DNA from: Podarcis liolepis
Lineage: Eukaryota
Assembly: GCA_965112155.1 (NCBI GenBank)
Contig: OZ218098.1
DNA: 64,000 nucleotides
Reading direction: 5' to 3' (one strand)
The notes beneath the pieces were generated by a model, which saw only the letters and a list, made by a program, of their open reading frames with translations, made no database searches and was not told the origin of the DNA. Made by a program: the position numbers and the translations under genes. Positions 1 to 64,000 of the stretch are shown in pieces; position 1 is the first letter of the stretch; every line of letters starts with the position of its first letter.

Positions 1-67
1 CTTTTTTTTGGAACACCATTTGCCATTTGGTATAGGAGCAGGAACGTTGTTTGAGGAAAAACAAGTG

Positions 68-292
68 ACTGCAAACCCATAAATGTCTACTCAGAAACAA
101 GTCTCATTGAATTCACTAGTGCTTAGGCCCTCCACAAATAGCCGCAATCCTATACTAGGTAAGCCCATTGAGTAAGTGGGACTTACTTCTGAATAAACAT
201 GCCTAGAATTGCATTACAAGGCCGCATTTCTGTATGCACCTACCATTGGATTCAGGAAATTACACATGGGTAAACATGCCTAGGATTGCAGT
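68..292. repeat. Three tandem degenerate copies of a ~70-90 bp palindromic squamate repeat (GCAATCC...AAGYCCCATTGA..TGGGACTT...GGATTGC) in the last ELP4 intron
   Basis: Copies at ~68-128, 141-213 and 220-292 share fold-back motifs, e.g. gcaatcctata...taagcccattgagtaagtgggactta...cctagaattgca. Confidence 0.55.
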
Positions 293-618
293 GTAAATAC
301 CCCTTTTGGGACTTTGGGTCTTGGCCTTTGATTTCCATTCTGAATGTCCTGATGAAGAAAGCTGAATTTGATTTGAAAAATTCCAGTATCTTATAGATCA
401 ATATATGAAATAAAAGAATCTGACAATCTGGTTTTTGAAAACTGTTCTAATATGTATTTGTTATGCTGTAATAGGTATTCACTGGCAGAGAATAGTACTA
501 TGTTTTTAAATGTGTAATATCGAAAGCAAATCTAATTACAACTATGTTCTCTCTCATCTCTCTCTCTTCTCTGTCTCTCTCTCCCCCCCCCCCCACTCCC
601 TGAAATCTCCTGCCATAG

Positions 619-750
619 CAATTGCATTTGCCTCCAGACTTGTCAGACACAGTGAGCCGCACAAGCAAACAGGATCTGGCAGAATCTGCCAAACTGCTGA
701 GCTCAGGATGTACTGCTATGGCCATAGGCAAGAAGCACCTGGACTTCTAG
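619..750 (+). CDS. ELP4: ELP4 (Elongator complex protein 4), last coding exon, C-terminal 43 aa
   Basis: A long pyrimidine tract and ccatag acceptor precede [46 protein letters not shown]. This matches the vertebrate ELP4 C-terminus ([13 protein letters not shown]...KKHLDF). ELP4 is the known convergent neighbour of PAX6. Confidence 0.95.
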
Positions 751-855
751 TGATTTCTACTTAGCAGTTTCACTCCGATTTATATGACACTCTAATTATG
801 ACTGTTAATGACTTATGTAAATATTTTTCTTAATGATTGTGACCCAGTAGTCATG

Positions 856-907
<52 letters not shown>

Positions 908-1200
908 CAAGCTGTGTGCCTTATTTTGCCATTTTTAAAAAAAATTATTTGCAAATGTTGTATTGGATGTTTCTACAGTTAACAAACACATCCTGTATTT
1001 TGATGCCATTTTAAAGACGTAAAATATGTTGCCATTTTGAAGCTGCAGAATTTTCTGTTGCCATCAACTTTACTGTTATTACTAAAGTTCAGATAATGAA
1101 TGAGAAATGAAAGAATTACACTTTGCATGTTTAACACAACTATTGTATGCTGTATATCAATATTATGCATATTAAATAAAATCATAGATTTTTAAAAGTG
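751..1200 (+). other. ELP4: ELP4 3'UTR (minimum extent); candidate AATAAA at 1175-1180, others at 1387-1392 and 2364-2369
   Basis: AT-rich sequence after the stop with plus-strand AATAAA hexamers. The real 3' end cannot be fixed from sequence. Confidence 0.5.
858..905. repeat. (AT)n microsatellite
   Basis: About 24 perfect AT units. Confidence 0.95.
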
Positions 1201-2089
1201 GGTTATTTTAATATCAGACAATCATTTCCCTAGAAAAACATCGTTAAAAATGACACCTTATTTAGTCCCATATATACTATAAGCATTAAATTTCTGTGTA
1301 TTTTCCACCTATTCTGTTATCAGTAATATGATAAAATATTTTTCATGGTAAAATACATGATAGATAATTACTTTGCCTTATGGGCTAATAAATATATTAA
1401 ATTGCTTGAGTGAAACTTACTAAACATATACAAAGAATTGCTTTTCAATATAGTTCAAAACAGTAATCCTAAACAACTGAAGTCAGCAATATGAAATTAT
1501 GTCAGCAGACATTATTCAAGATTGAAATTCAAACTGACAGCTACATTAATGCTAGAAAACCAGGGGAGTGCATTGGAGCTTAGGGAAGACATATCATAGA
1601 AAGAAGTCTACAGAGCAGCAGAAAATAAAACCAATTCAGGGTTCCATACTATTCTGTATATACTATTTGTAAACATATGAATTTTTCCCTAGGTAAAATG
1701 TATAAATATTTATCAGCAGCAAGATTTGCATATTTGTATTAGAACTAATGTACAAACTATGTGAATAGGTGGCTATCTGGAAATGGTTTTCAAGTGGGAC
1801 CTGAAAATTACTTTCTGTATAGTTCTATTTTGAATTAGCCTTGATAGAACTTTCCACTAAGTTCATTTTGGATTAAAACTTAGGTCTTTAAACTCATTTT
1901 ATAGAATTGGGCTGAATTATGCTCCCCACAAAACCTTAAATGCTTACTGTAATAATGCTAATGTATTTTGATGGGATTGGAACTAAAGTGTTGGTTAAAT
2001 GATTTACTTTTTATAACGCTGTGAGTAAAATGGAGACATAGCTTTTAAAACTGTCTAATGTGATGAATGTCAATCATTTAAAAAAATCC

Positions 2090-2215
2090 ACTGTACCATA
2101 AACACACACTGTATACAGCTTTTATTCTGAATTAGAATAATTGAATCAATGACAGTGATTTGCCAGGATGTCAAATCTATCCATCATATCCTGTCACTAC
2201 CAGTTTATTTTTCTG
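2090..2215 (-). terminator. PAX6: Candidate distal PAX6 polyadenylation element
   Basis: Minus strand reads ...GACATCCTGGCAAATCACTGTCATTGATTCAATTATTCTAATTCAG-AATAAA(2126-2121)-AGCTGTATACA-GTGTGTGTTT: a hexamer followed by a GU-rich element. It resembles, from memory, the end of the long mammalian PAX6 3'UTR. Confidence 0.55.
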
Positions 2216-3064
2216 ATCAAAATCAAAAAGACTACTGTTTTGTCACCCGCTATTTCATTAGAGGTAACAATTGAGTTTTTTCTTTCTTTTTCAAAGATAT
2301 GTCTGTTTTATTTTTTATTTTTACTATTTCTAAAGACGCAAATCCTGTTTAAAATCTATTCAAAATAAAGTTTCAGAACTGAGCTGTCAGTTTCATAAAG
2401 CCAATAGACATCTACATTCTTATACCCATATATCGCTACAGCTTTCAAATCATTTCTCCTCTCTCCTTATATATAATATGAAGCAAAACTTCTCAACACA
2501 ATTTGAATGGGGACCTATGCAGATATTCAATAGATCAAGTATAAAAGGATTAACACTTTAGTTACTCAGTTATATTTTTCATGTAAATAAGCTAGGGAAT
2601 CTTATATACTATTCCTCTATAAATTCTAAAACCTTTAGGCATTATTAAATTTGCTTTTTTACAAGATATTATTATTAATAATTGTAAATGTCCTTAATGG
2701 GGCCTAAATTAGTAGACAATCTTCCAAATATCATTAAAATATATGACTCTGTGGGTGAGTGCAAACTTAAATTTAACATGCATAAATATAAAGTACACTC
2801 ATCAGAACAGGCATTTGAAATAATAAGATCGAGTTGGCATAGAAACCCAAAGAATATATTTTCAACAGCAGAAAGGAAAGGGGGGATTATTCAGTGAAAT
2901 CTATATTAAATGTTGTTGTTTTTTGTTTCACATGCTCTGTGAAATAAGTGCTGCACCACACATACCCAGTGTTCTACACCTAAGGTGAAATACCTATTCT
3001 TTTACTTCTAGAATATTGTTTAACCAGCAGTAATTTGGTTTAGCAGTCATTTTCCTTATCAAGG

Positions 3065-3444
3065 TGAAGGTAAAGGACCCCTGACAGTTAAGTCCAGTCA
3101 CAGACAACTCGGAGGTTGAGGCGCTCATTTCGCTTTACAGGCTGAGGGAGCCAGCGTTTGTCTGCAGACAGTTTTTCCGGGTCATGTGGCCAGCATGACC
3201 AAGCCACTTCTGGCGCAATGGAACACTGAAACCAGAGCAGCGCATGGAAACGCCGTTTACCTTCCTGCCAGAGTGGTACCTGTTTATGTACTTGCACTTT
3301 TGGCGTGCTTTCGAACTGCTAGGTTGGCAGGAGCTGGGACCGAGCAATGGGAGTTCATCCCATCGCGGGGATTCAAACCGCCGATCTTCTGATCGGCAAG
3401 CCCAAGAGGCTCAATGGTTTAGATCACAGCGCCACCCGTGTCCC
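3065..3444 (-). mobile_element. Full-length Sauria SINE (Squam1-type)
   Basis: Minus strand has a tRNA-like head (GGGACACGGGTGGCGCTGTG...GGTTTGAATCCCCG), typical core (gtcatgtggccagcatgac) and (ACCTTT)-type tail. 9-bp TSD ttatcaagg at 3056-3064 and 3446-3454. Confidence 0.9.
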
Positions 3445-4076
3445 TTTATCAAGGAAAACTGAATAGTAAAATGGTTACACCCTATTTGATAACTAAACAA
3501 ATGTTCTGTAGGATACATTAAAGTAACAGGACTGTTTCTTCAGATTAAGTGACATAGCTCAAGCTTGGCATGAAGTTTCCTCATTCCATTATGACCATTT
3601 CCTAACTGATATGCAACCTTCAATGGTCTAAAGACCTACATTTTGCCTATTTAATGTAAAGCTTTCCAGGTATCCATAGACCAAAGGCATAATCCACCCA
3701 TACAGGTATGCAGCTGTTTATGTGCTGAAAGGTCAGCATTGGGTTGACCAGGGCCTTGTTTTCCTCATTTCCCTTCCCCTTGTAGAATATAGTCTTGCAT
3801 AGGCAAGAGAGATAGCTGGATTGGCTTCCCATTCCTGGCAAGTGCCTATGTGCCTGTGCATACAAAAGGAGGAGAAACAGGGCTCTTACGTCAGCCCCAC
3901 TGCAAGTGGATGGGCCTGATCTTCACATGCATAAGGGTGGTAAAATGGACTGCTCTACTTCAGACTGCGGGGGGTGGGGTGACATTTTCAGTGTTCGCTT
4001 GCTGCTGCTGTTTATTTCTACCCTGCCTTTTATGGAAAAACCAAGGCATATTAGAATTGAAACATTAAAAGCAATA

Positions 4077-4326
4077 CAGTTGTGCCTTGGATTCCGAATG
4101 CCTTGCAAGTCGAACGTTTTGGCTCCCAAACACTGCAAACCCAGAAGTGTGTGTTCCAGTTTGTGAACGTTCTTTGGAACCCGTATGGCCGATGCCGCTT
4201 ATGCGGCTTCTGATTGGCTGCAGGAGCTTCCTGCAGCCAATCGGAAGCCACACCTTGGTTTCCAAACGTTTTGGAAGTCAAATGGACTTCCAGAACGGAT
4301 TCCGTTTGACTTCCGAGATACCACTG
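4077..4326. mobile_element. Non-autonomous Tc1/mariner-pogo-type MITE (older subfamily)
   Basis: TA on both sides, degenerate CAGTGGTACCTCGG-type TIRs (CAGTTGTGCCTTGG / CCGAGATACCACTG) and an internal 21-bp palindrome at 4205-4249. Confidence 0.75.
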
Positions 4327-6303
4327 TACAAGTTTGGGGGACAAATCATCCTAGCAAAGGTCTGGAATCATGCACCTGGAGCATAGATAGACACACACAC
4401 AACCTTAACATGCACTTAGCACAGAAACACATCTGATGCATAGACACTGACAGGCATGCACATACTTACACACAGGTTAATGAAATGGCAAAGTCCTCCG
4501 CTCAAAATGGTTTGTGTTTTTGTTCCTGACACCCACACACCAAGAAACAAGCATTCAGAGTATTCACCCGTTTTCCAATTGTCATTTAAATCCACCCATG
4601 GAAATGGGAAAATAGGAACAAAAGTACTGCCTGTAAAAAGCATTCTGTCTACCTTCCCTAGCTTGCCCATGCTTGAATTGTTTAATTCTGATTTATTATA
4701 AAAGCATTTCTATAAAAGCATAATATTTAAAATCTCTAAGCAGCATACTAAAACACAAACATAAAAACATTAAAATGGTATCATAAAGCACAGATAAATA
4801 TATATATATTATAATGATAGGGTCTTGTGTGTCAGGGAAGGCCTTGACAAGAAAATAAATTTTAACAAATAGCTGAAGTGAATTACCGGTATGTTTCATG
4901 TATGGCAGAGGGAAAGGCATTCCAGAGTGCAGGGGCAATTGTGGAAAATACCCATTTTCAAGTGGTATTCTGTAGGTCATAGTACCATGAGTAAAATCTT
5001 CCCAGGTGATGTAAGTCATCTTTAGAAGTCTATACAGGCCTCATCTACAAACTGATTCTATACAGTCAGGTTAGATATTGCATCAAGCACCTCACCAGGC
5101 TATATGGGGTGACCAACTAGGACTCACAACAGATATGAGGAACCTGGCTTGCAGAGTCAGGAGAAGAATGAGTGAAGAGCTTCAAAATGCAGCTTTAAAC
5201 AGCATCTCTTCCTGCTGACAATTGCTGCTTCCTGGCATCCCCAATTACTGCCAAGAGAAGGGGGCGTGAACATGAGGTCAGCAGAGTGCTTCCAGAATTG
5301 AACAAGTAGTTCTGATCACTAAATGTAAGCTCCAACTCCTAGGGGGCCAGGTCCCTTTGGCCCTCGCAGTAAAACATTTGAAGGGATCGGGGCCCCAGAG
5401 ATTATAGGCATTGTTACCTTTCTTCTCCATGCTTGGACTTCGTTTCCCAACAAGCGAATTTGGCAAGAGAGCTGGGATTGGGCAAAAACCTCTGACATCG
5501 TTTCTTATGGCCCTAATGATTGGAGCAGGGAGACAGAGAAAGAGAGAGAATGCAAACTGCTTGCTCCGTGGGGCAGGTTCACAGAGCTCTGGTAGGATAA
5601 GAGAGGAAGCGGCTCCCGGTTACTTATCATTAAAAAAAATTAAACTAGGAGGGCCTGATTCAGATAACTTGGAAGTTAAAGCTCTCAACCTACTGTTGTT
5701 GTTACTGTTGTTGTTAATCCACCCTTTACCCCAAGGTCCCAGGATGGGTTACAACAATTAAAACACAGTATTTAAAAGCAATTTAAAACTTGCTGTCACA
5801 GAAGTAAGGTGGGTCCTAAAAATATGACTAAGCAGGCGAATGCATAATTTTGCAGCCAGCCCTCATTGATTTGGGGCAGGGAACGCAACCAGATACCTAA
5901 AAACTTGGTATTGGGGAGAGCTGGATTCAAGCCCCTTTTTAGCTTTAAGAATTCATAGTAGCCCTGGACCAGTTGCTGTTTCTGAGACCAGTCAGCCTCA
6001 AAGAGCTGTTGGGGGATAAAAAGTAAGGGTGGGAATAAACCGTTTCACGAGCACAAGGTACCTCCATTGTTGACAGCTGCTCACAACAACTTGCCATAAT
6101 TTAAGCTGTGTTTCTAACAGTCATAGCAGTTTGTTTCTCTCTTCCACCCTGCATACCATCCTTCCTGCCATGCTTTCCTGCCAACTTTTCCACAGACTAC
6201 AAAGCCACTGTTGTCCATATCTTTATATAGCGGGCTATATTCCAGCCAAATAAAGCACAAGCTGGTTACTGGGAGGTGGTGGTAGTGGGGAAGCTGTGGC
6301 CCT

Positions 6304-6455
6304 TTAGATCTTAGAATCTTAGAGTTGTAGAAGGGACCACAAGGGTCATCTGGTTCTACCCCCTTGCACTGCAGGAATAATTCACCCAAAGTGGTGCTGG
6401 AACCCAGAACCCTGAGATTAAGAGTCTCATGCTCCACCAACTGAGCTGTGTTGCA
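6304..6455 (-). mobile_element. tRNA-Lys(CTT)-derived SINE with CR1-type 3' tail
   Basis: Minus strand AGCTCAGTTGGTGGAGCATGAGACTCTTAATCTCAGGGTTCTGGGTTCC (A box, CTT anticodon arm, degenerate B box) is joined to GATGACCCTTGTGGTCCCTTCTACAACTCTAAGATTCTAAG, a CR1 LINE 3' end. Confidence 0.8.
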
Positions 6456-7956
6456 GCTTCAGCTCCCATCAGCCCGACGCCAAAGGTCAATGACGATGGC
6501 AGTTGTAGTCCAGTGACAGCTAGAGGCTCACAGGTTCCCCATCAACACTTTGCATGGATGTGCACTCATACTCACTTCCTCCAGGCAAGCAAAATAAGTT
6601 ATCACAGTGCAAGGAAACATTCCGGCCAAGCAAAAGGACTCATGGAGGGTGTAGAGCAGGCCCTTCAGGAGGTGTTGCCTGGAGAAGATGCAGAGCTTGC
6701 AAAGAATCCTGAGAGACTTGGCCACATTTGGCCTGAGGTTCCAGAGCAACTTTACAGATCAATGAAAAACAATCTAAAATAGATGACATATAAGGAAAGG
6801 AGAATGGGGAGGGAGGAGGAAAGGAACAAGCTCGGGTACTAGTTCTTCCTATAATGACCACTTGGGATGGAAACAGTGCAGGGAGCTTGATGGAATGAGT
6901 GCTGCTAGATGACAGTTGCAGAAGAGCCAAAGGCAGCTCTGAGCAGCAATGATAGAATAACCCAGCTTCCTTTCTCTCTCTGCTCTGCAGTCTGGGGGAA
7001 TCTTGGTGTTTGCTCAGTACCATGTATGTCTATTTCCAGCATGGCCTACTTTTAAAATGTTGCATTCTAAGCCCTGATGTTTCGCCCCTAGTTTCATTTA
7101 AAGCCACACTGTCTTCAAACAGCATTATTATACAAGCATCTTTTGCTCATTGTTTTTCTGCATTCTGACTGTGAATGCAAGAAAAATGTATTGGGGGCAC
7201 AGCTTCCAGCCAGATCCTCCTAGGCACTGTGCGAGAGCATGTAATCACCTGCACGTTTGGTGCACAGTGGCGGCAGTACAGATAGGATTCATGTAGGGCT
7301 TACTCCTTAGCCTTTTCTTCTCCCAAAGATATCCTGAAAGGCTTAAGATTGGGGTTTTGCTTCTCCTGGATGGGCCCCATCTGCCCTTCGGCATGTGGGG
7401 AAGTTTGTGCACATTTCTTACAGTGCCTCTGTATTTAGCAGTCTGCTCCTTCTAGTCCTCCTGTATATGAAATACAATTCTACCAGTCCGGAGACGCTGG
7501 ACTGTCCAGCCTTGTACTGTACTGTGCACAGAGATATCCAATGTTTGGGGATGTTCCATATCTGCAGCCTCATAGACTAGATGTTGCCAGCTTCCATGAA
7601 CTCAATGACCACTATTCTCTAGGCAGGGAACCAAGAGTGGTCAGTTCAAGTATAACACAGAGGCACCATAAAAAAATGACAGCATTCAGAGAAAATGATG
7701 GTGGTTGTGGTAATGATGATGGCACCATCTACAAGAGCTTTGCAATTATGGAGTAATTAGGTTATAATTACATACAAATATGTACATTTGTATATTGCAA
7801 ACAGAATGCTAAGGACAGGCTTAACGTTAAAGAGAGACTTATTAACAACAAAAACAAAAAACTATTTAGTATAGACACTAGGGAACAAATAAAATCGTTT
7901 TGTAGGTAATATCAATTTCAGGGGAACCCCACCACCACCACTGGCCATTCCCATGT

Positions 7957-8175
7957 GTGGGTGTAGTGACTGGAGTGTTAGCTTTGAACCTGGGACAGAC
8001 CAGGGTTCAAATCCCAACTCTCCCATGAAGCTCACCGAAGAAGGACCATGGGCCAGTCACTGTCAGCCTAACATACTTCATAAAGTTGCTGTGAGGATAA
8101 AACGGGGACAAGACCTACAGTATGTACTCCACCTTGAGCTCCTTCAGGAAAGGAGGGATGTGCATGTAATAAATA
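7957..8175 (+). mobile_element. CORE/MIR-like tRNA-derived SINE
   Basis: gtgtagtg...gagtgttag...cagggttcaaatcccaactc head, CORE-like gttgctgtgaggataaaa and an aataaata tail. Confidence 0.65.
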
Positions 8176-8565
8176 GAAACACATAGAGTAGCTCCTTGAT
8201 TTTGCCACTAACCTTTGCAGAGGTTTGGACTGCAGCCTCATTTTCATACGTCTTAGGCTATTTTGGAGCAATGATGCAACAAAAGATGATGTGAGTGGAT
8301 ATATTTCAGTTGGGACCTCCTGGGTCCAATTCCTCCCCTTTCTAACAAAAATGGGGGCAGGAATCACAGGGCAATATTATATACTTGATGCCCCACTCGA
8401 TGGGGCTTACTGCCTGAAAAGTGTTTATAGAATTGCAGCCTAAATCCCTGATGAGGATTGCTCCATTTCACATTTCACATTTCTGCATTTTGTATTCTGT
8501 TATATGCTTAAATGTGTTTGAAATAGTATTAAGAAAATGAATAAACCCTCCCAGACTAGGGGAGT

Positions 8566-8605
8566 GGAGGAGGAGGAGGAGGAGGAGGAGGAGGAGGAAG
8601 AGGAG
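8566..8605. repeat. (GAG)n microsatellite
   Basis: About 13 units; source of the spurious poly-E ORF. Confidence 0.9.
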
Positions 8606-8814
8606 AGAGCTAGCATATGTTACAAGAGGCTTGAGCTTCTTCAACATATCAATTTGAAAACTCCTAAATGTATTATAGATTGGGGTTTTTATTTTTATTT
8701 TTTCAAAATCACTCTATAGGTATTATTAAGCTGCTTTGGCTTTTTTTCAGACTGGTAGAGTGTTACATAAGTAACCTGCAATAGTTTTAAATATGGAATA
8801 TTTAAACAAGCTAA

Positions 8815-8920
8815 ACTATGGAATTAGCTCCCACAAGATGCAGTGGTGGGTACTAATTTGGATGGCTTTAAAATATGATTAGATAAATTCCAGGATCATT
8901 AAGCTATCAATGACTAGCCA
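8815..8920 (+). mobile_element. CR1 LINE 3' fragment
   Basis: tggaattagctcccacaagatgcagtg...ttggatggctttaaaa...ttagataaattc resembles the end of CR1 ORF2. Confidence 0.5.
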
Positions 8921-9125
8921 TACAAGAATCTTAAACCTGACGCAATAGCATACGCTCAGTCAATGCAAGCTTTTGCACGCTGCAGTTGTGCTCTGGTGTC
9001 AGTCTGCCCTATCAATAGTCTGGCCACAGTGTTTTGCACCAGCTGGAGCCTCCAGATGAGACCCAAGGGCAGCCCCTCATGGAATGCATTGCAATAATCT
9101 AATCTTAAGGGTACCAATGCATGGA

Positions 9126-9700
9126 TGTCAGGCACTGGCTGGACGAGGAATGATGGGAGACGTCAAGCCAAGGAACCCCCCCAAGGGAAAACACAGAAGG
9201 GGAAAGCTCAGAGCCCGGGAATTGGTGGTGGGACACCAAGGAGAGGATGGGGGGAAGATTGGGAGATGGTGCTGGATACTGACGGGACAACAGGTTTTGG
9301 TGAGCAGGAAGAACCTATGACAAGGAGCAGTTCAGACGCTAAGGCTGAAGCGGGGGTGGTAGTCAATAGACGGCTGAAAAATCCCAGGAGTCTGCCTCTC
9401 CTGCTGTGACGAGCTCCCCTCCTCCCTGGTCTCCAAAAACACACAGGATAATGAGGAGAGCAGAACAGAGGGGGAGATGAGCAGGTGTGGTTTGAGACTG
9501 CTTGGGAAACATCCAGGAGAGGAGTAGCCTTAGAAGGAGTGGGTGGCAGGGACCTTCAGTCCTGGCAACTGTGCTATAGGGGCAAGACCTACTGGGAAGT
9601 GTTGCTGCGTTGTATGCCATTTCCTTGACTAAAGGGTTAACTTCACTCACAACTGACTCTGCTTATTCTTGCTGACCTGTGTCTGACTCCTGCTCTGACA
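9126..9700. mobile_element. Probable solo LTR inserted into the L2 remnant
   Basis: 575-bp block bounded by TGTCAG...CTGACA. L2-like sequence (gcatgga|...|tcaccatggccagg) resumes 5 bp after it, but the TSD is degenerate (atgga vs gcaaa). Confidence 0.5.
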
Positions 9701-9912
9701 GCAAATCACCATGGCCAGGCTACCAATGTCCAAGGCTGGCTGTAGTTAGCACACCAGCTGTAGCTAGTAAAAGGCATTCCTAGCCATTACGGCTTCCTGA
9801 GTCTCCAGCAACAAGGTGCCACCCCCCCCCCCAATATAACAAATCTGATCTCAATCCAGAACAGGCAATTTGCCAATTTCCCAGACATGGGGAACGCCCC
9901 CCATCCACAGTA

Positions 9913-10130
9913 CAGTGGTACCTCGGGTTAAGTACTTAATTCATTCCAGAGGTCCGTTCTTAACCTGAAACTGTTCTTAACCTGAGGTACCACTTTAGCT
10001 AATGGGGCCTCCTGCTGCTGCCACCGTGCAAATTCTGTTCTCATCTTGAAGCAAAGTTCTTAAGCTGAGGTACTATTTCTGGGTTAGCAGAGTCTGTAAC
10101 CTGAAGCGTCTGTAACCCGAGGTACCACTG
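9913..10130. mobile_element. Tc1/mariner-pogo-type MITE, copy 1 (218 bp)
   Basis: Perfect 18-bp TIR CAGTGGTACCTCGGGTTA / TAACCCGAGGTACCACTG with TA TSD. Confidence 0.9.
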
Positions 10131-10849
10131 TATCTTTATGTTCAAACTCAGTTATGGCCCTCATCCACTCCACCACTGAACCTAGACAATGATCCAGATC
10201 TTGCACAGCTTCTCCTGATTCAGTTGTTATGGAGAATTAGAGCTGTGCGTCACTAGCATACTGATGACACTTTGCCCCCAAAGTCCTAATGAACACTCCC
10301 AACAGCTTCACAAAGATTGGGGGGGGGGGGACCATGCCCTGTGTCACACACACCATTGTGTGAAGACCATGTGGCTGTAGCACAATCTTCCTGTGCTGTA
10401 CTCTGGGCACAACCCTGTGGGCTGAAGCAAACTGTGCCCCCAATATCCATCCCAAAGAGCAAGTCAAGGAGAACACCATAGTGATAAGTATCGAAATCTA
10501 AGTGACTGAGGAACATAAGCAGAACTGCAGTATCTCTGTACCACTCTTGGTACTAGTCATCCACCAGGGCAGACAAGGCTGGTTCCTCCCCAACACCACA
10601 CCTGAGCCCAGATTGCAATGGATCCAGATAATCCATTTCCTGCAGAAACTCCTGCCAACATTCTCTTCGTCAACTTGTCCAAGAAGTGGATATCGTTGCA
10701 AGGGTCCTGTCCACATCATCCGGCTATATAAAGTGAAACCAGCCCTATAGAGTATGCCTTGGACACTGGTGTCCTTGACCTTGACCAACAACTATGGCAT
10801 CCAATGCACAACAGAGCTGAGTGCCATTCAAATTGCTCACTGAGAATTG

Positions 10850-11010
10850 CCGCTGAATACCAGTTGCTGGGAATCACAGGAGAGGAAGTTGTTGCGCTTA
10901 TGTCCAGCTTGCAGGTTTCCTATAGGCAGCTGGTTGACCAGTCTGAGAACAGAATGGTAAACTCAGTAGGCCTTTGGTTTGATCCAACATGATTTGTCTT
11001 ATGTTCTTGT
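10850..11010 (+). mobile_element. CR1 LINE 3' end fragment
   Basis: ctgaataccagttgctgggaa...ggcagctggttgacc...gagaacagaatg...ggcctttggtttgatcc...cttatgttctt is a typical squamate CR1 3'UTR/tail. Confidence 0.6.
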
Positions 11011-11763
11011 GCTCTTAATACCATGTTGCAACTTCCCTAAAGAAGAGTGCTGCAATTTTAGGGCTCCAGTCAGCCTGGAACAAGAGCCTTGTAGTCCTGT
11101 TCAGGCTTCTGAGGTAGGGCAGAGGGCAGTTTCAGCAGTAAAGAAAGGACTTAGGCCTCTGTTTTCTCTTCCTATCTCTGGAGGCCTTCTCTTGCTGTCC
11201 TATATAACACTGGAGTAGTGCCAGTCCCAAACCTGAGCATTTTATTTATATATTACAAGTGGAGACTTAGTTCTAGAAACTAAACCATCCCTGCATAGTT
11301 CACAGGAGGATTTTTTAAATTTCACAGCATGCAACCCTAATCCCTTCCCCCATAATACCATAAGCTGTCAGGGGCTTGAGGAGGCCCATTACCTCCTTCC
11401 CCCTGTCCTCCATGTTGCTGTGGGGGCTGGGAGTGCAGCACATTATTTTCCAGTGACATTCCATGTCTCAACTGCTCTTACACAAAATACATTTGATAAC
11501 CTTTCCCCAACTCCATGCACACTCCGTTTAAGGCAGATTCCGCTGACCAGAAAATTAAGCAAAGGTTTAGAGTGGAGGGATTGCAAGTTCAAAACAGCAG
11601 AGAATAACATGAGCCAAATTCAAGAGTTTGCAAAGAGTCCTGTTAAGGGTTTTGCTCTTTAAAAACCACTGAACAAAATTGTCTTGCAAGTTCATTAGCT
11701 ATACCTAAGGGTTTGCAAAACCACCACCATTTAAAAAAAGAAAAAAGGGCCCTGAAGCTTGTA

Positions 11764-12005
11764 CAGTGGTACCTCAGGTCACATACGCTTCAGGTTACAT
11801 ACGCTTCAGGTTACAGACTCCGCTAACCCAGAAATAGTGCTTCAGGTTAAGAACTTTGCTTCAGGATGAGAACAGAAATTGTGCTCCAGCAACGCGGCGA
11901 CAGCAGGAGGCCCCATTAGCTAAAGTGGTGCTTTAGGTTAAGAACAGTTTCAGGTTAAGAACGGACCTCCAGAATGAATTAAGTACTTAACCTGAGGTAC
12001 CACTG
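11764..12005. mobile_element. Tc1/mariner-pogo-type MITE, copy 2 (242 bp), inverted relative to copy 1
   Basis: TA-CAGTGGTACCTCAGGT ... ACCTGAGGTACCACTG-TA. The body is the reverse complement of 9913-10130, with an extra 16-bp unit (acatacgcttcaggtt). Confidence 0.9.
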
Positions 12006-13205
12006 TATTTCAAAAATAACATTTAGAAATTAGAAATGTTAGCTGCCTTTGAGATATAGGAGGTACATAGGTAGATAGGGAGTTAGGTTCTAGTAATAAG
12101 TGAAGTTTAGCCAGGGGTGTGAAGTTCAAAAGTGATTGCATTGCACAGCATACCAAAAAGCTAGAGATCCACAGGTGCAGTAGTGCTTGTGGGCCTCCCC
12201 TTTTCCTCCTGGTTGGACAGGTGACCAACACTGACTCCTCTTTCAGCAACAGAGAGTCTTCCTTGAATCCCTCTTCCCAAACTGGGAAGCTTGCTTCATC
12301 AGAGCCAAAACCATTTGTACGACGTCAACAAAATAGCTCCTTGTGTGGTAGAGTCCATCACTGTCTTAAATCCTGTTTCTGTCTATAAACTAGTCCTTGT
12401 GAGATTGAAGGTGTTGCAGCCCTTTGAAAAGCAAGTGAAGCAGCAGCTTGTGGCATCACAGTTGAAAACTGTGTCTCCAAAGTTGCAAATGAATTTTCAT
12501 TGCTTAAAAAGAGAATGGAAGCAAAGTACCAACTGAGTCAACAGCCAGACATTAGTGAGAAACATGATCAACAAGTAATGACCAACTCTGATATTTCACA
12601 GCTAAATAACTCTAATAGCTAAATTACAATGTCGGTGTCTCACATGTATTCATTCACCAAAGTCTTCCCCAGTTCTTTCAAAAATGTCTTCTTTTTTCAT
12701 TTTCATGCTGTTTGGTTGCTGTCCAAAATCAGGGACAAGAGCCTGGTGATCAAAATGAGCAAACTGGAAATTCCTTCTTCCTTTTAAAATTAAATTAACT
12801 CAAAATGTAGTCCTAAGCTTTCCAAACAATGCTGTTGCTATTTAAAAATCATAACTATTACCCAGACAATTCACAAAAAAATGCCTGTTTCCTACATGCA
12901 ATCTCCAAGACGGTCCTTTGGACTCTTTTCCTTTAAGTATCCAGACTGATTGACTGTGGAAAACTGAGTGTTTTACTTTAGGAAAAGAGCTCTTGCCCCA
13001 CAACCAACTCAAACAGGTGGAGCAAAACATGTGCTTGTTTTTCTAGGTGAAAGCTATATGGCTGTTTAACTCTTGTGAGCATTCCACACAAACACAAACA
13101 GAACCAACAGGGAGGACAGTGTTAAGTGTATGTCATCATAACACCAAACTGTAAAAAGAGCTTATCCCCAAATTTGCACTAAACCCTTCGGGTGTTGCTT
13201 GGAGA

Positions 13206-13376
13206 AAATTAAATTGCACAACGTGATTGGAAAAGGGCAAATCAATCAAAACAGAGCAGTCACCAGGCCATGTATGTATGTGCCCATCTGAGATAACCTG
13301 AGATGTCTGGCTGTTATATTTTGATTGATCTGTCCTTTTTCAATCACATTGTGTTATTGGTGGGCAATTAAATTTC
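13206..13376. repeat. Degenerate inverted repeat (35-bp arms, 67-bp spacer)
   Basis: 13217-13251 cacaacgtgattggaaaagggcaaatcaatcaaaa matches the reverse complement of 13319-13353 at 31/35; all differences are transitions. Confidence 0.8.
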
Positions 13377-16300
13377 ACGAAGGTCTGAAAAGTCACTGGT
13401 GGACAGCACTTGTAGATGAGTCTGGAAATGGGTTGCCTTTCTGCACACAACAGGAATCACTTTTTAACACAGCAGATGGGTTGGTCCTCTGCAAAACATG
13501 CCCTGGAAGGCCACATTTGGAGCCAAATAAAAGATTGCTCATCTGTAGTCCAATGGAAAAGACTGCCATTTTTTATTATTAAAATGTTATTACTCTTTTG
13601 TAAGGGAAATAAACTCTCATGTAAACTGATAATTTACACTGATGTTTTATGAGGGTTTTGTTCACCTTACAAGTACAGATTAGAAAATTATGATTTAAAG
13701 TATTGATGGCATTCTTGCCAATTACCTAGTTTTCCCAATTCCATTGAAAGAAATAACTCTTTAAGGCAGTTAAACTCCTAAACAACATTGAAAAGAGAAA
13801 CTAGCATTTGAGTTGGGTGCAATGCAATGCCACGCTGCTTATATTGTGCAAACCCATTTAAGCAAATGATCTGAAGAAAATGCAAAATTTCTGGATGATT
13901 GAAAGTTTGGATTAAGGTTTTCATGTGACTTTCTTTTCAGAAGAACATTTTTCTTAATTAAAGTCATAATCCATGAGAATGGGTTTTCCTATTGACTAAT
14001 GTATCTTTGTAAGGTGTATTCTTTCATCATTCCGATTTATTTCAGTAGCACTTAATCAATGGGGTTACCTAGTACACTTGCCTTTAAAAGCCCCTAGACA
14101 ACTTTTCTTGGAAAAATGTAAACTATGTGGCCTGTTTCAAGAATGTTTTTTTTAATATTTTCAGTGCCATCAGTTCTGAACTCCTTCACAGAAAATGTTT
14201 CCAGTAATAATCCTATTTAAAATCATGAAAAATAAGTTTTAGAAACAGGTCAATTGATTCCACCATTCCTACTATTTTAACAGAATTACATTGACATGGT
14301 GGTGGGTATGAATTTGGCTACTCAAAACTTAAACAGGAGGAATTCTGCTGTAAGCCTGTGAATATTATTGGCATCAAAGCTATAAATACATAAGCCGATT
14401 GTTTTCTTCTCCCTTGCAGAATATTGCCTAGAACAGAACATTTGAAATAAAAGCTACAGCATCAGTGAACGAAAGCTTACACACTGTTTCTCATCTGTGT
14501 GCCTAGAATGTACTATGCCTCAAGGCTATGTAGGATAACAGCAGATATAAAATGGAAAACACACAACAGGAGATGCACATTGCTGTGTCCAATATATATA
14601 TATATATAATGGCATTTTCCAAGAAAATCAATGGCAAAAATCCCCCAAAATTAAATGGAAATGGGTTCAGTGTCACAAACAGATGCAAGAAACACTTAAT
14701 GATGGTTAATAAGTGTCAGCCGGTAAACAAACGAACCGCTTGCCAAAATGTAAAAGTAGTACCAACGCACAGACTTTCTCCCATCGTGCTTTAAACCCTG
14801 AAAATTGTGCTGTGTCCAGTTAGATGCTTGGGTTGCTGCAGAATCTCACATGCCCCTGAGCCAGGAGCCAGGAACTGGCATGCGAGCTCAGGCATGTTGA
14901 GATGTTGCAGCCTCTCTCCCTGCCATCCCACTCCAGGCGATAGACCCCTGTCAGGATTCTAGACAAGAGTCCTCCAGCACAACGCTGCGTTCAGCTAGTG
15001 TTCTCTAACCCAAGATGCCCTGTGGCTGAGAGAACCGCAGCTTTTCCAGGCAGGCAGCGCTCAGGGGCTCAAGTGGCCTCTCTTCTGCCTAATGAGCAGT
15101 GAGCCAAGGACTCTTCCCAGCCTCTCTCCCTTTGACAAGGAAAAGGATCACCAGCCAGTGAGCCATAAATGCCTCCCTTGCTCTTAATAAACTCAGAGAA
15201 TGTACTGCCACTCTGGTACATGATGGTTGTAGATTGTTCTTCAAATTATACCCCTGGACAAGGGACAAAGTATCAATAAAATAAAAAATTAGGTAATGCA
15301 GATAAGCCTTGTTACTGTACAGATCCAACCTGTAGGAGAAAACTGAATGCCTGCCTAGAGTAGAAAGAAGCAAAATTATTGGGGGACAAAGGAAAGAAGA
15401 AGAAGAAAGCCTTTGTCTTTGGCTCTTTTCACTAGCTCCTTTGGATGAAAGCACCAGGAAGGAGTTTCTTTGTAACTACAGTATAGGCAAGGATGCTGCC
15501 CCACTCAAGTTTTCTCTAACTTGAGCCCTGAAGTTATCTACTAAAGGTTTCTGATGACACGTTCTTAAGATCATTTAACATATGCTACCCATTAACACAT
15601 TGTAATAACCTGTAATCAAGACGGTTTAAAACTTAGGATAGGTTTCCCCCCCTACACACACACACTTTCACTTTCTATTCAGATCTTCCATGCTGATGAC
15701 TATAATCTGTTTTAGTGATGCTCTGAGTACAGAACCAGGAGGTGGTAGTTAGATTAATTAACCTGGAATAAAGAGTGTGATCTTGTGATGTGCAGTAGGA
15801 CACGATTTGGCTCTCATGTTGCTGCAAACGAGGGGGAGTAAAAAAGTAGTTTAAAAATTGATCAAAATATTACTTAGGTTGAAAAGGGTATAGCTGTCTG
15901 ATTTGGATAAGTGTGCGAGGGGTCAAATTCATGCCTATCTAATACGGATATTCATGTTAAGATTCGCACACTCAGTCATGTACAAGGAAGGGAATTCCTT
16001 GGTAGATGGCTGATCCACAGGAGAGATTATCTTGTGTTATGAAGAATCAAGTAAAGCAGAATTCTCCTCTAACCTCCTGCAGTTAATTGAGCTGTTTGTA
16101 TAGGACTGATTTTCCTGATGCCTGCAATTACATGCATGTCATATTATTTTATGCATAAAATGCGTACTCTCTCTCTGAAAAAATATTTAAAATGATCAGC
16201 AGAAATAAATAGCTGACTTTTATGCAAAACATCTCTATTAGTTGTGATTCCTAGGTTGGGTTTTCCACATTATTATAGATATTTATATTTCAGAAAAGCC

Positions 16301-17319
16301 ACCATGCTCATTTTAAACTCATGGGGGGGTGTTTGTGTGTTTTAATTAAAGCCATATTATTATAGGTTATGCTTTTCTGCATTTGTCACGAAAGAAAATT
16401 ATGCATCTGGATGCTTTTATGGTATCAGCAAATTGTCGCAAAGCAGCCACAGTGTCTCCAACTTATAGGAAAGTAGTATTTGATTATGTTATGGCACACT
16501 GAACAGAAGAGAAATGTTATTCTCTGTCTTTTGTGAGTACAGCTTGTGGTGCTTTCTCTTTGATTCCAAATTCCCTGTGCTTTCATACATCATCAGATCT
16601 GTTTTTCCTTGCAACATTGCAAGTAACAGCTGGACCACAATGAACCTCCTCCATAGATGTGGGAATGTTTATATTTAGCTGCCAATGACTAAAGTCCTCC
16701 GGCTTTCACTAGCCAGTCACAATTTGCATTGTTCTTGCCTGTTTATTTTCCTTCTCTCTTTATTTCTTGACATGCACCTCTCCACCCTCGCCCACACTCA
16801 TGCAAAGTGCATTGAAATATTAGCCAGGTTAGAAGTTCATTGGGAAATTACACTAAGAATGTGCTTTGAGAAGGCACATAGAGAGATCGTTTCCTCAGAG
16901 AGCTTATAATGCACCAGTTTAATCATTTAAAAGGAAAAAGTCTGAGGCTGCAATCTTGCAACCAAATATTCCAGTTTAATCCCATTTGATTTAACCTGGA
17001 TTTATTTGAAGATAGATTGCTTTAGGACTGCTGCAGCACTGAAGTAAGTAGAAAATGTTAACCCTTTCTATAAATCCACATTTATGCAGCATAATTCAAA
17101 ATGCAGACCTTCCTTAAAAGTTAGCTAGATTCCTCCCTATTAAACAACTCTTTCCTTGCATACACTTCTGTGCAACAGGATTTTTTTTTTTCCTTTTTAT
17201 AGCTATTATAGAGAGACTTCCATATACAGCTCTGGTGTTCCAGCAATCTGTTAACTTTTCAGCTAAGATTCCAAACCAAGCTATAGAATATATTAAAGTG
17301 ATTTCTTGAGGACCTCCAA

Positions 17320-18426
17320 TATTTAAAAACAGAAAATAATGTCAAAATAAGATTTGTCTGTATAAAAAATATATATATTAAAACCTAACAAGGAAAAAAA
17401 ATTGGCCACACCACACTATAAGGTTAAAAANNNNNNNNNNNNNNNNNNNNNNNNNNNNNNNNNNNNNNNNNNNNNNNNNNNNNNNNNNNNNNNNNNNNNN
17501 NNNNNNNNNNNNNNNNNNNNNNNNNNNNNNNNNNNNNNNNNNNNNNNNNNNNNNNNNNNNNNNNNNNNNNNNNNNNNNNNNNNNNCAAAAATGATTGGAC
17601 TGTGAACAGTAGTACAACTTCAGCTAAGAACAATTAACTTTTGCTGACCAAAANNNNNNNNNNNNNNNNNNNNNNNNNNNNNNNNNNNNNNNNNNNNNNN
17701 NNNNNNNNNNNNNNNNNNNNNNNNNNNNNNNNNNNNNNNNNNNNNNNNNNNNNNNNNNNNNNNNNNNNNNNNNNNNNNNNNNNNNNNNNNNNNNNNNNNN
17801 NNNNNNNNNNNNNNNNNNNNNNNCTTTTCCTATCAAACTTTTCTTCTTTGAAGTTCTCTCTTGATCCTTTGTTTGCACATAAGCATCATCTGTTAATAAC
17901 CTTTGGAAATCCCAACAGATATTTTTCTTACAGAAATCTAATGCCGTATTGTTCCAGGTTGAATTATATGCAATGGAATGATACAAACTTGGAGCATCAG
18001 TCTGAAATCTATGAACAGATTGGTAGAAGTATTCGATATAGCTTGATAAAACTCTTAATTCGTGGCAAAGCTTGTTGATCATGGCTTCCTTTTTTAAAAA
18101 TAAAATAAAAAACACAACTTCATGACCAACACAAAAGCAAACATCCATTCAGTCTACATTGTTCTTTTTTCATTATAACATACAAATGCCCATTTACAAA
18201 TAATACATCAAAATGAATAAAAGTTTGGATACCAAAATGAAGATTTGTTCCAACTGATATAATGCCTTCATGTATACAAAGGTCCATGTTAAAGTCTTTC
18301 TCCATGTGTTATGTCGTAGGGCACAGTTGCAGTACAGACGTACTCTGAAAGCCGTTCTTCTTTTAGAAAACACAGCCAAACCTCCAACTGTTGTCCATAG
18401 AGCCATTTACAAAATCAACACATGGT
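17320..18426 (-). other. PAX6: PAX6 proximal 3'UTR (two N blocks inside); miR-375-type 7mer-A1 site GAACAAA at 18244-18250
   Basis: Long blocks recognisable from the mammalian PAX6 3'UTR, e.g. GATATCAGTTGGAACAAATCTTCATTTTGGTATCCAAACTTTTATTCA-like and CCATGATCAACAAGCTTTGCCACGAATT. Confidence 0.85.
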
Positions 18427-44628
<26,202 letters not shown>

Positions 44629-44638
<10 letters not shown>

Positions 44639-44683
44639 GGTGGATTGATGGAGCAAGATCCCACGTGGCTCGCGGATAAGATT
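44629..44683 (-). CDS. PAX6: PAX6 exon 4 (45 nt UTR + ATGCAGAACA; start codon 44638-44636)
   Basis: ctcatag acceptor, CCACCATG context and gtaagt donor. Confidence 0.95.
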
Positions 44684-45069
44684 CTATGAGTAATAAAACA
44701 GGCTTTAATCAGGGGAGGGAAGCTCGCGGGCAGGTAGTTGCGCTGCGCTGAGTGCCCAGGTCTCCAAGGCCTCGATGCTTTCTGCTGGCCTCCCAAATGG
44801 TGTCAAATATTTTATATATATTTATATATATCATGCGAAAACCCTCCCAGCCCCAGAGCCTATATAACAAAAAACCTGGAAACGTTTCAACCTAGCAAGT
44901 CTAGTTCTTTAAAAAATAAATAAACATAAACCAGCCGTGGCCTTCTCCTCGGCAAACTGGCTGTGGCAGTGAGAGTTCGTGAAACACCAAGGAAAATGGG
45001 TCGCAGTGTGAGCAGTCTTCTAGTGATGGGGGACGGGGACGGGGAAAGTAGAAGGTGCTTCCAACTTGC

Positions 45070-45146
45070 CTGATTTATGAGCGGACTCTCCTCTCTGGCA
45101 ATTTAACGACTCACACATCTGCGTAGCGCTTGTTAAAGTCTTCCCG
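45070..45146 (-). other. PAX6: PAX6 non-coding exon 3 (77 nt) with GC donor
   Basis: cctag|CGGGAAGACTTTAAC...GCAGATGTGTGAG...ATCAG|gcaagt; similar to human exon 3 in length and sequence. Confidence 0.85.
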
Positions 45147-45301
45147 CTAGGATGAGGGGAAAAGTATATTAAAAGTATATTAAGCACTTTTAAATTTGCG
45201 TTCCCTAACCTCCTCCCCGCCACCCACCCCAGTCATAGCCGCCTCGCATTTGGAGGTGGGGGTGGGAAGAGAAAGGCAGTTCAAAAGATTCAGAAACACA
45301 C

Positions 45302-45380
<79 letters not shown>
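45302..45380. repeat. (GA)n microsatellite
   Basis: About 39 units. Confidence 0.95.
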
Positions 45381-45384
<4 letters not shown>

Positions 45385-46379
45385 ATGCCCAAGTTTTTTC
45401 CAGCACGCCTTACTGGAGCGCCTCCTGCCCATAGGAAAGAGTTCTGATCTGTGACACCTTTTGTGTCCGTATTTACAAACAGGACCTCGACTTTGGTTGG
45501 GCTTGGTTTGGCTGAAGGGAGCCGGCGCGACGTCCTCGCGCTGCACTTTGGGGCCAAAGGACCCTTTCTCTGAAAAGAGGTGGCCAGCAGAGTTTGTTGG
45601 CACTTTCTCTCCCTGGGTCCCCCTACCCCAGCTGCAACCTCTCCAGGTTGCTTATGGGCAAATCCTGCTCTCTTGCATGGGGCGTGGGTGGGTGTGCTGG
45701 GACACTTCTTTCCCTTTTTAAACCACACATGTTTGGGAGCTACTTCACTCTGGTGATTCTTTTCGGGGCACTACTAACCATCCTGAAAAAACAAAACCCG
45801 AAGAGGGAGAGAGAAGTGGGGAGGTGGTGGTGGGGGGGGGGGGAGAGAGAGAAATCCACTTATTGTGATTAACTTCTTTTTTGGTCTTTAGATCTTCCCC
45901 TTTTTCACTGTACTGTGACACACGCTGTCTACCTCGCCTCAGTGCTTTAAAAAGTAAGGCCAGGAGGGGGTGAGGGCTGGGAATACAAAGCCTCCAGAAG
46001 GCGAACAATGGCCTCCATTTTACTCCCCTACCCAAACGCCGAGCGCAAGACCCCAGCCAGGCAGCCTCCTCCGGAACGGGCCGCGGCGCAGCCTCCCAAC
46101 TCCGCGTTCCCAACAACCCTCCAACTTACAAAGGAGCGGGTGGGAGGGGGGGGCACACAGCGGCCTTCCTCCTCCCTTCTGTAGGGCCCGCCTTGACCCA
46201 CGCAGCCTGGCCAGCCCCAAGCCCGGGCTTGGGTTGTTTTTGTTTTTAAACCGGCCTTTTGAGGAATAAGACGAGGAATAATGCAACAACAAAAGAAGTT
46301 CTGCAGTTCTTGATGTTCTGTGTTGCATGTATTTATTTATTGGGTCCCAGCGCTTTCTTTTTAGGTTCCCAGCCTAGCA

Positions 46380-46520
46380 GGGGGAAAATAGAAAAGTAAT
46401 TTCTCGTTATAAATATCTGGAGGTAATTATGTTACTGGTGTGAGTTGTTAGGGGTTGTAAAAAGATACAACAGCGCAGTGGGGTGCTCAATTGGGGTGAG
46501 ACAATTACAATAAAGAACCT
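46380..46520. promoter_or_regulatory. Candidate conserved element in intron 2
   Basis: AT-rich complex block inside the GC-rich domain with TAATTA and ACAAT motifs. Confidence 0.4.
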
Positions 46521-47109
46521 ATTCAAGAGGTTTTGCTTTTAAAAAAAAAGAGGGGAGAGAAGACTGAGAGAGAGAGAGAGAGGAGGTAAAATAATGAAAT
46601 AGTGGCAGCCTTCATTTTATTCGCCCCCAAAACCTCCCCCCTTTTTATTTTTTTGGAAGCTTTAAAAAATCTCTTCTCTTTCCAGGCTATAATGAATATT
46701 AATTTTATTCTTTCTACATAGAAAAAGAAGCATCTTCTCCCGGGTCCAAAACGACTCCGGTATGATTTTTTAAAGTGCTTTTTTCCCCAAAGCCATCTAC
46801 GTCCCATTAAAAGGGGAAAAAGAAAATCAACACGGAACAAGGACTCCTCTCTCAGCGTGAATGAGGCGCGCGGTGGTAAATATTTACTCCGCTTTGGAGA
46901 GGCACCTGATTAGCAGCCGAGCCAAGCGCCCTGGACCCTTCTCCGGAAAAAGCCGGTGCCTCCAGTCGCCCAGAGTTTCCAGAAGGCGCCCCTTTAACAC
47001 ACCAAACACGTCTGCCGGGACACACGCTTGCACGCCGGACAACCGCTCCAAGACAGAAAGACGCCGAAGCGTGAGAAGCAACGAGAGAGAGAGAGCCTTT
47101 TTCGCCCAG

Positions 47110-47870
47110 GCGCGGGGGACTGTTATTGTGAACACTTCCCAGTCTCTGCTATACCAACTGGCGAAATGCATTTTAAGGAACTCACTTTGGCACTTATTTG
47201 GGGTGTTAACAAACAAAGACGGCTAGCTGGTTTCAGGCACCAACAAACAAACCGAGGCGTTATTCTGATGAATCCGTGACAGCAAAATTGGGGTAGGGGG
47301 GAGTGAAGAGATAAAAGAGAGAGAGAGAGAGAAAGATTTGGGCTTTTGGGCTATTTTAATTAGAAGGTGGACTGAGCTCTACAACCACCAGCAAAACCGA
47401 CCCTTCTTCCCTTCCCCCACCCGGAAGCGCAATAATGGTGGAGTTTCTCTCTTTGCCAGAAAGTAGCTCCTTTTTACCGAATTTTTAAAATGAAATTATT
47501 CACAAAGAGATGCAGGTAGGCAGAGAGCAGCCTCGATCGAATACCCCGGTGAGATTACAAAACCTAAGCGAAACGCAACGTCTCCTTGGTCCCGGCTAGG
47601 CCTAATCTGCAAATTCCTATTTAAATCTCCAAATCTGGATCTAATCTGATCGTCTTTGAGATTTGATCCTCCCCTCCGCTGCAAACATAATTAGCTATTA
47701 AGATGACAAACGTTTACAATCCCGGGCCGAATAAGCAAAAGATAAACGCTAATTCATTGGCGTGGAGACGTTTGCTAAAGGTCACCGGCTATAAAAATTT
47801 ATTGCCAAAGACCACAATTATTATTTTAGGCCTATAAAGACGCTCACCCTCCAGCCATAATGAATGGCTT
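47110..47870. promoter_or_regulatory. Candidate conserved elements in intron 2
   Basis: Blocks at 47115-47290 (aacaaacaaag, tgacag) and 47680-47870 (taatta, gtttac, ctaatt) are dense in Fox/Sox/homeodomain motifs. Confidence 0.35.
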
Positions 47871-49215
47871 CACTTTCTGGAAGGAACTGCTCGGTGCTCT
47901 CGACTGGGCCTGAAAAGTTTATTTGTAAGCCTGGTCGCATCAGGAGTTTCTCCCCTCGTATTTTAAACCCCTGATTTGAAGAAGCCAGTGGTTTATTATT
48001 CCCTCCCCCTAGTTAGATTAGTTTAAATAGAGTTAAAGAAAACATACAGAAGTTTATTCTTGCACTCCTGAAGCGATCACTTGTGCAGCCCTTGCCTATG
48101 CAAGTTCACTCAGAAATGCTTTTTGTTTCAGTGACGTTTATTCTCACATGAAAGTGTGCGTAAAATCTCAGCCTCAATGTATGGCGATAGAGGTGGAAAC
48201 ACTGAAGAAGCGAGGAGGTGGGGAATGAACTTTTTTTGGGGTCGCCCTGCATTTTACGTGAGTCTGGGCGAAACTTCGAAACATCCACCCAACAAGGAAA
48301 TGAGATTTCGAAAATCCAAAATCAAACCAAAACAACAGCAACAAAAAACCCATTTGCTACTTGAAAAGGAAGCAGGCAACATTCTCTAGCCTAGAAACTT
48401 GTGGAGAATGGGGTGGGGGGAGCTATTGATCGCAGATTCTTTGGAGCGCAAAACTCAGGAGACTTAAACGATCTCGGAGATTTGAGTGAAGTGCTGGGGG
48501 GGTGGCAAAGAGCGCAGAGAGAGAAATGTTATTTTTTTGTGGCTGTTTTTGTTTAAACAGTTTGTACTTCGAGCCAGGTAGTGATCAAGTTAGAAAGTTC
48601 TGCTCATTCCTAGTCTCGTCGTGGACAAGTTTGGGGAGATCTCGCGGCTGCTTGATTGAGAGTGACAGTCCTTCAGCTCCGCTCAGACCTTCCCGGATAC
48701 AACTACTGAGACCTGACTTGGCCTAGAATGTGACTCTGTGTCGTCGTCCCCCCCTCCCGCCGGCCCGCGTGTCTCTCTCTTCCCCATTTCCTTAAGGTCG
48801 GTTAGTTTGAGGGGGAAAAGAGATATAGACATAAATAAAGGGAGAAGCGAGAGTTGCCTAAACGAAAGTCCCTCATCAACACACACGCATACGCACACAC
48901 AGCTTCAGCTTGACGGAGATACAAAGCAACCAGGGAAAAGAAGCGGGGGAGAAAGACGCTGAGCTTGGATGGACCCAGCTTCCCAAGAAAGCAAGCGGCC
49001 GAGCAACGCAGTGTGGTTCATAACGCCTCCTTCACAACAACCGCAACAACAAATGCCCCTCATAGGAACCAGGTGTGATGCATTCTCGTGTGTGTGCGCG
49101 CGCTCAGATGATCCCTACAGCTTTGGCCGTCCCTACCGCACTGTGCTAAACGGAGTAAGCCTTTCGTGGGGCTCTGTCTAGCGGAAAGGCCGGGCGAGTC
49201 TGCTGCTGTTGCTAT

Positions 49216-49217
<2 letters not shown>

Positions 49218-49270
<53 letters not shown>
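49218..49270. repeat. (GA)n microsatellite
   Basis: About 26 units. Confidence 0.95.
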
Positions 49271-49273
<3 letters not shown>

Positions 49274-49542
49274 TTTCTCAGAAAACAGGGGCGGGGGTCG
49301 GTCCATGAAGGAGGAAGAGGAGGAAAAAGAAGAGGAGGAGAAAGAAGGCTGGAGCGAAAAGGACAAAGTTTGGAAGCCTTTGAGACTGGCCTCTCGTTTA
49401 AGATCCTTTCCCGGAATGTAAGAAATGGTGTGTATGTGAGCGAAACAGGGGGGGGGGAGAGAGAGAAAGGGGGGGGGAGAGGGAGAGACCTGTCTAAATA
49501 TTAAAATGAACTGAAGCGAGGAGAAGAAACGAGCAGACTCAC

Positions 49543-49688
49543 CTTTCTGAGGCATCCTGTCTTGTTGTCAAAGCTCCTGTCAATAGTTTTAAAAAGCGCC
49601 CCTGATTTGAAATGATGGTGCCTTAAAAAGGGTTGCCAGTAAAAGAGTTTTTCTCCACTGAAGCTGCTGGTTGTGTGATCTTGAGTTC
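49543..49688 (-). other. PAX6: PAX6 non-coding exon 2 (146 nt), with uATG at 49555-49553
   Basis: cccag|GAACTC...GTGGAGAAAAACTC...CATTTCAAA...GGATGCCTCAGAAAG|gtgagt matches mammalian exon 2. Confidence 0.9.
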
Positions 49689-49810
49689 CTGGGAAGGAGA
49701 CAGAGATTGACAATAAAATGGGCTGTCACTGACTGGAGAGGGAGAAAGAAAGAGGATGTGAGCGAAGTAGGGGGGAGAGAGGGAGGGAGAGAGGGAGAGA
49801 CAGAGCACAC

Positions 49811-50050
49811 CTATGCTGATTGGTGATGGTTCAAGTGTATTAATGTATGTGTGCGCCTGGTCTCTGCCTCGCCTCCCCTGCTCCCCACTGGCCCATTAGC
49901 AAAGCCTGACCTCTGTCATCATCTTCCAGCAAAACACTTCCTCCCTGCGCCTGAACCAGAGCGGGAAATGAGGCTGAGCCAGGGCTCGCTTTTCAAACCC
50001 ACTAATCACTCCACGCATGCAAATGCTCCGCTCGCTCCCACACAAAATAT
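49811..50050 (-). other. PAX6: PAX6 exon 1 (P1 transcript; 5' end approximate)
   Basis: ...CATTTCCCGCTCTGGTTCAGGCGCAGG...GACAGAGGTCAGGCTT...CCATCACCAATCAGCATAG|gtgtgc is near-identical to recalled human exon 1. Confidence 0.9.
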
Positions 50051-50150
50051 TGCTTTATGCAAAGCAACGCCATTGCCTCCTAGCTGCCGATTGGACGCTC
50101 ACTCGCACTGCCTGGTTCAATTGGCCCATTTGTTTGAATATGAATGCACT
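50010..50150 (-). promoter_or_regulatory. PAX6: PAX6 P1 promoter
   Basis: Two minus-strand CCAAT boxes (~50090-50094 and 50120-50124), an AATATTT TATA-like element (~50045-50051) and octamer ATGCAAAT at 50017-50024. Confidence 0.85.
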
Positions 50151-50580
50151 GGCTTCTCTCTCTCTCCCCTGCTCCCCCCCCCAGCTCCCCGCTCCTCCTC
50201 GCTTAGATTCCACCGACCTCTCTCTCCCCCTACACCCGCCCCCCCCATCTCCAGCCCTCTTTGCCCTGAGTTCCTCTGCCACCATCCCTGGGCTCAAATG
50301 CGAGGCTCCGGGACGCGCGGTGAGCGGACAGGCACCCTCCGCTAAGGTTTCGGGGTTTTTTTTTGGGGGGGGGGACACAATGTTTTCCTGGTTAGGGTTT
50401 AGTCATGTCTCCCGGCTGAACTTTTTTATTTTTTGCCTCTTTGCCTCCTTCCCCACCTCAGAGATCCCCTCTGTTCGCCCCATTTCCTCCGAGATAGGGC
50501 CTGGAGTAAATAAATAACGTCGCTCGGAAAAATAAAAACGAGGACTGCCCTTTTCTTTCCAAGGCGATCTAGGTTTGTGC

Positions 50581-50598
50581 GGGCGGGCGGGCGGGCGG

Positions 50599-50644
<46 letters not shown>
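50581..50644. repeat. (GGGC)5-(GT)22 compound repeat upstream of P1
   Basis: Seen directly. Confidence 0.95.
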
Positions 50645-50647
<3 letters not shown>

Positions 50648-51289
50648 AGGGGTGGGATGGGAGAGACAGAAAGGGAGGGGGGCGAACTATTTGCATTTAA
50701 ACAGTTCGCTCCCAGCAGACAATGGAGATAAGGAAAAAATAACATTCAAATGGTAACGACATAAATATTTGGGAGACAGGCGCTTTGTCAACTGGGAATC
50801 GCCTGGAGGTAGCCAAGTCCACAGTTGGGTGTGTGGGTATTTTTCCCCTCCCCCCCCCCCTTCCCTCTCTCTCCTCGAAATGTGATGGAGAAAGGAAACT
50901 CTCTCTCCCCGCTGCCTGGAAAGTGCAGAGCAAATACACACTTTACTTTGTGTATTGAGGACTTTCGTGAAGGGGCCTGAAGAGTCCTTTCCCAAACACC
51001 CAAACTTCTTCCACGTGCCGTTTGTTGACTAAGTGCTGTTGTGTTTCTCTCCCCCCCCCCCACCTCTCTCTAGCAGACACTCCAAGGAGGGGGAGGAAGA
51101 GAGGAGGGAGGAGTGCTAAAATATCTCCACCGCAAGGGTCGGCGTGTGTGTGTGTGTGTGTGTTGGAGAGGGGGTTTTGCGTGTTGCTCTCACCAGATTT
51201 AGCTCACTCATGTGCGCAGGGCGATTCTCTCTCTTTCCCTCCCTCCTTCCCTCTCTTTCTCTCCTGCCAGGGAAATCAGGGGCCGAAGG

Positions 51290-51960
51290 AAAGCAAATGA
51301 CTTTGCTTCTCTGACCACACACCACCACAAGTTCATTTGTTGAATGGCGGAGTATTAAGACACACCTCAGTACACTCCAAAGCAACCCCTCCGCGCCTGC
51401 ATTTAAGGTGACACTGGCAGCACCAGTTTGAGCTCAGGGTGTTCCGATCGTTTATGGCGAGTGGTCTGGGAGGCGGGGAGTGGGGAGGGGTGGGGGAGAT
51501 GAACTTCTGCACAAAGAGGGAAGGGGAAAGGAGGAGAGAGGGAGGGGGCAGGGAGGCGACGGGGGGGGGGAGAGGAGGAAAGAAGGCAAAAAGCCCCAGA
51601 AATTCCAAGAGGCAAAAAAAGTGGGGAAGGGTTTCGGGTGGGGGTGGGTGGGACACGAACGCGCCAAGCATAAAATGAAGTCGTAGCCCCGCATACACTT
51701 GACTTCTCTTGACATGTGAAAAGTGCTAAAAGTCAGAGCTCATCAATAAAGTGGCTGGCGATTGAATGAGGGCCCTGACAACCATTGCATTCTTCAATAA
51801 AGTACAATGAGGAGACAAACGACTCTGCCAAGGAGTTTGCATGGGAGTGAAAGGACGCCTCAATAGGAGCTGGATAATGGGCTGCCAGGCCGTCATGCAC
51901 TGTCATCTCCAGCCCTGCAGAGAAGCTACCGCGGCCCCTAATAGCACAAAATGGGCTCTT
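51290..51960. promoter_or_regulatory. Candidate conserved enhancer cluster between P0 and P1
   Basis: Complex blocks at 51290-51430 and 51665-51960 with tgaca, cattg/acaatg and E-box motifs. Confidence 0.4.
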
Positions 51961-52746
51961 AAGAGACTACCGGGCGATTCCTCTCTGGGATGTGTGTGGA
52001 TCTCTCTCTCTCTTTCTGTGTCCCCCTCCCTCTCTCCCTCCTTCTTTCCTTCCTTCTTGTGCCAATTTGCCTTGATGCTGATTACCACTAATGTGTGGGG
52101 CTGCGCTTTTATGGGTCTTGCTTTCTATTTATTTTAATTTTTTTAGGGGAAAGAGAGGAGGCTGCAGCAAAGAAAGGCTGGGATTTAAAATCAGGACTTT
52201 CTCCTCGGTCCCCTCTTTTTCCAGGCCTCCGGTTCCAAAGTTTTTGGTGTCTTTTTTGCAGCAAATGGGAAAGAGTCAGAGAGAATTGCCCAGCCTAGCT
52301 GGGAGGGTTGAGACATTCTTCTGCAAACGCCACTCAGGAAGACCTCTCTCTCTCTCTCTCTCCCCTCCCTTTCTTCTTTCCTTTGCTGATCCAGATTTTT
52401 TCCCACCCGGGCATTGCCCCCCCCCCCATTTTTTATTTGTTTCTCTATCCCACATTGCAGCCCGCATCGATAACCCAGGCCACTTCAGTTTGCTGAAGGA
52501 AAGAGATCCGGTGGGTTGGACAAATCTTTTACCTCCAGTTCAGGCCTAAGGCGAGCTGCACCCCCCTCCACACTTGCTGGAAATATCCTTTTTATTTCAG
52601 TGTAATCGGAGCCGAATAACTATGATGGAAAGCTGGGGTGAAAAAGCCAACCACACGGGGACATTCTAATAGGATTCCCCTTGAAAGGTAGGTAGGAAAC
52701 TTGAGAATTCTCATAGCTGGGATGCTGCTACTAATAGAGGTGTAGG

Positions 52747-52748
<2 letters not shown>

Positions 52749-52797
<49 letters not shown>
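52749..52797. repeat. (TG)n microsatellite
   Basis: About 24 units. Confidence 0.95.
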
Positions 52798-52799
<2 letters not shown>

Positions 52800-55784
52800 T
52801 TTGGACGATTTTAGTTCTGTGTTTAAATTTATTATCCTTTCGTTTTGCCCTACTGTTATTTTTGAAGTGTCTCCAATACATTGGAACCCTGCTAATTTCT
52901 GCAAAGCCCCCGCTATCAATGGCTAAATCTTACACGGCAGTCCTGCTCCATTCAACTCCATGGGAACTTTGCTGTTGACTTCAGCGGGCGCAAGCTTTTT
53001 CAAAGTGCGCCAAAGGAGATCTTTGCAGAGAGATCAAAACGGGAAGAAAACATAGATTACCAAGCCAATGTCTCGCTTGCCTCGCGGGTTTCACCGCATA
53101 GAGTTGCCGCTGCGGGATAGTTTAGCAAAGTGTCTTGAAAAGACCCCGCTCCTTCAAGCTAGTCCTCTGCAAAGCTTTTTCTTTTCTTTTCTTCCTGTTG
53201 TCTGAAAAAACTCTCCCTCTTAAAAAAAAGATCGCAAAGAGAATAAGAATAATAACAAAAATAATCCCCGAGATCCTGGGGGTTTTTGTTTTGTTTAATG
53301 TGACTTCTAGTCTTCTGGAAATCAGACGAATCTTTTCTCTTTTTTTGTCCAACAAACATTTTTTTAATACTTTCCTCAAGTGGAAACGGGAAAAAGGCAA
53401 AACAACAGGGTAGAAAGGTGGGGAAAATAGAATAAAATGAAGAACTCATGACGCTTGTTTTTAGGGGGGACGGACACGTCCAGATCTTCAGGCAAATTTC
53501 ATTTTTACAACCATTCAATTAGCCTTCGTTTGGATTAGCACCTCCTTATATGCTGCTCCTTCAGAATAAAGAAGCCGTAATCTTGTTGCTATTTCCCCCA
53601 GGGCACAGTGGGCCTTGTGCCCCTTCCCTCTCCACCCCCTCCCGCTAGTTTTGTTTTGTTTGTTTTTTAACTGCGGGGGGGGGGAGGAAATAATAAGGGG
53701 AGGGAAACGGTGAATAATCTGACGTCATTGCAGAGATGGGAATGGAAGGAGAGAGGAAGCAAGTCTGGGAAGAAAGGAAGAAGGGGGGAGAGGAGAGAAA
53801 AAAGTGCCACAAAAGGTGAAGAAGAAAAAGATTGGGTGCCTCGCTTTGCTGCTGATTTATCAGGACGTTGGAGACGGGAGGCCGAGGGCAGGCGAGGGAG
53901 CCTCCGAAGCAAGGAAAGCAAAAGTTGAAAGGGAAGGAGGGGCCGAGGAGAGGGAGGGAGGGAGGGAGGAGGAGGAGGAAGACAGGAGCGGAGCGGAGGG
54001 CCTGCATGACAATGTGCATGTGTGAAAGAGAAAGAGGAGAGGAAGAGGACAAGGCGTGTAGAATGGGGGTGTGAGAAAGGAAAGTGGGATTTCTGCGGAG
54101 AGGCGAGAAAAGGGGAGGAGGGACAGAGCAGGGCGAAGTGAGAGTGTGCGAGTGTGCGTGTGTTTTAAAGAGCGAGGGAGAAAAGTGTAAAAATCTTGTG
54201 AGGGAAAAAACACAACTTGGGATGAGTCCTGGAGTAGAGTAAAGGAGGCGGGGCAGGGGGGGGGAATGGGGCCAGGCGCGCTTGCTTAGGAGTAAGCGCC
54301 GTGGAAAGAAGAAGCCCGCTTCGGATCCGGCTGGGAGAATCGAGATGGAAGAAGACGCGCGCGTGGGAGATCCGGGCGAGGGGAGCAGATTCTCACGTGC
54401 AGCGAGAGCGCACGTCGGCCAGGGAGCGACGCCCTTCGCCTTCGCTCAACTTGCTCTCGCAAGCAGCGTCTGGGGGCGAGCGCTGCCAGCGACAAACCCG
54501 GGAGCCTTTGAAATAGTACCTGCTCTCCAACGACCAGAGGGGGGAAAAGTCCTTGCCAAGTTGAGCCACAACTCGAAGGGCGCCATTTTAACTCTGGGTT
54601 GCTCTGTTTTGTTTTGTTTTTAAACAACAACACAAGTTTTTTTAAAAAAAAGCACGTTCTGGATTCCCCCAGGTATATACAGGTGTAAACAAAACAAAAC
54701 AAAAACAGAATAAAACACGAGAAACCCCAAACTCCTCTGCCCTGTTCCTTTTTTTTTAGTCTTTTGTCAGCAGCTTTGAACTTGAGAATTAACTTGCTTA
54801 AAGCGGCAGGCACACGATGGAGCAAGGAGGGATGCGGCCGTGGAAATGGTCGCGAGTGGGGTGGCAAACTCAAGCGTCCTTCTTGCGGGGTAAGGGATGA
54901 TTACCCCCACCAATTTTGCATGTGAAGTGGAAATGAGGAATGAGCGCGCCAGGGTAGATTGGCTGCAGGGGAAAGAAATGGCCCTTTTCTCCAGGGATTT
55001 CTCTTGACCACAGGAGGGAAAATAAGCGCTGAACGGAGAATCAAATGCATTTGATGCTCACCAGGTTGGCACCTTAGCAGCTTGCCCACCAGACCTGGAG
55101 GGACCGCCGCAACCAGAGGACTTGAGAAGCAAGGGTCCGGATCCCAAGTGGATTTCTAAGTAGACACGTGCACTCCACGTAGATTCGGAAATGTCATCGT
55201 GGATGGATGGGGCGGGGGGAAGCTTATTTACTCCCCAAAGACGCGCACCTAGGATGGCAGCTTGCGCCTTTTCTAATTTGGCAAGAACGAACACCAGACG
55301 GGCAGCAACAGCAACGAAGAGTCTTGTGGCACCTGAAAGCCAAACAGATTTATTGTGGCATAAGCTCTGTGTGGAGGGGAGCCAACGGAGTCTGATGCAC
55401 GACGTGTTTGTCTGTAAACTGAGTGCTAACTGAGGATAACACTTCCTGCCTCTGAGGAAGAGGGATCTGCACCACCAAAGCTTATGCCGCGGTCCGTCTG
55501 TTAGGCTTTATTTCGAAGGTGCCACTTCCTGTTTTTACTACAACAGAGTCTGGCTCATTCTTCTGAGCGTCTGGTGGATTCAGAGTGGATTGATCAGAAA
55601 TGTCTTGAGCAGTTACGAATACTCCTGCGGTGGGAAATAACTCTAGGGATACCGGTTTATATCTTTTCTTTTTTTGGGGGGGGCGGATGGAATGGGGAGA
55701 ATATGATTAATTCTCCCTCGCCTTATGTACCAGTGTCAGGTGCATTAGTCACTCTGCCTTTGGATTAAACTTATCTTTGCCTTG

Positions 55785-55786
<2 letters not shown>

Positions 55787-55825
<39 letters not shown>
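55787..55825. repeat. (GT)n microsatellite
   Basis: About 19 units. Confidence 0.95.
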
Positions 55826-55827
<2 letters not shown>

Positions 55828-57459
55828 GGGCACAGGTGTTCAGTAAGTGGATTCAAAATCACTCGGAAAGTTAATATTAAGATGAGAGAATTACAACTGA
55901 AAAATTATAATCCTTTGCAATTTAACCCCCCCAAAAAACCCCTTACACCCCCTTAAAAGAAACAGCAAACATCTCTACTACTTTCTCGCAGAAAGCAAAC
56001 ATATCAAGGAAATGTGACTAAATTAGATTCATTCTCCCAATACTGCCATTGATTGCAGAAGTAGGTATTTATTTGTCAGGGACAAATAATAAAAAAAATA
56101 TTCTCCCCTTCTCCGCTTCCTTAGAAACAGGAGTCGCTCAGTTCAGTGCTCCTGGATCGTCTCGTTGTATTAATATCTGGCTCGCGAACCTCCTTTTTTT
56201 AATACCCAGAAAAATGCTTAAAGTCCTCTTGTCCACTTCAGTCTCCCACTGAAGAGATACACAAACCCTGACGTGTTAGACTACAATGCGTTTGCCTCCC
56301 GGACACCGAATGCCGAGTCGGATATGGAGAAAGAGCGCTTGAAACCTCTAATGCGCCGGACATTGAGTTAAATGGAGCTTTGGCGAGTTTAGGAGCAATC
56401 TGCAAAAAGTTTGGAATCGATTTAACCTCTTTTACGTCGGGCGTTTTGCAAGAAGGCGCAACCTTTTGTGTCGAAGGATTAAAAAAAAATAAAGGCGAAG
56501 GGGAGGGGACAAGAAAAGGACTCAATTTATGGACTCTGAAAGAAAAGGCAACATCCATGTTTCCCCCCCTCCTTCATCCAGGAAAGGTTTGATATTTATC
56601 TTGGTCTGGTAGATTTTTCGAAGGGACTTGCTGGAAAAGTCTCCCCCCTTCAAAAGAAAAGCGGAAGGGGAGCGGGGACTCGCCAGCAAAGCGCATCCTG
56701 ACGGGCTTTTTAAACACTATTGATTGGGACAAGCTGTTCCAAACCCCAGTAACAGTTAATCTGCCTGTTAATCAAGGCGCTAAGGAGCTCAATGCGAGTT
56801 TTATTAGCGACTAGAGAACACAGCGGCAGAAAGGATCAAAAGACTCGCCCCCTTGATATTTGTCAAGCCAGACTCCCCCCCAAAAAATATATTTTCAATT
56901 ACAGAGCAATTCTTAGCTTATCATCGCCGCCTAACAGAAACACGCAGATGGTTTCACAAACGCTGCCAGAGAAACAACTGCAGCAAAGGCAGCGAGACCC
57001 TCAGAACTGCAGCCTCCGAAAACCCCACGCCAGACCCAGCCCGGCACTGCGCGCCTAGAAAGGAGCACTGGCTCACCTCAAAGCGAAACCAGCGTAGTTA
57101 TTTCTCTCTGTCTCCCCCGCTGCCTTTCTATTTACCACCGGAATTCGAGAGAGAGTGGAAGGCAGCACCTGAAAAGCCTATGCCAATTTAGACCATCCTT
57201 TCCTTCCTCACTTTTCTCTTTCCCCCCCTCCTGTGCCTGTTTGCGAACGAAGAACTTTGGAGTGGGTTTGCAGTCAAAACGGACGGAAAGAATTTGGTAT
57301 GTTCCTCAACACCACCTCACTCAGATTTTTTTTAATTAAAAAATATTTTAATTTTTTTTTAATAAAAAAATTATCCTGAAGGGGAAAAGTTGAATGGGGG
57401 GTGGTGGTTCTTTTTTTTTTTTTAATGGACTGGCCCGACGCTCAAGCCCGTCCCTCCCC

Positions 57460-57750
57460 TCGAGCTGAGTTTCAATTAAGGTAAAGGTGGAGAAATATTA
57501 TCCCGTCTGCGAAAATCAACATTTTGATCTTGTCATTTTTAATGCGAACCGATGGTGCTGGATGTCAACGAGATATGCGTATAAAAGACTATGTGGTCAG
57601 AGGTAATTATGTCACAGCTTTTTCTCGTCGTGACAGCTGGATAAACACAATCTCCAATAAACATCTCTAATTAGGGAGGAGGACCTGCGAGGCTGGGTGT
57701 CTGATTTATTACTCACCCAGAATGTCCATTTACCGGTGGAGATTAAAGTG
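57460..57750. promoter_or_regulatory. Candidate conserved enhancer in intron 0 (telencephalon/CNS enhancer region)
   Basis: TAATTA-TGTCA, TGACAG-CAGCTG, ataaaca (Fox) and ctaatta are clustered. Position between P0 and P1 fits known Pax6 CNS elements. Confidence 0.5.
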
Positions 57751-60047
57751 GACTCCCCCCCCTTTTTTTTGGTGCCAAAGCACCTTAAGGGATTTGGTGT
57801 AGGAGCTGAGGGGCTGGGAAGGCGAAGTCTTACAGCTTGATCCAGGAGAGTGAATGGAAAAGAGAGAGAAAGAGAGGGAGGGAAGGGAGAGCCATTATCC
57901 TACTAATCCCTTTTTTTCTAATTAAGTACAAAGAAGAAGAAGGAGAAGGAAGAATCTAAAACACAATTTACCTGCCTTGGGCTGCAATCCTAGGCGCCCT
58001 TCTATTTCCAGCTGCTTGAATTTACTCCCAAGCAACCGTGCGCGCAGGATACCGAGTTTTACTTCTCAGGAAGTGCGGTGCGGACTTCTCCCTGCGCAGC
58101 TCAAGCTCTGTTTACTCACGAGTAAGTCCAATCGGTTGAAACAGAACTTTTCCTTACAAATAATGGGTGCCTAAGATTGGAGTCTCGATTGTGCGGCTGA
58201 AGTTGCGTTTCTGAACTTAAATGCACCGTACAATTCCCCTTGCTTTCTCTTCCACTAATAAACCAACCATCCAGAGTTAAGCAAAAACAAAAAACACAAC
58301 GAGAGGCTCCACCAGGCACCAACCAGGGTATTTCTGCACACCTTTTCAGACGTTCGAGCAACCTAATGGAAAAGAAAACCATCACCACGCCGCAACCTCA
58401 AAGGAAGTTAAACGCGCGGATCCAGGAAGCAGTTCCCAAAGCAGAAAGTTTTAGAGACAGTTAACCTGACGGCAACAGATGACAGGCGCAACAGAAAAAC
58501 AGCAATCTCTTCTCTCTCTCTCTCTCTCCCTCCACCTCTTATAATACACCGACTGCATTTTATGCAGACCAGGAATACTTAGCAGTATACTTTAACATAC
58601 AGCCTAGCATTAAACACATCATATGGAAACAAATCCTATGGATTTCTAAGGGACTGCCTTGAAAACACCGACGTTTCCGGCTAAGGCCCCAAAGCTCCTT
58701 TACTCCGGAGTAAGTCTTACTGGGCCGATTTACCTGTGCTTAGAAAGGAACGTCAGTTTTAACTCCAACGGAAGACGTATCGATTTCGGCTGAAGTGGTT
58801 TGTGGATCGGGCGCGAAAAAGCGCGCTTCGCAGGTTGCCTTAGTAAAGGATTGTTTACCCCCTCCCGCTCACTCTTTCCTTGGTACAGCTTCAGTCTGGG
58901 AACAATGATCTAGCCGAGACATTACCTTGCTGGAAACGTGGGGACGCCCCAGAGTTGGTGGGTGCCCCAACGGACAGCCCCTCCCGGCTCGCCTAAGCGC
59001 AGAAGTCGCCGCGAGCAGAGCCATCCAGGACGGGGAGAGAGGGGTGTGGATATGCGCCGGTTCACAAACAGACCCCAGTTGGCAAGTGGTTACCAGGCAC
59101 GTGAGTGAACTGACCGGAGAGTGGAGCAGGACTCCAGGTCAGACTGGGGGAAGGAGAAAACAAAAAACCAGCCCCTAACTCCGCAAAACCCCGAAAGATC
59201 CACCGGACCCGAGGATCTGTCTGCGCCAAACGCCCCCGACGTCTCTGCGTTGCAGAGTCCCTTCTGAAGTGCCCAGAAGCTCAAGGCGAGCCGGGCGTGC
59301 GTAATCCGAAGCCCCTTTTCGTTCTACCTCAGTGGAAATCGTTAATTATTAGGTCTTCCCAAGGAAAGCTCAAATCACACGGTCTGGGGATTGAAAATGC
59401 TACCCAAGTATGCGAGCCGCATTCTTTCGTTCCCTTGCCTGAACTTCGGGAGCGCCCTAGCGAGGGCTAGAGGCCGTGGGCGAGGTCAAGGACCAACTTC
59501 TCCCTCCTCTCTCGACCCCCCCCCCCGCGCACCCACCCCATGCCTCTCCCCACACATCCCCAAACCGGTGGCAGCGAGCACATGAGCCGGTGTTTCCATA
59601 CAAGACGCCTCGGTTGCCCAAGCGGGGAGAGGTCAGGGCTGCTCCAAGCCTCGCGTCTGCCTAGCCACGCCAAAGCCCAACTCTCTGCCCCGCGCCCTCT
59701 TCCTTCCTCCCACCTGTTGGCACTGCGCTTTCTGTGCGCGCCCCGTCGAACCTGGCAGTTGGTCACGAGCCAGCGTGACCCCCTTTTATGCCGCTTGTAA
59801 TTAACACTCCGCACAAGGCTGGGAGAGATGGGAGGGGGGCGGAAATAAGAGTTTTAAAAAATAAATAAATAAATCCTGGGCTTGGTAATGGAAACGAGGA
59901 GGTCAGAGAGAGAGAAAGAACGGGAATGAAAGGAAGGAAGAAATCTAGACGAGGCAGAGAAGGAGAGAAACAAACGCAGCGGCAATTGTTTCAGGAGGAA
60001 TCCGGCAACTCCCCCCGACGCTTGGATAAAGAGCATCAAATGTTTAC

Positions 60048-60193
60048 CTGTTAGAGAGAGGGCAGGCAGAGGCTCATGATCCGCGGGTTCCCAATTGCGC
60101 CTCTGAGAGTCGGTAACTGGCAGGTTTGATCGCCAATTTCTACATAAGAATCTGCCACACAGTTTAAATGTCAACGACAATAAAAAAGAGGGT
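60048..60193 (-). other. PAX6: PAX6 exon 0 (P0 transcript)
   Basis: Starts ACCCTCTTTTTTATTGTCGTTGACATTTAAACT (like mammalian exon 0) and ends AACAG|gtaaac. Confidence 0.8.
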
Positions 60194-60275
60194 GCCTGGC
60201 TTTGCACTAACTTTCCCTTAATATCAGCGCCAGCGCCTCTCCTATTGGCTGGGCTGCCCCGGTGACGTCACGGCG
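60194..60275 (-). promoter_or_regulatory. PAX6: PAX6 P0 promoter
   Basis: ATATTAA TATA-like box (60224-60218), CCAAT (60248-60244) and perfect CRE TGACGTCA (60263-60270). Confidence 0.85.
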
Positions 60276-60574
60276 GACAGTAGTTAGAGCTGAGCTCATA
60301 AGAAATTTTAGACAACAAGAAGCTCACCCGGGCCGGGAGATAATTCACCTTCCCGTGACCACTGGAGGGGCTGAGAGGCGAGGCGCACGTGGACGTGGGC
60401 CAGCCATGCTGGCTTGTTCGCTCCTGCCTGCCTGCCTACCTCTATCCATCCATCCAAAAAAGAAAAAGAAATAGGTTTCATTATAGTCAGATCCCACTAC
60501 CAGACAAGGTCCTCCTGGCTGATCCATAGAAGCGACTCTACCATAATATGTGGTCTGTGGAGGACGGCCCTTGC

Positions 60575-60625
<51 letters not shown>
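60575..60625. repeat. (AAT)17 microsatellite
   Basis: Seen directly. Confidence 0.95.
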
Positions 60626-60626
<1 letters not shown>

Positions 60627-63600
60627 CTTTAAAAAAACATCACAGCGATGATTTGTGATTCTGAGTGTTCTTTTGCCTTTGTCTTCCTCTTGGATCCTCA
60701 TACTACGACTGCCCTTCCCTTCCCCCCGGTCTTTCACCCGCACAAAAGGAAGATCTTTTCTCCTTTTTCTTTCCTTCTGTGTATACAGGAAAATCCGCAG
60801 GTTTAATTATGACGCAGCATCTTCGGCACGGCGGACGCAGAGATGTCCCTGGACGTGTGTGTGTGTGTGAAGTTCTGGAGAAGAGCTACCAGGTGTAGCA
60901 GAGCCGCCGACTCTCAGTGACCGTCCAAAGTCGAAGCCTGGGTCTTTCTACCTGAGGCTCCAGATCACACACACAAAACCCCCACTCTGCCCACGGCTCA
61001 GTTATCAATAAAATCAACCTTTATCACTTGGTTCCTAGGTTTCTGTTTATGGAAGGGCTCCAGTCAGGGGGAAAATCCAATTTGTACTTTTGGATGGCTA
61101 CCTGGCTTGTAGCACTGGCGAAGAGGAGGCTTATACTGTATATTCGCACCCAAGCAACCGATGCTGCCTTCAGAGGGGTCTGGATCTAAATTTTATTTTA
61201 TAAGTGTATAAAGTTGTCCAGTTATTAAAAGTCGACCATTAAAACAAATTGGAAGAGAAATTCAAACTGCGCGTGGACTTTCACTTCGAATCACTGAACA
61301 CCTCAAACACCGAGGTGTAAGAGGTGAGTTGATATTTTGTGGAGGTTTTCTTCCAACCGCGATTCAAAAGAGGACCAGCGGATCCTGTCTATCTCTCTCT
61401 TCTCCCCTCCCCACCTTTCTCTAATCAATTTTTAAAAAGAAGGGCGTTCGTTTTAAAGTTAAGCCCCAAGTTAAGTGCCGCTTATTTCAATGAAAGAATG
61501 GCGCCCTCGCTCATCTCTCCTTCCCACAGAAATGAATGGGACCTAGAAGACCATAGCGCTGCTTTTCATTTCAGAGGGCTGACACAACCTTTACACAGAG
61601 ACCAGGCCTCATCGCACTTTTTTGACCCAGAGGGTGGTGTTAGAATAATCATCAACATCTTGCTTTAAGGCCCCTTTCTTACAACGACACCGAACATGTC
61701 CCCTTTTCCTCAAAGTTCTGGAGAAAACGAAGTTTTCTCTAGGCACCTAATAGTGTTCCCTCGTCCAGCAATGTTTTCTGAAAGGCAGGGAAGCTACCCC
61801 CTGCTCACACTTTTGAGGACACAATCCACTGGATAGTTCTCCTGAGTAAACAATGGGGGTTGGGAAGGTGAGTTATGTTCCGAAGAAACCCACGAGATTT
61901 AAGTGATGGGGGAAACGGTGGAGATCTTCTTTCCTTTGAAACCGGGGCAGAATTCTCTCTGCAGGCAACGTCAAGCAGGTAACGTGGTCTGGGATTGCGG
62001 GGGGAGGATCAGAATAGTTTTAGTCGCATAGTAACACCCCCCCACACACACACACTTGTGGGTCTCCCCTCGGCACCTTCATCCTGTCCCCTTAAAGGCA
62101 AAAACACCAGGGCGGGTGGGGGAACACACTTGTCGGAGTGAATACTTTTGTTTGTCAGGAAAGAAGCGCGCACGCCAGAAAGTCGCTGTAGCTTTGATTG
62201 AACCGCGCGTCCGTCTCTCGGGAGCTGGCAAAGGTTTCTCTGGGCTTTGTTTGCGGCGGATCCCTGAAAAGGGGGGCGTGGGGAAGAAGTCGTCCTTGAT
62301 GCACCCACACATCTAGAAATACCCGTCGGGGAGACCGCCCACCGCCGAGAAAGGGTAGCTTCTCTTTCTACGTGGTTTTCAGTAGCTGCGTTGCTCCCCA
62401 CTTCTCCTTCTTAGGGACCGTCTCCCCGTTGGTTCACTTACGGCTGCGATCCCCAGCACTCTTACCCAGGGACAAGTCCCGCTAAAACCCATTTAACGTC
62501 TGAATGAATAAATGGAGGATCGGGATGCAAACCAGATCTTGATCTAACAGGCGAGGCGAGGGAGGGCTGTCTACCACCCGCATCCCACAGCTTCGTTGAG
62601 CTCCCTGGTGCGTATACATATATGCATACGTGTGTGTGTGTGTGCATGTATATGCGCGTGCACGCGCGCACCCACCCCTGACCTAGAACTTATGCCTGAC
62701 GCTCTAAACTGCTTCAGAGCTTTGTGACACTCCTTTGGGGTTTTCTGTTAGGGATTAGTCGGGTTCCTTGTAAGGAAGTCTATCCCCCAGTGTTACATAA
62801 AGATTTCCAGACCAGAAAAAGGAATGAAGAAAGGACACGCAGCCGATCCAGCCAAAGCACCAGCAATCTGTTCCGAATGCAATGCGCTTCAGAATCGGAT
62901 CGCAGCTGCAGGGGATTTCGAATTGGCCAGCGGCGAACCCTTAGGCCTTCCTGCCAGCGCCCTGTGATGTCCAATGCACCTTTTCCCTTGTTCTTTTTGG
63001 GCTGCGGGGAGTGGTGGAAGGTGCCATCCTAAGAATCTTAGTTTGGGGGCCAATCCTGCCGAGCTGGTGGGGGTTTCTGTCCTAGTATAAAGGCCGGCGT
63101 GGAAGCTGGGCTCAGTGGTACAGGCAGCCCATGGGCCGCCAGGATCAATCCCTCGCATCCCGGGTTGATCACATATTGCTGGGACCCTTGAACATATAGA
63201 TCATGTTGGGACCGGAAGGAAGTTCGCGTGTGGGTTGGGCGAAAGTTCATTTGATGAATGCGCTTCGATTTAGGACCGGTGTAGGTGCAGGCTCACAGAA
63301 TTATACAGTTGGAAATGACCCCACGGGTCATCTAGTCCAAACCAGGCTGCAGCTTCAAGGCAAATGCGGCCGAATAGAAAGCCAACCCGTCAGGCGCGCG
63401 GAAGGCCAGCCTGGTAGTGGCGCTTCTGTTTCGGGATCAGGCTAAGAGGGCGATCCTATAGTTAGGACAAAGGCCCACGAAGCCCTTCTGGGGACTAAGG
63501 GGAACTGCCCGAACCTCTCCTCTCTCCCCAGTCTTCAAAAGGCGCGCACGTGGAAACGCCTGCGGGTCTCAGTGGAGTTCAATTCGCCGAAGAGAGAGAT

Positions 63601-63904
63601 GTTCCCGAGTAAGAGTGGAGACAGAGCGTCCTCTGGGCAGGCTACTCTGGGGTGGGGAGGGGGTTAGGAGGAAGGTCCTGCATCTTCTTCCCTTCTCACC
63701 CCCCATGACCCGCTCCCTGCCTCTTATTCCGGCCTCCTCTTCTCCCCCCCCCCCAGAAAACCAAGGCTCTCCCCGACGGCCCTGCGGCAGGTCAGGTTGG
63801 CCTAGGAGGAGCAGCAGCGCCGCCGCCGCCGCCCTGTCTCTTGAGCCGACGCGGGCAGGCAGGCAGGGAGGGAGGGAGGGAGGGAGGGAGGGAGGGAGCC
63901 GTGG

Positions 63905-63985
63905 CCAAGGGCTTGTCAGGCGAGAAAGTGTGTTTGCCTGATTGTTTGGAGTTGCTGCCATTAAGGGAGCCGGGCTCCCTGCAAC
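63905..63985. promoter_or_regulatory. Start of a candidate upstream conserved element, cut by the window edge
   Basis: ttgtca, tgtttgc (Fox), tgattg/attgtt and cattaa motifs 3.7 kb upstream of P0, the zone of known pancreas/ectoderm enhancers. Confidence 0.3.
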
Positions 63986-64000
63986 CCAGCAGGGTTCTCC

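Follow-up and report, generated by a model that had tools for sequence, protein, structure and literature searches.

A probable ancestral Pax6 start codon in the 5' leader of PAX6 in the lizard Podarcis liolepis

The 5'UTR of human PAX6 contains an open reading frame that lies upstream (uORF; Filatova et al. 2021, as cited in PMC7617937, PMC11062406, PMC12822670 and PMC13087467). According to the relevant passages of PMC7617937 and PMC9934858, it crosses exons 2 and 3, and skipping of exon 3 produces an overlapping ORF in aniridia. Passages of PMC13087467 describe uStop-loss variants, and variants removing the uORF stop are listed there and in PMC7617937 as causes of aniridia. The citing passages do not trace the evolutionary origin of the uORF. 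Human exon 3 is 77 bp long (PMC7093334).

Two further systems resemble this leader. Teleost Pax6 bears an N-terminal extension begun in exon 2, which is termed teleost-specific in the part of PMC3554528 that deals with it; in zebrafish, a pax6b morpholino was placed over the exon-2 start (PMC2242813). Pax6/eyeless models of many invertebrates and of hagfish begin with MPHKG or MAHKG, encoded by a 13-nt ATG stub that ends its exon in phase 1 upstream of the same paired-box acceptor as in the lizard. Here, the PAX6 leader of Podarcis liolepis was analysed in a 64-kb stretch of contig OZ218098.1, referred to below as the window.

Leader exons and splice forms of lizard PAX6

The leader and the start of the paired box were assigned to the following features.

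49543..49688, minus strand: PAX6 exon 2, 5' leader, 146 nt, with AG/GT ends; the Podarcis lilfordi model P0008 reads through it
49543..49555, minus strand: 13-nt stub with the upstream ATG, codons M-P-Q-K plus one base, and a phase-1 GT donor; likely ancestral Pax6 start
45070..45146, minus strand: exon 3, 77 nt, GC donor, bearing the uORF stop; length as in human (PMC7093334)
45133..45135, minus strand: TAA closing the 8-codon uORF if exon 3 is included (computed splice)
45116..45118, minus strand: exon-3 ATG in weak context; opens a 71-aa overlapping ORF with exon 4, and lies in the PAX6 frame if exon 4 is skipped
44629..44683, minus strand: exon 4, 55 nt, 3n+1; the fish counterpart would be 54 nt
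44658..44683, minus strand: +1-frame codons homologous to the fish extension, including RATW; 6/9 identical to salmonid, 7/9 to sturgeon P0343
44645..44657, minus strand: 13-nt zone that should hold the extra base (four codons, 12 nt, in fish)
44636..44638, minus strand: main PAX6 ATG (MQNS), read from the sequence
38502..38632, minus strand: exon 5, 131 nt, paired-box start with phase-1 acceptor, read from the sequence
38521..38523, minus strand: TGA closing the overlapping uORF (computed splice)

Exon 2 ends 13 nt from its ATG at 49555, directly before a GT donor, and 45 nt of exon 4 precede the main ATG at 44638. The phase-1 acceptor is also found in two Pax2/5/8-type genes of the same lizard genome and is thus not Pax6-specific on its own. 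A search with a Pax4-like protein revealed no clear Pax4 in this genome; the two loci inspected were of the Pax2/5/8 type.

Computed splicing of exons 2, 4 and 5 placed the exon-2 ATG 58 nt upstream of the main ATG, in frame +1, and opened a 59-aa ORF that overlaps the main ATG and ends at the TGA in exon 5, exactly as an earlier sequence-only reading had stated. That reading left exon 3 out of the splice; its inclusion (also by computed splicing) closes the uORF after 8 codons, and the 59-aa uORF is confined to the form that lacks exon 3. When exon 2 was joined directly to exon 5, the exon-2 ATG came into frame with the paired box. An alternative exon-4 acceptor that restores the frame was ruled out: with none of the 12 AG positions tested from 44790 to 44669 could the exon-2 ATG be read through in frame without a stop. 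Among 24 listed sequencing runs none was lizard RNA, and bird RNA runs contained only 0.07-0.11 of the sequence words.

The arrangement agrees with the human exon 2-3 uORF, as far as it is described in the passages cited above, in having its start in exon 2, its stop in a 77-nt exon 3 and an overlapping ORF upon exon-3 skipping. It differs in the GC donor of lizard exon 3 and in a Podarcis model that joins exon 2 to exon 4, so that skipping may be natural here. The exon-3 ATG is used as the model start in bat and bird proteins (P0052, P0421). By analogy with the human orthologue, the lizard exon-2 ATG likely restrains PAX6 translation to a degree set by splicing.

Counterparts in ray-finned fishes and in invertebrates

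The fish Pax6 N-terminus given in the sequence-only reading is present among database proteins, and its alignment to the lizard upstream frame proved correct. The first 13 residues of the exon 2-4 ORF are identical at 10 positions to salmonid, eel and goldfish models, and the homology includes the first 9 codons of exon 4. The lizard thus possesses the ATG, the exon-2 start and the homologous exon-4 codons of the ray-finned fish extension, whereas the frame with MQNS found in fishes is off by one base. Around the zone that should hold the extra base, the +1 frame fits sturgeon before the zone, and the main frame fits 6/6 after it. The extension is carried by 109 of 618 stored proteins, and all named carriers are ray-finned fishes. 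Sturgeon and paddlefish models are among them, so the extension is not teleost-specific, which corrects the label given in that part of PMC3554528.

The exon-2 start itself appears to be much older. Of 462 stored proteins whose paired-box start is readable, 72 have a motif M[PA]x[KE]G immediately before the paired box, and in 53 of these it begins at residue 1. Named carriers of the MPHK-G/MAHKG-type start include hagfish, crinoids, an acoel, a tardigrade, an acanthocephalan and many arthropods, and models of the nematode Trichuris are alike. The stub is not universal in models: other N-termini were found for molluscs, an annelid, sea urchins and hemichordates.

The stub was also sought in genomic DNA. 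From 80 metagenome loci, 23 without a readable Pax6-type start were left out; the remaining 57 represented 41 distinct loci. The stub pattern gave 12 sense-strand matches in 190,291 upstream bases of the 57 loci, with no antisense match and none in 178,045 downstream bases (shuffled sequence: 0.01 per shuffle). It occurred in 7 of the 41 distinct loci, 6 of which have a GT..AG intron of 109-6593 nt that connects the stub with the paired box in phase 1. The seventh, L037, was rejected as a clean case because no AG stands at the expected acceptor. An AG occupies this position in 35 of the 41 loci, a few of these being contiguous coding K-G and not acceptors. The stub was not seen in 34 of the 41, many of which have less than 1 kb of upstream sequence. 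The motif comprises only 4 codons, and the searches that found it were aimed at it. In the lizard window, the 13-nt stub (ATG plus 10 nt for M-P/A-x-K, ending at a GT donor in phase 1 and lying upstream of the paired box) is the only match to the invertebrate pattern, against 0.02 expected.

The lizard locus differs from its invertebrate and hagfish counterparts in that exons 3 and 4 separate the stub from the paired box and residue 3 is Gln instead of His, and use of the stub as a PAX6 start in tetrapods is only putative. Models with an exon 2-5 start were found in fishes (P0344, P0346, sterlet; P0369, eel; P0408, whitefish); none was a tetrapod model among the 462 stored proteins. A bioRxiv report on exon-4 skipping proved to deal with HMMR. 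Judged from sequence comparison, the exon-2 ATG is likely the ancestral bilaterian Pax6 start, and exon 4 was probably inserted later. The ancestry by itself, namely that the PAX6 uORF start is the gene's original bilaterian start codon, we hold with considerable confidence. Of the earlier claim of a fish relic, the homology and the one-base offset stand, and the depth does not: the ATG is probably the pan-bilaterian start.

Origin of exon 4, peptide constraint and the one-base offset

The frame change may have run in either direction. Exon 4 may have been out of frame from its origin, bearing an ATG of its own, and ray-finned fishes later gained read-through by loss of one base; the lizard codons would then be a shared precursor and not a coding relic, with the stub still ancestral. 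For this sub-question only, we give that course not quite an even chance. It agrees with the finding that all named stored proteins bearing the extension come from ray-finned fishes, with lungfish X1 and X2 (P0427, P0038) and skate (P0365) models that begin at MQNS, and with the teleost-specific label in the consulted part of PMC3554528. Dating of the extension by the second acanthopterygian copy was rejected, the origin of that copy being disputed in the relevant passage of PMC4122933. However, searches for shark, gar, bichir and coelacanth proteins yielded nothing beyond this single skate isoform, extension-bearing fishes also have models beginning MMQNS, in-frame inserts occur at the same junction in fish and acoel models, and a new exon within a coding intron would be more easily born in frame. 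The earlier proposal that a coding extension was converted into a translational control element holds in part: a control role is likely and known for the human orthologue; in-frame reading of exon 4, seen only in ray-finned fishes, is putatively ancestral.

The same proposal held that the fish extension is ancestral and that the shifted peptide is still selected, as in a conserved-peptide uORF. This full version is unlikely. The 10/13 match with fish would favour it, as would a Trp codon retained in the lizard, three birds and beaver and a 3n+1 exon 4 in the lizard (55 nt), birds (probably 55) and beaver (probably 61). However, in a small, protein-level sample, the relic frame of the lizard matched birds at 6-7 of 15 residues and beaver at 4 of 9, no better than the control main frame (7/15 against axolotl, 6/15 against P0116) or non-coding exon 2 (6/10 identical, lizard against sturgeon); the coding frame of salmonids and sturgeon agreed at 13/15. 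Furthermore, the axolotl main-frame residues Q-G, as deduced from P0368, exclude Trp there, and the human variant c.-44T>C, which lies in this stretch, was negative in a reporter (PMC10771650). Continued constraint on the relic peptide, as asserted in the sequence-only reading, was thus not supported; what has been preserved is likely the ATG, the splice phase and the frame rather than the peptide.

Quite improbable, in turn, is a bystander ATG, one that persists solely because it lies in a conserved 5' leader beside a splice donor and that has no translational role in lizards. Non-coding exon 2 is about equally conserved between sturgeon and lizard, as this account would expect, but the human stop-removing variants listed as aniridia causes in passages of PMC7617937 and PMC13087467, the agreement of exon-3 length and stop position between lizard and human, and the A at -3 of the exon-2 ATG argue against it.

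A one-base assembly error in exon 4, with the lizard really having the fish extension in frame, is exceedingly improbable and already largely refuted: only one of four runs gave sequence over exons 3-4, and its contig (run X5) has 2 gap letters without position and skips an intronic AT repeat, but the 5 substitutions of that contig all fall within intron 3 and no indel is listed, the Podarcis lilfordi model P0008 is identical at 15/15 main-frame residues and joins exon 2 to exon 4, and the +1 frame recurs in bird and beaver models and, by register, in axolotl.

Proposed history and implications

Overall, we consider it probable that the exon-2 ATG is the original bilaterian Pax6 start, placed beyond the protein's reach in lizard transcripts containing exon 4 and now serving as a splicing-tuned brake on PAX6. 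In the ancestral state, which we infer from invertebrate loci where the arrangement is seen, the 13-nt stub would have been spliced in phase 1 directly to the paired-box exon. Vertebrates would then have gained exon 4, which brings an ATG of its own, within this intron. In ray-finned fishes exon 4 preserves the frame and yields a 19-residue extension; its length in tetrapods is 3n+1. With exon 3 present, the 8-codon uORF stops 108 nt before the main ATG, and reinitiation would be possible; with exon 3 absent, the 59-aa ORF running over the main ATG would be the stronger repressor. If exon 4 were absent as well, the exon-2 ATG would open in-frame PAX6 with the ancestral N-terminus. A wider claim, that the uORF is the original start demoted by two inserted exons and can still, also in tetrapods, make full-length PAX6 upon skipping of exons 3 and 4, is tentative, and on balance we doubt it.

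PAX6 is dose-sensitive, and alteration of the exon 2/3 uORF leads to aniridia. A uORF traced to an ancestral start would be a clear case of a uORF born when an inserted exon took over initiation, not through the gain of a new ATG. The proposed history also puts in question whether mammalian exon 4 should be equated with the first coding exon of jawless fishes (PMC6925180), and it predicts an in-frame exon 2-5 isoform. If the wider claim is true, this would be an unrecognised PAX6 isoform and might offer a splice-switching route to circumvent variants in exon 3/4 and in the start codon, or to increase PAX6 dose in aniridia.

The exon-2 ATG and the splice of exons 2, 4 and 5

PAX6 is located on the minus strand of the window, with the following elements:
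49688-49543, minus strand: exon 2
49555-49543, minus strand: last 13 nt of exon 2 (the stub), with the upstream ATG, codons M-P-Q-K plus one base, and a phase-1 GT donor
45146-45070, minus strand: exon 3, 77 nt, with a GC donor at 45068-45069
44683-44629, minus strand: exon 4, 55 nt, containing the main ATG (MQNS) at 44638
38632-38502, minus strand: exon 5

On the computed 2-4-5 splice, the ATG at 49555, 13 nt from the end of exon 2, lies 58 nt upstream of the main ATG (+1) and opens a 59-aa ORF ending at TGA 38523-38521, which reproduces the overlapping uORF described in the sequence-only reading. A different exon-4 acceptor could have restored the frame; none of the 12 neighbouring AG sites gave back an open one. 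The Podarcis lilfordi model P0008, the sole 100% match to the 49-residue exon-12 peptide among the best 120 of 267 matches (which places the source lizard near the wall lizards), joins exon 2 straight to exon 4 and is identical at 15/15 residues before the main Met. A contig over exons 3-4 from one of four sequencing runs (X5) carried five substitutions, all intronic, and no listed indel (two gap letters were unplaced and an intronic AT repeat was skipped). Given this contig and the agreement with P0008, an assembly error in exon 4 is very unlikely.

Two more upstream ATGs are present in exon 1 (49922 and 49919, minus strand; exon 1 would end at a donor around 49910 or 49810). An upstream exon at about 60050-60117 (minus strand) matches part of the P0008 N-terminus. 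In P0008 the main frame stays open over 98 residues ahead of MQNS, through exons 2 and 4, which is probably due to chance.

Exon 3 and the known human uORF

When exon 3 is included, the exon-2 ATG is 135 nt upstream of the main ATG and in frame with it, and a TAA ends the uORF after 8 codons, 108 nt short of the main ATG. Human exon 3 is likewise 77 bp (PMC7093334), and the human uORF spans exons 2-3 with its stop in exon 3 (PMC7617937, a review); a 77-nt exon 3 holding the uORF stop is common to both species. Exon-3 skipping converts the human uORF to an overlapping ORF, the presumed cause of aniridia (PMC7617937). Such skipping was demonstrated in a minigene (PMC9934858), and PMC13087467 lists two exon-3 duplications among the variants that lose the uORF stop; PMC11062406 and PMC12822670 refer to this work as well. 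Consequently, the regulatory element itself is already known, and the 59-aa form is its exon-3-skipped state.

Exon 3 has a GC donor and is absent from P0008; lacertids may make the exon-3-skipped form naturally. An ATG within exon 3 (45118, minus strand) opens a 71-aa overlapping ORF in the +1 frame even with exon 3 included; skipping of exon 4, as in the bat P0052 and bird P0421 models, puts this ATG in frame with PAX6.

Homology to the ray-finned fish extension

The exon-2 ATG and exon-4 codons had been read as a frameshifted relic of the fish Pax6 N-terminal extension, with the readable codons taken to suggest continued constraint. The homology was upheld: the lizard +1 frame shares 10/13 residues with salmonid, eel and goldfish models. 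A fish-type extension begins 109 of 618 stored proteins, the named ones seen being ray-finned fishes only. Against the sturgeon model, the +1 frame matches 7/9 exon-4 residues and then 0/6, while the last 6/6 sturgeon residues are matched by the lizard main frame; because of this change of frame, we place the extra base within 44657-44645. In the bird and beaver models, exon 4 follows the lizard's +1 frame (implied lengths 55 and 61 nt) and the axolotl model shares its main-frame register, so the one-base offset is, judged from these models, at least tetrapod-wide. The extension is present in sturgeon and paddlefish, and these models contradict its description as a teleost-specific feature in PMC3554528. 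A zebrafish pax6b translation-start morpholino covers the exon-2 ATG (PMC2242813).

In the Huso huso model P0352, seven additional residues stand between exon 2 and exon 4 and the frame changes there. This suggests an insert of 22 nt, which may resemble exon 3 and would then uncouple the stub in sturgeon as well. Within the set P0333, P0338, P0327 and P0328, fish models contain a further in-frame cassette 3' of exon 4, and the extension is shorter by three residues in hake and burbot.

Exon-4 read-through was seen in ray-finned fishes only. Models from lungfish (two) and skate (one) begin at MQNS, which weakly favours a gain in ray-finned fishes; ancestral read-through appears somewhat the likelier history. 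How the second acanthopterygian copy arose is a matter of dispute (PMC4122933).

The constraint claim was not borne out. Relic-frame identity was 6-7/15 between lizard and three birds and 4/9 with beaver, versus 7/15 (axolotl), 6/15 (unnamed P0116) and 6/10 (non-coding exon 2 vs sturgeon) in control frames; the badger main-frame comparison (1/15) was out of register due to a longer exon. Coding-frame identity was 13/15 for salmonid vs sturgeon and 7-10/15 for divergent fish paralogues. Since relic and control frames are similar in this small, protein-level comparison, a slowly evolving leader would be enough to explain the readable codons.

A probable older origin of the exon-2 end

Many Pax6 representatives carry MPHKG or MAHKG immediately ahead of the paired box, including hagfish, two crinoids, an acoel, a tardigrade, an acanthocephalan, Trichuris and many arthropods; models from molluscs, an annelid, urchins and hemichordates have other N-termini. 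Among the 462 stored proteins whose paired-box start was readable, 72 have a stub-type motif directly ahead of it (53/72 at residue 1), a tally fed in part by one search aimed at the motif. With a phase-1 end on exon 2 and two leading bases on exon 5, the computed splice of exon 2 straight to exon 5 keeps the frame. Models of sterlet (two), eel and whitefish start exactly this way; no tetrapod model with a 2-5 junction was found among the stored proteins.

Three unnamed representatives that we label Pax4-like (P0203, P0253, P0264) place Met five residues ahead of the paired box, a pattern to be expected had the Pax4/6 ancestor begun with a 13-nt stub. A divergent Pax6 labelled filefish (P0129) begins with the stub; it could represent either a divergent paralogue or foreign DNA.

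In metagenome contigs, 344 loci were found and 80 kept; the 57 with a readable start were grouped into 41 distinct loci. AG occurred at the same position ahead of the paired box in 35/41 (other offsets: at most 2), a few of these being coding K-G. Pax2/5/8-type genes share this acceptor position, which PMC4488758 implies for deuterostomes; the stub, rather than the acceptor position, is the specific evidence. The 13-nt stub plus GT occurred 12 times upstream in 190,291 bases, versus none antisense or downstream and 0.01 per shuffle, and was found in 7/41 distinct loci, with a clean GT..AG intron in 6. The window contains the pattern once (49555-49541), against 0.02 expected. In locus L037, the stub lies 1.1 kb upstream, yet AG is missing at the usual acceptor; its paired-box exon seems to be extended upstream.

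We infer from these comparisons that coding ancestrally began with the end of exon 2 and that exon 4 is a later insertion. The short first coding exon of lamprey has been equated with mammalian exon 4 (PMC6925180); the hagfish model suggests that its counterpart may instead be exon 2.

Exon-4 skipping is annotated in amniotes, with exon 3 spliced directly to exon 5 in bat and bird models. With positions, frames and stops computed from the sequence, and initiation and damping inferred, the exon-2 ATG, which has A at -3, would be partially used: including exon 3 would mildly damp PAX6, skipping it would damp more strongly, and skipping exons 3 and 4 together would yield an in-frame protein from this ATG.

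The uORF and the fish extension were published separately. No paper linking the uORF to the fish extension or the invertebrate start appeared among the matches listed; older subscription papers on fish or amphioxus Pax6 may note the link. The uORF is a real feature and a known element, with an origin that is likely both newly recognised and much older.
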